A stretch of DNA of 64,000 bases from Clostridia bacterium. GTDB lineage: Bacteria > Bacillota > Clostridia > RUG12999. A program made the position numbers and the translations under genes. Where the stretch lies: contig JAZQYO010000030.1 in assembly GCA_045633565.1 (NCBI GenBank), positions 26,075 to 90,074 of the forward strand, read 5' to 3'. How positions within the stretch are numbered: the first letter of the stretch is position 1; every line of letters starts with the position of its first letter. This document shows positions 1 to 64,000 of this stretch, one piece after another. The notes beneath the pieces were generated by a model. The model was not told where the DNA came from and did not search any database. It was given only the letters and a program-made list of their open reading frames with translations.

Positions 1-1
1 T

Positions 2-1894
2 CGCCTTGCGATAGAAAACGCCAAAACTCTGCAGGAAACAGAGGATATTTACCGTCCTTTCAGACCTAAACGCAGAACAAGAGCAACCATTGCCAAGGAA
101 AAAGGACTTGAGCCTCTTGCGCTTTTGATTTCTGCCGGTGCATCTAAGGATGAGGTAGACAAAAAAGCTGCTGAGTTTATTGATGCGGAAAAGGGTGTTG
201 AATCGGCTGAGGATGCAGTTTCCGGTGCGATGGACATTGTTGCCGAGCAGATTTCGGACAATGCCGAATACAGGAAAAGAATCCGTAATTTAACGACAAT
301 GAACGGTATGGTTACCTCTAAGCAAAACACCGAGGAAGATACTGTTTACAGTCAGTACTATGATTTTTCCCAGCCGGCAAATAAAATTGCAAACCACAGA
401 GTTCTTGCGATAGACCGTGGCGAAAAAGAGGGTGCGCTGATTGTCAAAATTGAGCTTGACACAGATGCGATGAAGGAAAAACTCGCCCGTATGGTTATGC
501 CGGACGGGGAAACTGAATATATGAGAATGGCGTCTGACGATGCTTATGACAGACTGATTGCACCGTCCATTGAAAATGAGGTAAGAGGAAACTTAACGGA
601 AGAGGCGCAGGAAAAGGCGATAGAGCTTTTCTCCAAAAATCTTCGTCAGCTTCTGCTTCAGCCACCAATTAAAGGAAAGACGGTTTTAGGCTTTGACCCG
701 GGTTACAGGACAGGTTGTAAAACAGCGGTTGTTGACCCGACGGGCAAGGTGCTTGACACTGAAATAATTTTCTGCACTCTTGAGCATCACGACCTTGAAA
801 AAGCAAAAAAATCAACACTCAGACTTATTGAAAAATATAATGTTGACCTTGTTGCAATAGGTAACGGAACTGCATCTAAAGAAACAGAAATTTTCATTGC
901 CGGACTCATAAAAGAATCGGGCAAAAAAGTGCAGTATCTGATGGTCAGTGAAGCGGGAGCGTCGGTATATTCGGCGTCCGAGCTTGCAGCTGCAGAATTT
1001 CCGGACTTTGACGTGGCGCAAAGGAGTGCTGTTTCCATTGCAAGAAGAACCGAAGACCCGCTTGCCGAGCTTGTTAAAATTGACCCGAAATCAATTGGTG
1101 TGGGGCAGTATCAGCATGACATGAACCAGAAAAGACTGGGAGAGGCTTTAGGTGGCGTTGTTGAGGACTGCGTAAACAGTGTCGGCGTTGATGTAAATAC
1201 GGCGTCTGCAAGGCTATTATCCTTTGTTGCCGGAATCAATAAAACGGTTGCGGATAACATTGTGAAATACCGTGAAGAAAATGGTGCGTTTGAAAACAGA
1301 AATCAGATTAAAAAGGTTAATAAACTGGGCGCAAAAGCCTTTGAGCAATGTGCCGGATTTATGAGGATTCCAGACGGTAAAAATGTGCTTGACAACACGG
1401 CGGTTCACCCCGAATCCTATAAACTTGCAGAGAAAATTTTGAGCCTTTGCGGGTATGCTCTTTCGGACGTAAAAGAAAACAAACTAACCGACCTTAAAAA
1501 GAAGAGTGAGGAAATAAATCTTAAAGAAACGGCAGAACAGTTCGGAGTTGGTATGGAAACTGTAAACGACATTATTTCAGAGCTTTTAAAACCGGGACGT
1601 GACCCTCGTGAAGAGCTTGATGCACCGGTGCTTCGCTCTGATATAATGAGCATAGAAAACTTAAAGCCGGGCATGATTCTGACGGGTACTGTTCGCAACA
1701 TAACCGACTTCGGAGCTTTTGTTGACATAGGTGTTCACCAGGATGGTCTTGTGCATATATCACAAATTTGTGATAAATTTATCAAACATCCTATTGAATA
1801 TTTGTCCGTGGGCGATGTCCGCAAGGTAAAAATTGTGGATATTGACATAAAACGAGGTCGGATTTCGCTCTCAATGAGGAATATTGACGATTGA
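2..1894 (+). CDS. tex: Tex family RNA-binding transcriptional accessory protein (5' end lies upstream of the window)
   Basis: Frame is open from base 2 (RLAIENAKTLQETEDIYRPFRPKRRTRATIAKEKGLEP); YqgF-like GFDPGYRTGCK, SEAGASVYSAS, IGVGQYQHD, HhH region and C-terminal S1 domain (GTVRNITDFGAFVDIGVHQDGLVHIS). Confidence 0.95.
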   Translation, partial: RLAIENAKTLQETEDIYRPFRPKRRTRATIAKEKGLEPLALLISAGASKDEVDKKAAEFIDAEKGVESAEDAVSGAMDIVAEQISDNAEYRKRIRNLTTMNGMVTSKQNTEEDTVYSQYYDFSQPANKIANHRVLAIDRGEKEGALIVKIELDTDAMKEKLARMVMPDGETEYMRMASDDAYDRLIAPSIENEVRGNLTEEAQEKAIELFSKNLRQLLLQPPIKGKTVLGFDPGYRTGCKTAVVDPTGKVLDTEIIFCTLEHHDLEKAKKSTLRLIEKYNVDLVAIGNGTASKETEIFIAGLIKESGKKVQYLMVSEAGASVYSASELAAAEFPDFDVAQRSAVSIARRTEDPLAELVKIDPKSIGVGQYQHDMNQKRLGEALGGVVEDCVNSVGVDVNTASARLLSFVAGINKTVADNIVKYREENGAFENRNQIKKVNKLGAKAFEQCAGFMRIPDGKNVLDNTAVHPESYKLAEKILSLCGYALSDVKENKLTDLKKKSEEINLKETAEQFGVGMETVNDIISELLKPGRDPREELDAPVLRSDIMSIENLKPGMILTGTVRNITDFGAFVDIGVHQDGLVHISQICDKFIKHPIEYLSVGDVRKVKIVDIDIKRGRISLSMRNIDD

Positions 1895-2020
1895 TTATGC
1901 AAACTTAACAATTTAGGGCGGCGTATTTCGAACAATTTTACCATTGAAAAAAAGATATTTAGTGGTAAAATATATTATAGATGATTTTGTATAATCATGG
2001 TATAAGGAGGAAATTTTAAG

Positions 2021-3130
2021 ATGGCAAGTTTGGAACTTAAGGGTATACACAAGATATATCCGGGCGGCGTAGAAGCCGTAAAAGACTTTAATATGGAAAT
2101 TGCCGATAAGGACTTTATCATACTTCTCGGACCTTCCGGATGCGGTAAGACAACAACTCTCCGTATGATCGCAGGTCTTGAAGAAATATCAATGGGTGAA
2201 CTTTACATCGGTGACAAACTGGTTAACGATGTAACCGCTAAGGACAGAGATATAGCAATGGTTTTCCAGAACTATGCTCTTTATCCGCACATGACAGTTT
2301 ATGACAACATGGCTTTCGGTCTCAAACTCAGAAAAATTCCTAAGGAAGAAATTGACAGACGAGTTGAAGAAGCTGCTGAAATCCTTGATATCAAACACCT
2401 GCTTGACAGAAAGCCGAAGGCTCTCTCCGGCGGTCAGCGTCAGCGTGTTGCTCTCGGCCGTGCAATCGTTCGTGAACCTAAGGTATTCCTTATGGACGAA
2501 CCTCTTTCAAACCTTGATGCTAAGCTCAGAGCTCAGATGAGAACAGAAATTAACAAACTTCACAAACGTCTTGATACAACATTCATTTACGTTACTCATG
2601 ACCAGACAGAAGCTATGACAATGGGTACAAGAATTGTTTGTATGAAGGACGGCGTTGTTCAGCAGATTGCTGAGCCTCAGGAACTCTATGAAAATCCTGT
2701 TAACATGTTCGTTGCAGGCTTCATCGGCAGCCCTCAGATGAACTTTGTTAATGCTACACTTGAAAAGAAACAGGACGGATACTATATCTCATTCGGCGGA
2801 GCTTCGCTCAAACTTCCGGAAGGTAAATCAAAAATTCTTGAAGAAAAAGGCATTGAAACAAAGGATGTTGTTTTCGGTATCAGACCTGAAAACGTTCATG
2901 ATGAACCTGTTTATCTTGAAACATATAAAGACAGCACACTTACAGCTGAAGTTTCTGTTACAGAAGCAATGGGTGCTGAAACATTCCTCTACCTCAAAAT
3001 TGAAGGTAGTGACTTTATTGCAAGAGTTAATCCCCGTACAAAAGCTAAACACGGTGATACAATCACAGTTGCATTTGAACTTGAAAAAATGCATATCTTC
3101 GATAAAGAAACAGAAGAAACAATCATTTAA
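2021..3130 (+). CDS. msmX: Sugar ABC transporter ATP-binding subunit (MsmX/MalK/UgpC family), stand-alone
   Basis: Walker A GPSGCGKT, LSGGQRQR signature, DEPLSNLD, FVAGFIGSP, C-terminal TOBE/OB region; AAGGAGG RBS. Confidence 0.9.
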   Translation: MASLELKGIHKIYPGGVEAVKDFNMEIADKDFIILLGPSGCGKTTTLRMIAGLEEISMGELYIGDKLVNDVTAKDRDIAMVFQNYALYPHMTVYDNMAFGLKLRKIPKEEIDRRVEEAAEILDIKHLLDRKPKALSGGQRQRVALGRAIVREPKVFLMDEPLSNLDAKLRAQMRTEINKLHKRLDTTFIYVTHDQTEAMTMGTRIVCMKDGVVQQIAEPQELYENPVNMFVAGFIGSPQMNFVNATLEKKQDGYYISFGGASLKLPEGKSKILEEKGIETKDVVFGIRPENVHDEPVYLETYKDSTLTAEVSVTEAMGAETFLYLKIEGSDFIARVNPRTKAKHGDTITVAFELEKMHIFDKETEETII

Positions 3131-3142
3131 GATAAATGCGTT

Positions 3143-3170
3143 AAAAGCCGCTCGACCGAGCGGCTTTTTT
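3143..3170 (+). terminator. Intrinsic terminator of msmX
   Basis: AAAAGCCGCTCG-AC-CGAGCGGCTTTTTT hairpin with U-tract. Confidence 0.85.
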
Positions 3171-3174
3171 GTAT

Positions 3175-3210
3175 AAAAAACTCCCAACGGCAATCACCGT
3201 TGGGAGTTTT
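3175..3210 (-). terminator. Intrinsic terminator of the GH39-like gene
   Basis: AAAAAACTCCCAACGG-CAATCA-CCGTTGGGAGTTTT; U-tract on the minus strand. Confidence 0.8.
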
Positions 3211-3215
3211 AAGTA

Positions 3216-4562
3216 TTAATAATTTTTGAACAGAATTACATCGTCAGCTTTCATGGTGAATTCTGACGGATTTATTTCAACAGGGTCAAGTTCTTTTTCG
3301 GCGTCAATAAGATAAGCCTTCATATCGGCGGGGAGGTTAGTTTGAATAACCTGTTCTTTTTCCGAAATGTTGGTAATCAGAAATGCCTTTTTGTTTCCGT
3401 CAGTTGCTGCCTGAGCAAAAACATTGCCTGCTTCATCATATTCCGGTTTAACGTGTCCGCCTAATCTGTAGAGCTCATTATACGCTTTGAGTGAATAGAA
3501 AAGAGGGAACGGCTTTATTTCCGGATAGGGACAGAAAAGAGCACCATAGTTGCCTAATGTAATCGCACCATCGTAGATGCAGAGCATGCTTGTGGAAGAA
3601 TCCTGCATCAGGCACATTGTAGCCGCACAACGGGATGCTGCCATAACAGTACCCCTGAAATCTGTTGTCGGAGCAACACTCCATTCGTTAAGATGGTTTT
3701 CAATATGTGAAAAACCATATTTTGCAAGTATTTTGTCAACAACCATTGAGCAGTATTTTATTTCCATAGGAGTAGTACCGTAAGAGTGCCAGGGGAAAAA
3801 GTCGATGGGCGCGCCGTTTTTGCTTATGTAATCAAAGAAATCTTCACAGAACTCAAGCATGTGCAGGCCATTTTCAGACATATAAGTGTCGTTTTGCTTG
3901 GGTTCAATGTCAAGACCATATTTCTCGGGTATTGAAAGAGCATAACCAAATCCGCTTGAACCATATCCGCCAACCTTTATGCTGTCTCCGAACACAGATT
4001 TAAGATGTTTTGCGACAATGCTGTAAAACTCGAAAAACTGCTGGTCGGTTCCCTTCCACAAATGGTTGGTTTCGGTGGTAGGGCCATTATCCGGCTCGTT
4101 CCAGATTTCCCAATACTGAATATTGTAATGGAAACCGCTTGCCCAACCTTCGTTATAGTGGCGAATTATATGCTCGCAAATTCTTGCCCATTTTGCAAAA
4201 TCCTTAGGTGGAAATATTCTGTATGCCTTTATGGATGAGAAATTTTCTATTGTTTCACCAAGTCTGAAATAAGGTTCACATCCGTTTTCCATGAGTGCGG
4301 CCAAAAGGATATCTGTAAATGTGAAATCATAGCTTTCCGGATTTGTTTCATCTGCATCAAAATCACGGAAAATGTTATGAATATCAACCCACAGATTTCC
4401 GCCGAACCAACCGCCTACATCGTGCAGTCTGGCATAAGGAAGACCGGCTTCCTTGAGATAGTGAAAATGTGCGGTACTTATTCCTCTGAGCGGTGGCTGA
4501 CCAATGCCGTGCATGGGGTTGATTTTACCGGATGTTTTGCTGAAATCTACTGAAAAATTCAT
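3216..4562 (-). CDS. Glycoside hydrolase, GH39-like (clan GH-A; beta-xylosidase-like), cytoplasmic
   Basis: RLHD, WEIWNEPD (acid/base), IKVGG, DFFPWHSY, HLNEW (nucleophile); no signal peptide. Confidence 0.8.
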   Translation of the reverse strand: MNFSVDFSKTSGKINPMHGIGQPPLRGISTAHFHYLKEAGLPYARLHDVGGWFGGNLWVDIHNIFRDFDADETNPESYDFTFTDILLAALMENGCEPYFRLGETIENFSSIKAYRIFPPKDFAKWARICEHIIRHYNEGWASGFHYNIQYWEIWNEPDNGPTTETNHLWKGTDQQFFEFYSIVAKHLKSVFGDSIKVGGYGSSGFGYALSIPEKYGLDIEPKQNDTYMSENGLHMLEFCEDFFDYISKNGAPIDFFPWHSYGTTPMEIKYCSMVVDKILAKYGFSHIENHLNEWSVAPTTDFRGTVMAASRCAATMCLMQDSSTSMLCIYDGAITLGNYGALFCPYPEIKPFPLFYSLKAYNELYRLGGHVKPEYDEAGNVFAQAATDGNKKAFLITNISEKEQVIQTNLPADMKAYLIDAEKELDPVEINPSEFTMKADDVILFKNY

Positions 4563-4595
4563 AATTTAATCCTCCTGGATTTTTGTTTTTATATC

Positions 4596-4624
4596 ATTGT
4601 ATCTCAGGATGGTTAAAAAGTCAA
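4596..4624 (-). promoter_or_regulatory. Putative sigma-A promoter of the GH39-like gene
   Basis: Minus strand TTGACT-N17-TACAAT. Confidence 0.55.
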
Positions 4625-4760
4625 TAGAATGGTCAACGAATTTAATTCGTAAACAGTTGCCGGCATATTTTTGATTAAATTAAAAAAACTGTTGCAAATT
4701 GAGAGGAAATGTTATATAATATAATAAATATGTACTCTTTTAACTAAGGAGAAGATAAAA

Positions 4761-5813
4761 GTGCTTAAATATTTCAACTTTTTAAAGAAAATCAGCTTCA
4801 ATTACATACAGGAGGTTGGCATAGACCTTGGTACTTCTTCGGTACTGGTGTATGTTAAAGGCGAAGGCATTGTCCTGCGCGAGCCATCTGTCGTTGCTGT
4901 TAACCGTCTTACAAAAGAGCCTCTTGCGGTAGGACTTCAGGCTCAGCGTATGCTGGGAAGAACTCCGGGTAATATTATAGCTGTAAGACCGCTTAGTGAC
5001 GGTGTTATTTCCGATTATGACTATACAGCAAAAATGCTTAAGGAATTTTTAAAGGTTGCCTGCAAACAGCGTCTTATCGGACCTAAGGTTATCGTTTGTG
5101 TGCCAAGCGGTGTTACCGAGGTTGAAAAACGTGCCGTAATAGATGCGACAGTTGCAGCAGGTGCTTCAAAGGTTAAAATTATAGAAGAACCCATTGCGGC
5201 TGCAATCGGTGCAGGTATTGATATTACTCAGCCATGTGGTAACATGGTTGTTGATATCGGTGGCGGAACAACAGACATTGCCGTAATTTCTCTTGATGGT
5301 ATTGTTGAACAAGATTCAATTAAGGTAGCGGGCGATAAATTTGACGAAGCTATCATGAAATATATCCGTAAAAAGCATAATATGCTTATTGGCGAAAGAA
5401 TGGCGGAAGAACTGAAAATCCATATTGGTTGCGTTGTTCCCCGTGAAGAAGAGCTTAACTGGGAAATCAGAGGCAGATGCCTTGTCACGGGTCTGCCCAA
5501 AACTATTATTATCAACTCCACAGAGGTTGCCGAGGCACTTGTTGAGACTGCTATAATGATTGCAGATGCAGTGCACGGTGTACTTGAAAGAACACCGCCT
5601 GAGCTTGTTGGCGACATCAGCCAGAACGGCATAGTGCTTACAGGTGGAGGAGGACTTATGTGGGGACTCGACCTGCTTCTTGAAAAGCGCACTGGCATAA
5701 ATGTCAAGGTCGCTGATGATGCAATTTCCTGCGTTGCAGTTGGTACAGGAAAAGCGCTCGAGTATATTAACAAGATTCAGGATGAAACCGTAAAGAAAAA
5801 ATTAATTTACTGA
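4761..5813 (+). CDS. mreB: Rod-shape-determining actin homologue (MreB/Mbl family)
   Basis: GIDLGT, EPSVVA, RPLSDGVI, IEEPIAAAIGAG, VDIGGGTTD, LTGGG; no mreCD follows, so it may be the Mbl paralogue. Confidence 0.9.
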   Translation: MLKYFNFLKKISFNYIQEVGIDLGTSSVLVYVKGEGIVLREPSVVAVNRLTKEPLAVGLQAQRMLGRTPGNIIAVRPLSDGVISDYDYTAKMLKEFLKVACKQRLIGPKVIVCVPSGVTEVEKRAVIDATVAAGASKVKIIEEPIAAAIGAGIDITQPCGNMVVDIGGGTTDIAVISLDGIVEQDSIKVAGDKFDEAIMKYIRKKHNMLIGERMAEELKIHIGCVVPREEELNWEIRGRCLVTGLPKTIIINSTEVAEALVETAIMIADAVHGVLERTPPELVGDISQNGIVLTGGGGLMWGLDLLLEKRTGINVKVADDAISCVAVGTGKALEYINKIQDETVKKKLIY

Positions 5814-5863
5814 TTTTAAAGGCGGTTGATTTCAACCGCCTGATTTAGTAAAGGAGAAAATCT

Positions 5864-7669
5864 ATGGCGTATAATCAGGATAAAATACGTAATTTTTGTA
5901 TAATTGCACATATAGACCATGGTAAATCCACCCTTGCGGACAGACTGCTTGAGCATACAGGTGCGGTTGAGCAGAGGGAGATGGAAGAACAGCTTTTAGA
6001 CAATATGGACCTTGAAAAAGAGCGTGGTATTACTATAAAGGCACGTGCAGTTAAAATGTCCTACACGGCAAAGGATGGAGAGGAGTATATCCTCAACCTG
6101 ATTGACACTCCGGGACATGTTGACTTTAACTACGAGGTTTCACGAAGCCTTGCTGCTTGTGAAGGTGCGATATTAATTGTTGATGCGGCACAGGGAATTG
6201 AAGCACAGACCCTTGCAAACACCTACCTTGCAGTTGAGCATGACCTTGAAATTTTGCCGGTTATAAATAAAATTGACCTGCCTTCGGCACGTCCGGATTT
6301 TGTAATTAATCAGATTGAAGATGAAATAGGGATTCCGGCAGAGGATGCACCGCAGATATCTGCCAAAAACGGCATAAACATTCCCGAAGTTTTAGAGCAG
6401 ATAGTAGCTAAAATTCCTGCGCCCAAAGGCGATGCCGATAAACCGCTCAAAGCATTGATTTTTGACTCTTACTATGACAGCTACAAAGGCGTTATAGTTT
6501 ATATGCGCATATTCGAGGGCAAAGTTAAACCCGGTATGAAAATAAAAATGATGGCTAACGGGGCGACTTTTGATGTTGTTGAAACAGGTGTGATGACTCC
6601 CTTTGGCCTTAAATCGACCGACGGACTTTCTGCCGGTGATGTTGGATATCTTGCGGCAAGTATTAAAAACGTTAAAGATACTGCAGTTGGTGACACCGTT
6701 ACAGAAGCGTCAAGACCTACCGAAAAACCGCTTGAAGGTTACCGCAAGGCGGTACCTATGGTGTTCTGCGGCATTTATCCGGTTGACGGTTCAAAATACC
6801 CCGACCTTCGTGATGCACTTGAAAAGCTGCAGCTTAATGACGCATCGCTGACGTTTGACCCGGAAACCTCGGTGGCACTCGGTTTTGGTTTCAGATGCGG
6901 ATTTTTGGGACTGCTGCACATGGAAATCATTCAGGAGAGACTTGAGAGAGAATACAATCTTGACCTTATAACCACAGCACCCAGCGTTATCTATAAAATC
7001 AACCTTACAAACGGTGAAAGTATATGGCTTGACAACCCGACCAATATGCCTCCGGCAGCAAATATTGATTCCATGGAAGAGCCTTTTGTAAGAGCGTCCA
7101 TAATTACTCCGTCCGAATTTGTCGGAAATATTATGGAGCTTTGTCAGGACCGCCGTGGCGTGTATAAGGATATGAAATATATTGACGGTGACAGGGCAGT
7201 TATAAACTACGAGTTGCCACTTAATGAGATAATTTACGATTTCTTTGATGCTTTAAAATCACGCACAAAGGGGTTTGCATCCTTTGATTATGAGATGAAG
7301 GAGTATGTAAAATCCAAACTTATTAAGCTTGACATACTGTTAAACGGCGAAGTGGTGGATGCACTTTCGTTTATTGTACACGAGGAAAAGGCTTACGCCA
7401 GAGGCAGAAGAATTGCCGAAAAGCTCAAAGAAAATATTCCGCGTCAGTTGTTTGAAATACCCATTCAGGCAGCAATTGGCGGAAAGGTAATTGCAAGGGA
7501 AACGGTTAAAGCTATGCGTAAGGACGTCCTTGCAAAATGTTACGGTGGTGACATTACACGTAAGAAAAAATTGCTTGAAAAACAGAAAGAGGGCAAAAAA
7601 CGTATGCGTCAGGTGGGAACGGTTTCCATTCCTCAGGAGGCGTTTATGTCCGTCCTCAAGCTTGACTGA
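5864..7669 (+). CDS. lepA: Translation elongation factor 4 (LepA)
   Basis: [65 protein letters not shown]. Confidence 0.98.
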
Positions 7670-7670
7670 T

Positions 7671-8732
7671 ATGAGAGGGCTTTATATTCACATTCCTTTC
7701 TGCGTACGCAAATGTCCATACTGCGACTTTAATTCTTATGCAGGAAAGCTTTCCCTTGCGGGAAGTTATGTGGACAGACTGCAAAAAGAAGCGGAAGAAT
7801 TTAAAGATACACCAATTGATACCATATATTTTGGAGGAGGAACGCCCTCCCTTTTGCCGGAAGAACTCATAGAAGGGCTGATGGACCATATTTTCAGAAC
7901 TTTTAAAGTGGACAAAGATTCTGAAATCACAATAGAAGTTAACCCCGGCACAGTGGATTTTGACAAACTTAAAACCTATAGAAAGTCGGGAATAAACAGG
8001 CTTAGTGTGGGGGTCCAGTCATTTAATGATGATATGCTGAAAATCCTTGGCAGACTGCACGACTCGGCTCAGGCTCAGGATATAATAAAAGCAGGATTTG
8101 ATGCTGGATTTGAAAATGTTTCTGCCGACCTTATGTTTTCCTACAGGGGGCAGACGGAGGAAATCTGGGCAAGTGACCTTGAAAAGGTAAAGGGGCTTGG
8201 AATTCCGCACGTTTCCTGCTATGGTCTGAAGGTTGAAGAAGGTACACCCTTTCACATTTGGGGTATGAAAAACCTTGATGAGGATACAGACAGGTGTCTG
8301 CAGCAATACACCACTCAGTTCCTGAAAAACAGCGGATTTGAGAGGTATGAAATATCAAACTTTGCAAAACCCGGCTTTAAAAGCAGACACAATCTTCATT
8401 ACTGGCATTGTGACGAATATGTCGGACTTGGTGCGGGAGCACATTCCTATATGTTCGGCAGGAGATATAACAATATTTTATCGCCTGAAGAATACATAGC
8501 GTCAGAAAATGTGAAAGAAAATGTGATTACCCTTTCAGAAGATGATAAGAAAACTGAAAAACTAATTATGGGAATGAGACTTAGCGAGGGCGTAAGCGAA
8601 GAATTTGCAAAAAATAAAGAGGCATTGGAAAAGTATATAAAACTGGGTTATATACTAAAGAAAAACGGAATAATTTCCTTTACAGACAAGGGATTTGATG
8701 TTTCGAATTATATACTTTCCGATATCATATAA
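7671..8732 (+). CDS. hemW: Radical SAM heme chaperone HemW (HemN-like)
   Basis: LYIHIPFCVRKCPYCDF (CxxxCxxC), YFGGGTPS, YEISNFA, HNLHYW; true ATG at 7671 directly after the lepA stop (the ORF-track start at 7491 is an upstream extension); conserved lepA-hemW order. Confidence 0.92.
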   Translation: MRGLYIHIPFCVRKCPYCDFNSYAGKLSLAGSYVDRLQKEAEEFKDTPIDTIYFGGGTPSLLPEELIEGLMDHIFRTFKVDKDSEITIEVNPGTVDFDKLKTYRKSGINRLSVGVQSFNDDMLKILGRLHDSAQAQDIIKAGFDAGFENVSADLMFSYRGQTEEIWASDLEKVKGLGIPHVSCYGLKVEEGTPFHIWGMKNLDEDTDRCLQQYTTQFLKNSGFERYEISNFAKPGFKSRHNLHYWHCDEYVGLGAGAHSYMFGRRYNNILSPEEYIASENVKENVITLSEDDKKTEKLIMGMRLSEGVSEEFAKNKEALEKYIKLGYILKKNGIISFTDKGFDVSNYILSDII

Positions 8733-8762
8733 TTAAAAATAATAAATCTTCGGAGGAAAGAC

Positions 8763-10109
8763 ATGAATAAAATTACAGTTGACGTAAAAAGAGCAGTAAC
8801 ATGTGAAGAACTTAAGAAAAGTGCATATCTTGTTGAGGCAGCACATGAAGTGCTTGACTCACGCACAGGTGCGGGAAATGACTTTCTCGGCTGGCTTGAT
8901 TTGCCTGTGAATTACGATAAAGATGAGTATGCAAGACTTAAGGTCGCAGCAGAAAAAATCAGGGGTAATTCTGAAGTTCTTGTTGTTATCGGCATCGGAG
9001 GTTCGTATCTTGGTGCAAGAGCTGCAATTGAGGCGCTTGCAGGCAATTTCTATAACTTAAATGCAGGAAAAAAAGGAATGCCTCAGATTATTTTTGCCGG
9101 CAACTCAATCAGCTCCAGCTATCTTGCGGAACTTGTGGAATACTTAAAGGACAAGGATTTTGCACTTAATGTAATTTCAAAATCTGGAACAACTACTGAA
9201 CCGGCAATTGCATTCAGGGTGCTTAAAGAACTTATGGAAACAAAATATTCTGCTGATGAGGTAAAGAGCAGAATTTACATTACTACCGACAAAAAAAGAG
9301 GAGCACTCAAAGGCATGGCAGATAGCGAGGGCATCGAAACCTTTGTTGTACCTGATGATGTAGGTGGCCGTTACAGTGTACTTACAGCTGTTGGTCTGCT
9401 GCCCATTATGACGGCGGGAATTGATACCGATAGTATGATGAAGGGTGCGCAGGATGCAAGAGAAGCTTACAAGGCTCCAGGCGAGGATAATGACTGCTAC
9501 ACTTATGCAGCAGCACGAAACATCCTTTATTCAAAAGGCAAAACGGTTGAAATTATGGCAAACTATGAGCCCAGTCTGCACTTTATGTCTGAATGGTTCA
9601 AGCAGCTTTACGGCGAAAGTGAGGGTAAAGACGGCAAAGGTATTTTCCCTGCAGGGGTTGATTTTTCAACTGATCTTCACTCTATGGGACAGTACATCCA
9701 GCAGGGCAGAAGAATGATGTTTGAAACCGTACTTAATGTTGGAAAACCGCAGTTTGACATAGAAATTCACGAGGCTGAAGGCAATGTTGACGGACTTAAT
9801 TTCTTAACAGGCACAACAGTAGATGCTGTTAACAAAAAAGCCTTCCTGGGAACACTTGCAGCTCATACCGATGGTGGAGTGCCCAACATCATAATAAATA
9901 TTCCGGAAATGAATGCTTATTATTTCGGACAGCTTGTATATTTCTTTGAAAAAGCGTGCGGACTCAGCGGATATATGTTGGGCGTAAACCCGTTTGACCA
10001 GCCGGGTGTTGAAGATTACAAGAGAAATATGTTTGCGCTACTGGGTAAACCGGGCTCTGACAGCGAGTACAAAAAGAACCTTGAGAAAAAACTTAGCGAT
10101 TTAATGTAA
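8763..10109 (+). CDS. pgi: Glucose-6-phosphate isomerase
   Basis: [54 protein letters not shown]. Confidence 0.96.
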
Positions 10110-10184
10110 AATTACTCTTGCAATTTATATTATTATATGGTAAAATATAAGTAGCTACAAAAATACAAAAAGGGGGCAGTTTTA

Positions 10185-10595
10185 ATGATTAAGTTTATAG
10201 TTGGGAAAAAAGGCACAGGTAAAACCAATAAGCTTATCGCAGAAGTTAATGAAGCAGTAAAGACCGATAAAGGTCATTTGGTATTTATAAATGATACAAG
10301 CAGACACATGTTTGATCTTGATTCTAAAGTAAGACTGGTAGATACACAGGAATATGCAATCAAAAATTATGATGCTCTTTACGGAATGATCTGCGGCATT
10401 TTATCTCAGGACTACGACATTTCCACAATTTTTGTTGACAGTGTTACAAAAATTGTTAAAGGCGGAGATATTAACGCAGCGGAAGATGTGTTTGCAGGTA
10501 TTGCTGATGTTTGTGAAAAACATGGCGTTGGCATGACAATTACTGCAAGTATTGACGAAAGCGAAGTTCCGGCGTACATGAAAAAATATCTTTAA
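10185..10595 (+). CDS. Small conserved P-loop protein of unknown function
   Basis: N-terminal GKKGTGKT (Walker A) and IFVD (Walker B-like); 136 aa; resembles a conserved clostridial hypothetical family. Confidence 0.7.
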   Translation: MIKFIVGKKGTGKTNKLIAEVNEAVKTDKGHLVFINDTSRHMFDLDSKVRLVDTQEYAIKNYDALYGMICGILSQDYDISTIFVDSVTKIVKGGDINAAEDVFAGIADVCEKHGVGMTITASIDESEVPAYMKKYL

Positions 10596-10636
10596 TGTAC
10601 ACTTGGAATCTTCTGCAGTAGTGCATAAGAAAATCG

Positions 10637-10667
10637 GGCTGCAGCACCAGGTGTTGCAGCCTTATTT
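10637..10667 (+). terminator. Terminator-like hairpin between the P-loop gene and thrC
   Basis: GGCTGCAGCAC-CAG-GTGTTGCAGCC followed by TTATTT. Confidence 0.6.
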
Positions 10668-10684
10668 AAATGAGTGAGGTTATA

Positions 10685-12160
10685 ATGATGAATTATAAAA
10701 GTACAAGAGGCAAAGCGGCAGAGGTAGAAGCTGCTCAGGCAATAGTTAAAGGGATTGCTGAGGACGGCGGTCTTTTTGTGCCCGAAACTATTCCGGCGAT
10801 ATCAAAGGCGGATTTTGATGCCATGATTAATGAGGATTACCGCACAAGAGCCGAGAAAATTTTTGCAATGTATCTGACAGATTTTACCGCAGAGGAAATA
10901 AAAGACTGCGTAAATAAAGCATACAGCATAGAAAAATTCGGTTCTGACAATGCTGCTCCTATACATAAACTTGATGACGATAAATATATTCTTGAGCTTT
11001 GGCACGGACCTACCTGTGCATTTAAAGATATGGCACTTCAGATTTTGCCCCATCTTCTGACAAAATCAATGAAAAAAACAGGTGTGGACAAAGAGGTTGT
11101 TATTCTTGTTGCAACATCCGGTGATACCGGTAAAGCGGCTCTTGAGGGTTTCTGCGATGTTGAGGGAACAAAAATCATGGTATTTTTCCCCAACGATGGT
11201 GTAAGTAATATCCAGAAACTTCAGATGGTTACACAAAAAGGCGAAAATGTTAACGTTATGAGCGTTTTTGGTAACTTTGACGATGCGCAAAACGGCGTTA
11301 AACAGATTTTCGGTGACAAGGATTTTGCAGAAAAAATTGCCGAAAAAGGCTATCAGCTTTCTTCTGCAAACTCCATTAACTGGGGCAGACTTCTGCCACA
11401 GATTGTTTACTATGTTTCTGCATATTGCGACATGGTAAAAATGGGGGACATCAGTTTTGGTGAAAAGGTAAATGTTTGTGTGCCTACGGGCAACTTCGGT
11501 AACATTTTAGCGGCATGGTATGCAAAAGCTATGGGTCTGCCGATTGGTAAACTCATCTGTGCATCAAATGAAAATAATGTACTTACTGATTTTATAAATG
11601 ACGGCATATACGACAGAAACAGAAACTTTAAAACAACAATTTCACCGTCTATGGATATTCTCATTTCCTCTAACCTTGAAAGACTTTTATATAACCTTTC
11701 TGATGCTGAGACTGTTGCAGGGTACATGCAACAGCTTAAAGAAACCGGAAAATATGAGGTTTCTTCAGAGATTAGAAAAGCAGTTTCAGATTTGTTTGAA
11801 GCAGGATATGTAGACGACAAGCAGACAAAGGCTGAAATTAAAAAGATTTGGGAAAAATACGGCTATCTTATTGATACACATACGGCAGTTGCAGTTGCTG
11901 TTAATGAAAAATTGTCAGACGGCACAAAAACAATTATTGCGTCAACAGCAAATCCGTTTAAGTTTAACGGAAGTGTGTATGAGGCACTAAGTGGCAATGC
12001 AGACATAGCAGACGAATTTGAAATTTTAGACAGGCTTTCAGCAATGACTGAAAATGAGGTTCCGGCGTCTTTAGCAGAACTTAAAACAAAAGCGTCTCGC
12101 TTTAATTCCTGTTGCAAAAAAGAAGATATGGAAAACTGTGTTGCAGAGTTTTTAGCTTAA
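10685..12160 (+). CDS. thrC: Threonine synthase
   Basis: LELWHGPTCAFKD (PLP lysine), ATSGDTG, SANSINWGR, VPTGNFGN, SPSMDILISSNLER; ATG after GAGGT at 10685. Confidence 0.95.
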   Translation: MMNYKSTRGKAAEVEAAQAIVKGIAEDGGLFVPETIPAISKADFDAMINEDYRTRAEKIFAMYLTDFTAEEIKDCVNKAYSIEKFGSDNAAPIHKLDDDKYILELWHGPTCAFKDMALQILPHLLTKSMKKTGVDKEVVILVATSGDTGKAALEGFCDVEGTKIMVFFPNDGVSNIQKLQMVTQKGENVNVMSVFGNFDDAQNGVKQIFGDKDFAEKIAEKGYQLSSANSINWGRLLPQIVYYVSAYCDMVKMGDISFGEKVNVCVPTGNFGNILAAWYAKAMGLPIGKLICASNENNVLTDFINDGIYDRNRNFKTTISPSMDILISSNLERLLYNLSDAETVAGYMQQLKETGKYEVSSEIRKAVSDLFEAGYVDDKQTKAEIKKIWEKYGYLIDTHTAVAVAVNEKLSDGTKTIIASTANPFKFNGSVYEALSGNADIADEFEILDRLSAMTENEVPASLAELKTKASRFNSCCKKEDMENCVAEFLA

Positions 12161-12162
12161 AG

Positions 12163-12202
12163 AATAACTGCTCCGGAAGGAATCCCAGCCGGAGCAGTAT
12201 TT
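12163..12202. terminator. Bidirectional terminator between thrC and the DUF1540 gene
   Basis: ACTGCTCCGG...CCGGAGCAGT stem flanked by A/T runs. Confidence 0.7.
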
Positions 12203-12216
12203 ATACGGTCTGAGCG

Positions 12217-12390
12217 TCAGTCCTTAAGCTCAAAAGTGGAGCAGTTTGTTTCGCTTTTTTTAGTAGCGGACTGGCAGTCAACCTTAATCTGGCTTGCAGT
12301 ACAGCAGTTGTCGGTAGTATGGTAAGTGCAATTTGCAACACTGCAATAGATGCCGTCAAGTTTATCACGGCATGAGTTACAAGGTGACAT
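12217..12390 (-). CDS. Small Cys-rich DUF1540-type protein (57 aa), missing from the ORF track
   Basis: Hand translation MSPCNSCRDKLDGIYCSVANCTYHTTDNCCTASQIKVDCQSATKKSETNCSTFELKD; strong AAGGAGGT RBS; pattern C-x-V-x-NC-x-YH...C-x-A-x-x-I-x-V...ET-x-C-x-TF. Confidence 0.85.
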   Translation of the reverse strand: MSPCNSCRDKLDGIYCSVANCTYHTTDNCCTASQIKVDCQSATKKSETNCSTFELKD

Positions 12391-12437
12391 AAACTGTTAC
12401 CTCCTTAATAATAATACGCACCTTTAAAATGCAATGT

Positions 12438-12467
12438 TATAATTCCCGCAAAACCATCTGTTTATGC
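12438..12467 (-). promoter_or_regulatory. Possible forespore sigma-F/G-type promoter of the DUF1540 gene
   Basis: Minus strand GCATA-N15-GGGAATTATA resembles the B. subtilis sigma-F consensus (GYATA-N15-GGnrAnAnTw), one mismatch. Confidence 0.35.
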
Positions 12468-12526
12468 GTAGTTTTATGATTGAAATTTTTTGAATTTTTT
12501 TGGCTCAATAAGAAAGAGGTTGTTTT

Positions 12527-13222
12527 ATGGCACTGTACGCAATGGCTGATTTGCACTTAAGCCTTGGCATAAAGGACAAGCCAATGGATATTTTCGGTGC
12601 AGGCTGGCAGAATTATATGGAAAAAATTGAAAATTGCTGCAAATCAGTGCTGAATGAAAATGACGTGCTTTTACTTGCAGGTGACCTTTCGTGGGCAACC
12701 TATATGGAACAGGCGACTGCAGATTTTGAGTTTGTTGAAGCACTGCCCGGCAGGAAGATTATTTCCAAAGGGAATCATGACTACTGGTGGGATACGGTAA
12801 CAAAACTTAATAAATATAAAAATGAAAAAGGTTTTGAAAGGGTGGAGTTTCTTCATAACAACTTTTTTGTTTATGAGGACTACGCAATCTGCGGCAGTCG
12901 CGGATGGATATATTCTTCCTCTCAGGAGGATATAAAGATTTATGACAGAGAACTTTCGCGGCTTGTTCTGTCGCTTGAGGCAGCGGAAAAAGCCGGTTAC
13001 AATAAAAAAATTGTGATGACACATTTTCCGCCACTTGTAGCACTGGAAGCAGGTGATGGGAGGATGATAGACATAATGAAAAAATATGGCGTGGAGCAGT
13101 GTGTTTACGGTCATCTTCATAATATAAACCCAAACGAAAATCATACAACAACCATAAGCGGAATTAAATTTCGTCTTGTAGCGGCAGATTATCTTGAATT
13201 TAACCCTGTAAGGATTCTATAA
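12527..13222 (+). CDS. Calcineurin-like metallophosphoesterase
   Basis: ADLHLS, AGDLSW, KGNHDYWW, THFPP, YGHLH metal-binding motifs. Confidence 0.9.
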   Translation: MALYAMADLHLSLGIKDKPMDIFGAGWQNYMEKIENCCKSVLNENDVLLLAGDLSWATYMEQATADFEFVEALPGRKIISKGNHDYWWDTVTKLNKYKNEKGFERVEFLHNNFFVYEDYAICGSRGWIYSSSQEDIKIYDRELSRLVLSLEAAEKAGYNKKIVMTHFPPLVALEAGDGRMIDIMKKYGVEQCVYGHLHNINPNENHTTTISGIKFRLVAADYLEFNPVRIL

Positions 13223-13241
13223 CTATCGGAGGAACTTGAAA

Positions 13242-13775
13242 ATGAAGAAAATACCGAATATTCTGACGGTCATCAGACTGCTGATGGTACCGCTTTTTTG
13301 GTGGATGTACTTCCGCAATCCTACTTATGGCGGAATAGTTTTCATTGCGGCCTGTCTGACCGATGTTGTAGACGGATTTCTTGCCAGAAAACTTGATGCA
13401 ATTACAAAATTTGGTATGCTGGCAGACCCGCTTGCAGATAAACTGATGCAAATCAGTGCGGTCACATGTCTGTTTATTTCGGGGATTTTCCCACAGTGGA
13501 TTGTGACGGTACTTATAATGAAAGAGCTTATTATGATTATAAGTGCATCGTTCCTGTTTAAAAAAGACATTGTGATACCTGCTAACAAAGTGGGCAAAGG
13601 TGCAACGGTGCTACTGTCTGTCATGGTAGTTTATTTTATGTTCTTTAGTGACGTAAGCCCCAAATCAAGTGAGATTATTTCCGTATTTCTCGGAATAATT
13701 GCATTTTTTGTTCTTGTTTCCTATCTGCTTTTGATGATAAAAAATTTAGTGAAGAAAAATGAGGGACAACGATAG
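13242..13775 (+). CDS. pgsA: CDP-alcohol phosphatidyltransferase (PgsA-like)
   Basis: PNILTVIR, TDVVDGFLARKLDAITKFGMLADPLADK signature; hydrophobic helices. Confidence 0.85.
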   Translation: MKKIPNILTVIRLLMVPLFWWMYFRNPTYGGIVFIAACLTDVVDGFLARKLDAITKFGMLADPLADKLMQISAVTCLFISGIFPQWIVTVLIMKELIMIISASFLFKKDIVIPANKVGKGATVLLSVMVVYFMFFSDVSPKSSEIISVFLGIIAFFVLVSYLLLMIKNLVKKNEGQR

Positions 13776-13783
13776 TTGTCCCT

Positions 13784-14770
13784 TTAGTTTTGCAATTTAT
13801 AGTTTACTCCTTCGGTAGCGATTACGCCGCCGTCTTTTTTTATTATAATCGCGTCTACGTTATGTGCCCCGGCTATTTCCATGCCTTTTTCACTTCCTAC
13901 CGCAAAAATTGCAGTGGAAAGGGCATCAGCAAGTGTTCCGTCCGGTGAAATTACGGTTGCGGAAGCAACATCACTATCAGTAGGATAGCCTGTTTTTGGC
14001 GAAAGAATATGGTGATAAACTTTCCCTTCATGCTCAAAATACCTTTGATATCCACCGGATGTTATGATGTTGGTATTTTGGGCATCAACGGTCAGATAAA
14101 TCTCGCCCGGAGAAAAAGGATTTACAATGCCAACCGTCCAGGGTTTTCCGTTTTTAGAGCCTATGAGACACACGTTTCCACCTAAGTTTACAATTCCGCT
14201 TTTGATTCCGTATGTGCTTGTAATTTCACGCACCTTGTCTGCAGCAAAACCTTTTAAAACTCCGCCAAAATCAACCGAAACTTCGGTTTTTGTAAGTGTG
14301 TTTCCGTTAAGCTTTAGTTTATTGTACCCGGTTTTTTCAAGTGCCGGGAGAATATCATCATCCTGAGGGGGAGTGGATGCATTTTTCACATCCCATAAAT
14401 CGGACAGAGCCGACAGAGTTATATCAAAAGCGCCGTCGGTAGATTTGCTGATTTTCAGGCACCGACCGATTAAATCCGCCATTTCAACTGTCACAGACAT
14501 TGTTTCGCCCGGAGAAAGACTGTTAAAAGCAGAGATGCCGGAACTTTGGTATTTACTGTATGTTTTTTCCATGCCGGACAGAGCAGAAGCAATTTCATCT
14601 GCTGCAACATCTGAATTTTTTCCGGATATAGATATGTCTGCAACGGTATCAAAAACAAAAAGAGTGCGCTCGGTGTTTCTTGGGCTGTTTGTAAGCAGAA
14701 AAGTAAAAACTACTATTGCGGCAAAAACCAAAATTGAAATTATGCGGATGTTTTTTGTCAAAAAATTCAT
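13784..14770 (-). CDS. apbE: FAD:protein FMN transferase (ApbE family)
   Basis: GAFDITL, DFGGVLKG, VNLGGN, ITSGGYQRYF, YHHILSPKTGYP, ADALSTA; N-terminal membrane anchor. Confidence 0.92.
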   Translation of the reverse strand: MNFLTKNIRIISILVFAAIVVFTFLLTNSPRNTERTLFVFDTVADISISGKNSDVAADEIASALSGMEKTYSKYQSSGISAFNSLSPGETMSVTVEMADLIGRCLKISKSTDGAFDITLSALSDLWDVKNASTPPQDDDILPALEKTGYNKLKLNGNTLTKTEVSVDFGGVLKGFAADKVREITSTYGIKSGIVNLGGNVCLIGSKNGKPWTVGIVNPFSPGEIYLTVDAQNTNIITSGGYQRYFEHEGKVYHHILSPKTGYPTDSDVASATVISPDGTLADALSTAIFAVGSEKGMEIAGAHNVDAIIIKKDGGVIATEGVNYKLQN

Positions 14771-15729
14771 AATTCACACCATCCGTCCAGAATGAATTTA
14801 ACTTCAGAGAGAGTGCATGCACGGGTAAGTTCATTTTTCAGCTTTGATGCGCCACGCAAACCTTTGACATACCATGAAAGATGCGCACGGGCTTGCCTTA
14901 TACCATTTTGCTCACCTGCATATTCGGCGAGCTTTGAAGCATGATAATATGCCATTTCAAGCCGCTTTTTGGTTGACGGTGGAGCGTAGGGCGTGCCGGA
15001 AATGGCATGGTTACACTCATCAATCAGCCAGGGGTTGCCAAGCATTCCACGGGCGACCATAACATAATCACAACCCGTTTCATTCAGCATATTTACTGCA
15101 TCCTCACCGCAGAAAATATCACCATTTCCAATGACAGGGACTTTAACCGCCTTTTTAACCTCGCTGATAATAGTCCAATCGGCTTTTCCGCTGTAATATT
15201 GCTCACGTGTTCTGCCGTGAACGGCTATCATATCACACCCATTTATCTCTAAGATTTTTGCAACCTCTATAGCATTGATGGTATATGCAGTAAAACCTGA
15301 ACGGATTTTAGCCGTAACAGGCAAATTTACCGATTTTTTAACGGCAGACATAATTTCACCGATAAGCTTTGGGTTTTTGAGTAGTGCCGACCCTTCGCAG
15401 TTGCTGACAATTTTCGGAACGGGACAGCCCATATTTATGTCAATAAAAGCGGCATCTGTCTGCTCTGAAACAATTCTTGCGGCTTCTGCCATAATATCAG
15501 GCTCACTGCCGAAAATCTGAATGCCGACAGGCTGCTCACACGGGTCAATATTTGTAAGCCGATAGGTCTTTTTATCATTATAGCAAAGCGCTTTCGCACT
15601 TACCATTTCGGTATACAAAAGCGCCGCACCAAACGATTTTAAAATTTTTCTGTAGGGCAGGTCGGTCACTCCTGCAAGAGGAGCAGCAAAAACCTTGCCT
15701 TTTATAGAATCAAAAAAATCAGTTTTCAT
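14767..15729 (-). CDS. dusB: tRNA-dihydrouridine synthase B
   Basis: [49 protein letters not shown]; likely ATG at 15729 overlapping the prfA end. Confidence 0.93.
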
Positions 15730-16789
15730 TGTTTTTGAGTTTTTCGCTCTGATCTGCAGCTGTAAGTGCCTCAATCAGCTCGGTAATATCTCCGTTTAAT
15801 ATTTGTTCAAGCTTGTGCAGGGTGAGCCCGATGCGGTGGTCGGTAACACGTCCCTGAGGATAGTTATATGTTCTTATTCGTTCGCTCCGGTCACCTGTAC
15901 CTACCTGGGATTTTCTCTCGCTTGCAAGCTCTTCGAACTTTTTGCGTTCCTGTTCTTCATAAAGCTTGGTGCGGAGGACTTTCATTGCCGCATCCTTATT
16001 CTGATGCTGGCTTCGCTCCGACTGGCAGGCAACCACTATGCCTGTGGGAATGTGAGTAATACGAACAGCAGATTCTGTCTTATTAACGTGCTGACCGCCT
16101 GCACCGCTTGCACGGTAAACGTCAATCCTGAGGTCTGCAGGGTTGATTTCAATATCAACATTTTCGTCAGCTTCAGGGAGAACCGCAACCGTAACGGTAG
16201 AGGTGTGAATACGGCCGGAGGACTCGGTGTCGGGAACACGCTGAACACGGTGAACGCCGCTTTCAAATTTAAGCTTACTGTATGCGCCCCTGCCCGAAAC
16301 CTGGAAAACAACTTCCTTAAAACCACCAAGACCTGTTTCGTTACAGTCGAGCAGCTCGGTTTTAAAACGGTTTGATTCGGCATACATAGAGTACATTCTG
16401 TAAAGCACATACGCAAAGAGTGCTGCCTCGTCTCCACCTGCGCCGGCACGTATTTCCATAATAACGTTTTTTTCGTCGTTGGGGTCTTTGGGAAGAAGCA
16501 GGATTTTCAGATTGTTTTCCGATTCTTCGATAATTTCTTTGGATTCCTCAATGGTGAGTTCAGCAAGTTCTTTAAGTTCCTTGTCGCCGCTTGCGATAAT
16601 TTCTTTTGCCTCAGCAATGTCCTCCTTTGCTTTTTTGTACTTTTTGTACTCCTCAACAATTGGGGTAATGTCTGAAAGTTCTTTGCAAAGTTTGCTCCAC
16701 AGAGCATTGTCAGCAATTACTTCAGGGTCACTTACGCTTTTGTTAAGCTCAGCAAATCGTCCTTCAATAAAGTCAAGTTTGTCAAACAT
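15719..16789 (-). CDS. prfA: Peptide chain release factor 1
   Basis: GAGGQHVNK (GGQ), RVPDTE (PxT motif of RF1), [17 protein letters not shown]. Confidence 0.98.
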
Positions 16790-17625
16790 CAGTTTCTCCT
16801 TTTTAATATGCCGGTGACTATGCGGTCAATTCCGGCAAGGTCCTTTTTAATTTTTATGTCAGTAAAATTATTTTCCATCATATTTGCAACTGCATCGCCC
16901 TGACCAATGCCAATCTCAAAAATTAGCATACCACCGCCTTTTAGATTTTTGGGTGCAATTTTTGAAATCCAGCGGTAAAATGAAAGTCCGTCACTTCCAC
17001 CGGCAAGTGCGGAGCGTGGTTCAAAATCTGCAACATCAGGCGGTAGGGTGAGCATGTCCGCATCGGTTATATATGGCGGATTTGAAGTTAAAATGTCAAA
17101 ACTTCCAAAAAAATCTTTATTTAGAATATCACATACTTCAAATGATACTTTTCCGTCAAGACCGTGCTTTATTGCATTCTCCTGCGCGATGGATATCGCA
17201 CCTTCAGAAATATCAACGCCGTGTGCATGAATAGTTGCATTTTTTGCTGCAGCAATAGGAATACAACCACTGCCGGTACATAAATCTAGAAGCTTATCTT
17301 TGCCTGAAGAAAGAATTTCCTCAACAATCATTTCGGTCTCGGGACGGGGAATAAGAGTATGCTCATTTACCTTAAAAGAAAGCCCAAAAAATTCTTTTTC
17401 GCCCGTAATATAGGCGATAGGCTTATGCTGAGCACGCATCAAAACACAGCTTTCAAAAAGTTTTTCTTTGTCTTCATCAACTTGTTTATCCATATAAAGA
17501 ATAACGTCCGAAATGCTGACTTTCAAAGTATGAGCAAGCAGAATTCTTGCCTCGCTCCGAGGATTGTCAGCAACATCTTTCAGTTTATCGGCACCCTGAA
17601 AAATCAGGTCTTTGATTTTTACCAT
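16789..17625 (-). CDS. prmC: Release factor glutamine methyltransferase
   Basis: [24 protein letters not shown]; immediately upstream of prfA. Confidence 0.95.
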
Positions 17626-18563
17626 GTGGCATCCTCTTTATTTTCGGGAATAACCTCTTTCATAGAGGCAATAGCAACTTCAATCTGCTCGTCGTCCGGC
17701 TCACGAGTGGTTATTTTCTGCAACCAAAGTCCCGGTTTTGTAAGCAGTGCTACGCATTTATTATTTGACCTGCCCGAGAACTTGAGAAACTCATAAGTGA
17801 TACCCGCAATAACCGGAAGCATAAGGAGTTTCAGACCAATTCTGATGAGAAGGCTGTCCCAGGAAATAACAGAGAAAGCAAGTATGCTGATTATCATTAC
17901 TTCAATTAAAAATGCGGTTCCGCATCTGGGGTGAAGTCTGGGTTGTGCTTTTACATTTTCAACGGTAAGTTCAAGCCCCTTTTCATAGCAGAAAATGGTT
18001 TTGTGTTCGGCGCCGTGATATTCAAAAACACGACGTATATCCTTTGCAAGGGAAGCAAGGTAAATATAAACCACAAAAATTACCATACGCACCACGCCTT
18101 CAATAAGGCTTTTTATAATATGGTTCTGGATAAATAAAGTGGCATATTTTGTTATGAAAGCAGGGAGAAGAACAAACAGTCCAACTGATAAAAACAGTGC
18201 AAGGACAAGTGAAACATAAACAACCGCATCCTTGCTGATGTGTTTTTCCAGCCAGGCGTCAAATTTTGACGGTTTGTATGTCGGGTCCTCCTCGCCCATA
18301 TCGTAAAGCTCCGCAGAGAACATAAGAGTTCTTATACCTAAAACCATAGACTCGACAAAGTTTACAACTCCTCGGATGATGGGAAGTTTTAAAATTTTAT
18401 ATTTTTTTGTTACCGATGCTACAGGCTTTTTGTCAACAACAATTTCGCCACTAGATTTTCTGACGGCGACAGCCATGTTATCGGGACCTTTCATCATAAC
18501 ACCTTCAAGTACAGCCTGACCGCCAATACTTGTTTTAAATGGTTTATTTTTTTTCATTTTCAT
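17619..18563 (-). CDS. DUF1385 family membrane protein (predicted metal-dependent enzyme, YqhQ-like)
   Basis: IGGQAVLEGVMM, FEYHGAEHK, HPRCGT, TTREP; conserved position before prmC-prfA. Confidence 0.9.
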   Translation of the reverse strand: MKMKKNKPFKTSIGGQAVLEGVMMKGPDNMAVAVRKSSGEIVVDKKPVASVTKKYKILKLPIIRGVVNFVESMVLGIRTLMFSAELYDMGEEDPTYKPSKFDAWLEKHISKDAVVYVSLVLALFLSVGLFVLLPAFITKYATLFIQNHIIKSLIEGVVRMVIFVVYIYLASLAKDIRRVFEYHGAEHKTIFCYEKGLELTVENVKAQPRLHPRCGTAFLIEVMIISILAFSVISWDSLLIRIGLKLLMLPVIAGITYEFLKFSGRSNNKCVALLTKPGLWLQKITTREPDDEQIEVAIASMKEVIPENKEDATW

Positions 18564-19441
18564 TCTGCCTTTCGGTCGGGATTTTCGGCAGTCTGTTCTG
18601 CCGTGAGATTTTTCGAGTTTTTTCTGTATTTAAGCGGAGTTAAATTCTCCAGTCGTTTGAATGCATCGTTAAAACGCTGCTGACTTAAAAAACCAACCTT
18701 AAGAGCAATGTCGTTGATTTTCATATCGGTTGAAGCAAGCAGCTCCTTGGCACGGTTTATCCGCACCTGAAGAATAAAGTTTTTGGGACTTATACCAAAC
18801 CGGGCCTTAAAACAGTGGGAAAGATAGCTTTCACTCAGATAAACGTGGGTGGCAAGCTCACTGAGGCTTATGTGTTTGTGATAATTTTCGGTAATATAAT
18901 CCCTGGCACGCATCATTGCGTCATTAATACCTTTTTCGCCGGAAAAACCTGACGATGAGAGAATTTCTCTCGACAGATATACAAGCATTTCAAGAAGCAA
19001 AAGGTAGGCAAGAAAATCGTCCCATTTTTCGCGGTTCTGTCTTGCCCAGACAATGCGTTTTAAAGCATTTAAAACAGCGTTCTTGGGCCCGGGAGTGAGC
19101 ACCATGTGCGGTCTTTGCTGAAGCTCGCTGATAATGTCTGCAAGCTCAGCAATGTCTGAAGGGAGATTCTCTGAAATATCTACCGTAAAACTCAGCACAA
19201 AAAATTCGCAGGCGCCGGAGGTAACGGTGAATTTGTGAGGCTGATGGGGCTTTATTATAACAATATTGTGAGGAAAAAGAGAAACTGTTTCCTCAGAAGT
19301 TTCAAAGTCGGCATTTCCTCTTTTTAAGTAAACAAGCTCAAAATGGTCATGCTCATGACCGGAGGATGACCAGCCTGCATCATGGGTTTTGACAAGAGAA
19401 ACAACATTCAGCGGAAATGCGGAAATATTTGAACTGTCCAT
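18560..19441 (-). CDS. AraC/XylS family regulator with N-terminal cupin domain
   Basis: HEHDHFELVY cupin motif; C-terminal double HTH (LSESYLSHCFK...GF.SQQRFNDAFK..TPLKYR). Confidence 0.92.
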   Translation of the reverse strand: MDSSNISAFPLNVVSLVKTHDAGWSSSGHEHDHFELVYLKRGNADFETSEETVSLFPHNIVIIKPHQPHKFTVTSGACEFFVLSFTVDISENLPSDIAELADIISELQQRPHMVLTPGPKNAVLNALKRIVWARQNREKWDDFLAYLLLLEMLVYLSREILSSSGFSGEKGINDAMMRARDYITENYHKHISLSELATHVYLSESYLSHCFKARFGISPKNFILQVRINRAKELLASTDMKINDIALKVGFLSQQRFNDAFKRLENLTPLKYRKNSKNLTAEQTAENPDRKAE

Positions 19442-19453
19442 AAAAAATCCTTT

Positions 19454-20890
19454 CTATTGGGCGGACGCATTTTTTGTTAAACTCAGAGGAAGATAATCTT
19501 CAACAGGGGAAGCTGAGTCGAGTGATTTCCACAGGAAATGGGCAATTCTTGTATGGTCTTCTGTTACGGATAATTTATGAGTATATGCATCACCAGACTC
19601 CAATTTTAAAGGCACAGGATCGTAAAAATTCATACGATTGTTCTGGTAAGCGGTAAAAATGCTTGTTACAATGTAATCAGAACCTGTAAGATTGCGAATG
19701 TGGATTGTTTTTGGCAGTTGGTCAAAGGAAGAAACATATACCCCCTTGTTTTTAAGAGCCAACACATATCTTGTCATATCAAAAAGATTTAGTAAACCAT
19801 ACCCAAACTCAGTGTCCCGACCTTCAATGGTAGGATTAAGGTCTTTGGCTGAATACCTAAGCGCATCTTTAAATTGAGCCGGAGTAATGTCAGGATAAAT
19901 CTGCTTTGCAATTGCCGCTGCAGCTGCAACCTGAGGAGCAGCAAAGGAAGTTCCGCCTGAATCCCTTATTCCTCCTGTATAATTTAAAACAGGAATTCCG
20001 TCTGCCGGAGCGGAAATAAAAACACTTTCGTTTACAACGGAAGTCTCTGCCCTGGTGATAGTCCTGGTTACCGAAGCAACGCTTACGGCACCCTCGCAGC
20101 CTGCAGGATACCTGACGTGGTTACCGGGGTCGGAAAGGGTGTTGTTACCTGCGGCACAAACTACAATACAACCAAGGTTGGTTGCAGTTTTTACTGCCTC
20201 ATCAAGACTGTCAAGTTTAGTGCCGCCACCTAAGCTGATGTTTAAAACGTCACAGCCATAGCGGGCACCGGCGTTTATTGCAGTTATAACAGCGGCCAAC
20301 TCTATGACGCCCGATTTGTTTTCCACTTTCATAGGAAGTATCTTAACTTTGTCTGCAATGCCGGCAATGCCAAAAGAGTTATTTCTTTTTGCAGCAATTA
20401 CACCGGCAACCATTGTACCGTGACCTCTTGAATCGGTGGTATCTGTAAAACTCTCGTCATCAGAAGACACACCAAAATTAACACCTTCCTCAACACGAGA
20501 GTAGTCAATATCCGGATGGTTTGGTGCAAGCCCTGAATCAATAATGCCCACAAGAACATCGTTGCCAAAAAGCCCCAACGACCAGGGATAGCCTGCGTTA
20601 ATCATTGGGAGGTTCCACTGAGATGAATAATAGGTGTCATTTGGAGTGGTATCGTAATAGGTCATCTCAATATTTTCGTCGCAAATATCAAGATAGCCTG
20701 CCTCCTTTAAAGCGAGAGCTTTTTCGGCAGACACAAGATACATACCTGCTCCAAGGAATTCGCTATCATCGTCATAATACATAAATGCAGGTGCATCTTC
20801 GCGATATTTAATGATATATTCGCCCTCTGCCGCATTTGTGACAATGAAAAGTGCAAATATAAAAGTTATTATGCAAAATATTTTTTTCAT
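19454..20890 (-). CDS. Secreted S8 (subtilisin-like) serine peptidase with a C-terminal extension
   Basis: Signal peptide MKKIF...TNA; triad VGIIDSG, HGTMVAG, GTSFAAPQV; oxyanion AAGN. Confidence 0.92.
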   Translation of the reverse strand: MKKIFCIITFIFALFIVTNAAEGEYIIKYREDAPAFMYYDDDSEFLGAGMYLVSAEKALALKEAGYLDICDENIEMTYYDTTPNDTYYSSQWNLPMINAGYPWSLGLFGNDVLVGIIDSGLAPNHPDIDYSRVEEGVNFGVSSDDESFTDTTDSRGHGTMVAGVIAAKRNNSFGIAGIADKVKILPMKVENKSGVIELAAVITAINAGARYGCDVLNISLGGGTKLDSLDEAVKTATNLGCIVVCAAGNNTLSDPGNHVRYPAGCEGAVSVASVTRTITRAETSVVNESVFISAPADGIPVLNYTGGIRDSGGTSFAAPQVAAAAAIAKQIYPDITPAQFKDALRYSAKDLNPTIEGRDTEFGYGLLNLFDMTRYVLALKNKGVYVSSFDQLPKTIHIRNLTGSDYIVTSIFTAYQNNRMNFYDPVPLKLESGDAYTHKLSVTEDHTRIAHFLWKSLDSASPVEDYLPLSLTKNASAQ

Positions 20891-21003
20891 ATTAATCACC
20901 AATATATATTATATCATTATAAGTTATATTTTTCAATAGTAATTTTCGCTATTGATAATTGAAGCGGAATATGATAAAATACATAAAAAGAGGTGAGGCA
21001 AAT

Positions 21004-22236
21004 TTGGCACAAGAAAGAGCAGTACTTGCCGGAATAGTATCCGGCAGAATAAATAATGAATTTTCCGACGATGCGACAATCTTAGAACTTGCAGAGCTCG
21101 CAAAAACCGCAGGTGCAGAGGTGGCCTCGAGTGTTTTGCAACCCAAAGAAGCGCCCGATGTTGCAACATATCTCGGCAGCGGTAAACTTGAAGAACTTAA
21201 AGAGCTTTGCGAGGTAAATGAAGCAAATCTCGTCATTTTTGACGATGAGCTGACCGGCTCACAGCAGAAAAATATAGAAGATGCGCTCGGCATACGGGTA
21301 ATCGACCGTTCAACGCTGATACTGGATATTTTTGCCTCCCGGGCAATGTCAAAAGAGGGTAAACTTCAGGTTGAACTTGCTCAGCTTAAATATATGCTGC
21401 CCAGACTTTCGGGAATGGGGCAGGCCCTGTCCAGACTTGGTGGCGGAATAGGTACAAGAGGACCCGGTGAAACAAAACTTGAATCGGACAGACGTCATAT
21501 CAGAACAAGAATATCGCACCTTCTTTCAGAGCTTAAAGAAGTTGAAAAAAGGCGTGGCTACGCCCGTGACAGACGTAAAAAAGACGGTGTTTTAACGGTA
21601 TCGCTTGTAGGCTACACCAATGCCGGCAAATCAACACTGATGAACTACCTTACCGATGCAGGCGTTTTAGCAGAAAATAAACTTTTTGCCACACTTGACA
21701 CCACCTCGCGCGCACTCACTCTGCCCGATGACAGAGAAGTGCTTTTAATTGACACGGTAGGCTTTATCAGAAAGCTGCCACACCATCTTATAAATGCGTT
21801 TAAATCCACCCTTGAAGAAGCGGTTTATGCCGATGTTATCTTGAATGTAATAGATTTTTCAAACCCCGAGTATAAAATCCATCGCGAAGTTTCGGAGGAT
21901 ATATTAACCTCGCTTGGATGCAGTGAAATTCCGAAAATCAATGTATATAACAAATGTGACCTTGCAGATGGAACATATAAATCGGATGAGGACAATATTT
22001 ATGTTTCGGCTGCATCGGGGCAGGGGATAGAAGAGCTTTTAAAACTTATTGCCATTAAAATTCCTTATCCGTTCAAAAGAATGAATCTTATGATTCCTTA
22101 TGATAAAACAGGCCTTGCATCTTCAGTGAGAGATGACGGGAAGCTCATTTCCGAGGAATATCTTGCGGACGGTATTAAAATTACGGCTGATATAGACGGG
22201 AAAGCGGTGCATAAATATGAGCAGCATAGAATATAA
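21004..22236 (+). CDS. hflX: Ribosome-splitting GTPase HflX
   Basis: GGGIGTRGPGETKLE, GYTNAGKST, LFATLD, DTVGFI, NKCD; probable TTG start at 21004 after GAGGTGA. Confidence 0.96.
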   Translation: MAQERAVLAGIVSGRINNEFSDDATILELAELAKTAGAEVASSVLQPKEAPDVATYLGSGKLEELKELCEVNEANLVIFDDELTGSQQKNIEDALGIRVIDRSTLILDIFASRAMSKEGKLQVELAQLKYMLPRLSGMGQALSRLGGGIGTRGPGETKLESDRRHIRTRISHLLSELKEVEKRRGYARDRRKKDGVLTVSLVGYTNAGKSTLMNYLTDAGVLAENKLFATLDTTSRALTLPDDREVLLIDTVGFIRKLPHHLINAFKSTLEEAVYADVILNVIDFSNPEYKIHREVSEDILTSLGCSEIPKINVYNKCDLADGTYKSDEDNIYVSAASGQGIEELLKLIAIKIPYPFKRMNLMIPYDKTGLASSVRDDGKLISEEYLADGIKITADIDGKAVHKYEQHRI

Positions 22237-22867
22237 AACCATAAAAAACCGCGGCTTTGCCGAATATGAGGACAGAAAATCCCGTTTTATTGCCAATGTT
22301 TATCCTGTGGAAACAGAGGAAAAGGCGCTTGAGTTTTTAAATGCCGTCAAGAAAAAATATTCGGACGCAAGGCATAATGTTTACGCCTATGTGGTGAGAG
22401 AAAATAATATCCAAAGATATAGCGACGACGGTGAGCCGTCGGGCACGGCAGGTATGCCCGTCCTTGATGCCATAAGAAAACGGGGACTGACAGATATGAT
22501 AGTTGTGGTAACCCGATATTTCGGCGGAACTCTGCTCGGTACTGGCGGCCTTGTTCACGCCTACGGCAAAAGTGCCTCCGAGGGCATTGAAAATGCACAG
22601 CCCGTAACGAGAAAACTGTGCGACATTTTCTCTGTCACGGCAGATTATACCATGTCCGGAAAAATAGAATACTCGCTTAAAGAAAGCGAGTACATAATTG
22701 AAGATATAGCCTATACCGATGCGGTGACTTTCACCGTCTGCGTCCCGTCAGGCGATGGAGAAAAATTTGTAAAAGAAATAACCGAAATATCCCTCGGGAA
22801 TGCAAAAATGAAGAGAATTGGGAAAAAATTTGTGGATGTAGAAAATATCAACGAAAAATCTAAATGA
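22217..22867 (+). CDS. yigZ: YigZ/IMPACT family protein
   Basis: SRFIA, ARHNVYAY, SDDGEPSGTAGMP, VVTRYFGGTLLGTGGL. Confidence 0.93.
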   Translation: MSSIEYKTIKNRGFAEYEDRKSRFIANVYPVETEEKALEFLNAVKKKYSDARHNVYAYVVRENNIQRYSDDGEPSGTAGMPVLDAIRKRGLTDMIVVVTRYFGGTLLGTGGLVHAYGKSASEGIENAQPVTRKLCDIFSVTADYTMSGKIEYSLKESEYIIEDIAYTDAVTFTVCVPSGDGEKFVKEITEISLGNAKMKRIGKKFVDVENINEKSK

Positions 22868-22897
22868 AAAAAGCATCGTTTTCAAAACGATGCTTTT
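22867..22897. terminator. Bidirectional terminator
   Basis: AAAAAGCATCGTTTT-C-AAAACGATGCTTTT inverted repeat between convergent genes. Confidence 0.75.
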
Positions 22898-22911
22898 ACA
22901 TTTTTACACCA

Positions 22912-23499
22912 TTAGTTTCCACAGAGCGTAGGGTGATGGAAAATGGTATTCAAACCAGTAGGAAAACAGAGAAGTGAAGCCGAATCTTTCGAACGAATAG
23001 ATTTTTTGCCTTTTTCTATTGCTATGTATGATATGTTTTCCATTGTACCTGGGAAACACTCAAAATGTCCATTTTTATGCGGATTGAAAGTCCCTTCAAC
23101 AACCATATATTTACCTCGGTGGTCAATAAGATCTTCCAAATTAACTCCGAATTCTGACTTAAGCCCTGTGTCATTGAGCCATATGGCGTTTGCCAGATAT
23201 TTATGACCTTCAGAAAGAGAGGGGTTAATATAAGCATTGCGAGAAGGGTAGAGAGCGATATCTTCGAGGTCATAGCTGAAAATGCCCCTGACTCTGACGT
23301 ATTTTCCGTCATAATTTTTGGGATTTTCAATGAGATCTTCCAGAGAAACTTCCATAGCCAACGTTGAAGAAGTTCCATAACTGATTTCGATGTTGGGCAG
23401 AATAATTGCAGTTATTACGACGGTTATTAATGTGGCAACAATGATAAAAGAAACAAAACTGCCTAAAATGATAAGAATACGCTTTAATGTTTTATTCAC
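22912..23499 (-). CDS. Membrane-anchored hypothetical protein, possible OB-fold extracellular domain
   Basis: One N-terminal TM helix, then VSLEDLIENPKNYDGKYVRVRG...NAIWL...GKYMVVEGTF; GGGAGG RBS. Confidence 0.65.
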   Translation of the reverse strand: MNKTLKRILIILGSFVSFIIVATLITVVITAIILPNIEISYGTSSTLAMEVSLEDLIENPKNYDGKYVRVRGIFSYDLEDIALYPSRNAYINPSLSEGHKYLANAIWLNDTGLKSEFGVNLEDLIDHRGKYMVVEGTFNPHKNGHFECFPGTMENISYIAIEKGKKSIRSKDSASLLCFPTGLNTIFHHPTLCGN

Positions 23500-23516
23500 A
23501 CAAACTACCTCCCTTT

Positions 23517-24533
23517 TTAATACCTTCCTGAAGTAATGTCCGCCACCAGCATTTCAAGTGCCTGCCAATCAGAGCTTTCGCCCGATTTTATGGAGTAGTC
23601 GGCGGCAAGGCATTTATCTATGAGGTTTTTTGCCCGGTCGGCGGTGAGCCGTCTTGCCTGAGCAATATATTTTTGTGCAATAAATGGCTTAAGTCCGAGT
23701 TGTGCGGCTATGTCGTTTGAACCTGCATCAAGCAGGACTCTTGTTTTGCCAAGCATACACGCCTGTCTTCCTATGAGAACCAGAATTTTAACGGGTGCCT
23801 CTTTTAAAATTTTCATTTCCTCAAGCATTGGTAAAACAAGGTTTGCCCTACCTTCAATCATAGCGTCAAGCATTTCAAAAACTCTGCTTTTGAGCGATTT
23901 TTTAACGATAGCATCCACGTCATCTTCGGTGACCTCTTTTTTGTCCATTGCAAAGGCGATGAGTTTGTCCATTTCGGCATTTACGCTTGTCAGACCTTCG
24001 TCACAGGAGAAGACAAATTTGCTTAAAACATCAGGAGTAACCGAGATACCTGCTTTTGCAAAGGCTTTGCCGCAGTAGGTAACAAGCTCGGCATGGGTTT
24101 TATATTTAAACTCAGCGAAAATACCTGCAGTTTTTGCTTTCTTTAAAAGTCCGCTTCTGCCGTCAATTTCGTCCTCGTCAAAAACTATGCTTAAAAAGTC
24201 GGGCAGGTTATCAAAAAGCTCGGTAAAAATCTTTTTCTGCGATTCTGAAGCGGATTTAAAAATACCGCTGTTTTTCACAACTATCAGCTTTTCCTCCGAC
24301 ATAACAGGCAGAGCTTCTGCGGCTTGGGAAATCTTTTCGGCAGGGGTTTCCTTGCCATCAAAAACATGCATATTAAGCTGAAAAAGAGGGTCCTTTTCAA
24401 AATGCTTTATAAAGGCATCCACAGCAGCTTTGCGAGCAAAATCCTCTTCACCGGTGAAGAGGAAAAGCCCCTTAAAATCAGCCGCGGAAATTTTTTCTTT
24501 TATCAGTTTTGTATTATCACTAATCTGCTTCAT
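23517..24533 (-). CDS. holA: DNA polymerase III delta subunit
   Basis: LFLFTGEE, EALPVMSEEKLIVV, EMDKL, VFEMLDA, ADYSIKSG; follows comEC. Confidence 0.9.
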   Translation of the reverse strand: MKQISDNTKLIKEKISAADFKGLFLFTGEEDFARKAAVDAFIKHFEKDPLFQLNMHVFDGKETPAEKISQAAEALPVMSEEKLIVVKNSGIFKSASESQKKIFTELFDNLPDFLSIVFDEDEIDGRSGLLKKAKTAGIFAEFKYKTHAELVTYCGKAFAKAGISVTPDVLSKFVFSCDEGLTSVNAEMDKLIAFAMDKKEVTEDDVDAIVKKSLKSRVFEMLDAMIEGRANLVLPMLEEMKILKEAPVKILVLIGRQACMLGKTRVLLDAGSNDIAAQLGLKPFIAQKYIAQARRLTADRAKNLIDKCLAADYSIKSGESSDWQALEMLVADITSGRY

Positions 24534-26823
24534 AAACTGCCCTCATATTTCCAAATAAATCTATAGTGAATTTTATATCGCCAAGCTTATCTGTTCTTAA
24601 AATTGTTGTCCCCGAATTCTCAAGCCTTTGGAGCGTCTGGTCGTGCGGATGACCGTAGAAGTTGTCCCTGCCGGCACTTATGACGCAATAATCGGCAGAA
24701 ACCTTTTTCAAAAACGCATCCGAGGTCGAGTCCCTGCTGCCGTGATGGGAAACTTTAAGCACGTCGGCATCAAGAGAACTTCTGCTTTTAATTATAGCAC
24801 TTTCTGCCGTCGAGTCAATATCTCCGGTGAACAAAAATTTGTTATTTTTTATATTCATGCTTAAAACAAGACTGCCGGAATTTTCATCAGACGGAGGAAA
24901 GCTTTTTAACGGGGAGATTATACTGGTTGATATGCCGCCGAAATCATAACTGTAGTAGCTACCGGCAAACTCCACATCAGCGCCGGAAAGGGTCGCAATT
25001 TCGCAAAGCTCGGCAACTTTTTCGCCAAACATATCATACTGTGGCAAGACCACCTTTCGAGTGGGAAAATTTTTCAATATATCGCCCAGAGCTCCGCAGT
25101 GGTCGGAGTCAGGGTGAGATATGAAAATTACATCAAACCTGTTTATGCCTTCCGACCTTAAAGCCGACATAGTGGTAAAACCGTCCGGACCTGCATCAAC
25201 CAAATATCTGCCTCCACCGGCTGCTTTTATCAATGCGCAATCTCCCTGGCCTATATCAAAAAATGTTACGGAATAGGTAAGATGTGAAGCCACAGAAGAC
25301 AAGGTGAGAATACATAGGGAAACATAAAAAGAAATTTTACCCAATTTGCCCCATTTTCTTCCGGTTAAAGCCATATAAAGTAGTATGACAAAAACGAAAA
25401 AACAAAGAATGGTAACAGTAGTGGGAGATTTTACACTTATGTATGAAAATGGGATTTTTGAAATAAATCTGCTGCAGAATAATATTACTTTTATTAAAAA
25501 TCTTGGAATAAAAGCAAAAACTATTCCAACTCCGGGCAAAAGCGTTAAAGCAGATGAGATAAAAACAATGCTTACCAGTGGAACCACCAGAATGTTTGTT
25601 ATTACTGATAAGGTGCTTATGCCGTTGAACATATATGCAAGTACCGGAAGTGTTAATATTGAAGCAGACAGGGTTGCAGATGCAGTAATTTTTATTTTGC
25701 CGGGGATAAACCGTGGCAGTTTTTCGTTTAATGGTTTTGTAAAAATAAGTATTCCTGCAAGTGAGGTGTAGGATAAAAGAAAGCTTGCGCTTAAAACAGT
25801 ATATGGGTTAAGCATCAGGATAATGGCAGCTGACAGGAAAAAGCTTGTGGGCATATCCTCTTTTCTGTCAAAAACAGATGCTAAAAGGGTGCAGATAAGC
25901 ATAATTCCTGCACGGGTTACCGATGGAGAAAATCCGGTCAAAGTCATGTAAATAACAACCAGTATTATTCCAAAAACATTTCTTAACTTGTAGTAAAGCC
26001 GGGTTTTGCCTGCTATCAGAAAAAAGAATCCTATCAGGATGGAAAGGTGCATTCCCGACACGGCAACAATATGGCTTATGCCACTTCTCATAAAGACATC
26101 TGTCATTTGGTCAGAAAAACCCGATTTGTCACCTAATAAAATTGCAGCGGCAACCTCGCCCTCCTCGCCACCTATTCTCAGACGTATTTTGTCTGATATG
26201 CTGTTTGAAAACTCCCTCATTTTATCATATAAACGCGGAGCTCCTTCGGCGACCGACAATTTGTCAGACGAAATAAAGAAGGAAGAAGTTATATTTTTGG
26301 TGTGCATATAAAGCTTTGAATCAAACCCGTGAGCTCCGGTGCGCTTGGGGGCACGAAAAAGTGAAGAAAAAGAAACTTTGTCACCAACAGAAAACTCTTT
26401 TTCAAAATCTGTGTAAATGAGGAAATTCAGCTTTTTGTCTTCGGTTTTGCCTAACGCAGAAACAGAGTCGGAATAAAGTGTTAAACACTGTTTGCCACTT
26501 GAAGTGGCAGAGATGCCGCTTATTTGCCCTGTAATGGTGACATATCTGCCGGTATAGCGTTCTGAGATACTGTTGTTTGATTTTTCTGCAAAGTAAAAGT
26601 GCACTGTTCCACCTATAAGAGAAATGCAGGTAAGGATAATAATGAACAGATGAGGTGTCTTTTTAAGTATAGCAGTCACAATAACAGCAATAACTGCTGC
26701 GCCAATCATTAAAAGATTAGGCGAAAACAGAGCAGATAACAATATACCAAACACATAAGCGGCACTAATATAGCACAGTATCCTTGCTGTAATACGGTTT
26801 TCTTTTGATGGCACCAAAGACAC
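24520..26823 (-). CDS. comEC: DNA internalisation competence protein ComEC/Rec2
   Basis: HIVAVSGMH competence domain, multiple TMs, SFLLSY, metallo-beta-lactamase domain (FDIGQGD, SHPDSDH, KVSHHGS). Confidence 0.93.
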   Translation of the reverse strand: MSLVPSKENRITARILCYISAAYVFGILLSALFSPNLLMIGAAVIAVIVTAILKKTPHLFIIILTCISLIGGTVHFYFAEKSNNSISERYTGRYVTITGQISGISATSSGKQCLTLYSDSVSALGKTEDKKLNFLIYTDFEKEFSVGDKVSFSSLFRAPKRTGAHGFDSKLYMHTKNITSSFFISSDKLSVAEGAPRLYDKMREFSNSISDKIRLRIGGEEGEVAAAILLGDKSGFSDQMTDVFMRSGISHIVAVSGMHLSILIGFFFLIAGKTRLYYKLRNVFGIILVVIYMTLTGFSPSVTRAGIMLICTLLASVFDRKEDMPTSFFLSAAIILMLNPYTVLSASFLLSYTSLAGILIFTKPLNEKLPRFIPGKIKITASATLSASILTLPVLAYMFNGISTLSVITNILVVPLVSIVFISSALTLLPGVGIVFAFIPRFLIKVILFCSRFISKIPFSYISVKSPTTVTILCFFVFVILLYMALTGRKWGKLGKISFYVSLCILTLSSVASHLTYSVTFFDIGQGDCALIKAAGGGRYLVDAGPDGFTTMSALRSEGINRFDVIFISHPDSDHCGALGDILKNFPTRKVVLPQYDMFGEKVAELCEIATLSGADVEFAGSYYSYDFGGISTSIISPLKSFPPSDENSGSLVLSMNIKNNKFLFTGDIDSTAESAIIKSRSSLDADVLKVSHHGSRDSTSDAFLKKVSADYCVISAGRDNFYGHPHDQTLQRLENSGTTILRTDKLGDIKFTIDLFGNMRAVYEAD

Positions 26824-26982
26824 CCCTCCTCAGATATTGACTCTATTATACAATAATTGCAAATTTAAATCAATGTAAAATACAATCTTGAATTTTTAAG
26901 AAAAAATTTCTTGAAAAAGCGGACGAGTTATGATAAAATAATAATCCAAGCAGAAAACTAATCTGCTCAATGAAATTTTAGG

Positions 26983-28104
26983 ATGGTGTATACGTTGGAT
27001 GCGATTTTTGGGAATATACTGGCAATTACCTGGCAGCAGGTGGTAATGTGGCTTATCGGAGGCATACTTATTTACCTTGCAATTAAAAAGGATATGGAAC
27101 CGACACTTCTTCTTCCTATGGGCTTTGGTGCAATTTTGGTAAATCTTCCTTTGTCGGGCGCAGTAACTCAAGGCGCTGAAGAGGGTGTTATTGATGTTCT
27201 TTTCGGTGCAGGAATAGCTAATGAGCTTTTTCCGCTGCTTTTATTTATAGGCATCGGCGCAATGATAGACTTTGGACCGCTTTTGTCAAACCCAAAGCTT
27301 ATGCTTTTCGGTGCAGCAGCACAGTTTGGTATCTTTATGACCTTAAGCCTTGCAACACTTATGGGATTTGACATTAAAGACGCTGCTTCAATTGCAATTA
27401 TCGGTGCGGCGGACGGCCCGACATCAATATTTGTGGCAAACTACTTTAAAACAGAATATGTAGGTGCAATTGTTGTTGCGGCATACTCGTATATGGCGCT
27501 TGTACCAATAGTTCAACCGCCGGTTATAAAGCTTTTAACCACCAAAAAGGAAAGAATGATTCGTATGCCATATAACCCTAAAAAGGTTTCAAAACTTACG
27601 AAAATTTTATTCCCGATTGTCATTACGGTTATTACGGGCATTGTTTCGCCAAAGAGCGTATCCCTTATCGGATTTTTGATGTTTGGCAACCTTATCAGAG
27701 AATGCGGAGTTTTAAACAACCTTTCGGAAACGGCGCAAAAGTCGCTCGCTAACCTTGTAACAATCCTTCTTGGCATTACAATTTCTACAAAAATGCAGGC
27801 AGCGGCTTTCTTAAAAGCAGAAACTCTGATGATTATAGCTCTTGGGCTTGTAGCGTTTATTTTTGACACTGCAGGCGGAGTTGTTTTTGCAAAATTCTTA
27901 AACCTTTTCTCCAAAAAGAAAATTAACCCCATGATTGGTGCTGCAGGCATTTCTGCTTTCCCCATGTCATCAAGGGTTGTCCATAAAATGGGACTTGCTG
28001 AGGATAATCAGAACTTCCTTCTGATGCACTCGACAGGTGTTAATGTGTCCGGACAGATAGCATCTGTTATAGCAGGCGGACTCATCTTAAATCTCATTCA
28101 CTAA
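26983..28104 (+). CDS. Na+-translocating decarboxylase beta subunit (OadB/GcdB/MmdB family)
   Basis: EPTLLLPMGFG, IGAMIDFGPL, IGAADGPTSI, AAYSYMALVP, GAAGISAFPM. Confidence 0.93.
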   Translation: MVYTLDAIFGNILAITWQQVVMWLIGGILIYLAIKKDMEPTLLLPMGFGAILVNLPLSGAVTQGAEEGVIDVLFGAGIANELFPLLLFIGIGAMIDFGPLLSNPKLMLFGAAAQFGIFMTLSLATLMGFDIKDAASIAIIGAADGPTSIFVANYFKTEYVGAIVVAAYSYMALVPIVQPPVIKLLTTKKERMIRMPYNPKKVSKLTKILFPIVITVITGIVSPKSVSLIGFLMFGNLIRECGVLNNLSETAQKSLANLVTILLGITISTKMQAAAFLKAETLMIIALGLVAFIFDTAGGVVFAKFLNLFSKKKINPMIGAAGISAFPMSSRVVHKMGLAEDNQNFLLMHSTGVNVSGQIASVIAGGLILNLIH

Positions 28105-28118
28105 AGGAGAATTGCGAT

Positions 28119-28247
28119 ATGAATATGACTGACTTTTTATATAGCCTGTCCGTTATGGGACAGGGTATGCTTGGAATTTTTGTTGTAACACTTGTGATTA
28201 TTCTGGCGATATATCTGCTTAGCAAGGTTGATGCAAAGGACGAATAA
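28119..28247 (+). CDS. OadG-related small membrane subunit (42 aa), missing from the ORF track
   Basis: Hand translation MNMTDFLYSLSVMGQGMLGIFVVTLVIILAIYLLSKVDAKDE; AAGGAG RBS; MGxGMLGIF plus one TM helix directly after the beta subunit. Confidence 0.8.
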   Translation: MNMTDFLYSLSVMGQGMLGIFVVTLVIILAIYLLSKVDAKDE

Positions 28248-28254
28248 AGAAATT

Positions 28255-28280
28255 AAAGCGGAGCTTACAGGCTCCGCTTT
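28255..28280. terminator. Inverted repeat between convergent genes (overlaps the desulfurase stop)
   Basis: AAAGCGGAGC-TTACAG-GCTCCGCTTT. Confidence 0.6.
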
Positions 28281-29386
28281 ACTATTTTGTTTACTGCATA
28301 AACAAATTGCTCTGCGTGAGAAAACTTTGAAAATGCTCCGGGGCTTACACGGACAGTACCTGTTTCTAAGGTTTTAAAGGTTTTGTGTGCAGCCGGTGCA
28401 CAATGAAGTCCGCAGCGGACAGATATTCCAAACTCACGGTCTAAAATATTACCCATTTCCACCACATCCACGTTATCGCAGTAGAAACTTATGCACGGCG
28501 TACGATTTTTATTTTCGGGGAAAAGCAAGTGTACGCCGGGGATGTTCATAAGCTCATCTACCATATATTCTGTCAGATTTGATTCGTGGGCATGGATGCT
28601 TTCCATACCTCTTTTTTTTATATAATTACAACTGTATCCAAGGGCAAGGATCCCCGGGATATTTAAAGTGCCGCTTTCAAAACGGTCGGGCAAATCCTCA
28701 GGCTGAAAAGGAAGCTCGCTGCGGGTACCTGTTCCGCCGGCTGTAAGCGGGCGGAGAGAGTATTTTTCGGGAATGTAAAGTACACCTGTGCCCTGAGGTC
28801 CCAAAAGACCTTTGTGCCCGGCGCAGGCAATCATTGCTTCCCATGAAGCCTTAAGAGGAATATGCCCTGCGCTTTGAGAAGCATCTATAAGCAGTGGTAT
28901 TTTGCGCTTTTTGCAATAATCGGCAGCAAAATCCATGTTGTTTATAACCCCGCTTACATTTGAAGCGTGATTTAAAACCACAAGTGCAGGGGATGGGTAT
29001 TTTGTAAGTGCGGTAACATCAGTCGCTCCGTCGCTTAAAAGAGGAAGGGTTATTATATTGCAGCCGAGCATATTTAAGGGGCGCATAACTGAATTGTGCT
29101 CCACCGGGGACACAATGACGCTGTCGCCCCGACTGAGAATACCGTAAATGGCGGTGTTTAACGCCTCAGTAGCATTTTTTGTGAAAATAATTTGTTCCGG
29201 AGAAGAGGCGCCTAAAAGTTCTGCAAGCATCAGACGGACACTTAGGACATCTTCTGCATTTTTTATTGCTGACCAGTAACCGCCTCTGCCAAAGCTTCCG
29301 CTTCGGGTGGCTGTCAACTCGGACATATATTCCACCATGCCGCGCGGCTTTGGAAAAGATGTTGCTGCATTATCAAGATATATCAT
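28265..29386 (-). CDS. Cysteine desulfurase family PLP enzyme (aminotransferase class V)
   Basis: IYLDNAATS, EHNSV, HASNVSG, DASQSAG, AGHKGLLGPQGTG (PLP Lys), RCGLHCAP (catalytic Cys). Confidence 0.9.
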   Translation of the reverse strand: MIYLDNAATSFPKPRGMVEYMSELTATRSGSFGRGGYWSAIKNAEDVLSVRLMLAELLGASSPEQIIFTKNATEALNTAIYGILSRGDSVIVSPVEHNSVMRPLNMLGCNIITLPLLSDGATDVTALTKYPSPALVVLNHASNVSGVINNMDFAADYCKKRKIPLLIDASQSAGHIPLKASWEAMIACAGHKGLLGPQGTGVLYIPEKYSLRPLTAGGTGTRSELPFQPEDLPDRFESGTLNIPGILALGYSCNYIKKRGMESIHAHESNLTEYMVDELMNIPGVHLLFPENKNRTPCISFYCDNVDVVEMGNILDREFGISVRCGLHCAPAAHKTFKTLETGTVRVSPGAFSKFSHAEQFVYAVNKIVKRSL

Positions 29387-29392
29387 ATTCGG

Positions 29393-29650
29393 TCACCTGA
29401 AACTTATATATTCTTTTCCGTCCAAACGGAATATATTTTTAATTTTTACTCCTAAGGCATCGGCAGCTTTCTCGGAGACAGGCAGAGCGTCAACCGTGGT
29501 TCTGACACTGTAACTGCAGCCGTTTTTTGTTAGGCTTTTGGGAGTCTGGACAACTTTTGCAGGAAACCCTTTTTTTGTAAGCTCGTTTTTAATTCTCGTT
29601 GCTGTTGTTGCGGAGGAAAAAGTAATCAGAAGTCCTGTTATATTAATCAC
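29393..29650 (-). CDS. DUF3343 family small protein
   Basis: LITFSS...P.SL...GCSYS pattern; start codon uncertain (the GTG overlaps the AAGGAG RBS). Confidence 0.75.
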   Translation of the reverse strand: MINITGLLITFSSATTATRIKNELTKKGFPAKVVQTPKSLTKNGCSYSVRTTVDALPVSEKAADALGVKIKNIFRLDGKEYISFR

Positions 29651-29742
29651 TCCTTTGACTTAAATAGATGCCTACACGATATTATATGAGAAAAATATTC
29701 ACTGCGTCCCTTGAAAAAAAGTGAAAAAACCATTTTTGTTGT

Positions 29743-29771
29743 TTGACAAAAGAGGAAAAATGTAGTATAAT
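29743..29771 (+). promoter_or_regulatory. Sigma-A promoter of the carD-ispD-ispF-proS-mrp operon
   Basis: Perfect TTGACA-N17-TATAAT. Confidence 0.8.
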
Positions 29772-29817
29772 TAGAATAGAAATTTTTGCTTTTAGCAAGA
29801 GAGGGGATCCGAAATAA

Positions 29818-30315
29818 ATGTATAATATCGGAGACAAGGTAGCCTATCCAATGCACGGTGCAGGGATTATTGAGGCTATTGAGCAGAGAGAAGTGCTTGG
29901 TGAGGTAAATGAATATTATGTACTTCGTATGCCCTATGACGATATGAAGGTTATGTTTCCGACGACAGGTGTCGCTGCCGACAGTGTCAGAAACATAATC
30001 GATACGGAAGAAGCGGATCGTGTTATTGAATTTTTCAAAACCTTTTTTGAAACCAGCACCGATAACTGGAACAAGAGATACAGAGAAAATTCAATGCATA
30101 TCAAAAGCGGTAATATCTACGAAACAGCACAGGTTGTCAAAATGCTCATGTACAGAGATAAATCAAAAGGACTGTCTTCGGGCGAGAGGAAAATGCTTGC
30201 CAGCGCAAAACAGATTATGATAAGTGAGATTGTTCTTTCGAAAAACATGCAGCAGAAAGAGGTTGAAGAGCTTCTTACAGATATTGTGCTGAGCCAGATA
30301 AAAGAGGGTGCATAA
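29818..30315 (+). CDS. carD: CarD/CdnL family transcriptional regulator
   Basis: IGDKVAYPMHGAGII, NWNKRYR, LSSGERKML. Confidence 0.93.
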   Translation: MYNIGDKVAYPMHGAGIIEAIEQREVLGEVNEYYVLRMPYDDMKVMFPTTGVAADSVRNIIDTEEADRVIEFFKTFFETSTDNWNKRYRENSMHIKSGNIYETAQVVKMLMYRDKSKGLSSGERKMLASAKQIMISEIVLSKNMQQKEVEELLTDIVLSQIKEGA

Positions 30316-30318
30316 ACT

Positions 30319-31011
30319 GTGATATGTGCAGCAATTGTTGCGGGCGGCAACGGCTCACGTATGGGGGCTGACCTTCCGAAGCAGTTTCTTGAAATTTCAG
30401 GAAAACCGGTAATAATTCATACGGTTTTATGTTTTTTGGGAAAGGTTGACAAAATATGTATTGCATGCCACGGTGACTATGTTGACTATATGAAAAAATC
30501 GCTTGAAAAGCATGGCATTTTAGATGCTGATGTTATTCCGGGCGGAGCTGACAGGATGGAAAGTGTCAGCAGGATAGCAGAGCATTTTCTGAGTGGCGGT
30601 GCATGGGAGCAGGACATAATACTTACCCACGACGGGGTAAGACCTTTTGTATCCGATAAAATGATAAATGACAGTATAGAAAATGCCCGCACGGGGCATT
30701 TTTGCACTGTTGCGATAAATTCAACAGATACTGTATGCATCTCTGCAGATGGTGAAAATATAGACTGTGTTCCCGAAAGAAGGGGTGTTTTTAATATTCA
30801 GACGCCACAGACTTTTACTTTGGGGAAACTTGCGGAAATGCTTGGAAAGTGTGAAACCCCGGGGGGATATACAGACCTTTGCGGACTTGCACTGGCTATG
30901 GGAGAAAAGGTTAAAATAGTTGAAGGCAGTCCTGAAAACATAAAAATAACCGTCCCGGCAGACCTTGCGGTTGCCGAGAAGATTCTGGAGAGAAAATATG
31001 AGAATAGGTAA
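30319..31011 (+). CDS. ispD: 2-C-methyl-D-erythritol 4-phosphate cytidylyltransferase (IspD/TarI family)
   Basis: [36 protein letters not shown]; upstream of ispF. Confidence 0.85.
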
Positions 31012-31465
31012 CGGATATGATGTCCACGCATTCTGCGAAAGCAGAAAGCTTATCCTTGGCGGTGTGGAAATTCCGCATACAAAAGGCCTGCTCGGACATT
31101 CTGATGCGGATGTACTTGTCCATGCAATTATGGATGCACTTTTAGGAGCTGCGTCACTTTCAGATATCGGGCAGCAATTTCCTGATTCAAGTGAAGAATT
31201 TAAGGGGATTGACAGTTTAATACTGCTGAAAAAAGTGGACGGGCTGATTAAAGAAAAAGGCTTTGAAATAGAGAATATTGACAGTATTGTTGTCTGTCAG
31301 AAACCCAAAATTGCAAAATTTATTCCGGACATGAGAAAAAATATTGCTGACTGTCTGGGTATAGATATTGATAAAGTAAATGTAAAGGCAACCACCACCG
31401 AAAAGCTCGGATTTGAGGGCAGGGAGGAAGGCATTTCTTCTTATGCGGTGTGTCTTTTGAAATAG
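30998..31465 (+). CDS. ispF: 2-C-methyl-D-erythritol 2,4-cyclodiphosphate synthase
   Basis: [39 protein letters not shown]; true ATG at 30998. Confidence 0.96.
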
Positions 31466-31479
31466 GGGGAATTGTACAA

Positions 31480-33183
31480 ATGAAAATGAGTAAAATGCTT
31501 GTGCCTACACAGCGTGAAGTGCCGGCAGAAGCGGAAATAAAAAGCCATCAGCTTATGCTGAGAGCAGGTATGATGAGAAAATCTGCAGCGGGCATTTATA
31601 ACTATTTGCCGCTGGGACTCAGGACCTTAAGAAAGGTTGAAAACATCATCAGAAAATCAATGGATGAGCATGGTGCAATAGAGGTGCTTATGCCTGCGCT
31701 ACTGCCTGCTGAGTCTTACATGGCATCAGGCAGATGGGAAGTTTTTGGTGACAATATGTTCCGTCTTAAAGACCGTAACGGCAGAGATTTCTGTCTTGGA
31801 CCAACTCATGAAGAGCTTTTCACCGAGCTTGTTAAAAATGAGGTTCATTCTTATAAGGACCTGCCTATGACAATATATCAGATTCAGACCAAATATCGTG
31901 ACGAAAGCCGTCCGAGGTTTGGTATTATGCGTGGCAGAGAATTTGTAATGAAAGATGCGTACAGCTTTGATATGGATGCGGAAGGATTGGACAAGTCCTA
32001 CAAAAATATGTATGCGGCATACTGTCAGGCGTTTGATAAATTAAAACTTGACTATACTATAGTTGATGCCGATTCAGGTGCAATGGGCGGTAGCGGCTCA
32101 CAGGAATTTATGGTTAAATCAGATGTTGGTGAAGACACCATTGCTTACTGTGATGCCTGCGGATATGCGGCAAACAGCGAAAAAGCGGCTTGTGTTCCCG
32201 AAATTATTGAATGTCCTGAAGGCGACCTTGAATTAACTGAAATTCACACACCGAATGTTAAAACCATTGAAGATTTAATGAAATTCTTTAATGCTGACCC
32301 CAAACTCTTTGTAAAAACACTTATTTACCGTGTTGAGGACAGAGTAGTTGCTGTTATGGTAAGAGGGGACAGAGAGGTTAACGAGGTAAAACTTGCAAAC
32401 TATCTTGGCGCAAATGAAATTGAAATGGCTGATGCTCAGACAGTTAACGAAGTTACAAGTGCAGAGGTTGGATTTGCCGGTCCGATAGGCATTAAATGTG
32501 AGCTTTTGATGGACAGTGAAGTTGCAGAAATGAAAAACTTTATTGTCGGAGCAAATAAAACAGATTACCACTATCTCAATGTACAGATTGGCAGAGATTT
32601 CACTCCTGATGCAACCCTTGATTTAAGAACCATTGTGTCGGGTGACAAATGCCCCAAATGCGGCAAGGAAATCAAAACTGCGCAGGGCATCGAGGTTGGT
32701 CACATATTTAAGCTCGGCACAAAATATTCCGAGGCGCTGGGTTGCAGCTTCCTTGACGAAAATGGAAGTGATGTAACTGCAATCATGGGATGTTATGGTA
32801 TTGGTGTAAGCAGATGTATTGCCGCAATTATTGAGCAGAACTGTGATGATAATGGCATTATCTGGCCGGTAGCGGTTGCTCCGTATGAAGCAATTGTTGT
32901 TCCGGTAAACGCAACTGATGAAACACAGGTAGCTGTTGCTGAAGAAATTTACGGAAAGCTTCAGGCTGCCGGTATCGAAGTTGTTATGGACGACAGAGAT
33001 GAGCGTGCAGGCGTTAAGTTTAAAGATGCAGACCTGCTTGGTTTCCCGGTAAGGATTACCGTCGGCAAATTTGCAAAAGAAGGTATTGTGGAATTCAAAC
33101 TCAGAAACTCCGACGAGGTTGTTAAAATATCTCCCGCCGAAGCTGCTGATAAGGCAATAGAATACATTAAATCAGAAAGATAA
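31480..33183 (+). CDS. proS: Prolyl-tRNA synthetase (bacterial type with INS editing domain)
   Basis: [53 protein letters not shown]; ATG at 31480. Confidence 0.97.
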
Positions 33184-33196
33184 GAGGCGAAAAACA

Positions 33197-34018
33197 GTGT
33201 CAAATTGTGACAGTTGTGCAAGTAAAGGCACATGCAGCGGAAGCTGCAATAAAATAGAAAAAGAAAAGCTCAATGAGCTGGCAAGTGTTAAAAAGGTTAT
33301 AGGTGTAATGAGCGGTAAGGGTGGCGTAGGCAAATCGTCGGTTACCTCCATGCTCGCAGTTGCACTTTCGAGAATGGGATACAAAACAGGTGTTTTGGAT
33401 GCGGATATTCTGGGCCCTTCAATCCCTAAAATGTTTGGTTTAAAGCCGGGCGTTTCCGGAACTGAAAATTCAATTTTCCCCAAGGAAACACACAACGGAA
33501 TTCAGGTTATGTCGGTAAATCTTCTGCTTGAAAACCCCGAAGACCCTGTTGTTTGGCGAGGCTCTATCGTATCGGGAACGGTAAAACAGTTCTGGACAGA
33601 TGTTGTGTGGAACGACCTTGATTTTCTGTTTATTGATATGCCCCCAGGGACAGGCGATGTACCGCTGACGGTTTTTCAGTCCATTCCGGTTGACGGCGTT
33701 GTTATAGTAACCTCACCGCAGGAACTTGTTAAAGATATTGTCGGAAAATCCTACAATATGACCAAAATGATGGACATTCCGGTAATTGCGTTGGCAGAAA
33801 ACTACAGCTACATCAAATGTCCCGACTGCGACAAGGAAATTTACATTTTTGGTCAGGGAAAAACAGAAGAAGCAGCCAAGCAGTACGGCGTTCCGCTCCT
33901 TGCGAAAATCCCTATGGACAAAAAAATAGCAGAACTTGCTGATGCAGGGGATATGGACAAAGTTGATGTATCTTATGTTCAGACTCTTGCTATGCAGATT
34001 GAGGGTTTACTGAAATAG
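33197..34018 (+). CDS. mrp: Mrp/NBP35 (ApbC) Fe-S cluster carrier ATPase
   Basis: N-terminal CxxCxxxxxCxxxC, SGKGGVGKS, DADILGPS, DMPPGTGD, CPDC. Confidence 0.92.
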   Translation: MSNCDSCASKGTCSGSCNKIEKEKLNELASVKKVIGVMSGKGGVGKSSVTSMLAVALSRMGYKTGVLDADILGPSIPKMFGLKPGVSGTENSIFPKETHNGIQVMSVNLLLENPEDPVVWRGSIVSGTVKQFWTDVVWNDLDFLFIDMPPGTGDVPLTVFQSIPVDGVVIVTSPQELVKDIVGKSYNMTKMMDIPVIALAENYSYIKCPDCDKEIYIFGQGKTEEAAKQYGVPLLAKIPMDKKIAELADAGDMDKVDVSYVQTLAMQIEGLLK

Positions 34019-34022
34019 CATA

Positions 34023-34051
34023 TTGACAAGGTTAGTTTTTCGGAATATAAT
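34023..34051 (+). promoter_or_regulatory. Sigma-A promoter of the pfl leader
   Basis: Perfect TTGACA-N17-TATAAT. Confidence 0.85.
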
Positions 34052-34060
34052 AAAGATATA

Positions 34061-34133
34061 CTTTTACATGACTGACGGTTTCGCGGAGCACCGCGGGGGA
34101 ATGTAAAAGTTTTTAAGCCGACCGTCTGGGCAA
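34061..34133 (+). ncRNA. ZMP/ZTP-sensing (pfl) riboswitch aptamer
   Basis: P1 CTTTTACAT/ATGTAAAAG enclosing GACTGACGG and the GCGGAGCACCGCGGGG hairpin, short linker, then GCCGACCGTCTGGGCA; pseudoknot GACGG/CCGTC; lies upstream of pfl as is typical. Confidence 0.9.
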
Positions 34134-34168
34134 TTCGCGATTTTCCGCGGGTTGCCCTTTTTTGTTTT
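34128..34168 (+). terminator. Riboswitch expression-platform terminator
   Basis: GGGCAATTCGCG-ATTTTC-CGCGGGTTGCCC-TTTTTTGTTTTT overlaps the aptamer 3' GGGCA. Confidence 0.85.
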
Positions 34169-34182
34169 TCTAAAAAGGAGAG

Positions 34183-36414
34183 ATGGCTATGACAGAAAAA
34201 AACTGGAACGGATTTAAAGGTGAACTCTGGAAAAAAGAGATTAATGTTCGTGATTTTATTCAGGCAAACTATAAAGAATATACCGGCGATGCATGTTTTC
34301 TTGCCGGAGCGACAGCACGCACAAATGACCTGATGAAAAAGGTCCGGGCGCTTTTTGCACTTGAAAGGCAGTATGGCGGTGTTTTAGACATTGACACAAC
34401 AACAGTTTCTTCGCTGACCAGCTACTCACCGGGATATGTAGATAAAGACAATGAAATTATCGTAGGTATGCAGACAAACAGGCCACTTAAACGTGGTGTA
34501 AATCCCTTTGGAGGAATGAGAATGGTGCGTCAGGCGTGCGAAGCCTACGGATATAAGCTCAGTTTAAAGGTTGAGGAGGAATTTACCTACCGTACAACCC
34601 ATAATGACGGTGTTTTCCGTGCATATACCGATGAAATGAGACAGGCAAGAAAATGCCATGTTATTACGGGTCTGCCTGACGCTTACGGCAGAGGAAGAAT
34701 AATTGGTGACTATCGCAGAGTTGCACTTTATGGTGTTGACAGACTTATTGAAGAAAAGAAAAAGGATAAATCAAAGCTTGCAAACGGTATTTTTGATACG
34801 GAAAACATCCGGTTGGATGAAGAGCTTTTTCAGCAGATAACCTTTTTGGGATATATGAAGGAAATGGCGGCAATGTACGGGTTTGATATTTCTCGTCCCG
34901 CAGAAAATGCAAGGGAGGCTATTCAGTGGACCTATTTCGCTTATCTTGCTGCGATAAAAGAACAAAACGGTGCTGCAATGTCACTTGGCAGAGTGAGTAC
35001 TTTCTTTGATATTTACATTGAAAGGGATATAGCTGCCGGTATACTCACTGAGGAAACTGCACAGGAGCTTATGGACGATTTTGTTATAAAACTCCGTATG
35101 GCAAGGCACCTCAGAACCCCCGAATATAATGAACTTTTTGGCGGTGACCCCATGTGGATTACCGAAGCGGTAGGAGGTATGGGTGAGGACGGAAGAACGC
35201 TTGTTACAAAAAGCAGCTACCGTATGCTCAACACTCTTTATACTCTCGGCTCATCTCCTGAGCCAAATCTTACGGTACTATGGTCAAATTCGCTGCCGGA
35301 AAATTTCAAAAACTTCTGTGCGAAAGTGTCGGCGGACACCGATTCAATTCAGTATGAAAACGACGATATAATGCGCCCCATTTACGGCGACGATTATGCC
35401 ATTGCCTGCTGCGTATCCGCAATGAAGGTTGGTAAACAGATGCAGTTTTTCGGAGCAAGATGCAACCTTGCAAAACTGCTTCTCATCGCCATTAACGGTG
35501 GTTATGACACCACAAGCGGTATGCACATCGGACCGCAGATGCCTGTGATGGAAAACCTTGAATTTGATAAGGTTATGGAGCGTTTTGATATTTACATTAA
35601 ATGGCTGAGCCATCTTTATGTCAACACCATGAACGTTATCCATTATATGCACGATAAATATGCTTATGAAAAAACGCAGATGGCACTTCACGATACACAG
35701 GTTGAACGCCTGATGGCGTTTGGAATTGCGGGTCTTTCAGTTGTTGCAGATTCGCTCAGCGCAATAAAATATGCAAAGGTTACAGCTGTTAAAAATGAGG
35801 ACGGATTTATAACCGATTTTGAAAGAGAAGGCGATTTCCCCAAATTCGGCAATGATGACGACCGTGTGGACCTTATTGCAAAGGACATGACGCACAGGGT
35901 TATAACAGAGCTTCGGAAAACACCAACCTACAGAAATGCAGTTCACACCCTGTCGGTGCTTACAATAACCTCCAACGTTATGTACGGCAAAAACACAGGG
36001 GCAACCCCGGATGGCAGAGAAGCGTCAGCACCTTTTGCACCGGGTGCAAACCCAATGCATAACAGGGAGGAAAATGGTGCACTGGCATCCCTTAACTCAG
36101 TTGCGAAAATCAGTTATGACGACTGCCGTGACGGTATCTCAAACACATTCTCTATCACCCCCGAAGCGCTTGGCAGAACCGAGGAAGAAAGGACGAAAAA
36201 TCTTGTATCGGTTCTGGACGGTTATTTTGCCAAAAAAGCGCATCATATAAACGTAAACGTACTGAATAGAGAAACTTTGATGAAAGCATACGATGACCCT
36301 GAAAGCTACCCCAATCTTACCATTCGTGTTTCCGGATACGCTGTTAACTTCAACAAGCTGTCCCGTGAACAACAACGTGAGGTCATCAGTCGCACATTCC
36401 ATGAGGCAATGTAG
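34183..36414 (+). CDS. pflB: Pyruvate formate-lyase (formate C-acetyltransferase)
   Basis: [23 protein letters not shown] (Cys-Cys), LTIRVSGY (glycyl radical). Confidence 0.96.
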
Positions 36415-36416
36415 TT

Positions 36417-37121
36417 ATGAAGGGAAGAGTACATTCTATTCAGACGCTCGGTACGCTTGACGGACCGGGGGTGAGATTTGTGGTGTTTTTACAAGGGTGC
36501 AATCTGCGCTGCAAATGCTGTCATAACCCGGACACATGGGATGTGTCGGACGGAAAAGTTTTTTCTGCTGATGAGATAGTGAAAAAAGCGGTGAGATATA
36601 AAGAATATTATGGGACAGAAGGCGGAATAACTTTATCAGGTGGGGAACCGCTTTTGCAGGCGGAATTTGCCCGCGAGATTTTTTCTCTTTGCCATAAAGA
36701 AAAAATAAACACCTGTCTTGACACCTCGGGAAGCCTACTGAATGAAAAGGTTAAGGCACTTCTTGAGGAAACCGACCGCGTGCTTCTTGATATAAAATAT
36801 ACAACCGACGAACTTTATCTTGAAAACGCAGGGTGCAGACTAAGTGGGGTGCTGGATTTTCTGTCATACGTTAACGTAAAAAGCATCCCCACAACGCTCA
36901 GACAGGTTATTATTCCTACCATGAATGACAGTGAGGAAAACATTTTACAATTAAAGGAAATTGCAAAAAATCATCCTTGTGTGGACAAAGTTGAGCTTTT
37001 GCCCTTTAAAAAAATATGTCAGACAAAATATGATGAAATGAAAATTCCTTTTCCGCTTAGGCATCTGCCACAGCCGGAAAAGGAACTGATGGAAAAACTG
37101 ACAAAACTCTTTGATGGTTAA
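36417..37121 (+). CDS. pflA: Pyruvate formate-lyase activating enzyme (radical SAM)
   Basis: DGPGVRFVVFLQGCNLRCKCCHNPDTW, GITLSGGEP, LDTSG. Confidence 0.95.
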   Translation: MKGRVHSIQTLGTLDGPGVRFVVFLQGCNLRCKCCHNPDTWDVSDGKVFSADEIVKKAVRYKEYYGTEGGITLSGGEPLLQAEFAREIFSLCHKEKINTCLDTSGSLLNEKVKALLEETDRVLLDIKYTTDELYLENAGCRLSGVLDFLSYVNVKSIPTTLRQVIIPTMNDSEENILQLKEIAKNHPCVDKVELLPFKKICQTKYDEMKIPFPLRHLPQPEKELMEKLTKLFDG

Positions 37122-37124
37122 TAT

Positions 37125-37160
37125 GCAGGGGGATGATTTCACCTTCCCCTGCGTTTTTGT
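37125..37160 (+). terminator. Intrinsic terminator after pflA
   Basis: GCAGGGG...CCCCTGC followed by GTTTTTGT. Confidence 0.7.
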
Positions 37161-37332
37161 TTTCTGCATAAATTTTACCGGAAAGTGCTCTGAAGATACA
37201 TTTATAGTAAAAGTATACAAAAAAATTTTTTAGATATTGTGAAAAATATTATTGATTTTCGCAGTGATTGATGGTATAATTAATTGGTACAACTATTGTT
37301 ATCAATTTTTTTATATCAAAGGAGAGAAAATT

Positions 37333-40300
37333 ATGAGAAAGATTATCAGTACAATGCTTGTTCTCGTAATGGTTCTTTCCGTGTTCACTTCCTTCAGTGC
37401 CGGTGCAGCTCACTGGGCACAGGAAGCTATTGATTATGTAACCGCAAATGGTTACTGGATAGCTTCGGGAGATTTTGAACCGGACAGACCGGCAACAAGA
37501 GCTGAAACAGCATCGCTTTTTGCAAGAATTTTGATTTCCAAAATTCCTGAAAACAATGGTGCTTATGTAGACGTTCCTGCTGACAATATTTACGGCGGTG
37601 ACATTACAGCAGCTTCACTCATGGGTCTTATGGTAGGTTATGACGGAAAGTTCAGACCTGAAGACCTTGTTACAAGAGAAGAACTTGCTTGTATTCTTGA
37701 CAGAGCAGCTAAAATGGTTTCCGACGAATTTGAGGACACCGATTATAATATGGCTCTGCTTAAGGACAGAGACCTGGTAAGTGACTGGGCGCTTCAGAGC
37801 GTTAAGAACGCATCTGAATATGTTCTTATGAAGGGTAAAGGTCACAAGCTGTTTGACCCTAAGGGACAGACAACACGTGCAGAAGTTGCAACTGTTGTTA
37901 AAGCACTTGCTGACATAGCTGATGTTAACAACTCTAAAGTTACAGTTCCTTACACTGTAAGAGACCTTACCTCAAAAGATAATATTCAGGTAGACTTTGA
38001 TGTTCTTCAGTCTGCAAGACCTCAAATGAGTTCCGGCTTCGGTGGTTTTGCAATGATGGCTCGTCTTTCCGGCGGCACACAGAACATCTATCTGCAGAGA
38101 ATTCACTATGACAGACAGAGTATGAGCGCAATGGCTCATCCCCCTTCACGTGTTCGTATAGAAGACCCCAATGGTAACGTTGTTTGCCGTGTTGATATGG
38201 ACTATAAAGAAGGTAACATGGAAAAAATTGTTACCCTTACAAATGCACCTGAAGGTATTTACAGGGTTATATTTGTATCCGGTTCAACACTTGATACCAT
38301 GTCCATCGGTTTCCAGCAGCCTATAAGTTGGGGATTTGTTCCGCTTGACATGTTCCACTTCACATCTACACAGGCTCAGCCCGACTGGTACTTCTATGTA
38401 CCTAAAAAGTTTGCAATGCTTGCATACGGTATCGGTGGTGCAGGTGCAACAGCACAGATTTGGACCAAAGACGGCAGAACCCGTCTTCAGACAACCGACG
38501 TTTCAACAGGTACATACTATCAGAAAAGAAAGTCTATAACAACTCTCACACCTGATACAGTTTATATGATGAAACTTCCTGAAAAATTCACAGGAATGTT
38601 TGGTATGGTTGGTATTTCTGCGCTTATGTGCCCAACACCTGAAATGGCTGAGGACTTAAAGGGTGGATACATTTACTATTCCGATGAATATGGCGACTGG
38701 CAGTTTGAAGGTCCCAAACAGGCTGAAGCAAGAAAGCTTGCGGTTCAAATATACGAAGAAAATAAAGACAACCTCGAGGTTGACCTTGATAGTCTCGGCG
38801 TTCCCAGTGAACCTCCCGCAAGAGGCACTCTTGACAACCCGAGAGCAGAAGCAATGCTCTATTCTGCATATTTCGGTTCCATCAACGGTACTAAAGAAAA
38901 CCTTCAGAAACAGTGTCTTGACCCCACAAGCCCCTGGTTCGGTGGATTCAGAACTATGGCTGAAAACACAGGTGAGACAGACCCGCCGGAATTTGACTGG
39001 CAGCATCGTTTCACCCACGATAGAGGCGGCGGCATGAGCAGAAGTCTGGTCGGCGCACTCACAATCAATGCTGAAATTAACTATTGGTATGCTAACCCCG
39101 TGCTCCAGAAGAGACTTGAACTTGCTTGGCTGGGTCGTGCTATGCAGATTGGTTCAACAGGCCACCACACAGCTGCAAACCCAACGGCAGAAGCCGGATG
39201 TAGTAACTATTTCAGACAGCACGAAAACTTCCAGTTCGGTGAACAGGGCTGGATTCACGGCTACTATTATTCCAAGAACTGGCTGTCACCCAGAGTAAAA
39301 GCTTTAACAGATGACCTTTTCCACAGAGACGCTGAAGCCGTTTGTATGGCACAGGGTCAGGGTGTATCCAACCAGATGTTCATGCACGTTCAGGGTTCTC
39401 AGTATTCATATATGTGCTTTAATGATGAATTCTTCCACGAATGGTTTGCAAGAGATATAGCAGCTATCAAATACCCGTCCTCACAGCCCGGTTACCTCGG
39501 TCAGGTATCACCTCAGGGTTACTGGACAGAGTCTGGTGGTCCGGACGGCGGTTCTTACGGACGAATGGCAGAAGCAATGTGGGATGACTTTACAATGAAC
39601 TATCTCACAATGCCCGAAGAAAAACAGCGTCCTGAAGTTGTTGCAGACCTTAAAGAAGCAACAGAACGCTTCCTTATGTGGGATAGCCAGTGGTATGCTC
39701 AGCGTGTAGGCAAATTCCAAGCAAGACGCTCCAACGCATGGACATCCCGTGAACCTGCCGGCATGGGTGGCGGTTCTGCGCTCCCCGGCAACTCATACAT
39801 TCAGTACTTCTTCCCGAGAGCTATGGCTAACCATGACGCTCAGGTTGCAGGTGTTGAAGACCCCGATACATTTACAGACCCGTACAATGATGCTGCTGCA
39901 AGCACATGTGCGGCGGTTATCACCTCTGATGAGTGGGCATATCAATATATTGAAAAAACAGTATGGCCAAAATATTTCAAGAGAGTCAGAGATGACAGAG
40001 CGGACTCTTATGTAGGCGGTTCTTCCTGGTCACAATATAAGGCACTTCACTTAGGTGGCGCAACATTTGACTATTCAGAAGTTCCGGTGCTTCCTTATGT
40101 AATGGAAGGCAATTACAACATTTATGACCTTCCGGGCGGTTCAATCGCTGCAAAACATGACGGTCTTTATGTTTTAACTTACTACAACAACGACATCGGT
40201 AACAGATTTGCAGGCAAAGCATGGATTCATCCGGGTCCTACTCAGATGTGGGATGAATACTTCAGTACAATCTCATCATCTATGGAACCTCTGAGCCGTA

Positions 40301-40887
40301 AAGGTCTCAGTGATGGTATGAATGCCTCCGGATACCGTGATGCAAGCTGCAACGACTACAGACAGTGGCAGGTTGAACCCGAAATTGTTCACATGACAAT
40401 TCTTGGTTTCAATGACGGTGGTCAGCTCTTTATGGAAGGTAAGGGCGAAGCTGTATGTAACTGGATTGAAGAAGGTAAATCCTGGGCAATCACTCATACA
40501 GACCCGTTCTCACTCAGAAATACAACCTGGAAATACTTCATGCATGACGAAGGCTGGACATTTGAAGCCGGCTTTGATGATGGTGTATTAGACGGCGAAG
40601 ACCTTTGGGTACAGATTCCGCTTAATGACCCCAGCATTGACGTTCCTGAAGCACAGTTCATTTATGACGCTGAAGCTCGTCAGGTTATTATGGAACACGA
40701 AGGTCACACTGTAACATTCTCATGGGATGAAGGTATCGAATCCAAAATTGAGAATAAAAAAGGAGATTCTGACCCGCTCAGATGTCTCAAACTTAAACTC
40801 ACACCCGAACATCCGTTTGCAAGATTCCATGTTACAAGAGATATGGGCGATTACGTATTCGTTCGCGGAGTTCGTGACGGTAAATAA
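37333..40887 (+). CDS. Large secreted S-layer-homology (SLH) domain protein with an uncharacterised ~950-aa C-terminal region
   Basis: ATG at 37333 after AAGGAG; signal peptide ending AGA; three SLH repeats (HWAQEAI..FEPDRPATRAE; FRPEDLVTREE; VSDWA..FDPKGQTTRAE). Confidence 0.85.
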   Translation: MRKIISTMLVLVMVLSVFTSFSAGAAHWAQEAIDYVTANGYWIASGDFEPDRPATRAETASLFARILISKIPENNGAYVDVPADNIYGGDITAASLMGLMVGYDGKFRPEDLVTREELACILDRAAKMVSDEFEDTDYNMALLKDRDLVSDWALQSVKNASEYVLMKGKGHKLFDPKGQTTRAEVATVVKALADIADVNNSKVTVPYTVRDLTSKDNIQVDFDVLQSARPQMSSGFGGFAMMARLSGGTQNIYLQRIHYDRQSMSAMAHPPSRVRIEDPNGNVVCRVDMDYKEGNMEKIVTLTNAPEGIYRVIFVSGSTLDTMSIGFQQPISWGFVPLDMFHFTSTQAQPDWYFYVPKKFAMLAYGIGGAGATAQIWTKDGRTRLQTTDVSTGTYYQKRKSITTLTPDTVYMMKLPEKFTGMFGMVGISALMCPTPEMAEDLKGGYIYYSDEYGDWQFEGPKQAEARKLAVQIYEENKDNLEVDLDSLGVPSEPPARGTLDNPRAEAMLYSAYFGSINGTKENLQKQCLDPTSPWFGGFRTMAENTGETDPPEFDWQHRFTHDRGGGMSRSLVGALTINAEINYWYANPVLQKRLELAWLGRAMQIGSTGHHTAANPTAEAGCSNYFRQHENFQFGEQGWIHGYYYSKNWLSPRVKALTDDLFHRDAEAVCMAQGQGVSNQMFMHVQGSQYSYMCFNDEFFHEWFARDIAAIKYPSSQPGYLGQVSPQGYWTESGGPDGGSYGRMAEAMWDDFTMNYLTMPEEKQRPEVVADLKEATERFLMWDSQWYAQRVGKFQARRSNAWTSREPAGMGGGSALPGNSYIQYFFPRAMANHDAQVAGVEDPDTFTDPYNDAAASTCAAVITSDEWAYQYIEKTVWPKYFKRVRDDRADSYVGGSSWSQYKALHLGGATFDYSEVPVLPYVMEGNYNIYDLPGGSIAAKHDGLYVLTYYNNDIGNRFAGKAWIHPGPTQMWDEYFSTISSSMEPLSRKGLSDGMNASGYRDASCNDYRQWQVEPEIVHMTILGFNDGGQLFMEGKGEAVCNWIEEGKSWAITHTDPFSLRNTTWKYFMHDEGWTFEAGFDDGVLDGEDLWVQIPLNDPSIDVPEAQFIYDAEARQVIMEHEGHTVTFSWDEGIESKIENKKGDSDPLRCLKLKLTPEHPFARFHVTRDMGDYVFVRGVRDGK

Positions 40888-40896
40888 TAAAACTAA

Positions 40897-40935
40897 AATC
40901 CACCCTTCGGCTGATTGCCGGAGGGTGATTGTTTT
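40897..40935 (+). terminator. Intrinsic terminator after the SLH gene
   Basis: CACCCTTCGGC-TGATT-GCCGGAGGGTG followed by ATTGTTTT. Confidence 0.7.
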
Positions 40936-40939
40936 ATAT

Positions 40940-40994
40940 GTAGGGAACGGATTTATCCGTTCCTTTTTGAGGAATGCATAAATGCATTCCCTAC
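40940..40994. repeat. GTAG-type REP doublet (REPIN-like), copy 1
   Basis: GTAG-GGAACGGAT-TT-ATCCGTTCC, 7-nt spacer, then inverted unit GGAATGCAT-AA-ATGCATTCC-CTAC. Confidence 0.75.
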
Positions 40995-41096
40995 TTGACA
41001 AAGAGCCATATTATAATGTAAAATAGATAATAGATTATTATGCAATTTTATAAGGAGAGGTATGTCTCTTCTTAGGAGAAAGGTTTTGTAAAAACA

Positions 41097-42323
41097 ATGA
41101 AAAAAATTGAACTTCTTGCGCCTGCGGGCAGCCTTTCAAAACTTAAAACTGCGGTTTACTACGGTGCCGATGCGGTTTATGTCGGCGGAGATTCCTTTTC
41201 GCTGAGAACAGCGGCGGAAAACTTTTCCCTTGATGAACTTAAAGAGGGGATTGATTTTGCGCATAAGCACGATGTTAAAGTTTATCTTGCCTTAAACTGT
41301 TATCCGCACAATGTGGATATTGAGCCGCTGAAGAATTATATTTCAGAAATTGCCAAAACTGATATTGATGCGGTAATTGTTGCAGACCTTGGCACTTTTG
41401 TGCTGGTAAGTGAACTTGCACCGAGACTTGAAATCCATATCAGTACCCAGGCTAACACCGTCAACCATGTTACGGCGGCGTCCTGGTACAAAATGGGAGC
41501 AAAACGTGTTGTTCTTGCCAGAGAGCTTACTTTTGATGAGATAAAAGAAATAAGAAATAAAACGGCAGTAGGTCTTGAACTTGAAATGTTTGTTCACGGA
41601 GCGATGTGCGTGTCTTATTCTGGCAGATGTCTCTTAAGCAACTACCTGGCAAACAGAGACGGCAACTCGGGTGACTGTGCACAGCCTTGCCGTTGGAATT
41701 ACAGCCTTGTTGAGGAAAAACGCCCCGGAGAATACCTTTCTTTAGAGGAAGGTGAGCGTGGAAGCTTTATTTTCAATTCCAAGGACCTCTGTCTTATAAA
41801 ACGAATCCCTGAGCTTGCCCAAGCGGGTGTTTCCAGCCTTAAAATTGAGGGCAGAGTGAAAACTGAGTATTATGTGGCTTCGGTAGTTAAAATTTACCGT
41901 GAGGCGATAGACGCATATTACCGCGACCCGGAAAATTTCCGGTTCAAACAGGAATGGTATGACGAACTTTGCAAGGTCAGCCATCGCCCATATTGGGAAG
42001 GTTTCTGCTTTGGTGACGAGCTTGGTCAGAATTACGCAAGTTCAAATTACATCAGGGAATATGATGTTGTAGGCGTTTTAAAAAGCTATGATGAAGCAAC
42101 GGGAATTGCTGAAATTATCCAGCGGAACAGATTTTTCCGTGGTGATGAAATTGAGGTAATTGCACCGTATGCCGAAGGATTTTACAGCTTTTACGCAGAT
42201 TTTATGCAGGATGAAAAGGGATACGACATAAATGCAGCGCCCCATGCGGAAATGATTGTCCGCCTTATGCCGGGCAGAAAGCTTATGCCCAATTCCATTT
42301 TAAGAAAAAAGAGAGAAGAATAG
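41097..42323 (+). CDS. U32 family 'peptidase' (TrhP/YegQ-like Fe-S hydroxylation factor)
   Basis: IELLAPAGS, GADAVY, HISTQ, VLAREL, VHGAMCVSYSGRC, CAQPCRW, KIEGR. Confidence 0.92.
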   Translation: MKKIELLAPAGSLSKLKTAVYYGADAVYVGGDSFSLRTAAENFSLDELKEGIDFAHKHDVKVYLALNCYPHNVDIEPLKNYISEIAKTDIDAVIVADLGTFVLVSELAPRLEIHISTQANTVNHVTAASWYKMGAKRVVLARELTFDEIKEIRNKTAVGLELEMFVHGAMCVSYSGRCLLSNYLANRDGNSGDCAQPCRWNYSLVEEKRPGEYLSLEEGERGSFIFNSKDLCLIKRIPELAQAGVSSLKIEGRVKTEYYVASVVKIYREAIDAYYRDPENFRFKQEWYDELCKVSHRPYWEGFCFGDELGQNYASSNYIREYDVVGVLKSYDEATGIAEIIQRNRFFRGDEIEVIAPYAEGFYSFYADFMQDEKGYDINAAPHAEMIVRLMPGRKLMPNSILRKKREE

Positions 42324-42369
42324 GAGATTCTTCGGTAACGTTTGTTTTCTTAGAATGGCAGGAAGTAAC

Positions 42370-42428
42370 GTAGGGTGCAGCGTTTACGATGCACCGCTTA
42401 CGGAATGTCGGAAACCGCCATTCCCTAC
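42370..42428. repeat. GTAG-type REP doublet (REPIN-like), copy 2
   Basis: GTAG-GGTGCA-G-CG-TTTA-CG-A-TGCACC, short spacer, inverted unit reading GTAG-GGAATG-G-CGG-TTT-CCG-A-CATTCC on the minus strand; both stems carry a G.A mismatch. Confidence 0.75.
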
Positions 42429-42512
42429 TTCCATTTGCTTTTGCTATTCTGAGCATCAGCTAAGAGTCTGGAACAAAATAAATAAAACCATATATGAATA
42501 GGAGAAAGAAAC

Positions 42513-43487
42513 ATGGCAGAACTTAGATTTAATCCACTTACAAAAGACTGGGTAATGATAGCATCACACAGACAGGGCAGACCTCAGATGCCAAAAGATT
42601 GGTGTCCCTTTTGTCCCGGACCGGGCAAAAAAGTGCCTGAAAGCTATGCTGTTTACAAATATGACAACGATTTTCCCGCACTTTCACAGAATCCGCCTGT
42701 GCCGGACGATGTAGAAAGGGGTATATATAAGACAAAAGAGGCGTATGGTAAATGCGAGGTAATTTTATATTCACCCGACCATACAACAACCCTGCCCGAG
42801 CTTCCGGCATCTCACATCAGAAAGCTTGTAGATTTGTGGACTGACAGATTTGAAGACCTGTCAAAAGATGAAAAAATTAAATATGTTTTCATTTTTGAAA
42901 ACAGAGGCGAGGTTGTTGGCGTAACAATGCCTCACCCTCACGGTCAGATTTACGGATATTCGGTTGTACCAAAAAAGCTTGAGCTTGAAATGGATTCGAC
43001 AAGAGAATTCTCCAAAGAAACAGGAGGCTGTCTTATCTGTGAAATGCTTAAAACCGAGCAGGAGTTTGGTGAGCGTGTGATTTTTGAAAATGAGGCATTT
43101 TCGGTCGTTCTGCCATTTTTCTCGGAATATCCGTACGGAGTATATATCATAAGTAAAAATCATAAACAAAATCTTCTTCAGATGACAGAATTGGAAAAGG
43201 ACCTTCTGGCACAGACTTTAAAAGATACCACCGGTATGCTTGACAGTCTGTTTGATATGAAGTTCCCCTATATGATGTGTATGTATCAGAACCCGGTAAA
43301 CACCAGTGAGGACACATCTTTCTATCATTTCCACATTGCATTTTATCCACCGATGAGGTCGCAGACACAGGTGAAATTTAATGCATCGAGCGAAACGGGT
43401 GCTTGGGCACACTGCAACCCCACCTGCCCCGAGGAAAAGGCAGAGGAATTAAGAGTGGCTTATAAAAAGTTCAAGGAGAATAACTGA
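42513..43487 (+). CDS. galT: Galactose-1-phosphate uridylyltransferase (class I, HIT-like)
   Basis: ELRFNPL, CPFCPG, NDFPAL, FENRG, PHPHGQ (HxHxQ). Confidence 0.95.
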   Translation: MAELRFNPLTKDWVMIASHRQGRPQMPKDWCPFCPGPGKKVPESYAVYKYDNDFPALSQNPPVPDDVERGIYKTKEAYGKCEVILYSPDHTTTLPELPASHIRKLVDLWTDRFEDLSKDEKIKYVFIFENRGEVVGVTMPHPHGQIYGYSVVPKKLELEMDSTREFSKETGGCLICEMLKTEQEFGERVIFENEAFSVVLPFFSEYPYGVYIISKNHKQNLLQMTELEKDLLAQTLKDTTGMLDSLFDMKFPYMMCMYQNPVNTSEDTSFYHFHIAFYPPMRSQTQVKFNASSETGAWAHCNPTCPEEKAEELRVAYKKFKENN

Positions 43488-44671
43488 TGGAAATCAAAGA
43501 ATTAATAAAAGAGTTTGAAAACAGATTCGGAAAAGGCGGCGAAATCCGTATTTTTCAGTCGCCGGGCAGAGTAAATTTGATAGGTGAGCATACCGACTAT
43601 AACGGCGGGTATGTTTTTCCGGCAGCGCTTACCATGCGCACTGCAATTGCGTACAGAAAAAGAAATGATAACATTATAAAAATGATGGCTACCGACCTTG
43701 ACGATGTTGTAGAGGCGGACATAAATAATCTCGGTGCATACAAGGATTTATGGTGGGGTAACTACCAGATTGGTATTGCCGATGTTATGAAGAAAAAAGG
43801 CTATGAAATCTGCGGTTGCGATATGCTTTTTGATGACACAACTCCGCATGGAGGAGGTCTGTCTTCATCTGCTGCAATTGAGGTTGCAACAGCTCTTGCT
43901 TTTGCGACAATTTCCAATGAAATAAAAGGAATTTCCGACCCTGTTGATATGATTGAAATGGCGAAAATTTCCCAGCAGGCGGAGCATGAATATATCGGCG
44001 TTATGTGTGGTATTATGGACCAGTTTGCGTCTGCAATGGGCAAGAAAAACCACGCTATTATGCTCAATTGTAAAACTTTGGAGTATGATCTTGTGCCGGT
44101 TAATATCGATGGCTATAAGCTTGTAATTTCCAATACAAATAAAAAACGGTCACTTGCGGATTCAAAATATAACGAGCGCAGAAGTGAGTGCGAGGAGGCT
44201 GTGGAAGGTCTTAAAAAATCCCTGCCCGGCATAACTTGTCTGGCGGACATAACGCCTGAGCAGTTTGAAAAATTCCGCAGTGATATTAAAAATCCGATTT
44301 CTGCAAAACGTGCAGAGCATGTTGTATATGAAATTGACAGGGTTGTAAAATCAAGAGAAGCTCTTAACAAAAATGATATTGCTGAGTTCGGCAGACTTAT
44401 GAACGCATCGCACGATTCACTGCGTGACCTTTATGAGGTAACGGGCGTTGAGCTTGACACACTTGTTGACGAGGCGAGAAAAGTAAGCGGAGTTTTAGGC
44501 TCAAGAATGACAGGTGCAGGCTTTGGCGGTTGCACTGTCAGCATTGTAAAAGACGACTCGGTTGATGAGTTCATCAGTAAAGTAGGCGAAAATTACACAA
44601 ATAAAATCGGATACACACCGTCCTTCTACATTTCCGAAATAGGGGATGGCGGTCATGAAACAAAAGTATAA
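43487..44671 (+). CDS. galK: Galactokinase
   Basis: PGRVNLIGEHTDYNGG, GGGLSSSAA, CGIMDQ, SRMTGAGFGGC. Confidence 0.97.
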   Translation: MEIKELIKEFENRFGKGGEIRIFQSPGRVNLIGEHTDYNGGYVFPAALTMRTAIAYRKRNDNIIKMMATDLDDVVEADINNLGAYKDLWWGNYQIGIADVMKKKGYEICGCDMLFDDTTPHGGGLSSSAAIEVATALAFATISNEIKGISDPVDMIEMAKISQQAEHEYIGVMCGIMDQFASAMGKKNHAIMLNCKTLEYDLVPVNIDGYKLVISNTNKKRSLADSKYNERRSECEEAVEGLKKSLPGITCLADITPEQFEKFRSDIKNPISAKRAEHVVYEIDRVVKSREALNKNDIAEFGRLMNASHDSLRDLYEVTGVELDTLVDEARKVSGVLGSRMTGAGFGGCTVSIVKDDSVDEFISKVGENYTNKIGYTPSFYISEIGDGGHETKV

Positions 44672-45197
44672 AAAAATTGTTTTGTGGACGTTGGTAGCGC
44701 TGCACATTTGTCTCATTTTTTCTTTTTCACTTCAGGATGCACAGCAGTCTACGGTGGTAAGCGAAAAGTTTACCGACAGTATGAAAAGTGAAGAGAAGTT
44801 TCATAATGAAGTGGTCGGTGAGAAAAATGATGACGGCAGCAGAAAATATTCAGATGCCATAGTGGACATAATGGCCAAACGTAGATTCGATATACTTGAG
44901 TCCGTTTTAAGAAAAGTTGCGCATTTTTCGCTATTTTTTATCCTCGGCATTTTGATATGTGCACTTATGTATCAATATAAAATAAAAGGAATAACCGGTG
45001 TTTTGTCCACTGTTTTATATTCGGGTGCAGTCGCATTTATTGATGAGACAATTCAGCTTTTTTCTCCCGGCAGAGCCGGAGAAATTACTGACGTATTAAT
45101 TGATTCGTCGGGTGCGGCGTGTGCTGCAATTCTCTTTTTAATCGGAGGATTAATCTATGAAAAATATAAAATCCGGCGCCTTAAAGTGGATAATTAA
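44655..45197 (+). CDS. VanZ family membrane protein
   Basis: IFSFSLQ...S...S, RKVAHF..F..LG, DETIQLFSPGRAG..TDVLIDSSG. Confidence 0.88.
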   Translation: MKQKYKKIVLWTLVALHICLIFSFSLQDAQQSTVVSEKFTDSMKSEEKFHNEVVGEKNDDGSRKYSDAIVDIMAKRRFDILESVLRKVAHFSLFFILGILICALMYQYKIKGITGVLSTVLYSGAVAFIDETIQLFSPGRAGEITDVLIDSSGAACAAILFLIGGLIYEKYKIRRLKVDN

Positions 45198-46815
45198 AAA
45201 TTCAAAGGCAGTTTATTTTAAACTTTTTCTGACCATACTTTTCGGAGTGATAACCTCGCTGCTTGGAGTGCGTCTTGCACTTATGTCAAGAGATGTAATT
45301 GATGTGGCATTAGGAGCTAAAGCGGGCAGTTTTAAGACGGAAAGTATAGGTCTTTTTGGGCTGCTTTTGGTTCAACTTGTTGTTATGTCGCTTTCGAGTA
45401 ATGTGAAAACACGACTTACAGGAAGCCTGACAATCAGTTTAAGGCAGGGAATTTTTTCAAAGCTTTTAAATAAGGATTGGCAGAGCATATCTGCACATCA
45501 TTCGGGAGAACTTTTAAACCGGATTAACAGTGACGTAAATGTGATTGTTAACGGGGTGACAACTGTCCTGCCAAACTTTTTTTCGCTTGTAACAAAGCTT
45601 ATCAGCGCTTTTTTTGCAATGTTCATGCTTGATAAGACATTTGCTTTCACTGCAATAGCGATAGGTCCGCCTGTCATCTTAGCGGCAACGGTTTACAGCA
45701 AAAAAATGAAAAGTCTACATAAAAAAACTCAGGAGGCTGAAGGAAAAACGAGCGGATTTATGCAGGAAAGCCTGCAGAATATGCTTGTGATTAAATCCTT
45801 TGGCAGTGAGGAATTTATTGCTGAAAAATCCTCTTTTTTGCAGAAAATAGCATATAAACTGAAAATAAAAAGAAATACTATAAGCATTTTTGCATCGGCG
45901 GCACTTTTTCTTGTTTTTTCTGCTTCCTATTATATTGCACTTACCTGGGGAGCTTACAGATTGGCACAGGGCGTAATAACGGTCGGAACAATGACGGCGT
46001 TTTTACAGCTTATAAACCAGATTCAGGCACCTTTTATGAACTTATCAACACTGATGCCGCAAGTATATTCTGCTTTTGCATCGGCCGAACGTGTCATGGA
46101 AACTGAAGAAATGCCGGATGAAACGGATAAAAATGTTATGCCGGTCAATGCGGAGAATTTTTCTGCTCTGAAAGCAAAAAATATGGGATTTTCATACGAT
46201 AACGGTGATGTTGTTTTTGAAAATGCTGAGTTTGAAATAAAGAAAAACGAGTTTGTGGCGATTACCGGCGAATCGGGTGCAGGAAAAAGTACGCTCATTA
46301 AACTTCTGCTTGGAATTATTTCGCCTGCGTGTGGCGAAATGAGCCTGGAATGTGAGGATGAAAAATTCCTTGCGGACAAAAACACGAGAAGCCTTTTTGC
46401 ATACGTGCCTCAGGGAAATATGATTTTATCGGGAACCATCCGTGATAATATAAGCTTTTCAAAAACGGATATAGCGGATGAAGAAATAGAAAGATGTGCA
46501 CGACTTGCGGATATATGGGAATTTATTTCGGGACTTGAAAAAGGGCTTGATACCGTCATAGGAGAGCGCGGAACGGGACTGTCGGAAGGACAGGTGCAGA
46601 GAATTGCGATTGCAAGAGCGCTTATTTATGATGCCCCAATACTCCTTTTAGATGAGGCGACCAGTGCACTTGATGCGCAGTCAGAGCGCACTATTTTGCA
46701 GAACATAAAAAACATGACGGATAAAACATGCATTATTATAACCCACAAGAAAGCAGCGCTCGATTTTTGTGACAAAACGTTTCATGTTGCAAATGGGAAA
46801 ATTATCTGTATGTAA
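45157..46815 (+). CDS. ABC exporter, fused permease and ATP-binding domains
   Basis: Six predicted TMs, HSGELLNRI.SD, Walker A GESGAGKST, YVPQ, variant signature LSEGQ, LLLDEATSALD, ITH. Confidence 0.9.
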   Translation: MKNIKSGALKWIIKNSKAVYFKLFLTILFGVITSLLGVRLALMSRDVIDVALGAKAGSFKTESIGLFGLLLVQLVVMSLSSNVKTRLTGSLTISLRQGIFSKLLNKDWQSISAHHSGELLNRINSDVNVIVNGVTTVLPNFFSLVTKLISAFFAMFMLDKTFAFTAIAIGPPVILAATVYSKKMKSLHKKTQEAEGKTSGFMQESLQNMLVIKSFGSEEFIAEKSSFLQKIAYKLKIKRNTISIFASAALFLVFSASYYIALTWGAYRLAQGVITVGTMTAFLQLINQIQAPFMNLSTLMPQVYSAFASAERVMETEEMPDETDKNVMPVNAENFSALKAKNMGFSYDNGDVVFENAEFEIKKNEFVAITGESGAGKSTLIKLLLGIISPACGEMSLECEDEKFLADKNTRSLFAYVPQGNMILSGTIRDNISFSKTDIADEEIERCARLADIWEFISGLEKGLDTVIGERGTGLSEGQVQRIAIARALIYDAPILLLDEATSALDAQSERTILQNIKNMTDKTCIIITHKKAALDFCDKTFHVANGKIICM

Positions 46816-46953
46816 AAAAATAAAAAAGTTGAAATTTAATAAATAATATGATATAATAAAATAGATTACGGACATTTTTATAAACTGACTTTAGTATATG
46901 GCGCAAATAACTTCAAAATAAGTCTGAAATAATGGCAAGAAAGAAGTGTATTT

Positions 46954-48810
46954 ATGAAAAGTTTCCTTAATAAACACAGGCGACTGGTTGTTTTTCTGAA
47001 TGATGCATTTTGTGTGCTTCTCGGATATCTCATTGCAATCATATTGGTTTATGAAAAAACGACTCTTCCGGAAATAATTTTTACAACAGTTCCTCTTTAT
47101 GGGCTTGTTATGATTGCTTGTTATATGATTTCATTTGCGATTTTCAGGACAAACAGCATTTTATGGTCTTACGCAAATATGAGAAACTTTACCACGCTTG
47201 TTAGTGCTTGTGCAACGGGTGCGGTGATAACATATGCAGTCGAAGTGCTTATAAACGCAATATTTGATGTGGAAATCAATGTTACGCTGAGGATGAACAT
47301 TCTATCTTTCGTAACAGTTACAAATGTTATTCTTGTTAACAGGATAATTGTTAAATTCATCCGCGAACAACAGCATAAAAAGAGGGAAAAACCTGATTTG
47401 CCCACGCTTCTTATAGTAGGTGCAGGATCGGCAGCTGAGCTTTGTATTCAGGAAATAAACTCAAGAAGTACATACAATATCGTGGGGCTGATTGATGATC
47501 AGCAGGCAAAACAGGGATGCTTCCTTGGCGGAGTAAAGGTGCTTGGCGACAGCGGTGACATAGGTAGGATATGCAAAGAGAATAAGATAGATGAAATATT
47601 AATAGCAATCCCCAGCCTTGAGCATAACAAGCTTGCGGATTTGGTTGAAAAATGTGAGGCAACTGGCGTTAAAACTAAGATTATTCCGCAGGAGGGTATG
47701 TTTGTAGAATCTACAAGCGAGAGCATCACAAGTAAAGCCAGAGACATTCAGATAGAGGATATGCTTTACAGGGACCCTGTTGAGCTTGAAAATGAAAAAA
47801 TCGGTGCTTACATACAAAATCACACAGTAATTGTAACAGGCGGAGGCGGTTCGATAGGCAGTGAAATATGCCGTCAGGTTATAAAATATAAGCCGGCAAA
47901 ACTTGTTATACTGGACAACTATGAAAACAATGCCTATGAGCTGATGCTTGAACTTAAAAACAATTACCCCGGCGCTAATGTATCAGTTATCATAGCCACA
48001 ATCAGGGATAAAATTGCAATTGATGAGGTTTTTGCAAAAGTGCGGCCGGAGATAGTGTTCCATGCTGCAGCACATAAACATGTGCCGCTTATGGAAGATA
48101 CACCGAAAGAGGCTGTGAAAAATAACATTCTCGGTACGTTTAATGTTGCAAAAGCATCTATAAAGTATGGCGTGAAACGATTTATTATGATTTCCACTGA
48201 TAAAGCTGTTAATCCCACAAATATTATGGGTGCAACAAAACGTGTCTGTGAAATGATGGTCCAGACATTTAACGACAAAGAAAGAACAGAGTTTGTTGCA
48301 GTAAGATTTGGTAATGTTCTGGGAAGTAACGGTTCGGTTATTCCGATATTCAAACAACAGATAAAAGATGGTGGACCTGTCAAGGTTACGCATAAGGATA
48401 TCACAAGATATTTTATGACCATACCGGAGGCTGCATCGCTTGTGCTTCAGGCGGGAGTGTACGCCAACAGCGGTGAGGTGTTTGTTCTTGATATGGGCAA
48501 ACCCATAAAAATTTATGAGCTTGCGGAAAAAATGATTAAGCTTATGGGATATACACCCGGAAAAGACATGAAAATTGAAATTGTAGGACTCCGGCCCGGA
48601 GAAAAGCTTTATGAGGAGCTTTATATGTCTTCTGAAGATATGATTTCAACAAGACATAAAAGGATTTATGTTGCAAAACCTGTTAATATTGACAAAGAAG
48701 AGTTTTATAATAAAATTCTTGATATGACAGAGAAAATTGACAGTTTGCCGGATGAAGAAATTAAAAAACGGGTGGCGGAAATAACCGGAACCTATAAATA
48801 TGAACATTGA
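46954..48810 (+). CDS. Polysaccharide biosynthesis nucleotide-sugar 4,6-dehydratase (CapD/PglF/EpsC family)
   Basis: Four N-terminal TMs, CoA-binding-like IVGAG, VTGGGGSIGSE, HAAAHKHVP, STDKAVNP, MGATK, RFGNVLGS.GSV, GLRPGEKLYEEL. Confidence 0.94.
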   Translation: MKSFLNKHRRLVVFLNDAFCVLLGYLIAIILVYEKTTLPEIIFTTVPLYGLVMIACYMISFAIFRTNSILWSYANMRNFTTLVSACATGAVITYAVEVLINAIFDVEINVTLRMNILSFVTVTNVILVNRIIVKFIREQQHKKREKPDLPTLLIVGAGSAAELCIQEINSRSTYNIVGLIDDQQAKQGCFLGGVKVLGDSGDIGRICKENKIDEILIAIPSLEHNKLADLVEKCEATGVKTKIIPQEGMFVESTSESITSKARDIQIEDMLYRDPVELENEKIGAYIQNHTVIVTGGGGSIGSEICRQVIKYKPAKLVILDNYENNAYELMLELKNNYPGANVSVIIATIRDKIAIDEVFAKVRPEIVFHAAAHKHVPLMEDTPKEAVKNNILGTFNVAKASIKYGVKRFIMISTDKAVNPTNIMGATKRVCEMMVQTFNDKERTEFVAVRFGNVLGSNGSVIPIFKQQIKDGGPVKVTHKDITRYFMTIPEAASLVLQAGVYANSGEVFVLDMGKPIKIYELAEKMIKLMGYTPGKDMKIEIVGLRPGEKLYEELYMSSEDMISTRHKRIYVAKPVNIDKEEFYNKILDMTEKIDSLPDEEIKKRVAEITGTYKYEH

Positions 48811-48823
48811 GGGGGACAGTAAC

Positions 48824-49543
48824 GTGAAGAAAATATTAAGTTTATTACTAATATTCTGCACAATTGTATTTACGGGTTGTGAAAGCGGAATGGATAGAAT
48901 TCTATATCCAGGCGGAACTGATGCGCTGCTTTATTATGACTCTTATGCCGATGTAAAAAATCGTATCAAGCGAGAGGATGTAAAACGCGAAAACTATTAT
49001 AATGATTTGTTCCTTACTGAAGGAATTGAAGCTAAAATGGATACTGCCCAGGTGCTTTATAAGGAACACAGGGAAGCTATGCTTGATGTCAGCACGGCAG
49101 ACGAAGTATTCTTTATGCCGTCAGCATCAGGCGCAACAGCTCTGACGGAGTGGATTAATCAGAGTACTGTAAAATACACTTTTGACCAGGAAGGAATTGT
49201 ATCCACATACGAACTTAAAAACTCAAAAAGCAATAACACATACGTGGAATATCTTTATATAATGAGAGCCCTCAGTTTAAAATACGGGGAATGTACAACA
49301 GAAATATACAAAGACGAAGATAACATTATAAACAATACTAAAATCCGTGAAGATTATAAAGATGTTGAAGATGTTGTAGAGTTCTATGAAGAAACATTTG
49401 CCGACGGTGATGTAAGTATTGTGAGTCAGTGGGTTAATGACGGATGTATAATTACTGTTGATTTCAGAAACCCGGCAAACTGCAGCGTTGTATATGAGCT
49501 TGTTGAACAAGCGATAACAGGCACAGAAGAAACTAAAGAATAA
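48824..49543 (+). CDS. Hypothetical lipoprotein
   Basis: GTG at 48824 after GAGGGGG; MKKILSLLLIFCTIVFTG-C lipobox; acidic Tyr-rich body with no recognised motif. Confidence 0.7.
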   Translation: MKKILSLLLIFCTIVFTGCESGMDRILYPGGTDALLYYDSYADVKNRIKREDVKRENYYNDLFLTEGIEAKMDTAQVLYKEHREAMLDVSTADEVFFMPSASGATALTEWINQSTVKYTFDQEGIVSTYELKNSKSNNTYVEYLYIMRALSLKYGECTTEIYKDEDNIINNTKIREDYKDVEDVVEFYEETFADGDVSIVSQWVNDGCIITVDFRNPANCSVVYELVEQAITGTEETKE

Positions 49544-49549
49544 GGGAGA

Positions 49550-51169
49550 GTGAAGGAAATGGATAACAAAAAAAGTATATTCTTTGCTATTGATTTATCA
49601 GACATTCTCTTTTGGCTGATGAAGTGGAAATGGATTGTTATTGGTGTTACCATAATATTTGCGTTGATAGGCTATATGTTCAGTAATATTACATATACAG
49701 CTGAATACACCGCAACTGCGTCGATGGTTGTAAACTCCAAGAGCGAAACGCTTACTCAGGCTGGTACAACAGTTGATGCGATGCTGACACAAAACCTTAT
49801 TCCGACATACACACGAATTCTCAGAAGTGAAAAAATATCAAAGCATGTAATGAGCAAGTTTGATATTAATCTGGCAAAGGGTGTTATTGACAACATGATG
49901 GAGGTTACTATCGGTGAAGATAGCCAGGTGGTATACCTTAAAGTAAACCATACAGACCCATATATGGCAAAAAACATTGCAAATGCGGTTATTCAGGTTG
50001 CACCTGCGGTTATGATGGAGGTTGTTGAAGCCGGAAGCGTTAACGTGCTTGACTATGCTGTACTTCCAACACAGCCCGAACCGCCTAAAACTGTGCAGTA
50101 TATGTCCATGCTGGCTGTTATCGGATTTTTACTTGTATCGCTTATAATCGTCATGATTAACTTCTTTGTAATGAAGGTTAAAAATGCCGAGGATATTGAA
50201 AACAAAATCGGGCAGATGGTACTTGGAGAAATCCCACATTCTACAGCTACAAACGAAAAAGAAAAGAACTATCTGCATACGGGTGAGGCAAACCAGGGTT
50301 TTGTCGAATCCAACTTTATGCTTGCAGCCGTGCTTAAGAACCAGGCACAGAAGGTTCGCCCATACAAGCTGATTGTGACAAGTACAATTGCGGCAGAGGG
50401 TAAATCCACAACCTCAATTAATACTGCGACAGCACTTAGCGATATGGGATACAGGGTGCTGCTTGTGGACCTTGATATGAAAAAGCCGAACATAGTAAAA
50501 CAGCTTGGAATTAACGCAGGCAACCTCGGAGGCATCGAAGCGGTGCTTATGGGTGCAAAAATTGAAGATAATATCATGCACGATGACAGATTCAGCTTTG
50601 ATATTCTGCCTTGTGTGAGAGCTACAAGTGCAACATCAAAAATATTTACTGCCCTCAGGGTGGAAATGGCATTTGCTGAGTTTAATAAGACGGATTATGA
50701 TTATATTATCCTTGACTCATCACCTGCAAATATCGTTGCAGACACTTCTGTTATTGTTAAATATGCAGATGGTCTGATGCTTGTTATTAAACAGTATTTT
50801 GCACGTATCAAGGTAATTAATGAAACCATTGAAAAACTCAAAAAAGCCGGTGCAAACATTATCGGAACAGTTCTTAATGATATCAGGGTATTTAATATTG
50901 GTACAGGTTATGCGTTTGACTACAAATACGGATATTATTACTACTATAACGAAGAAAAAGGCAAACGTGAGAAGACCAGCGCACATAATGTGTATGATAA
51001 ACTGTTCAATGCATACAGGACCAATTATGGTTATGGATATGGAGATGTAGAAAAGGAACTTGAAGATTGCGAAAAAGTGGTTGGAGAGGTAATAGAAAAG
51101 GAAAAAGAACCGAAAAAACAGTCAAAAAAAGACCCGAAAAAGCAATTGAAAAAACATAAAAAACACTAA
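49550..51169 (+). CDS. Fused polysaccharide co-polymerase and BY-kinase (CpsC-CpsD / Wzc-like)
   Basis: Wzz-like N-terminal TM-loop-TM, Walker A AEGKST, A' LLVDLD, B IILDSSP, C-terminal Tyr clusters. Confidence 0.88.
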   Translation: MKEMDNKKSIFFAIDLSDILFWLMKWKWIVIGVTIIFALIGYMFSNITYTAEYTATASMVVNSKSETLTQAGTTVDAMLTQNLIPTYTRILRSEKISKHVMSKFDINLAKGVIDNMMEVTIGEDSQVVYLKVNHTDPYMAKNIANAVIQVAPAVMMEVVEAGSVNVLDYAVLPTQPEPPKTVQYMSMLAVIGFLLVSLIIVMINFFVMKVKNAEDIENKIGQMVLGEIPHSTATNEKEKNYLHTGEANQGFVESNFMLAAVLKNQAQKVRPYKLIVTSTIAAEGKSTTSINTATALSDMGYRVLLVDLDMKKPNIVKQLGINAGNLGGIEAVLMGAKIEDNIMHDDRFSFDILPCVRATSATSKIFTALRVEMAFAEFNKTDYDYIILDSSPANIVADTSVIVKYADGLMLVIKQYFARIKVINETIEKLKKAGANIIGTVLNDIRVFNIGTGYAFDYKYGYYYYYNEEKGKREKTSAHNVYDKLFNAYRTNYGYGYGDVEKELEDCEKVVGEVIEKEKEPKKQSKKDPKKQLKKHKKH

Positions 51170-51193
51170 AACATAAATATGGAGGGGAAAGCA

Positions 51194-51892
51194 ATGATTG
51201 ATTTTCATGCACACCTGCTACCCGGATTGGATGATGGCGCCAGAAACCTTAAAATGTCTGCTGTCATGCTTGCAGAAAGCAAAAGGCAGGGGATTGAAAT
51301 TTCAGTGGCTACCCCTCATTGTTATTTTAACATTGATGTTAAAAAAACAATAAAAAGACGTGAAAAAGCTTATAATAAACTTGTGAAATATGTTGAAAAA
51401 AATAAAATAGAGGTTCCGCAGATTATTCTCGGATTTGAGGTGTACCTTACCGAAGAGGTCTATCAGGTTCAAAATTTAGAAGAATTGTTAATACAGGGCA
51501 CAAATACAATGCTTGTTGAAATGCCGAGGGGAAAATGGGATGACAAGGTATTTGCAAGACTGGACTATGTCGCAGAAAAAGGCTTTGATATAGTTCTTGC
51601 ACATCCGGAGAGATATAGGGCGTACAATGAGGAAAAAGAACATGACCGGCTTTTTGATTATGGTTTTGCAGGACAACTCAATGCATCATCTTTAATTAAT
51701 CCCAAAACACGGGACTATTCATATCGCCTGATAAAAGAAGGAAGAATAAAGCTTCTTGCTTCGGACGCACACAATCTCGGACCTCGTGCTAATTTTATGG
51801 AAATAGCATCTGAGCTGATAAGTAAAAATCTTGGAGAGGAATATCTTAAGATGTTTGAAAGTCAGGCGGAACATTATCTTGGATTAAGATAA
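51194..51892 (+). CDS. PHP-family tyrosine phosphatase (CpsB/CapC/YwqE)
   Basis: IDFHAHLLPGLDDG, ATPH, AHPERY, ASDAHN. Confidence 0.93.
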   Translation: MIDFHAHLLPGLDDGARNLKMSAVMLAESKRQGIEISVATPHCYFNIDVKKTIKRREKAYNKLVKYVEKNKIEVPQIILGFEVYLTEEVYQVQNLEELLIQGTNTMLVEMPRGKWDDKVFARLDYVAEKGFDIVLAHPERYRAYNEEKEHDRLFDYGFAGQLNASSLINPKTRDYSYRLIKEGRIKLLASDAHNLGPRANFMEIASELISKNLGEEYLKMFESQAEHYLGLR

Positions 51893-51902
51893 AGGACAGT
51901 TT

Positions 51903-52781
51903 ATGATTGAACCAAAGGAAATAACTATTAAAGAAAAAGAGCTTTTTAACAGCTTTTTTAAAAAAGAGAAAAGGATATCTCAGGAGATATGCTTTTCAAA
52001 TCTTTACATGTGGAAAGCCGGATATAATATGCGTTATGATATTATAGACGGTTTTCTGGTCGTTTTTGCCGGATATGACCCTATTGGTGAGTATTTTCAC
52101 CTTCCTGTTGGTGAGGGCGATAAAAGGCAGGTCCTGCTGAAACTGGACGAGTATATGTTGCAAAAATACGGTAGCTATTCGGTGAGAAAACTGCTGACAG
52201 AAGACGCAAAAGAGCTTGAAAGCCTTATGCCCGGTAAATTTATAATGGAAGAAAACAGGGAGTTTTTTGATTATATTTACAAGGTGGAAGATTTAATATC
52301 GCTTAAAGGGAAAAAGTTTCACGCAAAGAAAAATCATTTTAATTCTTTCATAAATTCATATAATTTTACCTATCACAAAATAACGCCGGAAAATGTAAAA
52401 ATGTGCAAGGAACGTGCGCTGACCTGGATACTTGAAAGAAATAATGACCCGGATATGGAAGAGTATATTGCGGCAGAGACAATGTTTGAAAATTATTTTG
52501 AGCTTGGGTTGAGAGGTGCTTTTCTGACGGTGGATGATAAAATAGTGGCACTGACCGTCGGAGAGGATAATTTCGGTACGGTCATAATTCACGTGGAAAA
52601 AGCCGACCCGGAAATTAAAGGGGCATACGCTGCAATCAATAAAATGTTTCTTGAAAACGAGTTTGCCGAGGCAAGATACGTAAATCGTGAAGAGGACCTG
52701 GGAATTGAGGGTTTAAGAAAAGCCAAGCTATCTTATAACCCCGAAATTTTACTTGAGAAAATAACTGCAAAGAGGATTTGA
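51903..52781 (+). CDS. DUF2156 family protein (soluble MprF C-terminal-like, aminoacyltransferase fold)
   Basis: FSNLYMW, DYIY....LISLKGKKFHAKKNH, HVEKAD, GAYAAIN, YVNREEDLGIEGLRKAKLSYNP. Confidence 0.9.
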   Translation: MIEPKEITIKEKELFNSFFKKEKRISQEICFSNLYMWKAGYNMRYDIIDGFLVVFAGYDPIGEYFHLPVGEGDKRQVLLKLDEYMLQKYGSYSVRKLLTEDAKELESLMPGKFIMEENREFFDYIYKVEDLISLKGKKFHAKKNHFNSFINSYNFTYHKITPENVKMCKERALTWILERNNDPDMEEYIAAETMFENYFELGLRGAFLTVDDKIVALTVGEDNFGTVIIHVEKADPEIKGAYAAINKMFLENEFAEARYVNREEDLGIEGLRKAKLSYNPEILLEKITAKRI

Positions 52782-53716
52782 CATACATGAAGATTTCTAC
52801 GGTGAAAATGAAGCATAAACAGCAGGTTAAGGATTTGTGGAACTACTGCTTTTATGATGCCGACCCATACTTAAGCTGGTTCTTTGACAATGTTTTCAAA
52901 CCGGAAAATACGGTGGCGGCAATAGAAAATGATAAAATTCTTTCGGCGATGCAACTTCTGGATTTTGATGTTGTTATCAGAGGAAAAACATATCCCTGCA
53001 CCTATATTGCGGGAGTGTCTACCCAGCCGGAATTCCGTGGCAAGGGACTTGCCACAAAAGTAATGGAATATGCTGAGGAGACTATAAAATCAAGAGGCAG
53101 GGAGTTTGCTCTGCTTACACCGTCGGTGGATAATTTTTATGAAAAGTTTGGCTTTACAAGCTGCTATGAGAGACTTGAGTATTCTTACTGCCCAACAGAT
53201 TTCAAACCGGACAAAAGCGGCTGCACGTCACAAAAGGCAGGACTTTCGGACGCATCGGATATGGCTGAAGTTTACGATGGGTTCTCGGGCTTTTTTGACG
53301 GGTATGTCAAAAGAAGCCAAAAAGATTTTGCTGATATTATTGAACAGTACTCGCTTGAAAGCGGTGGGGCTTATATTTTTTATGATGAAAATGATAAACC
53401 CGTTTCCTATATTGTATATGATTTGTCGGACAGAACCATTTTTGCGGACGAGATTGCATACACCTGCAGTCAGGGGCTTGATGCGGCGCTTGAATTTATT
53501 TTTCTGCACAGCTCACAGGCCGACAGATGCGTAATTTTTGCGCCATCACACAGTCTCTTGAACAGTACGCTGTACAGCAGACAGATTGAAATAAAATATA
53601 TTCCTACTGTAATGGTTAAAAGCCTGGCTCATGAAATTGAAGATGTGCGCCTTTTTGTAGGGCAGACAGATTCGGATGATTTACCATTGCAGAAAAATTA
53701 TATCAGGATTTTTTAG
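52778..53716 (+). CDS. GNAT family N-acetyltransferase (Eis-like)
   Basis: YIAGVST.PEFRGKGLA acetyl-CoA-binding motif, FYEKFGF, second GNAT-like half. Confidence 0.85.
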   Translation: MTYMKISTVKMKHKQQVKDLWNYCFYDADPYLSWFFDNVFKPENTVAAIENDKILSAMQLLDFDVVIRGKTYPCTYIAGVSTQPEFRGKGLATKVMEYAEETIKSRGREFALLTPSVDNFYEKFGFTSCYERLEYSYCPTDFKPDKSGCTSQKAGLSDASDMAEVYDGFSGFFDGYVKRSQKDFADIIEQYSLESGGAYIFYDENDKPVSYIVYDLSDRTIFADEIAYTCSQGLDAALEFIFLHSSQADRCVIFAPSHSLLNSTLYSRQIEIKYIPTVMVKSLAHEIEDVRLFVGQTDSDDLPLQKNYIRIF

Positions 53717-53728
53717 GAGGTAAAGAAA

Positions 53729-54259
53729 GTGGTTTATGTATTTCTTGCTGATGGGTTTGAAGAAATAGAAGCGCTTGCGCCGGTGGACATTTTGCGTAGG
53801 GCTAAAATTGATGTGAAGACGGTAAGCATTAATGATACACTAAGTGTTACGGGTGCTCACGGAATTACAGTTCAGGCGGACATTTTGTTAAAAGATGTTA
53901 GTGAAGATTCGCAGATGCTTGTGCTTCCGGGAGGTATGCCGGGGACACTTAATCTTCAGAAATGTCAGCCGCTTTGTGATATGCTGAAAAAAGCTGAAGG
54001 GTTTGTTGCGGCAATTTGTGCGGCACCGTCCGTTCTTGGCGGTCTTGGACTTTTAAAAGGGAAAAAGGCTACATGCTACCCTGGCTTTGAAGATAAACTT
54101 GATGGGGCAGAGTATGTGGATGAGTCTGTTGTAGTAAGTGGCAAAGTGATAACTTCAAAAGGTGCGGGAACAGCTCACCTTTTTGGATTTACACTTCTGT
54201 CGCTGCTGAAAGAGGAAAACGAGGCTGAAAAGCTCAGAAAGACGATGATGTATGAATAA
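53729..54259 (+). CDS. DJ-1/YajL/PfpI family protein
   Basis: DGFEEIEA, LVLPGG.PG, AAICAAP (nucleophilic Cys), ATCYPG. Confidence 0.93.
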   Translation: MVYVFLADGFEEIEALAPVDILRRAKIDVKTVSINDTLSVTGAHGITVQADILLKDVSEDSQMLVLPGGMPGTLNLQKCQPLCDMLKKAEGFVAAICAAPSVLGGLGLLKGKKATCYPGFEDKLDGAEYVDESVVVSGKVITSKGAGTAHLFGFTLLSLLKEENEAEKLRKTMMYE

Positions 54260-55100
54260 AAGATGGAGTGCCAACATCTATGTGATTATTTCCATCGCGG
54301 CAGGGTATTTTTTGTCGCTTATTGTTTCAAACTGGGACGTGGAAATGACGCCTTTTGTTGTAAATCTTTTAAATGTTATTAATATTATTGTTATAACGGT
54401 TGTTCCGGGTGCTATTTTTATATGTTTTAACAAAAATGACTTTAAAGGGTTTTTTAAAAAGGTAAATCCCGCAAGCTGGTGGAAATATCTTTTAATTACG
54501 CCGGCATTGTGGAGCAGTGCAACATATCTTAACACAAGAATGAACTTAATTTTGGACAAACTGGGAATAAAGATGATAGAGCAACTTCCTCCGACGGACG
54601 AAAAATCTGCAATATTTACGGGGTTTTTGCTTACATGTGTGGCGGCACCTCTGCTTGAGGAAATCTTTTATCGTGGTATAATTCTGCATTTGCTTAAAGG
54701 GTATGGCAAGGGAGCATCAATTGTGATAACCGCCCTGCTTTTTGCCCTGGCACATGGAAGTGTATCTGTTTTTGTGTCACCGCTTGTATTCGGACTTGTG
54801 CTCGGATATATCACTGTGAAAAATGAAAACATTCTGCCTGCAATTTTTATACATTTCGGATGCAATCTTATATCCTGGCTGCTGATGAGTTTTGACATAG
54901 GGCAGGTCTTTAGCATTGCAATAAGCCTTGCAACCATTATTCTTGGAGCTGCGACAAGTATTTGGGGACTTATATGGCTGATAAAAAATAAAAGCAGAAT
55001 TTTTAGAGTATTTGTGCAGATATGGAGTTATATCACAAATCCGCTTTGGCTACCAGTTGCGGCAAACTATATAGTTACAAATTTTATGAATCATGGATAG
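54252..55100 (+). CDS. CPBP (CAAX/Abi) family intramembrane metalloprotease
   Basis: APLLEEIFYRG, FALAH, IFIHFGCN; multiple TMs. Confidence 0.9.
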   Translation: MNKRWSANIYVIISIAAGYFLSLIVSNWDVEMTPFVVNLLNVINIIVITVVPGAIFICFNKNDFKGFFKKVNPASWWKYLLITPALWSSATYLNTRMNLILDKLGIKMIEQLPPTDEKSAIFTGFLLTCVAAPLLEEIFYRGIILHLLKGYGKGASIVITALLFALAHGSVSVFVSPLVFGLVLGYITVKNENILPAIFIHFGCNLISWLLMSFDIGQVFSIAISLATIILGAATSIWGLIWLIKNKSRIFRVFVQIWSYITNPLWLPVAANYIVTNFMNHG

Positions 55101-55109
55101 AGGAAAGTT

Positions 55110-55985
55110 ATGGAAGATATTATAATCCGCGGAAGCGAAAAAAACGGTAAAATAAGATTTTTTGGTGCAATTACAACTTCTTTGGTGAATGAAGCACATA
55201 ACCTTCACATAACCACCCCTGTTGTAAGTGCCGCTTTTGGTCGCACTCTTACGGCGACAGCTATGATGAGCACCATGCTCAAAGGGGATATGGAGACGCT
55301 TTCGGTGCAGTTTCGTGGGGACGGACCGCTTGAGGGCATTGTTGCGGTAGGTAATAACAAAGGTGAGGTCCGCGGATATGTTTTAAATAATGCTGTGGAT
55401 TTGCCACTTAAGTCTAACGGCAAGCTTGACGTTGGCGGAGCCATTGGAAATGGCTATCTCACCGTTGTACGTGACCTTAAAATGCGTGAACCTTATGTGG
55501 GAAGGGTTGAAATTCAAAGCGGAGAGATTGCGGACGATTTAACATATTATTTTGCATCCTCTGAGCAGATACCATCGGTTGTGGCGCTCGGTGTTTTAGT
55601 TGACAGGGATTATTCTATCCGTGCGGCAGGCGGTTATATAATTCAGCTTATGCCCGATGCGGGCGAAGACGAAATATCAAAAATTGAAGAGAATATAAAA
55701 GATATCCCTTCTGTTACCAATATGCTCGATAGTGGTCTTGATATTATGGGAATAATAAACCGGGTTTTAAACGGATTTGATATTCAGGTGACAGAAACAA
55801 TTGTTCCTGCATATAAATGTAACTGTGATGAAAAAAGCATCAGGCGTGCACTTTTAAGTGTTGGCAGAGAAGAACTTGAGGACATTTTGAAAAAAGAAGG
55901 TAAGACGGAACTGACTTGCTATTACTGCAATAAAACGTACAAAATCAGCGGTGAAGAAATACGCGAAATGCTTGAAAATATATAG
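55110..55985 (+). CDS. hslO: Hsp33 redox-regulated chaperone
   Basis: AFGRTLTA, GEIADDLTYYF..SEQIPS, GGYIIQLMP, C-terminal CxC...CxxC zinc motif. Confidence 0.95.
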   Translation: MEDIIIRGSEKNGKIRFFGAITTSLVNEAHNLHITTPVVSAAFGRTLTATAMMSTMLKGDMETLSVQFRGDGPLEGIVAVGNNKGEVRGYVLNNAVDLPLKSNGKLDVGGAIGNGYLTVVRDLKMREPYVGRVEIQSGEIADDLTYYFASSEQIPSVVALGVLVDRDYSIRAAGGYIIQLMPDAGEDEISKIEENIKDIPSVTNMLDSGLDIMGIINRVLNGFDIQVTETIVPAYKCNCDEKSIRRALLSVGREELEDILKKEGKTELTCYYCNKTYKISGEEIREMLENI

Positions 55986-56020
55986 ATAAAAAAATTTTTT
56001 AAAAAAATTTAAAAAAATGC

Positions 56021-56049
56021 TTGACATTTGATATAAATGTGTGTATAAT
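56021..56049 (+). promoter_or_regulatory. Strong sigma-A promoter of the tRNA operon with an A/T UP element
   Basis: TTGACA-N17-TATAAT preceded by A/T tracts. Confidence 0.9.
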
Positions 56050-56100
56050 AGTTAATGTTCCGCTTTTGAGTACAAACTCAATAAAGAGGCGGCTTGGTGT

Positions 56101-56176
56101 GGGCGCATAGCTCAGCTGGGAGAGCATCTGCCTTACAAGCAGAGGGTCACAGGTTCGAGCCCTGTTGTGCCCACCA
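56101..56176 (+). tRNA. tRNA-Val (TAC)
   Basis: Cloverleaf, anticodon loop CT-TAC-AA, GTTCGAG T-loop, encoded CCA. Confidence 0.95.
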
Positions 56177-56182
56177 TACCAT

Positions 56183-56259
56183 GGCCCGGTAGTTCAGTTG
56201 GTTAGAACGCTAGCCTGTCACGCTAGAGGTCGAGAGTTCGAGTCTCTTCCGGGTCGCCA
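56183..56259 (+). tRNA. tRNA-Asp (GTC)
   Basis: Anticodon arm CTAGC-CTGTCAC-GCTAG, encoded CCA. Confidence 0.95.
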
Positions 56260-56278
56260 CTTTTTAAAAAGTGTGTTC

Positions 56279-56354
56279 GCCTCTGTAGCTCAGTTGGTAG
56301 AGCAGGGGACTGAAAATCCCCGTGTCGGTGGTTCGATTCCGCCCGGAGGCACCA
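56279..56354 (+). tRNA. tRNA-Phe (GAA)
   Basis: Anticodon arm GGGGA-CTGAAAA-TCCCC, encoded CCA. Confidence 0.95.
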
Positions 56355-56360
56355 AAATAT

Positions 56361-56435
56361 GCGGGAGTGACTCAGTGGTAGAGTGTCACCTTGCCAAGGT
56401 GAAAGTCGCGAGTTCGAATCTCGTCTTCCGCTCCA
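56361..56435 (+). tRNA. tRNA-Gly (GCC)
   Basis: Anticodon arm TCACC-TTGCCAA-GGTGA, encoded CCA. Confidence 0.95.
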
Positions 56436-56440
56436 CGAAT

Positions 56441-56470
56441 GAAAAAGACGCACTTAGCTGCGTCTTTTTC
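56441..56470. terminator. Terminator-like hairpin between tRNA-Gly and tRNA-Cys
   Basis: GAAAAAGACGCA-CTTAGC-TGCGTCTTTTTC. Confidence 0.7.
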
Positions 56471-56493
56471 ACTAAAAAACTAAATAATTATAA

Positions 56494-56567
56494 GGCACCA
56501 TAGCCAAGTGGTAAGGCAGAGGTCTGCAACACCTTTACCCCCAGTTCAAGTCTGGGTGGTGCCTCCA
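56494..56567 (+). tRNA. tRNA-Cys (GCA)
   Basis: Acceptor GGCACCA/TGGTGCC, U73 discriminator, anticodon arm GAGGT-CTGCAAC-ACCTT, encoded CCA. Confidence 0.93.
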
Positions 56568-56576
56568 GAAAGTCCA

Positions 56577-56602
56577 AATACCACCCGAACGGGTGGTATT
56601 TG
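56577..56602 (+). terminator. Terminator after the tRNA cluster
   Basis: AAATACCACCCG-AA-CGGGTGGTATTT. Confidence 0.7.
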
Positions 56603-56668
56603 ACTTTATAAAAAAATAGTGGTATAATAGATAGCTGAACAAAAATTTTATTATAGGAGATAAATGTT

Positions 56669-57868
56669 ATGATATTATCAGAAAATCTTGACCATGTATA
56701 TTCAGACATCAGGGGCGACATTTACATGCACGCACTTGAACTTGAAAAACAGGGGAATAAAGTGCTCAAATTAAACACAGGAAACCCTGCTGCGTTCGGA
56801 TTTAAAATGCCGGACAGCATTAAAAACAGAATTGTTACCGATGTTGAAAAAGCGCTGGGCTATTGCGATTTAAAGGGTATGCCGGTTGCAAGAGCCGCTA
56901 TCAGGGATTATCACCTGTCAAAAGGACTTAAAAACATCACTGAAGATGATGTTTTTATCGGAAATGGTGTAAGTGAAGTTGCACATATGATTATTGCATC
57001 TCTTGTGGGAAAAGGTGATGAAGTTCTTGTTCCTACTCCGTGCTATTCTCTGTGGACAAACTTTACATACCTTTCAGGCGGTAATGTTCGTTTTTATGAA
57101 TGTGATGAAGCGAACGGATGGCAGCCTGATATTGACAGCATTAAAAAAGCTGTTACCAATAAAACAAAAGCTATTGTTGTTATAAACCCCAACAATCCTA
57201 CAGGTGCTTTATATTCAGAAGAAATTCTGCTGGAAATTATTGATATTGCACGTAAAAACAATCTTGTTCTTATCTCTGACGAGATATACGACAGACTTGT
57301 TATGGATGAAAAACAGCACACATCTACAGCTGCCCTTGCTGATGATGTAACAATAGTTACAATGAATGGTCTTTCCAAATCACACTGTATATGTGGCTTA
57401 AGATGCGGATGGATTTGCCTCAGTGGCAGGGAAGAAGAAAAGAAGGTGCTGAGAGATGCTCTTGTAAGAATTGCATCTGTAAGACTTTGTTCAAATGCTC
57501 TTATGCAGCTGGTAATTCCCGATGCACTTAGCGACCCTGAATACACTAAAGATATGATTGGTACAAACGGCAGAATTTTCAGACAGAGAGAAGCTACAAC
57601 ACAGGAACTTGATAAAATTGACGGAATAACCTATGTGAAAAACTCGGCTGCATTTTACCTCTTCCCCAAAATAGACATTAAAAAGTTCGGTTTTGAAAGC
57701 GACAGAGACTTTGCAAGACAGCTGCTCGATGAAAAACACATATTAATAATACCGGGAAGCGGCTTTAACTGCGTAGATAAAGAACATTTCAGAATTGTAA
57801 TGCTTCCTGAAGAAAATGCATTGAGAGATGCTATAAGAAGTATTGGCGATTTTTTGGCAAAAAGATAA
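56669..57868 (+). CDS. alaA: PLP-dependent class I/II aminotransferase (AlaA/AlaT-like)
   Basis: LKLNTGNPA.FGF, GNGVSE, INPNNPTG, SDEIYD, NGLSKS (PLP Lys), G.RCGW. Confidence 0.85.
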   Translation: MILSENLDHVYSDIRGDIYMHALELEKQGNKVLKLNTGNPAAFGFKMPDSIKNRIVTDVEKALGYCDLKGMPVARAAIRDYHLSKGLKNITEDDVFIGNGVSEVAHMIIASLVGKGDEVLVPTPCYSLWTNFTYLSGGNVRFYECDEANGWQPDIDSIKKAVTNKTKAIVVINPNNPTGALYSEEILLEIIDIARKNNLVLISDEIYDRLVMDEKQHTSTAALADDVTIVTMNGLSKSHCICGLRCGWICLSGREEEKKVLRDALVRIASVRLCSNALMQLVIPDALSDPEYTKDMIGTNGRIFRQREATTQELDKIDGITYVKNSAAFYLFPKIDIKKFGFESDRDFARQLLDEKHILIIPGSGFNCVDKEHFRIVMLPEENALRDAIRSIGDFLAKR

Positions 57869-57872
57869 GTTA

Positions 57873-57908
57873 AATAATCCCGCCGTCACTGACGGCGGGA
57901 TTATTTTA
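57873..57908 (+). terminator. Intrinsic terminator after the aminotransferase gene
   Basis: AATAATCCCGCCGTCA-C-TGACGGCGGGATTATTTT. Confidence 0.85.
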
Positions 57909-57937
57909 TTGAAGCCCAAAAATTTTTAAAAAAACTA

Positions 57938-57966
57938 TTGACAAAATTAAACTCACGTGATATAAT
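57938..57966 (+). promoter_or_regulatory. Sigma-A promoter of the T-box leader
   Basis: Perfect TTGACA-N17-TATAAT. Confidence 0.88.
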
Positions 57967-57974
57967 TCATAAAA

Positions 57975-58252
57975 ATAAACGCAATGATACGGAATAGTAT
58001 GTGAGCACCTTTACCCTATAGAGAGATGCCGGTTGGTGTAAGGCATTGGGGAGGGTTTGCAGAACTCACCGTGGAGCGGCTGCTGTGAAATTAAAGTAGG
58101 GGCAGACGGGAACTCCCGTTACAGAGTTAAGATGTGTTGGCATCTAAAGTGCATCCGATAAGGGTGAAAAAGAGTGGTACCGCGGAAAGTTAAATTTGTT
58201 TTTTAACGTTTTCGTCTCTTTGAATCGACAAGGAGACGGAAGCGTGTTTTTG
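57975..58252 (+). ncRNA. T-box riboswitch, Leu-specific (specifier CUC)
   Basis: Stem I with AGAGA/GGTG distal motifs, specifier loop GAA-CTC-A (58064-58066), AGTA in stem II, CCGTTA, T-box AGAGTGGTACCGCG (58171-58184; UGGU fits tRNA-Leu A73), terminator ACGTTTTCGTCTC...GAGACGGAAGCGT-GTTTTT. Confidence 0.9.
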
Positions 58253-58298
58253 TTGATTAATACATATTTTAGTATAAAGAGGAAAGGGGATTTTTTAA

Positions 58299-59687
58299 AT
58301 GAGAAAAATCAATATCACAGACATCACACTCAAAAAGCTCTCGCAGGACAGAGAGGTTTCACTTTTGTTCCGTGAGAAAACTGCAATAGCTGCGTGTGCA
58401 GATTCACTTGGCGTTGATGCCATTGAACTTGCACCTGTAAAAAACGTTCGTGAAGATACTATTATTTATAAAACAATAGCTCAGAACACTCTCAGCAGAA
58501 AGGTTGTAATTCCGGCAGGATTTACTGCTGAAGAAGTGGACGCAGCGTGGGAATGCGTAAAGGATGCAAAATATCCCCGTCTGCAGATTGAGCTTCCGGT
58601 TTCAACTGTTCAGATGGAATATATCTATCATGTAAAAGCTGATAAAATGGCAGTGAAAATAGCCCAGCTTACAGCTCATGCAAAAAAACTTTGCGGTGAC
58701 ATAGAATTTGCGGCGCTTGATGCAACAAGGGCGGATGAGGAATTTTTAATTCAGGCTGCAAAAGAGGCAGAAGCAAATGGTGCAGGAATTATCACAATTT
58801 GCGATGATGCAGGAGTATCGCTTCCGGAAGAAATTGCACAGCTTGTAAAGAAAATCAAAGCGGCAGTAAAAATTCCTGTATATGTTCAGGTGTCTGACCG
58901 TATTGGTATGGCGGTTGCAGCGGCGGTAGCGGCAATCGGTGCAGGCGCAGACGGAATTAAGTGTGCAATGGCATCGGGAGATGCACTGTCTATGGGAGAA
59001 TTTTCAGATGCGATAAGTGCGCGCAGTGAAGCAATCGGCGCTGAAACCGGACTTAAAAATACCAAAATTCATGCAAGTATTGACGAAATGCTTGAAAGCA
59101 TAAATCATCAGGCTTATGAAACTGAAGAAAAAGTAAGTGAAAAGAAAAAAATCCTGCTTGACAGCGACAGCACAATTTCGCAGGTAGCTCAGGCGGCACA
59201 GGTTCTCGGTTACGACCTGTCTGATGGGGACTGTGGCAATGTTCACAAAGCACTGATGCAGGTTTGTGAGAAAAAGGCGTCAGTTGGGGCAAAGGAATTT
59301 GAGGCACTCATTGCAAGCTCTGCTATGCAGGCGCCCTCTACATATCATCTTGAAAGCTATAGCACAAACTGCGGTAACCTCACAAGCTCAATGTCACAGG
59401 TTACACTCAGAAATGGAGATGAAATTCTCTGTGGTGTAAGCACAGGCGACGGTCCTATTGACTCTGCATTCCGTGCAATTGAACAATGCATTGGTTATCA
59501 CTATGAGCTGGATGATTTTCAGGTTCAGGCTGTAACTGAGGGTAAAGAAGCTCTCGGTTCTGCGCTTGTAAGACTTCGTAACAATGGCAAGCTTTATTCA
59601 GGAAACGGTATTTCAACCGACATTGTTGCGGCAAGTATCAGAGCATATATTAACGCACTGAACAAGATTGTATTTGAGGAGGAATAA
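58299..59687 (+). CDS. LeuA (2-isopropylmalate synthase)-like protein with a degenerate catalytic barrel and an intact C-terminal regulatory domain
   Basis: Collinear with LeuA (DATRAD, DDAG..LP, LGYDLS, GDGPIDSAFRAI, STDIVAASIRAYINALN) but DTTLRDGEQ is DITLKKLSQ, HxH is QVS, and the GERAGN motif is absent. Confidence 0.85.
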   Translation: MRKINITDITLKKLSQDREVSLLFREKTAIAACADSLGVDAIELAPVKNVREDTIIYKTIAQNTLSRKVVIPAGFTAEEVDAAWECVKDAKYPRLQIELPVSTVQMEYIYHVKADKMAVKIAQLTAHAKKLCGDIEFAALDATRADEEFLIQAAKEAEANGAGIITICDDAGVSLPEEIAQLVKKIKAAVKIPVYVQVSDRIGMAVAAAVAAIGAGADGIKCAMASGDALSMGEFSDAISARSEAIGAETGLKNTKIHASIDEMLESINHQAYETEEKVSEKKKILLDSDSTISQVAQAAQVLGYDLSDGDCGNVHKALMQVCEKKASVGAKEFEALIASSAMQAPSTYHLESYSTNCGNLTSSMSQVTLRNGDEILCGVSTGDGPIDSAFRAIEQCIGYHYELDDFQVQAVTEGKEALGSALVRLRNNGKLYSGNGISTDIVAASIRAYINALNKIVFEEE

Positions 59688-59688
59688 G

Positions 59689-62145
59689 ATGAAACTCGCA
59701 TTTTCAACTAAAAATGTAAATCGTGCATCTTTCCTCGATACCTGCCGTTATGCTTATGATTACGGATTTTCGGGATTTGAAATATATGATGCGGTTAAAG
59801 AAAGAAAGTCACATTATGACAGTATTCTCCGCAGTGACAGAGTGTCTGATGCAAAAAGAAAGCTTTTAAACCGCGGACTTTCTGTGTCTGCACTGACATA
59901 TCCTTGTTCGCTGGAAAGTGATGAGGCAACTTCAGAATCAATTGTGAAGTATGTGGATATGGCGGCAGGTGCGGCAATAGAACGTGTTATTGTCCGTGTT
60001 GAAAAGGAAACTGAAAACACAGTCCTTGCCCAAAAGCTCGGGGAAGCGATTAAAAGGGCAGAACAGGCAGATGTCCAGATTTTGATTGAAACGGTTGGGT
60101 ATCTTTCCAAAACTGAAAAGGTTATTGATATAATAAACTTTTTCTCTTCTGCGGCAGTTGGCGCTTCCTGGAATATCAGGGCGACATATTTTGATGCAGG
60201 AGAAAGTGGTGAAACAACCATTAAAAACTTAGGGGCATATATTAAATATGTGCGCCTGGGCGACATGGCAGACGGGAAAACGGTTCTTATTGGTGAAGGA
60301 GAACTTCCGGTAGATAAAATTGTAAATGCGCTTTCTTCACTGAACTACGATGGCTTCGTATGCGTAGCGTGGAATGAGGAAATTAACGATGCGGACATTG
60401 TTCTGACACATTTTGCAAACTATATCGCATCGCTGAGCAGGGACAAAAAGGAATATGACAAAGCATACTACAACAGAGCCAAAACAGGTACGTTTGTATG
60501 GAAAAAATACGATATTGTTGATGCTACATTCTCGGATGTTCTTGACACAATGGTGGAAAAATATCCTGACCAGTATGCTTTCAAATACACAACGCTTGAT
60601 TACACAAGAACTTATAAAGAGTTCCGCAGAGATGTTGATGAATGTGCAGCTGCACTCATTTCTCTCGGTGTAAAAGCAGGGGACCATGTTGCTGTCTGGG
60701 CAACAAATGTTCCGGCTTGGTTTATTACCTTTTGGGCAACAACCAAAATCGGGGCAGTTCTTGTAACAGTAAATACGGCTTATAAAATTCACGAAATTGA
60801 ATATCTTTTAAAACAGTCGGACACTCATACTCTTGTTATGATTGAGGATTGCAAGGACATTAACTACCGTGAAATTATTCGGGAGCTTTGCCCCGAGCTT
60901 GAAAATCTGCAGCCGGGAGATGCGTTATATACAAAAAATCTGCCATTTTTGCGCAATGTTATAACAGTAGGGTTTTCCATGCCCGGCTGTCTGACATGGG
61001 AGCAGATGCTTTCCCGTGCAAAAATGGTTCCGCATGAAGAGGTAAGAAGACGAGCATCACTCGTTAAGCCTGACGATGTATGTAATATGCAGTATACATC
61101 AGGCACAACAGGTTTCCCCAAAGGGGTTATGCTTACACACAGAAATATTGTAAATAACGGCAAAACCATCGGTGACAGAATGGATTTATCCACTGCTGAC
61201 CGTATGATGATTCAGGTGCCAATGTTCCACTGCTTCGGCATGGTACTTTCCATGACATCCATGATGACTCACGGTGGTACACTTTCGCCAATGCCATATT
61301 TCTCGCCAAAATCATCTCTGGCGTGCATCAACGAAGAACGCATAACCTGTTTCAACGGCGTTCCTACAATGTTTATTGCACTCTTCAACCATGCTGATTT
61401 TGCCAAAACCGATTTTTCATATATGCGCACCGGAATTATGGCGGGTGCAAACTGCCCGGCAGACCTTATGCGACGTGCAGCCGATGAAATGAATATGAAG
61501 GAAATCATTTCGGTTTACGGTCAGACAGAGGCGTCGCCTGGTTGTACAATGGGCGAGGTTAATGAAGATATTGACCACCGTGTTGAAACTGTCGGAAGTG
61601 CGTTCCCGGGAGTTGAATGTAAAATTATTGACCCCGAAACAGGGGAAGAACTCCCCGATGGCGAAAGCGGAGAGTTTGTTGCACGTGGATTTAACATCAT
61701 GAAAGGTTATTATAAAATGCCTGAAGCTACCGCGCAGACAATTGATGCTGACGGTTGGCTCCACTCAGGGGATATCTGTTGCCGTACCCCGGACGGATAC
61801 TATAAGGTAACGGGTCGTCTTAAGGATATGATTATCCCGGGCGGTGAGAACCTTTATCCTCGTGAGATTGAAGAATTTTATCTCACACACCCCAAAGTTC
61901 GTGACGTGCAGGTTGTAGGCGTTCCGGACGAAAGATACGGAGAAGAATGTTGCGCATGGATTATTCTTCATAAGGGGGAAGAATCGGACGAAAATGAAAT
62001 GCGTGAATTCGGTAATTCGGCAATTGCCCGTCATAAAGTTCCGAGATATTTTGTTTTCGTAAAAGAATTCCCGATGAATGCAGCGGGGAAAATTTTAAAA
62101 TACAAAATGCGTGAAGAATCAGCGCAGATGCTGGGGCTTAAATGA
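59689..62145 (+). CDS. Acyl-CoA synthetase (AMP-binding, fatty acyl-CoA ligase/YngI-like) fused to an N-terminal xylose-isomerase-like TIM barrel
   Basis: ATG at 59689 after GAGGAGG; N-terminal ~250 aa of the sugar-phosphate isomerase/epimerase (AP_endonuc_2) type; ANL motifs QYTSGTTGFPKG, YGQTE, GWLHSGD, GRLKD, terminal GKILK lysine. Confidence 0.9.
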   Translation: MKLAFSTKNVNRASFLDTCRYAYDYGFSGFEIYDAVKERKSHYDSILRSDRVSDAKRKLLNRGLSVSALTYPCSLESDEATSESIVKYVDMAAGAAIERVIVRVEKETENTVLAQKLGEAIKRAEQADVQILIETVGYLSKTEKVIDIINFFSSAAVGASWNIRATYFDAGESGETTIKNLGAYIKYVRLGDMADGKTVLIGEGELPVDKIVNALSSLNYDGFVCVAWNEEINDADIVLTHFANYIASLSRDKKEYDKAYYNRAKTGTFVWKKYDIVDATFSDVLDTMVEKYPDQYAFKYTTLDYTRTYKEFRRDVDECAAALISLGVKAGDHVAVWATNVPAWFITFWATTKIGAVLVTVNTAYKIHEIEYLLKQSDTHTLVMIEDCKDINYREIIRELCPELENLQPGDALYTKNLPFLRNVITVGFSMPGCLTWEQMLSRAKMVPHEEVRRRASLVKPDDVCNMQYTSGTTGFPKGVMLTHRNIVNNGKTIGDRMDLSTADRMMIQVPMFHCFGMVLSMTSMMTHGGTLSPMPYFSPKSSLACINEERITCFNGVPTMFIALFNHADFAKTDFSYMRTGIMAGANCPADLMRRAADEMNMKEIISVYGQTEASPGCTMGEVNEDIDHRVETVGSAFPGVECKIIDPETGEELPDGESGEFVARGFNIMKGYYKMPEATAQTIDADGWLHSGDICCRTPDGYYKVTGRLKDMIIPGGENLYPREIEEFYLTHPKVRDVQVVGVPDERYGEECCAWIILHKGEESDENEMREFGNSAIARHKVPRYFVFVKEFPMNAAGKILKYKMREESAQMLGLK

Positions 62146-62146
62146 T

Positions 62147-62176
62147 AAAACAGGGCTACTTCGGCAGCCCTGTTTT
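62147..62176 (+). terminator. Intrinsic terminator closing the T-box operon
   Basis: AAAACAGGGCT-ACTTCGGC-AGCCCTGTTTT. Confidence 0.85.
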
Positions 62177-62195
62177 AAATAATAAAGGTGTAGAT

Positions 62196-62339
62196 ATGAA
62201 AATTATTTTTGCAATTATTCTGGTAGCAGCGGTCTGTCTTTTCATATACCTTATCGGTAGAAAAGGGGATATAAAGAAAAATTGTAACAGCTGCATAAAC
62301 TGTCCCATAAAAGATTGCGCCGAAAGAAAAGAAGACTAA
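62196..62339 (+). CDS. Small membrane-anchored Cys-rich protein (FeoB-associated Cys-rich type), 47 aa
   Basis: ATG at 62196 after AAAGGTG; TM helix then CNSCINCP..C. Confidence 0.7.
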   Translation: MKIIFAIILVAAVCLFIYLIGRKGDIKKNCNSCINCPIKDCAERKED

Positions 62340-63076
62340 TTAAGGTCTATGTACTGTGAATTTGCGTAGCCGACTATTCCGTTATAACCAACAACATACC
62401 AGCCGTCGGTTGTTCCGTAAACGGTGACGGTTGCACCGTCGGGAATACCCCCTTTGCTGTAAGAAGCAGTTGTGGGACGGGTTCGGATATTTAGATATGC
62501 TCCATCTGAATCTACAGTTCCGGTGCGGATTGGCTGGGGCTCAATAAATGGAATGCCGAAAAAGTCGACAAGAGAGATTGAGACATTTTTGGCAATTAAT
62601 TCCACGTTATTTCTTATCCATGCGGCGTCCTGCGGATTGTCATGATACGCAAATTCGATAAATGCAGCAGGCGCACGGGTTTGAGTGACCTCGCCGATTG
62701 AGGTGGTGGCTTCTGCTCTTGCCGGGGTGGAATAGGGGTAGATTTCATCTAAATTATTAGCGATTATTGTCGACGCACGCTGACCTTCCGGGTCATTTGG
62801 GGAGTAAAACACAATCGGCCCCTGAAGCTGACCGGAAAGCTCATCGGGTGAGGCGTTTGAGTGAAGTGCGAGATGAAGGTCATAGTTTCCGGCGTTGGAC
62901 TGGATGATTGACTGGGCGGCATTCATCTGCGGAGAGTTGCGCGTAAACTGGATGCCGCTGGCAGTTAGATAAGGTTCCATTGCATCGGCAATAAGGTTCA
63001 TATAAAGCTCTTCGTTGCCACCGCCGACGTAAGGATTAAATTCCTGAGTGGATGGGCTTAAATATATTCTTGGCAT
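62336..63076 (-). CDS. N-acetylmuramoyl-L-alanine amidase (Amidase_3) with a C-terminal SH3b domain, likely sporulation-related
   Basis: IYLSPSTQE, EELYMN, LALHSNA, AFIEFAYHDN; SH3b LNIRTRP...GWYVVGYNGIVGY; no signal peptide. Confidence 0.88.
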   Translation of the reverse strand: MPRIYLSPSTQEFNPYVGGGNEELYMNLIADAMEPYLTASGIQFTRNSPQMNAAQSIIQSNAGNYDLHLALHSNASPDELSGQLQGPIVFYSPNDPEGQRASTIIANNLDEIYPYSTPARAEATTSIGEVTQTRAPAAFIEFAYHDNPQDAAWIRNNVELIAKNVSISLVDFFGIPFIEPQPIRTGTVDSDGAYLNIRTRPTTASYSKGGIPDGATVTVYGTTDGWYVVGYNGIVGYANSQYIDLN

Positions 63077-63194
63077 AAAGCATCTCCTTTTGTCCGCCCT
63101 GAGGCGGACTTTTTTACATATATATGCAGCTTAAAATAAAAATTGCATAACTTTTTAAAAGTAGTTTATCCTATAAAATAATATATAAAGTCAA

Positions 63195-63223
63195 TTGACA
63201 ACAAAGGTAAATTATGGTATAGT
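63195..63223 (+). promoter_or_regulatory. Sigma-A promoter of the oadG-biotin carrier operon
   Basis: TTGACA-N17-TATAGT with upstream TG. Confidence 0.7.
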
Positions 63224-63317
63224 GTACAATGGGGTGGGATTGAAAACAAATTTACCCCGACATAAATTTATTTAATAATTTTTTGTATAATGACAAGCAA
63301 AAAAAGGAGGTGCTTTT

Positions 63318-63605
63318 ATGATAAGCAACTGGTTTGTCGTAGCAATGGGTCTTGGCACAGTATTTGTAGGACTCATCTGTATTATTTTTATTTCAATGTT
63401 AATGAGCTTCATCTGCAGAGGCCTTGTTAAAAACAAGCCTGAGGAAAAGGCAGCGCCGAAAGCCCCGGTAGCGAAAGTATCCGCAGCGGCACCGGCAGAA
63501 ATCGCAAACAAACAGGAGTTTGTTGCGGCTGTTTCTGCGGCGATTGCTGAATTTTCAGGATGCAGCGCAGAAGCTATCAGAATTCACTCAATCAAAAAAG
63601 TTTAA
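63318..63605 (+). CDS. Na+-translocating decarboxylase gamma/delta subunit (OadG family)
   Basis: MGLGTVFVGLICII TM helix, Ala/Pro linker, VAAVSAAIAE...IHSIKKV. Confidence 0.88.
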   Translation: MISNWFVVAMGLGTVFVGLICIIFISMLMSFICRGLVKNKPEEKAAPKAPVAKVSAAAPAEIANKQEFVAAVSAAIAEFSGCSAEAIRIHSIKKV

Positions 63606-63631
63606 GTTAAAAACAGAAAGGAACAATTATT

Positions 63632-63985
63632 ATGAAAACATATCGTGTAAACGTTAACGGAACAAACTATGAAATCCAGGTTGAAGAAATTTCAGCATCA
63701 GAAGCTAAAAGTGCTCCTGCTCAGGTACCCGCTCAGGCACCTGCGGCAGCTCCTGTGGCAGCTCCGGCCGGCGGTGAAGCAGTAAACAGCCCTATGCCCG
63801 GCACAATACTTTCAGTTAATGTTAAAGCAGGGGACGCTGTTAAAGCAGGCGACGTACTTATGATTCTTGAAGCTATGAAAATGGAAAACGAAATTTGTGC
63901 TCCTTGTGATGGCACAGTTGCGTCAGTTTCTGTAAATCAGGGCGCAACAGTTGAAACAGGCACACCTCTCTGCACAATTGCTTAA
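63632..63985 (+). CDS. Biotin carboxyl carrier protein of a Na+-translocating decarboxylase (MmdC/GcdC-like)
   Basis: [10 protein letters not shown], Ala/Pro linker, [16 protein letters not shown] biotinylation motif; an RBS (GGAGG) for a following gene lies at the window edge. Confidence 0.93.
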
Positions 63986-64000
63986 GTCACCGGAGGATTA

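Follow-up and report, generated by a model that had tools for sequence, protein, structure and literature searches.

The 64,000-nucleotide window analysed here, from a Clostridia bacterium, contains an operon that places two unusual genes under a leucine-specific T-box riboswitch, and the question it raises is what these genes do in the cell. The first encodes a LeuA-like protein devoid of catalytic motifs (pseudo-LeuA, pLeuA), and the second an acyl-CoA ligase fused to a TIM-barrel domain (TIM-ligase). We consider it probable that the operon is induced upon leucine starvation and provides the leucine-specific entry of a branched volatile fatty acid into the route to branched-chain amino acids. 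Across hundreds of bacteria from gut and rumen, the pair sits with enzymes that lead from branched acids to amino acids, and thus probably represents the leucine-specific entry step that had long been missing from this route. The searchable literature yielded no description of the system.

All elements of the operon lie on the forward strand, in the order promoter, Leu T-box, terminator/antiterminator, two genes and terminator. The sigma-A promoter (57938..57966; TTGACA, 17 nt, TATAAT, with an extended -10 TG) matches the consensus at 12 of 12 positions, which in a promoter scan was unique within 56500-64000. It is followed by a T-box leader (57975..58222) that matches Rfam RF00230 at 136.3 bits (E 3e-30), the gathering score being 93. 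The codon CUC occupies the specifier position of the model (GAA-CUC-A), relatives read CUC in the same register, and the T-box sequence AGAGUGGUACCGCGG with the antiterminator presents UGGU as the tRNA-acceptor bulge. The antiterminator (-13.1 kcal/mol) is mutually exclusive with an intrinsic terminator (58206..58255), as the strand CGUCUCUUU is common to both; the terminator consists of a 17-pair stem followed by GTTTTTGTTG, and its hairpin (58206-58245; -24.9 kcal/mol, z -5.4) has a U run behind it. Gene 1 (58299..59687) encodes 462 amino acids and gene 2 (59689..62145) encodes 818, the ATG of the latter at 59689 lying 1 nt past the gene 1 stop. A longer, TTG-started open reading frame of gene 2 (59668) was set aside because the conserved start is the ATG. 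A second intrinsic terminator (62146..62186), composed of a hairpin (62146-62177; -17.9 kcal/mol, z -6.0) and a U-rich tail, closes the operon. The initial annotation had described one complete unit with a perfect sigma-A promoter, a CUC (Leu) T-box, two genes 1 nt apart and an end terminator, the first gene LeuA-shaped and lacking the catalytic motifs, the second a TIM fusion with intact ANL ligase motifs. This observation is confirmed, with every element present.

The gene 1 product carries the Pfam domains HMGL-like and LeuA_dimer (the latter with 110 bits). Like LeuA of Mycobacterium tuberculosis (1SR9/3FIG) and Listeria (3EWB), it comprises an eight-stranded DRE-TIM barrel, a linker and a doubled beta-beta-beta-alpha regulatory domain, though it is approx. 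40 residues shorter. Its AF2 model (pLDDT 87) has the LeuA fold and matches full-length, leucine-bound M. tuberculosis LeuA (3FIG) and the barrel of Listeria LeuA at 1.8 Å. In contrast to LeuA, however, RDGEQ is changed to KKLSQ and HxH to VQV, and GERAGN is absent. No member of the family retains the Asp that binds metal in RDGEQ, either His of HxH or the GERAGN loop, all of these being substituted or lost; the catalytic motifs are gone in each of more than 120 clusters, whereas true LeuA proteins from the same search retain them. The regulatory domain is the best-conserved region, with 35-43% identity to true LeuA compared with 27-33% for the barrel, and it keeps the motifs G(D/N)GP(I/V)D(A/S)AF and STDI..AS..AY.NA.NK. 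A residue-by-residue mapping of this domain onto a leucine-bound structure was not obtained by sequence.

The gene 2 product (Pfam AP_endonuc_2, AMP-binding, AMP-binding_C) consists of a divergent xylose-isomerase-like TIM domain (residues 1-270) and an ANL acyl-CoA ligase (residues 271-818); a structure model of the protein reached a pLDDT of 35. The ligase motifs are intact, namely YTSGTTGFPKGV, YGQTE, SGD, GRLKDMI and the C-terminal GK. The best subfamily match of this part is PRK12583 (673 bits, under the cut-off of 832), a family that we take to be related to Bacillus subtilis YngI. The TIM domain matches PF01261 (52.5 bits versus 31.1), and its family profile matches MJ1311 (3WQO; E 4e-7), the closest sequence with a solved structure. 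Most canonical metal ligands seem to be missing from the domain, a point absent from the initial annotation: of the usual metal positions, the alignments retain just the first Glu (E134) and one Asp (D192), the remaining positions being N162, A165, Y187, R189 and A227. We know of no other fusion of a xylose-isomerase-like TIM domain to an ANL ligase.

At least 598 species-level genomes hold a relative. The pair is intact in 87 of 87 related loci, down to 30% identity: the gene 1 homologue is directly followed by the TIM-ligase in all 80 species-level loci and in all seven distant members, whose pLeuA is 30-43% identical, and the genes are spaced by one to a few nucleotides or overlap. Unlike LeuA, pLeuA never stands beside leuBCD, and the TIM-ligase invariably comes after it; leuB, leuC, leuD and true leuA occur neither in the window nor in any of the 80 loci. 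Across the family, identity ranges over 58-95% for the ligase domain, 30-89% for pLeuA and 26-86% for the TIM domain. The latter two change at two to three times the rate of the ligase domain, as would suit a catalytic part accompanied by two accessory ones.

Regulation is conserved as well. In the genome scan, a T-box precedes gene 1 in approx. 70 of 77 testable loci (~90%). Among 69 aligned leaders, 67 carry CUC, one CUG (Leu) and one CCC (locus L002); CUC was also read in two further leaders (L071 and L080) and in T-boxes at four of the seven more distant loci, and an attenuator is absent at two loci (L075 and L079). T-box operons for amino-acid supply, which hold genes for aminoacyl-tRNA synthetases, biosynthesis and transporters, have been surveyed (PMC2494555). 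The present operon shares with them the riboswitch class and a specifier that matches the amino acid supplied by the cargo, but differs in that its cargo is an acid-CoA ligase and a pseudoenzyme. The text of the 2008 survey (PMC2494555) contains neither 'CoA' nor 'AMP-binding' nor 'ferredoxin oxidoreductase', and thus no such cargo is reported there.

The neighbours of the pair point to its pathway. VorB-type 2-oxoacid:ferredoxin oxidoreductase subunits (546 bits versus a cut-off of 399), together with beta and gamma subunits, ferredoxin, IlvE-type aminotransferase (ilvE_II, 503 bits versus 307) and MbcS-like ligases, recur beside it, as does a Leu-type dehydrogenase, placed after the ligase in L071 and L072. 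In two loci (L085 and L089), a Leu T-box is followed in one same-strand run by pLeuA, TIM-ligase, branched-chain aminotransferase (BCAT), a P-loop protein, ferredoxin and Vor alpha, beta and gamma. At another locus (L063), a Val T-box precedes a run of ACS, P-loop, VorBAC and BCAT genes, so that oxidoreductase and aminotransferase are induced by amino-acid shortage, i.e., in the anabolic direction. Among the T-box specifiers of the MbcS-like neighbour ligases (NF047394, 453 bits), 26 are AUC (Ile), 14 are GUA (Val) and none is a Leu codon, which leaves the TIM-ligase as the leucine-specific one; as the latter belongs to another, PRK12583-like ANL subfamily, the parallel between them does not rest on homology. 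A gene of the Amidohydro_2 family often accompanies the pair, and the favoured reading assigns it no role. Neither the window nor its closest relatives show a Vor or an IlvE-type BCAT gene close to the operon, over a span of ~58 kb on the upstream and 10 kb on the downstream side; for this organism, the pathway partners are thus assumed. The sole aminotransferase gene near the operon in the window (56669-57868) is AlaT-like and separately transcribed. The initial annotation had argued from the missing leuB/C/D against an ordinary leu operon and had proposed a survey of the pair in relatives, including its T-box specifier and its co-occurrence with 2-oxoacid:ferredoxin oxidoreductases. The pair proved strictly conserved and linked to Leu T-boxes, and it is repeatedly clustered, at some loci also co-transcribed, with a VorB-type oxidoreductase, ferredoxin and IlvE-type aminotransferase. 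The survey came out as the hypothesis predicts, and the interpretation is partly supported.

Together, specifier and neighbours strongly favour isovalerate as the candidate ligase substrate. As the leader shows, uncharged tRNA-Leu(GAG) stabilises the antiterminator and allows transcription of both genes. From its context, the ANL domain would then use ATP and CoA to convert isovalerate, or a very similar branched acid, into isovaleryl-CoA. A VorB-type oxidoreductase with reduced ferredoxin may carboxylate this to 2-oxoisocaproate, which an IlvE-type aminotransferase would turn into leucine, a Leu-type dehydrogenase taking its place in some genomes; in this genome these enzymes would be encoded elsewhere. 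Most tentatively, the gene 1 product, produced in a fixed ratio with the ligase, may have abandoned condensation and kept its effector-binding domain. It would most likely bind the ligase, perhaps via the degenerate TIM domain, and impose leucine feedback on the ATP-consuming committed step, mirroring feedback inhibition of LeuA in the classical pathway. A role as leucine sensor is plausible in view of the lost motifs, the well-kept regulatory domain and the tight coupling. The same pathway logic reportedly emerged in the 1960s, when Allison, Bryant and co-workers found that rumen bacteria reductively carboxylate isovalerate, isobutyrate, 2-methylbutyrate and phenylacetate to amino acids. That work is said not to have identified activating enzymes, tRNA-sensing control or a regulatory pseudoenzyme. 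These are what the locus would add to the classical route, with the predicted CoA ligase, oxidoreductase and aminotransferase clustered together. Rumen reductive carboxylation to amino acids is also mentioned in PMC7356843.

Alternatively, the ligase might make the isovaleryl-CoA primer of iso-branched fatty acids when leucine is scarce, like MbcS of Staphylococcus aureus, which appears unlikely. MbcS has been characterised as a synthetase of branched short-chain acyl-CoA (PMC10026030) and is documented to channel exogenous acids into branched-chain fatty-acid synthesis (PMC10026030, PMC11167679); the neighbour ligases resemble it. The gene 2 product is likewise an ANL ligase proposed to activate exogenous branched short-chain acids, and because leucine is the usual primer source, its shortage would also drain the primer pool, so that T-box control is conceivable. 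However, T-boxes sense tRNA charging and hence translation demand, and the aminotransferase and Vor genes co-transcribed with the pair under Leu/Val T-boxes would be superfluous if the acyl-CoA were the end product; moreover, a Leu-type dehydrogenase comes after the ligase in L071 and L072, and no fab genes lie near the pair. The gene 2 ligase also differs from MbcS in its subfamily, its N-terminal TIM domain, its obligatory pseudo-LeuA partner and its proposed purpose, which is amino-acid rather than lipid synthesis. To our knowledge, MbcS is not T-box regulated. The lipid and leucine roles could coexist.

It is quite unlikely that pseudo-LeuA, the TIM domain or both are active enzymes of new chemistry that, with the ligase, process another leucine precursor, such as a hydroxy-, oxo- or dicarboxylic branched acid. 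Both barrels hold sets of near-invariant polar residues (D8, E107, Y108, K113, D141, R144 and D169 in pLeuA; E31, D34, E38, H42, D44, R48, E134, R164, D192, D234, D236 and H241 in the TIM domain), which could be catalytic or ligand-binding instead of purely regulatory. In a Victivallales MAG the pair follows ilvB-ilvN-ilvC, exactly the usual place of leuA, and the frequent Amidohydro_2 neighbour comes from a family with reversible decarboxylases and hydrolases among its members. Nevertheless, pLeuA has lost all three DRE-TIM metal ligands and the GERAGN loop, with replacement residues that differ among members, the TIM domain lacks most residues aligning to the canonical Glu-Asp-His-Glu site, and both accessory parts evolve fast. 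Finally, a conventional leu operon or LeuA isoenzyme, or a YngI-like ligase operon for leucine catabolism, is highly improbable: although the top matches of gene 1 are 2-isopropylmalate synthase models throughout, some sources name its relatives '2-isopropylmalate synthase' and the ligase best matches PRK12583, all LeuA equivalog scores fall below half of their cut-offs (e.g., 249 versus 532), the catalytic motifs and leu genes are missing as described, and a catabolic operon would need the reverse of induction by uncharged tRNA-Leu.

The Leu T-box operon of the window (57938-62186, + strand) is organized as the initial annotation had described it: a sigma-A promoter, a T-box with a Leu specifier, two genes 1 nt apart, and a terminator, with a first gene that is LeuA-shaped without the catalytic motifs (RDGEQ, HxH, and GERAGN replaced) and a second gene whose ANL ligase motifs are intact. 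The promoter (57938-57966, +; TTGACA and TATAAT separated by 17 nt, with a TG extension) is the sole 12/12 match within 56500-64000. It is followed by a T-box leader (Rfam RF00230; 57975-58222, +) that covers model positions 1-219 of 219 and scores 136.3 bits, where the gathering score is 93. In the Rfam alignment of this leader, the specifier in the register of the RF00230 model reads GAA-CUC-A; since CUC occupies the specifier position of the model, the specifier is that of Leu. The T-box sequence AGAGUGGUACCGCGG contains the UGGU bulge for the acceptor end of the tRNA, and a terminator hairpin of 17 pairs, followed by GUUUUUGUUG, lies at 58206-58245 (+; -24.9 kcal/mol, z -5.4). The 5' strand of this terminator is also used by the antiterminator helix; thus, the two structures are mutually exclusive. 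The full-model score, the specifier, the UGGN bulge, and the competing terminator together place the leader among T-boxes. Gene 1 (58299-59687, +) encodes 462 amino acids, and gene 2 (818 amino acids, +) extends from an ATG at 59689, 1 nt past the gene 1 stop, to 62145, where a second hairpin with a U-rich tail terminates the operon (62146-62186, +; -17.9 kcal/mol, z -6.0). The aminotransferase gene located upstream (56669-57868) has its own promoter and its own terminator and is therefore transcribed separately, so that the unit consists of two genes.

Gene 1, here called pLeuA (pseudo-LeuA), fits the LeuA class by its fold, a DRE-TIM barrel with a regulatory domain, but not by equivalog score or motifs. 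It carries an HMGL-like domain (PF00682, residues 4-225) and a LeuA_dimer domain (PF08502, residues 331-457). The best NCBIfam equivalog for 2-isopropylmalate synthase (EC 2.3.3.13), NF002086, gives 249 bits (cut-off 532), TIGR00973 gives 228 bits (cut-off 599), and the scores for all such equivalogs are less than half of their cut-offs. Upon alignment with the catalytic domain of Listeria LeuA (3EWB), TLRDGEQ is replaced by TLKKLSQ, HCHDD by VQVSD, and the GERAGN loop by SGDALSMG. When 1.84 billion representative proteins were searched, over 120 clusters (50% identity level) of full-length relatives were recovered; these proteins are 455-480 residues long and share 30-51% identity with gene 1. 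The three catalytic motifs were found in none of the aligned full-length members of these clusters, and the residues that replace them vary from one member to another. True LeuA sequences, approx. 500-516 amino acids long, appear lower in the same match list and keep TLRDGEQ, HCH.D, and GERAGN. An ordinary leuA operon was rejected on the grounds of the equivalog scores and the missing motifs.

Conservation within the gene 1 family is highest in the regulatory domain, which is 35-43% identical to that of true LeuA (27-33% for the barrel) and retains the motifs GDGPID(A/S)AF and STDI..AS.RAY.NALNK. Neither single-sequence nor profile searches with this domain reached anything relevant among solved structures. 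An AlphaFold2 model of gene 1, computed with 94 diverse family members as input, has a mean pLDDT of 87; its top Foldseek matches are methylthioalkylmalate synthase (MAM1) and LeuA, including the leucine-bound M. tuberculosis structure 3FIG over its full length, and the modelled barrel superimposes on 3EWB with an rmsd of 1.8 Å. Judged from the model and the alignments, gene 1 is a protein of LeuA fold whose canonical active site has been lost. Its regulatory domain may bind leucine, as the conservation of the motifs indirectly suggests.

Gene 2 encodes an acid-CoA ligase of the ANL type with an additional TIM domain at its N-terminus (TIM-ligase). Residues 288-801 match AMP-binding (PF00501, 320 bits) and AMP-binding_C (PF13193, 62 bits), and the core motifs A3, A5, A7, and A8 together with the A10 lysine are all present in the sequence and its alignment to 8WEU; they are also invariant among 20 relatives. 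The closest curated ligase subfamily is the fatty-acid CoA ligase NF009233/PRK12583 (673 bits, below the cut-off of 832; model positions 15-555 of 558), and by the NCBI threshold gene 2 lies outside this subfamily, though it is nearest to it. Residues 20-230 form a xylose-isomerase-like TIM barrel (PF01261, 52.5 bits against a gathering score of 31.1), and a profile of 43 such gene 2 domains reached only MJ1311 (3WQO, E 4e-7) among solved structures. A Glu-Asp-His-Glu divalent-metal site is canonical for the xylose-isomerase-like superfamily. According to the 3WQO alignments, only E134 and D192 are kept at the positions expected to form this site, the remainder being N162, A165, Y187, R189, and A227. 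Provisionally, the barrel appears degenerate at the metal site. An AlphaFold2 model of gene 2 from 20 close homologues was unusable (mean pLDDT 35).

The two genes were expected to stay together in relatives and to be linked to Leu T-boxes, and a survey of genomes bears out both expectations. When one genome per species was scanned with an alignment of 19 gene 1 family sequences as query, gene 1 relatives were located in at least 598 species-level genomes. The best 80 loci, which were kept, all come from uncultured gut or rumen Clostridia, including Oscillospiraceae, Acutalibacteraceae, Christensenellaceae, and one Lachnospiraceae, and in 80/80 of them the TIM-ligase fusion lies directly downstream of the gene 1 relative. 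The far edge of the family was sampled via one 30%-identical member, which yielded seven more loci, and the fusion is again downstream in 7/7. Across the 80 and 7 loci, the ligase domain retains 58-95% identity; the lowest values are 30% for pLeuA and 26% for the TIM domain. The leaders were detected by Rfam and a loosened pattern, which together picked up most of the variant forms. A T-box precedes gene 1 in approx. 70 of the 77 scan loci with enough upstream sequence, and a CUC T-box is found in 4/7 distant loci. When 69 leaders are aligned with MAFFT, the specifier is CUC in 67, CUG in one, and CCC in one, with the register confirmed by Rfam alignments; two further CUC leaders, of loci L071 and L080, lie outside this alignment. 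The CCC (Pro) specifier belongs to the otherwise typical leader upstream of position 2903 in locus L002 and could reflect either a fault in the assembly or the change of a single base, which would retarget the switch.

Several loci are without the T-box. In L004, L005, L008, and L009, the leader consists of a promoter, a conserved ORF of 34-36 codons that encodes a run of Ile/Leu (ILLLIAIIILAI), and a terminator. The leader of L004 (7510-7760), where scanning with Rfam by E-value revealed no degenerate T-box, has a consensus promoter, the leader ORF …ANILLLIAIIILAI…NSAVCRV…, and a strong terminator; leaders of this type precede the gene order pLeuA, TIM-ligase, BCAT (an IlvE-type branched-chain aminotransferase), P-loop, VorBAC, and ACS (a further acid-CoA ligase). 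Presumably, they are candidate leader-peptide attenuators that act in place of the riboswitch. Neither a T-box nor a leader-peptide attenuator lies upstream of gene 1 in L075 and L079. In L084 (592-7291), one of the seven distant loci, from a metagenome-assembled genome binned as Victivallales, the pair lacks a T-box and occupies the usual position of leuA in the order ilvB-ilvN-ilvC-pLeuA-TIM-ligase; this is either a true occurrence beyond Firmicutes or a binning artefact.

Neighbouring genes were surveyed by clustering all ORFs of the 80 loci and, for the distant members, by Pfam annotation of the contigs. Recurrent neighbours are the alpha subunit of a VorB-type 2-oxoacid:ferredoxin oxidoreductase (Vor; 546 bits, cut-off 399), the beta and gamma subunits of the oxidoreductase, a ferredoxin of 68 residues, a small P-loop protein, and a branched-chain aminotransferase of IlvE class II (503 bits, cut-off 307). 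The linkage to the oxidoreductase that the initial annotation had proposed for examination is borne out in relatives: the ligase is co-located or co-transcribed with Vor and BCAT in 11 of their loci (L004, L005, L008, which ends within VorB, L009, L060, L063, L067, L085, L087, L089, and L090), but not within the window itself. Neither Vor nor an IlvE-type BCAT gene was found nearby in the window or in its nearest relatives; an exact look-up of the window's gene 1 protein gave no entry, and the context beyond the window was read from a locus whose ligase was reported to be 100% identical. In L004, L005, L009, L085, and L089, the Vor/BCAT set lies downstream of the ligase in the same orientation, separated by short gaps, and L008 has the gene order of the L004 group until the locus ends inside VorB. 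In L085 and L089, the Leu T-box before pLeuA is the sole attenuator of the run. In L071 (11891-12925) and also in L072, a Glu/Leu/Phe/Val-type amino-acid dehydrogenase lies directly after the ligase, in the place of the aminotransferase, and would be an alternative final step from 2-oxoisocaproate to leucine. An Amidohydro_2 gene (PF04909, approx. 270 amino acids; L019 11870-12682) directly follows the ligase in L019 and 24 other loci (25/80) and lies immediately ahead of the T-box in L064, L065, L085, and L089; it is absent from the window.

The direction of the route can be read from L063, in which a Val T-box heads the same-strand run ACS, P-loop, VorB, VorA, VorC, and BCAT. Amino-acid shortage would therefore switch on the oxidoreductase and the aminotransferase, which argues for the synthetic direction, and we infer that flux runs toward amino-acid synthesis. 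A catabolic reading of the operon was rejected, as was a chance pairing of two ORFs.

Ligases of a second type recur under other T-boxes. A protein of approx. 760 residues (HTH_3, Cupin_2, and AMP-binding ligase) is present in 38 loci, frequently in two copies, and resembles MbcS (453 bits to NF047394), a branched short-chain acyl-CoA synthetase of S. aureus (PMC10026030). The T-boxes of these MbcS-like ligases (L021 11946-12185; L063 500-732; L024 11908-12146; L047 7291-7531 on the - strand; and many others) specify AUC (Ile) in 26 cases, GUA (Val) in 14, and a Leu codon in none. This suggests one acid-CoA ligase for each branched-chain amino acid. Moreover, a UUC (Phe) T-box precedes a PaaK-like gene (phenylacetate-CoA ligase type) in L016 (5444-5688) and L021 (5492-5737) and also in L019 and L053, which hints at a route from phenylacetate to phenylalanine under analogous tRNA control.

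The regulation, conservation, and genomic context of the pair are observed, and their simplest reading would be a separate acid-CoA ligase for each of the branched-chain amino acids, controlled by the cognate T-box and feeding a common Vor and aminotransferase. The pLeuA/TIM-ligase pair would then be the leucine member of the set, and its substrate should therefore be isovalerate. This assignment draws on the Leu specificity of the T-box, on the neighbouring Vor and BCAT genes, and on the sister ligases for Ile and Val. The proposed scheme of ligase, Vor, and aminotransferase agrees with the classical physiology of rumen bacteria, in which the use of branched acids for amino acids was reportedly described by Allison and Bryant. 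Physiology of this kind is mentioned in PMC7356843. Within this leucine branch, pLeuA may be a non-catalytic, leucine-binding partner that exerts feedback control on the ATP-consuming committed step. Such a regulatory role would fit four observations: the active site is lost, the effector domain is kept, the gene is translationally coupled to the ligase, and it diverges at a rate like that of the apparently degenerate barrel of the ligase. The role of pLeuA is the least secure part of the scheme. The conserved polar residues of both barrels leave room for other chemistry. The most complete form of the isovalerate reading, to which we give rather less than even credence, is that a dead paralogue of LeuA, which opens the classical leucine pathway and is subject to feedback regulation there, was recruited as the leucine-sensing subunit of an isovalerate-CoA ligase, the opening enzyme of an alternative leucine pathway, and docks on the fused degenerate TIM barrel. 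The pair, together with the ligases under Ile, Val, and Phe T-boxes, would on this reading form an acid-to-amino-acid salvage regulon that is controlled through tRNA sensing, has not been recognised before, and is widespread among the Clostridia of gut and rumen.

A literature search, in which subscription journals were thinly covered, found no account of the pair, nor of any pseudoenzyme derived from LeuA or any acid-CoA ligases under T-box control, and the words 'CoA', 'AMP-binding', and 'ferredoxin oxidoreductase' do not occur in the 2008 T-box survey (PMC2494555). The type of T-box operon for amino-acid supply and the physiological route are known; the uncharacterised ligase architecture and the pseudoenzyme partner appear to be new. 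Many fibre-degrading bacteria of the rumen and hindgut require isovalerate, isobutyrate, and 2-methylbutyrate, and there is applied interest in giving these acids to ruminants as feed. To our knowledge, the genes that activate these acids and their control in the cell have so far been undefined. The locus and its relatives supply testable candidates, namely one ligase per amino acid under a matching T-box with a common Vor and aminotransferase. If the role proposed for pLeuA is true, the protein would clearly exemplify how a biosynthetic enzyme can become a regulatory pseudoenzyme that serves a competing pathway. Database names for the proteins are 'hypothetical protein', '2-isopropylmalate synthase', and 'AMP-binding protein'; as relatives are named '2-isopropylmalate synthase' or 'hypothetical', an annotation error would also be corrected. 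Predictions of auxotrophy from gut metagenomes might also improve, because a genome with the pair but without leuABCD may still make leucine.

Other features of the window were recorded alongside. Right after the operon terminator, a 47-amino-acid ORF (62196-62339) without a Pfam match encodes a single hydrophobic helix and a tail rich in Cys (CNSCINCPIKDC); a 65-amino-acid version of it is probably not real because it overlaps the stop codon of the ligase gene and extends across the terminator. Further downstream (63318-63985, continued in L081 at 13630-16961) lie OadG-like, biotin-carrier, OadB, and OadA-type genes, which look like a Na+-pumping decarboxylase with no evident operon link. A ZMP/ZTP riboswitch (pfl motif, 34058-34138, 66 bits) is located directly upstream of genes at 34183-37121 that, solely from a reading of their translations, resemble those for pyruvate formate-lyase and the corresponding activating enzyme. 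Five tRNA genes (Val-TAC, Asp-GTC, Phe-GAA, Gly-GCC, and Cys-GCA) are clustered at 56101-56567, just upstream of the aminotransferase gene.

Follow-up and report, generated by a model that had tools for sequence, protein, structure and literature searches.

A conserved LeuA-derived pseudoenzyme in a leucine T-box operon, a candidate leucine-sensing partner of an acyl-CoA ligase

We describe a LeuA-derived pseudoenzyme, here called pseudo-LeuA, that is encoded in the window (the whole 64,000-nucleotide stretch of Clostridia DNA that was analysed). Its catalytic motifs are lost, its gene is held by purifying selection, its operon is headed by a leucine T-box, an acyl-CoA ligase gene obligately adjoins it, and pathway genes neighbour it in related loci. 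The reading we put forward, that pseudo-LeuA is the leucine-sensing regulatory subunit of an isovalerate-CoA ligase, is an inference, and we consider it as likely to prove wrong as right.

A LeuA fold that has lost its catalytic signatures

The gene was identified by ORF call, Pfam and structural comparison. It and its features, all on the plus strand, are as follows.

58299..59687, plus strand: LeuA-derived pseudoenzyme gene, 462 aa, ATG start
58308..58973, plus strand: HMGL-like (DRE-TIM) barrel, aa 4-225, fold intact, metal and substrate residues gone
58320..58346, plus strand: DITLKKLSQ where LeuA has DTTLRDGEQ, the Arg replaced by K12 and the metal-ligand Asp by K13
58716..58718, plus strand: L140 where LeuA has the conserved Glu of the F-S-x-E-D-A motif (the ExD glutamate)
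58887..58895, plus strand: QVS (Q197-V-S199) where LeuA has the metal-binding HxH (HCH)
58944..58988, plus strand: GADGIKCAMASGDAL where LeuA has GA.QVECT(I/V)NG(I/L)GERAGNA, with GERAGN lost
59109..59144, plus strand: disordered (pLDDT < 50) linker, aa 271-282, where a family-wide deletion falls
59289..59669, plus strand: aa 331-457, LeuA allosteric/dimerisation domain (PF08502), better conserved than the rest of the protein

Pfam matches the barrel to HMGL-like (PF00682; aa 4-225, 8.5e-31). The AF2 model (pLDDT 91) has the LeuA fold, including the regulatory domain, and in Foldseek its barrel aligns to that of 3ewb with a TM of 0.91 and an rmsd of 1.8 A. The best Foldseek match of the model is the methylthioalkylmalate synthase MAM (6E1J); 3ewb, 3rmj and the Mycobacterium tuberculosis LeuA structures 1sr9 and 3fig are also among the matches.

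Catalytic positions were read from residue-level alignments to the solved LeuA catalytic domains 3ewb, 3rmj and 3eeg, and residues were counted at family level over 106 representatives. The DITLKKLSQ stretch spans D8 to Q16 and includes K12-K13; across the family, the substrate-Arg position is occupied by Arg in 34 representatives, Lys in 27 and Cys in 17, and the metal-Asp position by Glu (17), Gln (13), Lys (11), Asn (11) or Asp (9). The Glu position of F-S-x-E-D-A is Glu in 25, Leu in 24 and Ile in 13, among other residues. The first His of HxH gives way to Glu (24), Gln (15), Ser (11), Cys (10) or Arg (9), and the second is Ser in 59 of the 106. GERAGN pairs with S-G-D-A and a gap in the alignments to the solved LeuA domains. 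Finally, a deletion of about 35 aa, common to all aligned family members, removes sub-domain I with its HESGIHQDG signature and catalytic His, leaving the protein 40-50 aa short of the 500-516 aa of canonical LeuA. All five LeuA catalytic signatures (RDGEQ, the ExD glutamate, HxH, GERAGN and HESGIHQDG) are thus gone, in a pattern that extends beyond the single sequence to the 106 representatives, and no new conserved residue set replaces the lost metal-ligand and substrate positions, which are variable among them. Consistent with this, the best LeuA equivalog model, NF002086, scores pseudo-LeuA at 249 bits against a cut-off of 532, TIGR00973 at 228 bits against 599, and the protein falls below the cut-off of every LeuA model. 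Motif loss shows at family level that the isopropylmalate synthase (IPMS) chemistry has been lost; this is inferred from sequence, with no enzyme assay.

On its catalytic face, the barrel retains a number of ancestral polar residues (D8, T10, S102, E107, Y108, D141, R144 and D169), several of its polar residues being at least 90% conserved in the family. The conserved barrel residues are the same ones that are conserved in canonical LeuA. This counts against the reading put forward here: the kept residues, and the strong constraint on the dead barrel (omega 0.11), are what one would also expect if the barrel bound a ligand or had a cryptic catalytic activity.

An earlier note, made from the sequence alone, had claimed the change of DTTLRDGEQ to DITLKKLSQ, the change of HxH to QVS, the absence of GERAGN, and an uninterrupted, full-length ORF ending in a LeuA regulatory domain. 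The three motif claims held in the alignments to 3ewb, 3rmj and 3eeg, as did the uninterrupted ORF of 462 aa and the C-terminal domain; 'full-length' is only approximately right because of the deletion of sub-domain I. The note had missed two of the losses, L140 and HESGIHQDG, and also the operon context, which is the source of the concrete role proposed here.

Regulatory domain, selection and spread

The LeuA_dimer domain (PF08502) is matched at 9.7e-32 over profile positions 4-130 of 131 and retains the motifs GDGPIDSAF, VTEGKEALG and GISTDI..ASIRAYINALNKI. The hallmarks common with bona fide LeuA (the GxGPxDA loop, TEG and STDI..AY..A.N) are conserved throughout the pseudo-LeuA family, in which G383, G385, G435, G437, D441, A453 and N455 are invariant and P386, D388 and F391 are at least 90% conserved. 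Searched alone, the C-terminal 182 aa gave no relevant PDB sequence match. That pseudo-LeuA binds leucine is inferred only from this motif conservation and from the leucine T-box described below, without binding data.

Over 124 pairs with dS < 1.5, the gene as a whole gave a dN/dS (omega) of 0.09; taken separately, the dead barrel gave 0.11 and the regulatory domain 0.034. Given this value for the whole gene, the intact ORFs in 85 of 85 orthologues examined and relatives that form more than 100 clusters at 50% identity, the gene is maintained by purifying selection and is not decaying. Those relatives are publicly annotated as 'hypothetical protein', and an exact-sequence look-up found no database record for the 462-aa protein. 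In a search of sequencing runs, the matching runs were only DNA gut and faecal metagenomes, with no RNA runs among them.

The earlier note had inferred a maintained non-catalytic role, a ligand sensor or scaffold, and not decay. It proposed alignment to the HMGL-like and LeuA_dimer HMMs, both of which matched, and dN/dS across orthologues, with relaxed selection and frameshifts as refuting outcomes; neither was seen. Maintenance in a non-catalytic role is supported by ORF intactness, dN/dS, family breadth and motif loss together. The ligand-sensor part remains an inference, with strong circumstantial support from the leucine T-box, the coupling to the ligase and the regulatory motifs.

A leucine T-box leader

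Upstream of the gene lie a promoter and a complete T-box leader.

57938..57966, plus strand: sigma-70-type promoter of the operon, TTGACA, 17-nt spacer and TG-TATAAT, 12 of 12 matches
57975..58222, plus strand: T-box leader RNA, full-length RF00230 match, 136 bits (gathering score 93)
58065..58067, plus strand: specifier codon CUC (Leu) in the specifier loop GAA-CUC-A, from the Rfam alignment and the sequence
58172..58184, plus strand: conserved T-box sequence GAGUGGUACCGCG, the antiterminator bulge that pairs with the tRNA acceptor end
58206..58252, plus strand: intrinsic leader terminator, 17-bp stem followed by a U-run

The terminator has a minimum free energy of -32.3 kcal/mol (z = -3.1), and its 5' arm overlaps the 3' side of the antiterminator. 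The leader match is to RF00230; RF00233 is not involved.

Related T-box leaders were found by fuzzy matching and verified against Rfam. A Leu specifier was present in 76 of 79 (CUC in 75, CUG in one), very divergent leaders included, and at four related loci the T-box is swapped for a Leu/Ile-rich leader ORF and a hairpin. The specifier heuristic failed or returned odd codons for about 16 leaders of HTH-cupin ligases (see below) and three leuA-like leaders. The sequence evidence places the pseudo-LeuA operon in a T-box-regulated leucine regulon; its induction by leucine starvation is inferred. With a leucine-specific T-box upstream, both operon genes would therefore be transcribed when tRNA-Leu is uncharged.

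An acyl-CoA ligase as obligate neighbour

The second gene of the operon encodes a two-part protein.

59675..59691, plus strand: translational-coupling junction, with the Shine-Dalgarno sequence GAGGAGGA within the last pseudo-LeuA codons (F-E-E-E-stop)
59689..62145, plus strand: partner gene, 818 aa from its ATG, N-terminal xylose-isomerase (XI)-like TIM barrel and AMP-forming acyl-CoA ligase
59689..60444, plus strand: xylose-isomerase-like TIM barrel domain, aa 1 to about 252, a divergent member
60550..62091, plus strand: AMP-binding and AMP-binding_C domains, core motifs intact
62150..62176, plus strand: 8-bp GC-rich hairpin (ACAGGGCT/AGCCCTGT) and short T-run past the ligase stop, read from the sequence

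At the end of pseudo-LeuA, the TAA stop, a single base and the ATG of the ligase gene follow one another. In 88 of 88 sources, down to 34% pseudo-LeuA identity, the next gene is this fusion of XI-like TIM barrel and AMP-binding ligase. The gap between the two is 1 nt in 65 sources, a 4-nt overlap occurs in three, and in 86 the genes overlap or lie at most 11 nt apart. No fused (Rosetta-stone) form of pseudo-LeuA and ligase was found among the relatives examined. The hairpin past the ligase stop probably marks the end of a two-gene operon; it is absent from the list of a consensus terminator scan.

The ligase core motifs YTSGTTGFPKG, YGQTE, GD..DGYY..GRLKD and AAGK are intact, and the best NCBIfam match is PRK12583, of the fatty acid CoA ligase family. 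We infer from these motifs that the ligase is catalytically competent; isovalerate as its substrate is inferred only from context. In the XI-like barrel, three of the four usual metal-ligand positions appear to be replaced (N162, R189 and A227/W228), a mapping inferred from strand ends and a weak alignment. The domain has an omega of 0.076 and invariant polar residues at E134, R164, T166 and D192. A homology search with it returned almost only contig-end fragments of the same ligase fusion, suggesting that the domain exists only in fusion with this ligase.

Pathway neighbourhood in related loci

To the adjoining genes in at least 25 related loci belong an Aminotran_4 aminotransferase, a 2-oxoacid:ferredoxin oxidoreductase (a four-subunit enzyme or a single-chain PFOR) and a CbiA-like protein. 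Ligase, oxidoreductase and aminotransferase occur together in at least 25 orthologous loci and also in the distant loci L082-L088. Within the window itself, tblastn with oxidoreductase, aminotransferase, PFOR and canonical LeuA queries matched only the two operon genes, and leuBCD genes are absent from all flanks examined.

The same clusters contain paralogous HTH-cupin ligases behind T-boxes with the specifiers AUC (Ile, 20 cases) and GUA (Val, 18 cases). The Leu, Ile and Val T-boxes stand on separate ligases, which gives each branched-chain amino acid a ligase of its own. Since those for Ile and Val have no LeuA-like partner, ligases of this kind do not generally need one. By gene context, with the substrates likewise inferred, the module fits an isovalerate-carboxylation route to leucine.

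Since T-boxes switch on with uncharged tRNA and AMP-forming ligases work towards acyl-CoA, the catabolic direction, from leucine to isovalerate, was rejected.

Proposed mechanism

We propose that pseudo-LeuA is a LeuA paralogue that lost the Claisen condensation and has persisted, without catalysis of its own, as leucine sensor to an acyl-CoA ligase that activates isovalerate. The ligase would convert isovalerate to isovaleryl-CoA, the 2-oxoacid:ferredoxin oxidoreductase would convert this to 2-ketoisocaproate by reductive carboxylation, and the branched-chain aminotransferase would complete leucine. Pseudo-LeuA is predicted to dimerise through its regulatory domain and to dock on the ligase, probably at the N-terminal barrel of the latter. 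Leucine would bind the conserved regulatory-domain pocket, and when it is plentiful pseudo-LeuA would throttle the ligase, adding fast feedback inhibition to the slower T-box control. It is inferred that the two proteins form a complex, that pseudo-LeuA binds leucine, that the ligase is affected in this direction and that its substrate is isovalerate; for complex and regulation the evidence is purely genomic, namely the adjacency in 88 of 88 sources and the translational coupling. Against the proposal also stand the absence of a fused form of the two proteins, the lack of oxidoreductase and aminotransferase genes near the pair in the window, and the Ile and Val ligases, which have no such partner.

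A bolder reading joins several claims: that an undescribed LeuA-derived pseudoenzyme family serves as allosteric subunit and leucine sensor to an isovalerate-CoA ligase whose own TIM barrel is a second dead one, and that, with the Ile- and Val-T-box ligases, oxidoreductase and aminotransferase, these are the long-sought genes by which gut and rumen Clostridia reductively carboxylate branched-chain fatty acids to branched-chain amino acids. As a joint claim we would lean slightly against it.

Alternative explanations

The rival that survives best, and that remains possible, is that pseudo-LeuA, non-catalytic and blind to leucine, acts as a scaffold or assembly factor. It would give the ligase stability or an oligomeric state, or hold it to the oxidoreductase and so channel isovaleryl-CoA, with the regulatory domain serving only for dimerisation. 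In its favour, adjacency to the ligase is obligate and translationally coupled, LeuA_dimer is also a dimerisation domain, the catalytically dead barrel is still constrained, and oxidoreductase genes often adjoin. Against it, constraint is strongest in the regulatory domain (omega 0.034), which keeps the exact GxGPxDA loop and other canonical LeuA motifs, a degree of conservation exceeding what dimerisation alone would be expected to need, and the operon lies specifically in the leucine regulon.

It is unlikely that pseudo-LeuA regulates the ligase by sensing a ligand other than leucine, such as 2-ketoisocaproate, isovaleryl-CoA or isovalerate, in a remodelled barrel or in the regulatory domain. 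In favour of it, several polar residues of the catalytic face are at least 90% conserved, and ketoisocaproate-bound M. tuberculosis LeuA (3hps) is among the fold matches. However, H96, F/Y98, S138, E140, N166, T170 and HxH, which we take to be the substrate pocket of M. tuberculosis LeuA, are conserved in the canonical sequences compared and variable in the family, and the metal required for holding a 2-oxoacid is lost.

Equally doubtful is a cryptic enzyme, in which the barrel would run a different, metal-independent reaction of the pathway, possibly together with the XI-like barrel of the ligase. The omega values of the two barrels (0.11 and 0.076) and their invariant polar residues (D8, D141, R144 and D169 for pseudo-LeuA; E134, R164, T166 and D192 for the XI-like barrel) favour this reading. 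Opposed to it are the absence of a family-specific catalytic constellation, the conserved barrel residues being the same as in canonical LeuA, the deletion of the catalytic lid (sub-domain I), and the fact that ligase, oxidoreductase and aminotransferase already cover all the chemistry from isovalerate to leucine.

That pseudo-LeuA is a working 2-isopropylmalate or citramalate synthase with an unusual set of residues, or else a decaying pseudogene, is, taken jointly, very unlikely: full-length LeuA homology and a leucine T-box, as before canonical leuA in some bacteria (PMC2494555, PMC2700814), speak for an active enzyme, but five catalytic signatures are absent and leuBCD lie in no flank examined, so that active IPMS was rejected on replaced motifs, deleted sub-domain I and model scores below cut-off (without an enzyme assay), and decay on 85 of 85 intact ORFs and an omega of 0.09.

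Comparison with known systems

It has been established since the 1960s that bacteria of the rumen and hindgut form leucine, isoleucine and valine by carboxylating isovalerate, 2-methylbutyrate and isobutyrate, and it is for this reason that branched-chain volatile fatty acids are given as feed supplements. Carboxylation of isovalerate to leucine in rumen bacteria was described by Allison et al. (1962, 1966; cited in PMC7356843). The steps of that route match the acid-CoA ligase, 2-oxoacid:ferredoxin oxidoreductase and branched-chain aminotransferase found around the pseudo-LeuA family, and the organisms that carry pseudo-LeuA are gut and rumen Clostridia; the route was defined by labelling, unlike the gene-level module described here. 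In the literature searched, we found no description of the family or module, no assignment of a gene, T-box or LeuA-like protein to the isovalerate route, and no gene-level account of the activation of branched-chain acids or its control. The locus offers a testable gene set: three ligases told apart by T-box codon (Leu, Ile and Val), an oxidoreductase and an aminotransferase. A practical consequence is that domain-based pipelines could mis-score leucine prototrophy in gut metagenome-assembled genomes (MAGs), because pseudo-LeuA carries both LeuA Pfam domains.

Among characterised ligases, a precedent is Staphylococcus aureus MbcS, an AMP-forming short branched-chain acyl-CoA synthetase that activates isobutyrate, 2-methylbutyrate and isovalerate (PMC10026030, PMC11167679). 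It differs in feeding fatty-acid synthesis and in lacking an N-terminal TIM barrel, a LeuA-like partner and a T-box.

LeuA itself (Listeria monocytogenes 3EWB, Neisseria meningitidis 3RMJ, M. tuberculosis 1SR9/3FIG) shares with pseudo-LeuA the HMGL-like TIM barrel, the helical sub-domain II and the C-terminal LeuA_dimer domain, and canonical leuA genes can also have a leucine T-box upstream. Pseudo-LeuA, in contrast, lacks the catalytic and metal motifs and sub-domain I, is about 45 aa shorter, and is never beside leuBCD in the flanks examined and always beside the acyl-CoA ligase (88 of 88). MAM (6E1J), the best structural match, is likewise a LeuA descendant recruited to a new pathway and is its mirror image: catalysis survives in MAM without the regulatory domain, whereas in pseudo-LeuA the regulatory domain survives without catalysis.

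If our reading is correct, an enzyme of the classical pathway, LeuA, has been recycled as a sensor for an alternative pathway, and would be a clean further case, alongside HisZ, of a pseudoenzyme that senses the end product. HisZ is a dead HisRS paralogue that serves as the histidine-sensing regulatory subunit of the short-form ATP-phosphoribosyltransferase HisG. In both cases, by inference for pseudo-LeuA, an amino-acid-binding paralogue without catalysis would have become the end-product-sensing allosteric subunit of the first enzyme of a route. The two differ in fold and pathway, and complex and regulation are experimentally established for HisZ, whereas for pseudo-LeuA they are inferred.

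Loss of catalytic motifs in a LeuA homolog

The gene examined here encodes a protein derived from 2-isopropylmalate synthase (LeuA), which we call pseudo-LeuA.

58299..59687, plus strand: pseudo-LeuA gene, ORF of 462 aa, start ATG

An earlier note, made from sequence alone, had described an uninterrupted, full-length ORF in which the LeuA motifs DTTLRDGEQ, HxH and GERAGN are replaced. The ORF was confirmed, with 'full-length' only approximate (canonical LeuA is longer by 40-50 aa), and so were the replacements: aligned to the solved LeuA catalytic domains 3ewb, 3rmj and 3eeg, pseudo-LeuA has DITLKKLSQ for DTTLRDGEQ, QVS for HCH, and SGDA plus a gap for GERAGN. Two losses had not been listed, namely L140 at the Glu position of F-S-x-E-D-A and a deletion of about 35 aa that removes HESGIHQDG of sub-domain I, the motif in which the catalytic His of LeuA sits, as known from the M. 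tuberculosis enzyme. Because these add to the three replacements, all five catalytic signatures are absent. The protein thus lacks the capacity for LeuA chemistry, inactivity itself being inferred from motif loss without activity data.

Both domain profiles proposed as a check match, the HMGL-like barrel at aa 4-225 (8.5e-31, Pfam) and the LeuA allosteric/dimerisation domain at aa 331-457 (9.7e-32). The AlphaFold model (pLDDT 91) predicts that the LeuA fold is kept despite the motif losses: superposition of the barrel on 3ewb gives 1.8 A, the M. tuberculosis LeuA structures (1sr9, 3fig, 3hps) match over the full length, regulatory domain included, and the deletion site is a disordered linker (aa 271-282).

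A maintained family

Word-indexed searching yielded over 7,000 relatives. Among the top 120, almost every protein has 461-462 aa (a few have 477-500 aa), and identity is 76-89%. An exhaustive search of 50%-identity representatives placed about 110 full-length clusters (453-497 aa, 30-51% identity) ahead of canonical LeuA (500-516 aa). Family members are named 'hypothetical protein' at NCBI, and no NCBIfam model reaches its cut-off for pseudo-LeuA; LeuA equivalogs fall far short (top match 249 bits versus 532).

Across an alignment of 106 family representatives, the catalytic positions are variable and no new residue set has taken their place: the Arg position is R34/K27/C17, the metal-Asp position E/Q/K/N/D, the first His of HxH E/Q/S/C/R, and the second mostly Ser. 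At least 90% conserved in the barrel are D8, T10, P100, S102, E107, Y108, D141, A142, R144, D169 and G216, which we label ancestral structural residues. The C-terminal domain is the most conserved region, with G383, G385, G435, G437, D441, A453 and N455 invariant, P386, D388 and F391 at least 90% conserved, and the motifs GDGPIDA, VTEG.EA.G and G.S-TDI..AS..AY..A.NK in common with bona fide LeuA.

The representative search also returned three LeuA-like proteins of 500-516 aa (P0242, P0246, P0253) whose motifs have partly degenerated; examples are DTTLCDGEQ or DSTLCEGE, RAY for HxH, or absence of GIHQDG. These could represent further independent pseudo-LeuA lineages.

Pseudo-LeuA is under selective maintenance, as the earlier note had held. 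The ORF is intact in 85 of 85 sources, and dN/dS across orthologs, also proposed as a check, indicates purifying selection from the regulatory domain (0.034) to the linker (0.14). Decay of the gene is ruled out by the intact ORFs together with the low dN/dS.

dN/dS of pseudo-LeuA and the downstream fusion gene (Nei-Gojobori, 124 pairs with dS below 1.5)
Pseudo-LeuA, whole gene: 0.09
Pseudo-LeuA, dead barrel: 0.11
Pseudo-LeuA, linker: 0.14
Pseudo-LeuA, regulatory domain: 0.034
Fusion gene, whole: 0.044
Fusion gene, xylose-isomerase-like barrel: 0.076
Fusion gene, ligase part: 0.030

A leucine T-box operon with an acyl-CoA ligase

The gene lies behind a leucine T-box leader and directly ahead of a fusion gene.

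57938-57966, plus strand: perfect sigma-70 promoter, upstream of the leader
57975-58222, plus strand: full-length T-box leader (RF00230, 136 bits)
58065-58067, plus strand: Leu specifier (GAA-CUC-A in the specifier loop)
58172-58184, plus strand: T-box sequence GAGUGGUACCGCG
58206-58252, plus strand: 17-bp terminator with U-run
59685-59687, plus strand: pseudo-LeuA stop codon
59689-62145, plus strand: fusion gene, 818 aa, xylose-isomerase-like TIM barrel (PF01261) joined to an AMP-forming acyl-CoA ligase
62150-62176, plus strand: hairpin and short T-run, the likely operon end

The fusion gene's ATG (59689) is one base past the pseudo-LeuA stop codon, and its Shine-Dalgarno sequence GAGGAGGA lies inside the final pseudo-LeuA codons, F-E-E-E. 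By this layout the two genes are co-transcribed, and co-translation is likely.

Just upstream, a class I aminotransferase gene (56669-57868, plus strand; top match alanine aminotransferase, 333 bits versus a 534-bit cut-off) comes with a promoter-like site of its own and, at 57872-57906, a strong terminator. It lies outside the T-box operon, and its adjacency is not conserved in other loci with gene tables examined.

The fusion gene is 3' of pseudo-LeuA in 81 of 81 genome loci (the locus of homolog P0120, L001, and L002-L081 from a scan of genome contigs), all from Clostridia MAGs of animal guts (Acutalibacteraceae, Christensenellaceae, Oscillospiraceae, Ruminococcus), and also in distant members with 34-47% identity. 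In 65 of 88 sources a single nucleotide separates the stop codon from the next start, and in three of the 88 the genes overlap by 4 nt. The window sequence itself turns up in metagenomes of gut and faeces, sheep gut among them. A T-box leader precedes pseudo-LeuA in 72 of 77 upstream regions (six loci confirmed by Rfam); 75 of 79 leaders have CUC as their specifier and one has CUG, and this Leu specifier holds even among leaders otherwise unalignable.

L004, L005, L008 and L009 have no T-box upstream of pseudo-LeuA. In its place, about 240-100 nt upstream, these four loci have a leader ORF of 34-36 aa rich in Leu and Ile (for example MNMSAFFTANILLLIAIIILAIIKQDKNSAVCRVLR), with a run such as ILLLIAIIILAII; a GC hairpin and a T-run come after it. 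Beyond the ligase, the operon of these loci continues with aminotransferase, CbiA-like and oxidoreductase genes. Judged by sequence, the leader ORF and hairpin may form a leader-peptide attenuator, an arrangement unusual for Clostridia; the ORF could instead encode a small membrane protein.

The ligase part of the fusion matches PF00501 and PF13193 (top NCBIfam match PRK12583, 'fatty acid CoA ligase family', 673 bits), and its core motifs are intact. The N-terminal barrel (59689-60444, plus strand) is confidently modeled (pLDDT 92) and resembles UlaE, ketose 3-epimerases and AsbF (TM 0.72-0.78); its sequence is very divergent, and a homology search found only fragments of the same fusion. The metal ligands usual in xylose-isomerase-like enzymes, Glu-Asp-His-Glu, were placed one per strand at four consecutive strand ends. 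On this mapping, inferred from superfamily knowledge and a weak alignment, only the first ligand, E134, is kept, the others being N162, R189 and A227/W228, replacements conserved in the family. This may be a second dead barrel, in which case the operon might have a single live enzyme, its activity likewise inferred, beside two dead TIM barrels.

Other features of the window

A ZMP/ZTP riboswitch (RF01750, 66 bits; 34058-34138, plus strand) lies directly 5' of the pyruvate formate-lyase and activating enzyme genes (34183-36414 and 36417-37121, plus strand), the classic and ordinary 'pfl motif' arrangement. On the same strand are a 1211-aa protein (37252-40887) whose sole Pfam match is S-layer homology repeats, the remainder unannotated; a five-tRNA cluster (56101-56567; Val-TAC, Asp-GTC, Phe-GAA, Gly-GCC, Cys-GCA), overlapped by a spurious mechanical ORF at 56165-56503; and a small ORF (62197-62339) with a hydrophobic N-terminus and a Cys-rich tail (…NCNSCINCPIKDCAERKED), which may be akin to small FeoB-associated Cys-rich membrane proteins.

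A wider branched-chain-acid module

No fewer than 25 orthologous loci, and the distant loci as well, have further genes of the module no more than 10 kb from the pair. These encode an aminotransferase of class IV (branched-chain), the four subunits (delta, alpha, beta, gamma) of a 2-oxoacid:ferredoxin oxidoreductase, in place of which L085 has a single-chain PFOR, and one or two more ligases of about 755 aa that carry HTH_3 and Cupin_2 fusions. Also present is a CbiA/ParA-like P-loop protein of about 220-266 aa (for example L082 17573-18235, L086 15831-16490, L087 4513-5313), whose gene adjoins those of the oxidoreductase wherever the latter were seen. T-boxes ahead of the HTH_3/Cupin_2 ligases have AUC (Ile) in 20 cases and GUA (Val) in 18; three examples follow.

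L028 9294-9530, minus strand: T-box of an HTH_3/Cupin_2 ligase
L067 2500-2732, plus strand: T-box of an HTH_3/Cupin_2 ligase
L082 13840-14210, plus strand: T-box of an HTH_3/Cupin_2 ligase

These ligases presumably act on 2-methylbutyrate and isobutyrate, their substrates being inferred. Since AUC and GUA T-boxes precede them, the module is inferred to hold a separate ligase for every branched-chain amino acid, induced by shortage of the matching charged tRNA, and from gene content also two enzymes for converting acyl-CoA to amino acid. In this window the pair has neither the oxidoreductase nor the aminotransferase beside it; both may be elsewhere in the genome. Genomic context places the pair in a leucine regulon and a branched-chain-acid assimilation cluster.

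Proposed role and comparison with known systems

The earlier note had proposed a non-catalytic role as ligand sensor or scaffold, of which the sensor part remains inferred. In our proposal, the ligase would activate isovalerate, and pseudo-LeuA would bind the ligase (no complex data), bind leucine through its conserved regulatory domain (no binding data) and put the route's first step under feedback inhibition. We rate three rivals lower: a scaffold that senses nothing, a sensor for some ligand other than leucine, and a cryptic enzyme. Pseudo-LeuA is a LeuA-family member and, under the feedback-sensor reading, in concept a pseudoenzyme regulator. It may plausibly have arisen from an ancestral T-box(Leu)-leuA unit whose enzyme half became dispensable and whose sensor half was reused; such units are known for canonical leuA (PMC2494555, PMC2700814). 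The literature searched holds no account of the family, the ligase fusion or the T-box-labelled module; subscription journals may differ.

The logic of pseudo-LeuA and its ligase parallels that of HisZ and HisG. Labelling experiments showed that rumen bacteria carboxylate isovalerate, 2-methylbutyrate and isobutyrate (Allison et al. 1962, 1966, 1971, cited in PMC7356843). The gene set of the module agrees with these routes, and the finding gives a pathway known for 60 years its candidate genes and a proposed logic of control.

Follow-up and report, generated by a model that had tools for sequence, protein, structure and literature searches.

A xylose-isomerase-like TIM barrel lacking the canonical metal-site tetrad is fused to an acyl-CoA ligase under leucine T-box control in gut Clostridia

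That anaerobes of the rumen and gut make leucine from isovalerate has been known since the 1960s. Literature searches for the step that activates isovalerate in these organisms, or for its control, found no assigned gene. HisZ, which works with ATP phosphoribosyltransferase, provides an example of a dead enzyme paralogue that serves as a regulatory part. The xylose-isomerase-like TIM barrels of the AP_endonuc_2 family include the 3-dehydroshikimate dehydratase AsbF (PDB 3DX5), the isomerase Art22 (8Z1I), UlaE (3CQJ) and the ketose 3-epimerases (2HK0, 3VNI). In the ketose 3-epimerases, Mn2+ is held by a Glu/Asp/His/Glu tetrad, the two glutamates of which are the catalytic bases (PMC7008614). 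Here we describe a barrel of this fold that differs from these enzymes in the residues at its metal site, in being fused to an acyl-CoA ligase and in being controlled by a leucine T-box rather than belonging to a sugar regulon. Sister barrel–ligase fusions of 820-870 amino acids, likewise uncharacterised, are found in Clostridia; literature searches for such a fusion and for Art22 found nothing relevant.

The locus lies in a 64,000-nucleotide stretch of contig JAZQYO010000030.1 from a Clostridia bacterium (the window; positions given are those of this stretch and the features described are on the + strand). The operon begins with a sigma-70-type promoter (TTGACA-17-TATAAT, 57938-57966, a 12/12 match to the consensus) followed by a T-box leader (57975-58222) with the leucine specifier GAA-CUC-A and a terminator hairpin at 58206-58245; the leader scores 136.3 bits with Rfam RF00230, for which the gathering score is 93. 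Under this control the ligase is induced by starvation for leucine. The CTC specifier is invariant in nine aligned leaders, and a regular-expression search, giving an approximate count only, recovers a T-box in 58 of 71 loci and reads CTC in 48. The leader is followed by a gene (58299-59687) encoding a LeuA-like protein with HMGL-like and LeuA_dimer Pfam domains, which an alignment of 11 orthologues shows to lack the RDGEQ and HxH motifs; the original prediction had already placed a pseudo-LeuA beside the barrel–ligase gene, and this is what is seen. The pseudo-LeuA gene is directly upstream in all 73 clade loci with sufficient flank, mostly 5-15 nt away, and in the window the start codon of the barrel–ligase ORF is 1 nt past its stop.

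The barrel–ligase ORF itself (818 amino acids, 59689-62145) has an ATG start 6-7 nt downstream of a GAGGAGG ribosome-binding site. Residues 258-818 (60460-62145) comprise a conserved N-terminal extension (TGxxVWKK...IDxTF) and an ANL acyl-CoA ligase, assigned by Pfam, NF009233 and the sequence: AMP-binding (PF00501) spans residues 288-675 (320.5 bits) and AMP-binding_C (PF13193) residues 726-801 (61.9 bits), and the motifs YTSGTTGFPKG, YGQTE, GWLHSGD, GRLKD and AGKILK are intact. The protein thus has the two Pfam domains together with the core motifs expected of an ANL acyl-CoA ligase (P-loop, YGxTE, hinge and catalytic lysine), and the ligase is predicted, as it had been originally, to be an intact enzyme. 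The closest model, NF009233 (PRK12583, a fatty acid CoA ligase family), aligns across the whole ligase part (residues 276-816, 673 bits), the adenylation and hinge motifs of which are intact, but the score is below the 832-bit cut-off, so the protein is not a member by that threshold, and it has two further parts, its N-terminal barrel and its conserved TGxxVWKK extension. Comparison of the ligase part with the PDB found no close characterised relative, the closest entries (8WEU, 8WEV) covering the C-terminal 350 residues only. Barrel and ligase are joined by a flexible linker (residues 251-257, 60439-60459) with pLDDT below 50 in both AlphaFold2 models; the full-length model (pTM 0.60) has a disordered linker and no confident packing of the barrel against the ligase.

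The N-terminal domain (residues 1-250, 59689-60438) is a genuine AP_endonuc_2 TIM barrel by Pfam, AlphaFold2 and structure alignment. Residues 20-230 match PF01261 with 52.5 bits against a cut-off of 31.1, and an AlphaFold2 model built from a 49-sequence alignment is an eight-stranded (β/α)8 barrel (mean pLDDT 93.5, pTM 0.89). The comparison with family HMMs and structures that had been proposed as a check was made using Foldseek and VIA-align, and the closest structures are Art22 (8z1i; Z 27.0, 238 aligned residues, 2.6 Å), AsbF (3dx5; Z 26.0), UlaE (3cqj; Z 25.4) and the ketose 3-epimerases (Z 23-24). Superposition on the first three extends over 238-245 residues, and across the whole set the fold is shared over ~238 residues at 2.5-3.0 Å. 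The single-domain sequence alone gives marginal matches to the PDB (E 0.03-0.66) and a profile is required to reach solved members with confidence (E 3e-19 for AsbF, 4e-17 for Art22).

The metal site tells a different story from the fold. Ligands were mapped from residue alignments (with MJ1311; with AsbF, Art22 and MJ1311 using the profile; and with 14 sister fusions) together with strand positions in the model, in which strands 130-134, 157-162, 185-190 and 223-226 each carry one of the four tetrad positions at the C-terminal end. The sole canonical ligand retained is E134 in the LIET motif (60088-60090), which occupies the same strand position as the first ligand Glu of AsbF, Art22, UlaE and the ketose 3-epimerases and is Glu in 80 of 80 clade loci. 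The Asp is replaced by N162, the His by R189 and the second catalytic and metal-binding Glu by A227, whilst the neighbouring His and Lys that contact substrate in the solved enzymes have become R164 and G191. The motifs from which the loss of the ligands was originally predicted, WNIRA (residues 161-165), YVRLGD (187-192) and CVAW (225-228), indeed align opposite the family motifs WD..H, H.H.KD and s.E. Thus N162-I-R164 (60172-60180) stands in place of the family D-x-H (WD.HH in sister fusions), R189-L-G191-D192 (60253-60264) in place of H-x-K-D, and A227 (60367-60369) where sister fusions have sLEW. The E-D-H-E tetrad at the strand ends, present in the sister fusions and in stand-alone relatives, is absent from the window's barrel, and as judged from these alignments the substitution of three of its residues is far beyond chance.

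The domain had been called degenerate, a term that holds for the loss of the tetrad but is too weak for what has replaced it. Across 80 species loci, collected by a single-protein scan reaching the window's clade only, N162, R164, G191 and D192 are found in 80/80 and R189 in 79/80, and residue 227 is Ala in 76, Ser in three and Leu in one. Much the same is true of the representatives of 120 clusters at 90% identity (N162 and R164 120/120, R189 119/120, A227 116/120), and we reject the idea that the barrel is simply decaying, given the fixation of the replacements in both sets. Such (near-)invariance points to a remodelled pocket under selection, and with its fold kept, its catalytic residues lost and the replacements apparently under purifying selection, the barrel would be classed as a pseudoenzyme domain in the working sense of that term. 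Relative to the ligase it diverges 3.5 times faster within the window's clade, against 2.0 times in lineages with intact barrels, and mean p-distances are 0.26 (barrel) and 0.07 (ligase); constraint on the barrel, as read from these alignments, is relaxed but real.

The sister fusions share the architecture of the window's protein and have ligase domains 64-71% identical to it, but their barrels are merely 25-37% identical and keep WD.HH, H.KD and LEW, and half of them have no LeuA-like partner. The original prediction had tied the fusion to the pseudo-LeuA, and this does not hold: a LeuA-like gene is absent nearby in 10 of 20 related loci, all ten with E-D-H-E barrels, and five of the genomes concerned (92-100% complete) contain no close copy of the pseudo-LeuA anywhere. 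Two of the ten LeuA-less loci examined have the leucine CUC T-box, as in the window. In one genome (G033) ligase and barrel are separate adjacent genes, in that order and 10 nt apart, the barrel having E-D-H-E, and another (G039) has an Aminotran_4–barrel–other-ANL arrangement, which suggests that barrel and ligase are functionally linked whatever the gene order. LeuA-less fusions are mostly monocistronic or beside unrelated genes (dap genes, an AraC regulator, cobalamin adenosyltransferase), and with Amidohydro_2 and a class IV aminotransferase the only recurring neighbours, no ancestral barrel reaction could be deduced from gene context.

In a tree of the ligase domain alone, the ligand-less clade forms one branch (SH-aLRT 100, stem length 0.57) nested in the dead-LeuA clade (support 97), which is itself nested in fusions with intact barrels. 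The tree indicates that the ligands were lost a single time, along the stem leading to the window's clade of gut bacteria and after the gain of the dead LeuA; the state has been fixed since. The barrel–ligase fusion arose earlier, and is more widespread, than the partnership with the dead LeuA. At four loci a dead LeuA lies alongside a barrel that is still E-D-H-E, so a dead barrel is no prerequisite for the partnership, nor is ligand loss one for docking. Among 64 fully covered representatives at 50% identity, 27 deviate from E-D-H-E (ENHD, ENHE and KDHE, for example). Separately, P0124, P0125 and P0169 are more divergent, partly degenerate representatives.

Further clues come from the genome background. 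IlvD and a true LeuA were not found in the source genome, which encodes three T-box-controlled acid-CoA ligases (Leu, Val and Ile), all of which carry an accessory domain at the N-terminus. A valine (GUA) T-box precedes genes for an HTH-cupin-ligase, IlvE, a P-loop protein and VOR alpha/beta/gamma, and an isoleucine (AUC) T-box precedes a second HTH-cupin-ligase. These proteins share the logic of the window's operon, a single-amino-acid T-box controlling a ligase with a non-catalytic-looking N-terminal head, but belong to another ANL subfamily (25% identical), have an XRE HTH and cupin as the head and lack a LeuA-like partner. The features looked for in leucine salvage by reductive carboxylation are all present (leucine-responsive control, no de novo pathway, VOR and a branched-chain aminotransferase), and the background is compatible with salvage of isovalerate to leucine; isovalerate is the ligase substrate that we infer.

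We think it probable, from comparison of sequences, that in the window's clade the barrel has no catalytic role and serves as an accessory head on an isovalerate-CoA ligase under leucine control, with an arginine-lined site used in regulation or docking. Such a barrel would no longer be capable of the metal-assisted two-base proton-transfer chemistry of the family, its former metal site being predicted to be lined by two arginines, R164 and R189, and by N162. That it is still an enzyme, the arginines standing in for the divalent cation and polarising a carbonyl or carboxylate to carry out on a leucine-pathway acid either a new reaction or the ancestral one in metal-independent form, would fit the charge balance (Asp, Glu, Lys and M2+ lost, two Arg gained), the fixation of the replacements as strongly as is usual for catalytic residues and the retention of one general base of the two, E134. 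E31, E172, D192 and E203 are also kept, all five acidic residues being invariant in the window's clade, and another metal or catalytic arrangement involving them is possible. We nonetheless consider continued catalysis improbable, as the second general base (Glu227) has become Ala, Ser or Leu, the barrel outpaces the ligase by more than it does in intact lineages and, to our knowledge, no step in isovalerate-to-leucine salvage requires chemistry of this type.

It also seems quite unlikely that the barrel is a mere structural or oligomerisation scaffold, or a solubility or stability head, with an unused pocket whose fixed residues stabilise a metal-free fold. The piecemeal loss of ligands elsewhere in the family suggests that the site is often dispensable, and the linker is flexible in the full-length model, but the conservation of N162 and R164 (invariant) and of R189 (nearly so) over 80 species goes beyond what a stable fold normally needs, and barrel and ligase have stayed together, fused or as a split pair of genes, over a wide phylogenetic distance. 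The original prediction was that the barrel may be a docking site for the pseudo-LeuA, or else an allosteric pocket for a metabolite, so that one active ligase would be flanked by two dead barrels. The constant presence of the pseudo-LeuA upstream and the nesting of the ligand-less clade within the LeuA-partnered one favour docking, as does a weak covariation of rates: with the ligase controlled for, barrel and pseudo-LeuA distances give a partial r of 0.46-0.56 (0.20 for ligase against LeuA barrel), from non-independent pairs and at a level that could arise if both of these fast-evolving domains had been relaxed together. Docking as the reason for the barrel is doubtful in our view, however, as the fusion is both older and more frequent than the partnership, and the partner is found beside intact barrels too.

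In this reading the ligand-less state is derived: an ancestral barrel–ligase fusion with an intact site recruited the dead LeuA partner once, and later, on the single long branch to the window's clade, the site was rebuilt and then frozen. As a non-catalytic head the barrel could now bind an anionic metabolite in a metal-free, arginine-lined pocket, make contact with the dead LeuA, or do both, and would parallel the HTH-cupin heads of the valine- and isoleucine-controlled ligases. It may resemble HisZ in keeping an enzyme fold without its catalytic residues, under purifying selection and alongside a working enzyme from its own pathway, but the dead domain is here fused in cis and its regulatory role is a candidate one. 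A more ambitious version, which we regard as unlikely, is that two unrelated TIM barrels (AP_endonuc_2 and LeuA) were converted successively into sensor or adaptor modules of one isovalerate-CoA ligase, the arginine-lined site binding a pathway anion (2-oxoisocaproate, isovalerate or the phosphate of an acyl-CoA) and the dead LeuA reading leucine; if true, the first enzyme of the salvage route would carry a two-input allosteric head.

Annotation of the barrel domain as 'sugar phosphate isomerase/epimerase' is misleading, and the barrel–ligase is the best candidate for the activation of isovalerate in rumen and gut anaerobes. The order of steps can guide the choice of constructs (intact-barrel clade against rebuilt-barrel clade, each with and without the partner). 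Taken together, the family would offer a stepwise example of the passage from enzyme domain to non-catalytic module: the barrel is intact at first, a dead-LeuA partner joins it, and its pocket is finally rebuilt in metal-free form.

The 818-residue fusion is encoded by an ORF at 59689-62145 (+). A GAGGAGG ribosome-binding site stands ahead of its ATG, which is separated by 1 nt from the stop codon of the upstream LeuA-like gene (pseudo-LeuA, 58299-59687 (+)). Pfam models place AP_endonuc_2 at residues 20-230 (52.5 bits, cut-off 31.1), AMP-binding at residues 288-675 (320 bits) and AMP-binding_C at residues 726-801. The adenylation motifs of the ligase part are intact; its closest NCBIfam model, NF009233 (PRK12583), scores 673 bits, below that model's cut-off of 832 bits. 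In a full-length model (pTM 0.60) linker residues 251-257 are disordered, so that no fixed barrel-ligase interface is apparent. Literature searches found no paper on this barrel-ligase fusion.

Residues 1-265, modelled from a 49-sequence alignment (mean pLDDT 93.5, pTM 0.89), form eight β/α units extending to residue 250. Structure searches with this predicted model confirmed the xylose-isomerase-like fold proposed in the original prediction, with matches to Art22 (8z1i; Z 27.0, 238 aligned residues, 2.6 Å), AsbF (3dx5; Z 26.0, 239 residues, 2.6 Å), UlaE (3cqj; Z 25.4, 245 residues, 2.9 Å) and ketose 3-epimerases (Z 23-24). A sequence-profile search with the barrel family also recovered AsbF (3e-19) and Art22 (4e-17).

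In ketose 3-epimerases Mn2+ is held by Glu150, Asp183, His209 and Glu244, with both glutamates acting as catalytic bases (PMC7008614). This Glu-Asp-His-Glu tetrad (E-D-H-E) was mapped onto the barrel by alignment to MJ1311, to AsbF, Art22 and MJ1311 with a profile, and to 14 sister fusions. The first Glu is kept (E134) but the Asp is replaced by N162, the His by R189 and the second Glu, both ligand and base, by A227; the His that follows the family Asp is R164 and the Lys of H.KD is G191. All four tetrad positions fall at C-terminal ends of strands in the predicted model, and the codon positions of the site residues were checked against the window. Since alignments, strand-end positions and codon check agree, three of the four metal ligands are indeed substituted, as had been proposed. 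Lacking the second base at position 227 and the Asp and His ligands, the barrel is very unlikely to carry out canonical chemistry. It belongs to AP_endonuc_2 by fold and HMM yet is without the catalytic signature of that family, and would best be called a pseudoenzyme-like variant. R164 and R189 could substitute for the charge of the lost cation and could bind a carboxylate or phosphate.

Conservation was assessed in 120 cluster representatives (90% identity) and in 80 species loci from ruminant-hindgut MAGs labelled Oscillospiraceae, Acutalibacteraceae and Ructibacterium. N162, R164, G191 and D192 are invariant in both sets, whilst E134 (119/120 clusters, 80/80 loci), R189 (119/120, 79/80) and A227 (116/120, 76/80) are nearly so. 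With its replacement residues fixed or nearly so, the rebuilt site is not decaying.

Of 41 related genomes, 30 encode a barrel-ligase protein (open frames of 820-870 aa), and these span many families of the class. Twenty fetched loci were sorted into three groups by partner and barrel site. The window's clade (L011-L016 plus the window) has a LeuA-like gene upstream and E-N-R-A in the barrel; a second group (L017, L019, L021 and L024) has the LeuA-like gene and intact E-D-H-E; the other ten loci have intact E-D-H-E and no LeuA-like gene upstream, and a close pseudo-LeuA is absent genome-wide from five genomes of this third group (92-100% complete). The fusion is therefore independent of pseudo-LeuA, a result that the original prediction had named as counting against it; its observation of a barrel with substituted metal ligands is confirmed, its interpretation partly supported.

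In a tree of the ligase domain only, rooted on a split ligase, the ligand-less fusions form a single branch (SH-aLRT 100, stem length 0.57) nested in the LeuA-partnered clade (support 97), itself nested in intact partner-less fusions. Judged from these sequences, ligand loss is a derived, single event, restricted to one clade and since fixed, and we infer that fusion came before partner and partner before the rebuilt site. Within one genus (g6), two genomes, G010 and G015, differ: one fusion is intact and partner-less, the other ligand-less with pseudo-LeuA. Together with the long stem, this mismatch suggests that a fusion was replaced by transfer and that the protein as a whole shifted in function. 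Genome G033 has an order-reversed split (L053:5030-7481 (-)), with a ligase gene (553 aa, 53% identical) followed, after a 10 nt gap containing GGAGG, by a separate, intact (E-D-H-E) barrel gene, and in G039 an intact barrel has a class IV aminotransferase on one side and a different ANL enzyme on the other. Both arrangements point to a functional link between barrel and ligase, whatever the gene order.

The barrel evolves faster than the ligase, most markedly in the window's clade (3.5x), then in the second group (2.9x) and least in the third (2.0x). Mean p-distances within the window's clade are 0.26 (barrel), 0.07 (ligase), 0.33 (LeuA-like barrel) and 0.145 (LeuA regulatory domain). Partial ligand loss is also seen in other lineages of the barrel family: among 64 representatives at 50% identity with full coverage, 27 deviate from E-D-H-E, so the site is evidently fairly often dispensable.

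None of the LeuA-like partners has RDGEQ or HxH, and pseudo-LeuA lies directly upstream in all 73 clade loci with sufficient flank. With the ligase controlled for, barrel and pseudo-LeuA distances give a partial r of 0.46-0.56 (ligase versus LeuA barrel, 0.20), the pairs being non-independent; this covariation hints weakly that the barrel docks to pseudo-LeuA. An Amidohydro_2 gene recurs in or beside the operon (L021:5563-6426 (-); L024:7948-8745 (+); upstream of pseudo-LeuA in L074); the family includes reversible decarboxylases. In L021 the fusion is followed by a class IV aminotransferase.

The fusion operon is preceded by a perfect promoter and a T-box with specifier CUC (Leu). CTC is invariant across nine aligned leaders, two of which precede fusions without a LeuA partner. 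Neither IlvD nor genuine LeuA was found in the window's genome (97.5% complete). Elsewhere in that genome (contig C1), an operon at L046:2728-9642 (-) opens with a Val (GUA) T-box and encodes a 766-aa HTH+Cupin_2+AMP-binding ligase, then IlvE, a CbiA/ParA-like P-loop protein and the alpha, beta and gamma subunits of VOR (2-oxoacid:ferredoxin oxidoreductase); a second, at L047:398-3034 (-), has an Ile (AUC) T-box before a paralogous HTH-cupin-ligase (754 aa, 61% identical to the Val one). There are thus three amino-acid-specific switches, each before an acid-activating enzyme, plus a carboxylating oxidoreductase and a transaminase. Such a gene set is consistent with a salvage route that turns isobutyrate, 2-methylbutyrate and isovalerate, the presumed substrates of the ligases, into Val, Ile and Leu. 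Mainly because all three T-box-controlled ligases bear a sensor-like N-terminal head, the barrel may be read, by parallel with the HTH-cupin heads, as an accessory module of its ligase.

In some clade loci (L069 and L076), a different leader stands in place of the Leu T-box, some 330 nt ahead of the pseudo-LeuA start (at about 2290-2610). It comprises a promoter, a hydrophobic, Ile/Leu-rich ORF of 33-36 codons (..ILLINAIIIL..) and a GC hairpin with a T-tract. Such a leader may act as a leader-peptide attenuator, or the ORF may encode a small membrane peptide. In the window, five tRNA genes (56101-56564 (+)) run between hsp33 and a class I aminotransferase gene (56669-57868); the latter is served by a promoter and terminator of its own and lies outside the T-box operon. 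Downstream, a sodium-pumping decarboxylase-type cluster (63318-63985 (+) and beyond, at G000:C30:91326-92117 in the same genome) encodes OAD-gamma, a biotin carrier and an HMGL-like carboxyltransferase (468 aa), the last of which explains the genome's only other HMGL-like match.

The new findings here are that loss of the metal ligands is clade-specific, single and fixed, and that the fusion is not tied to pseudo-LeuA.
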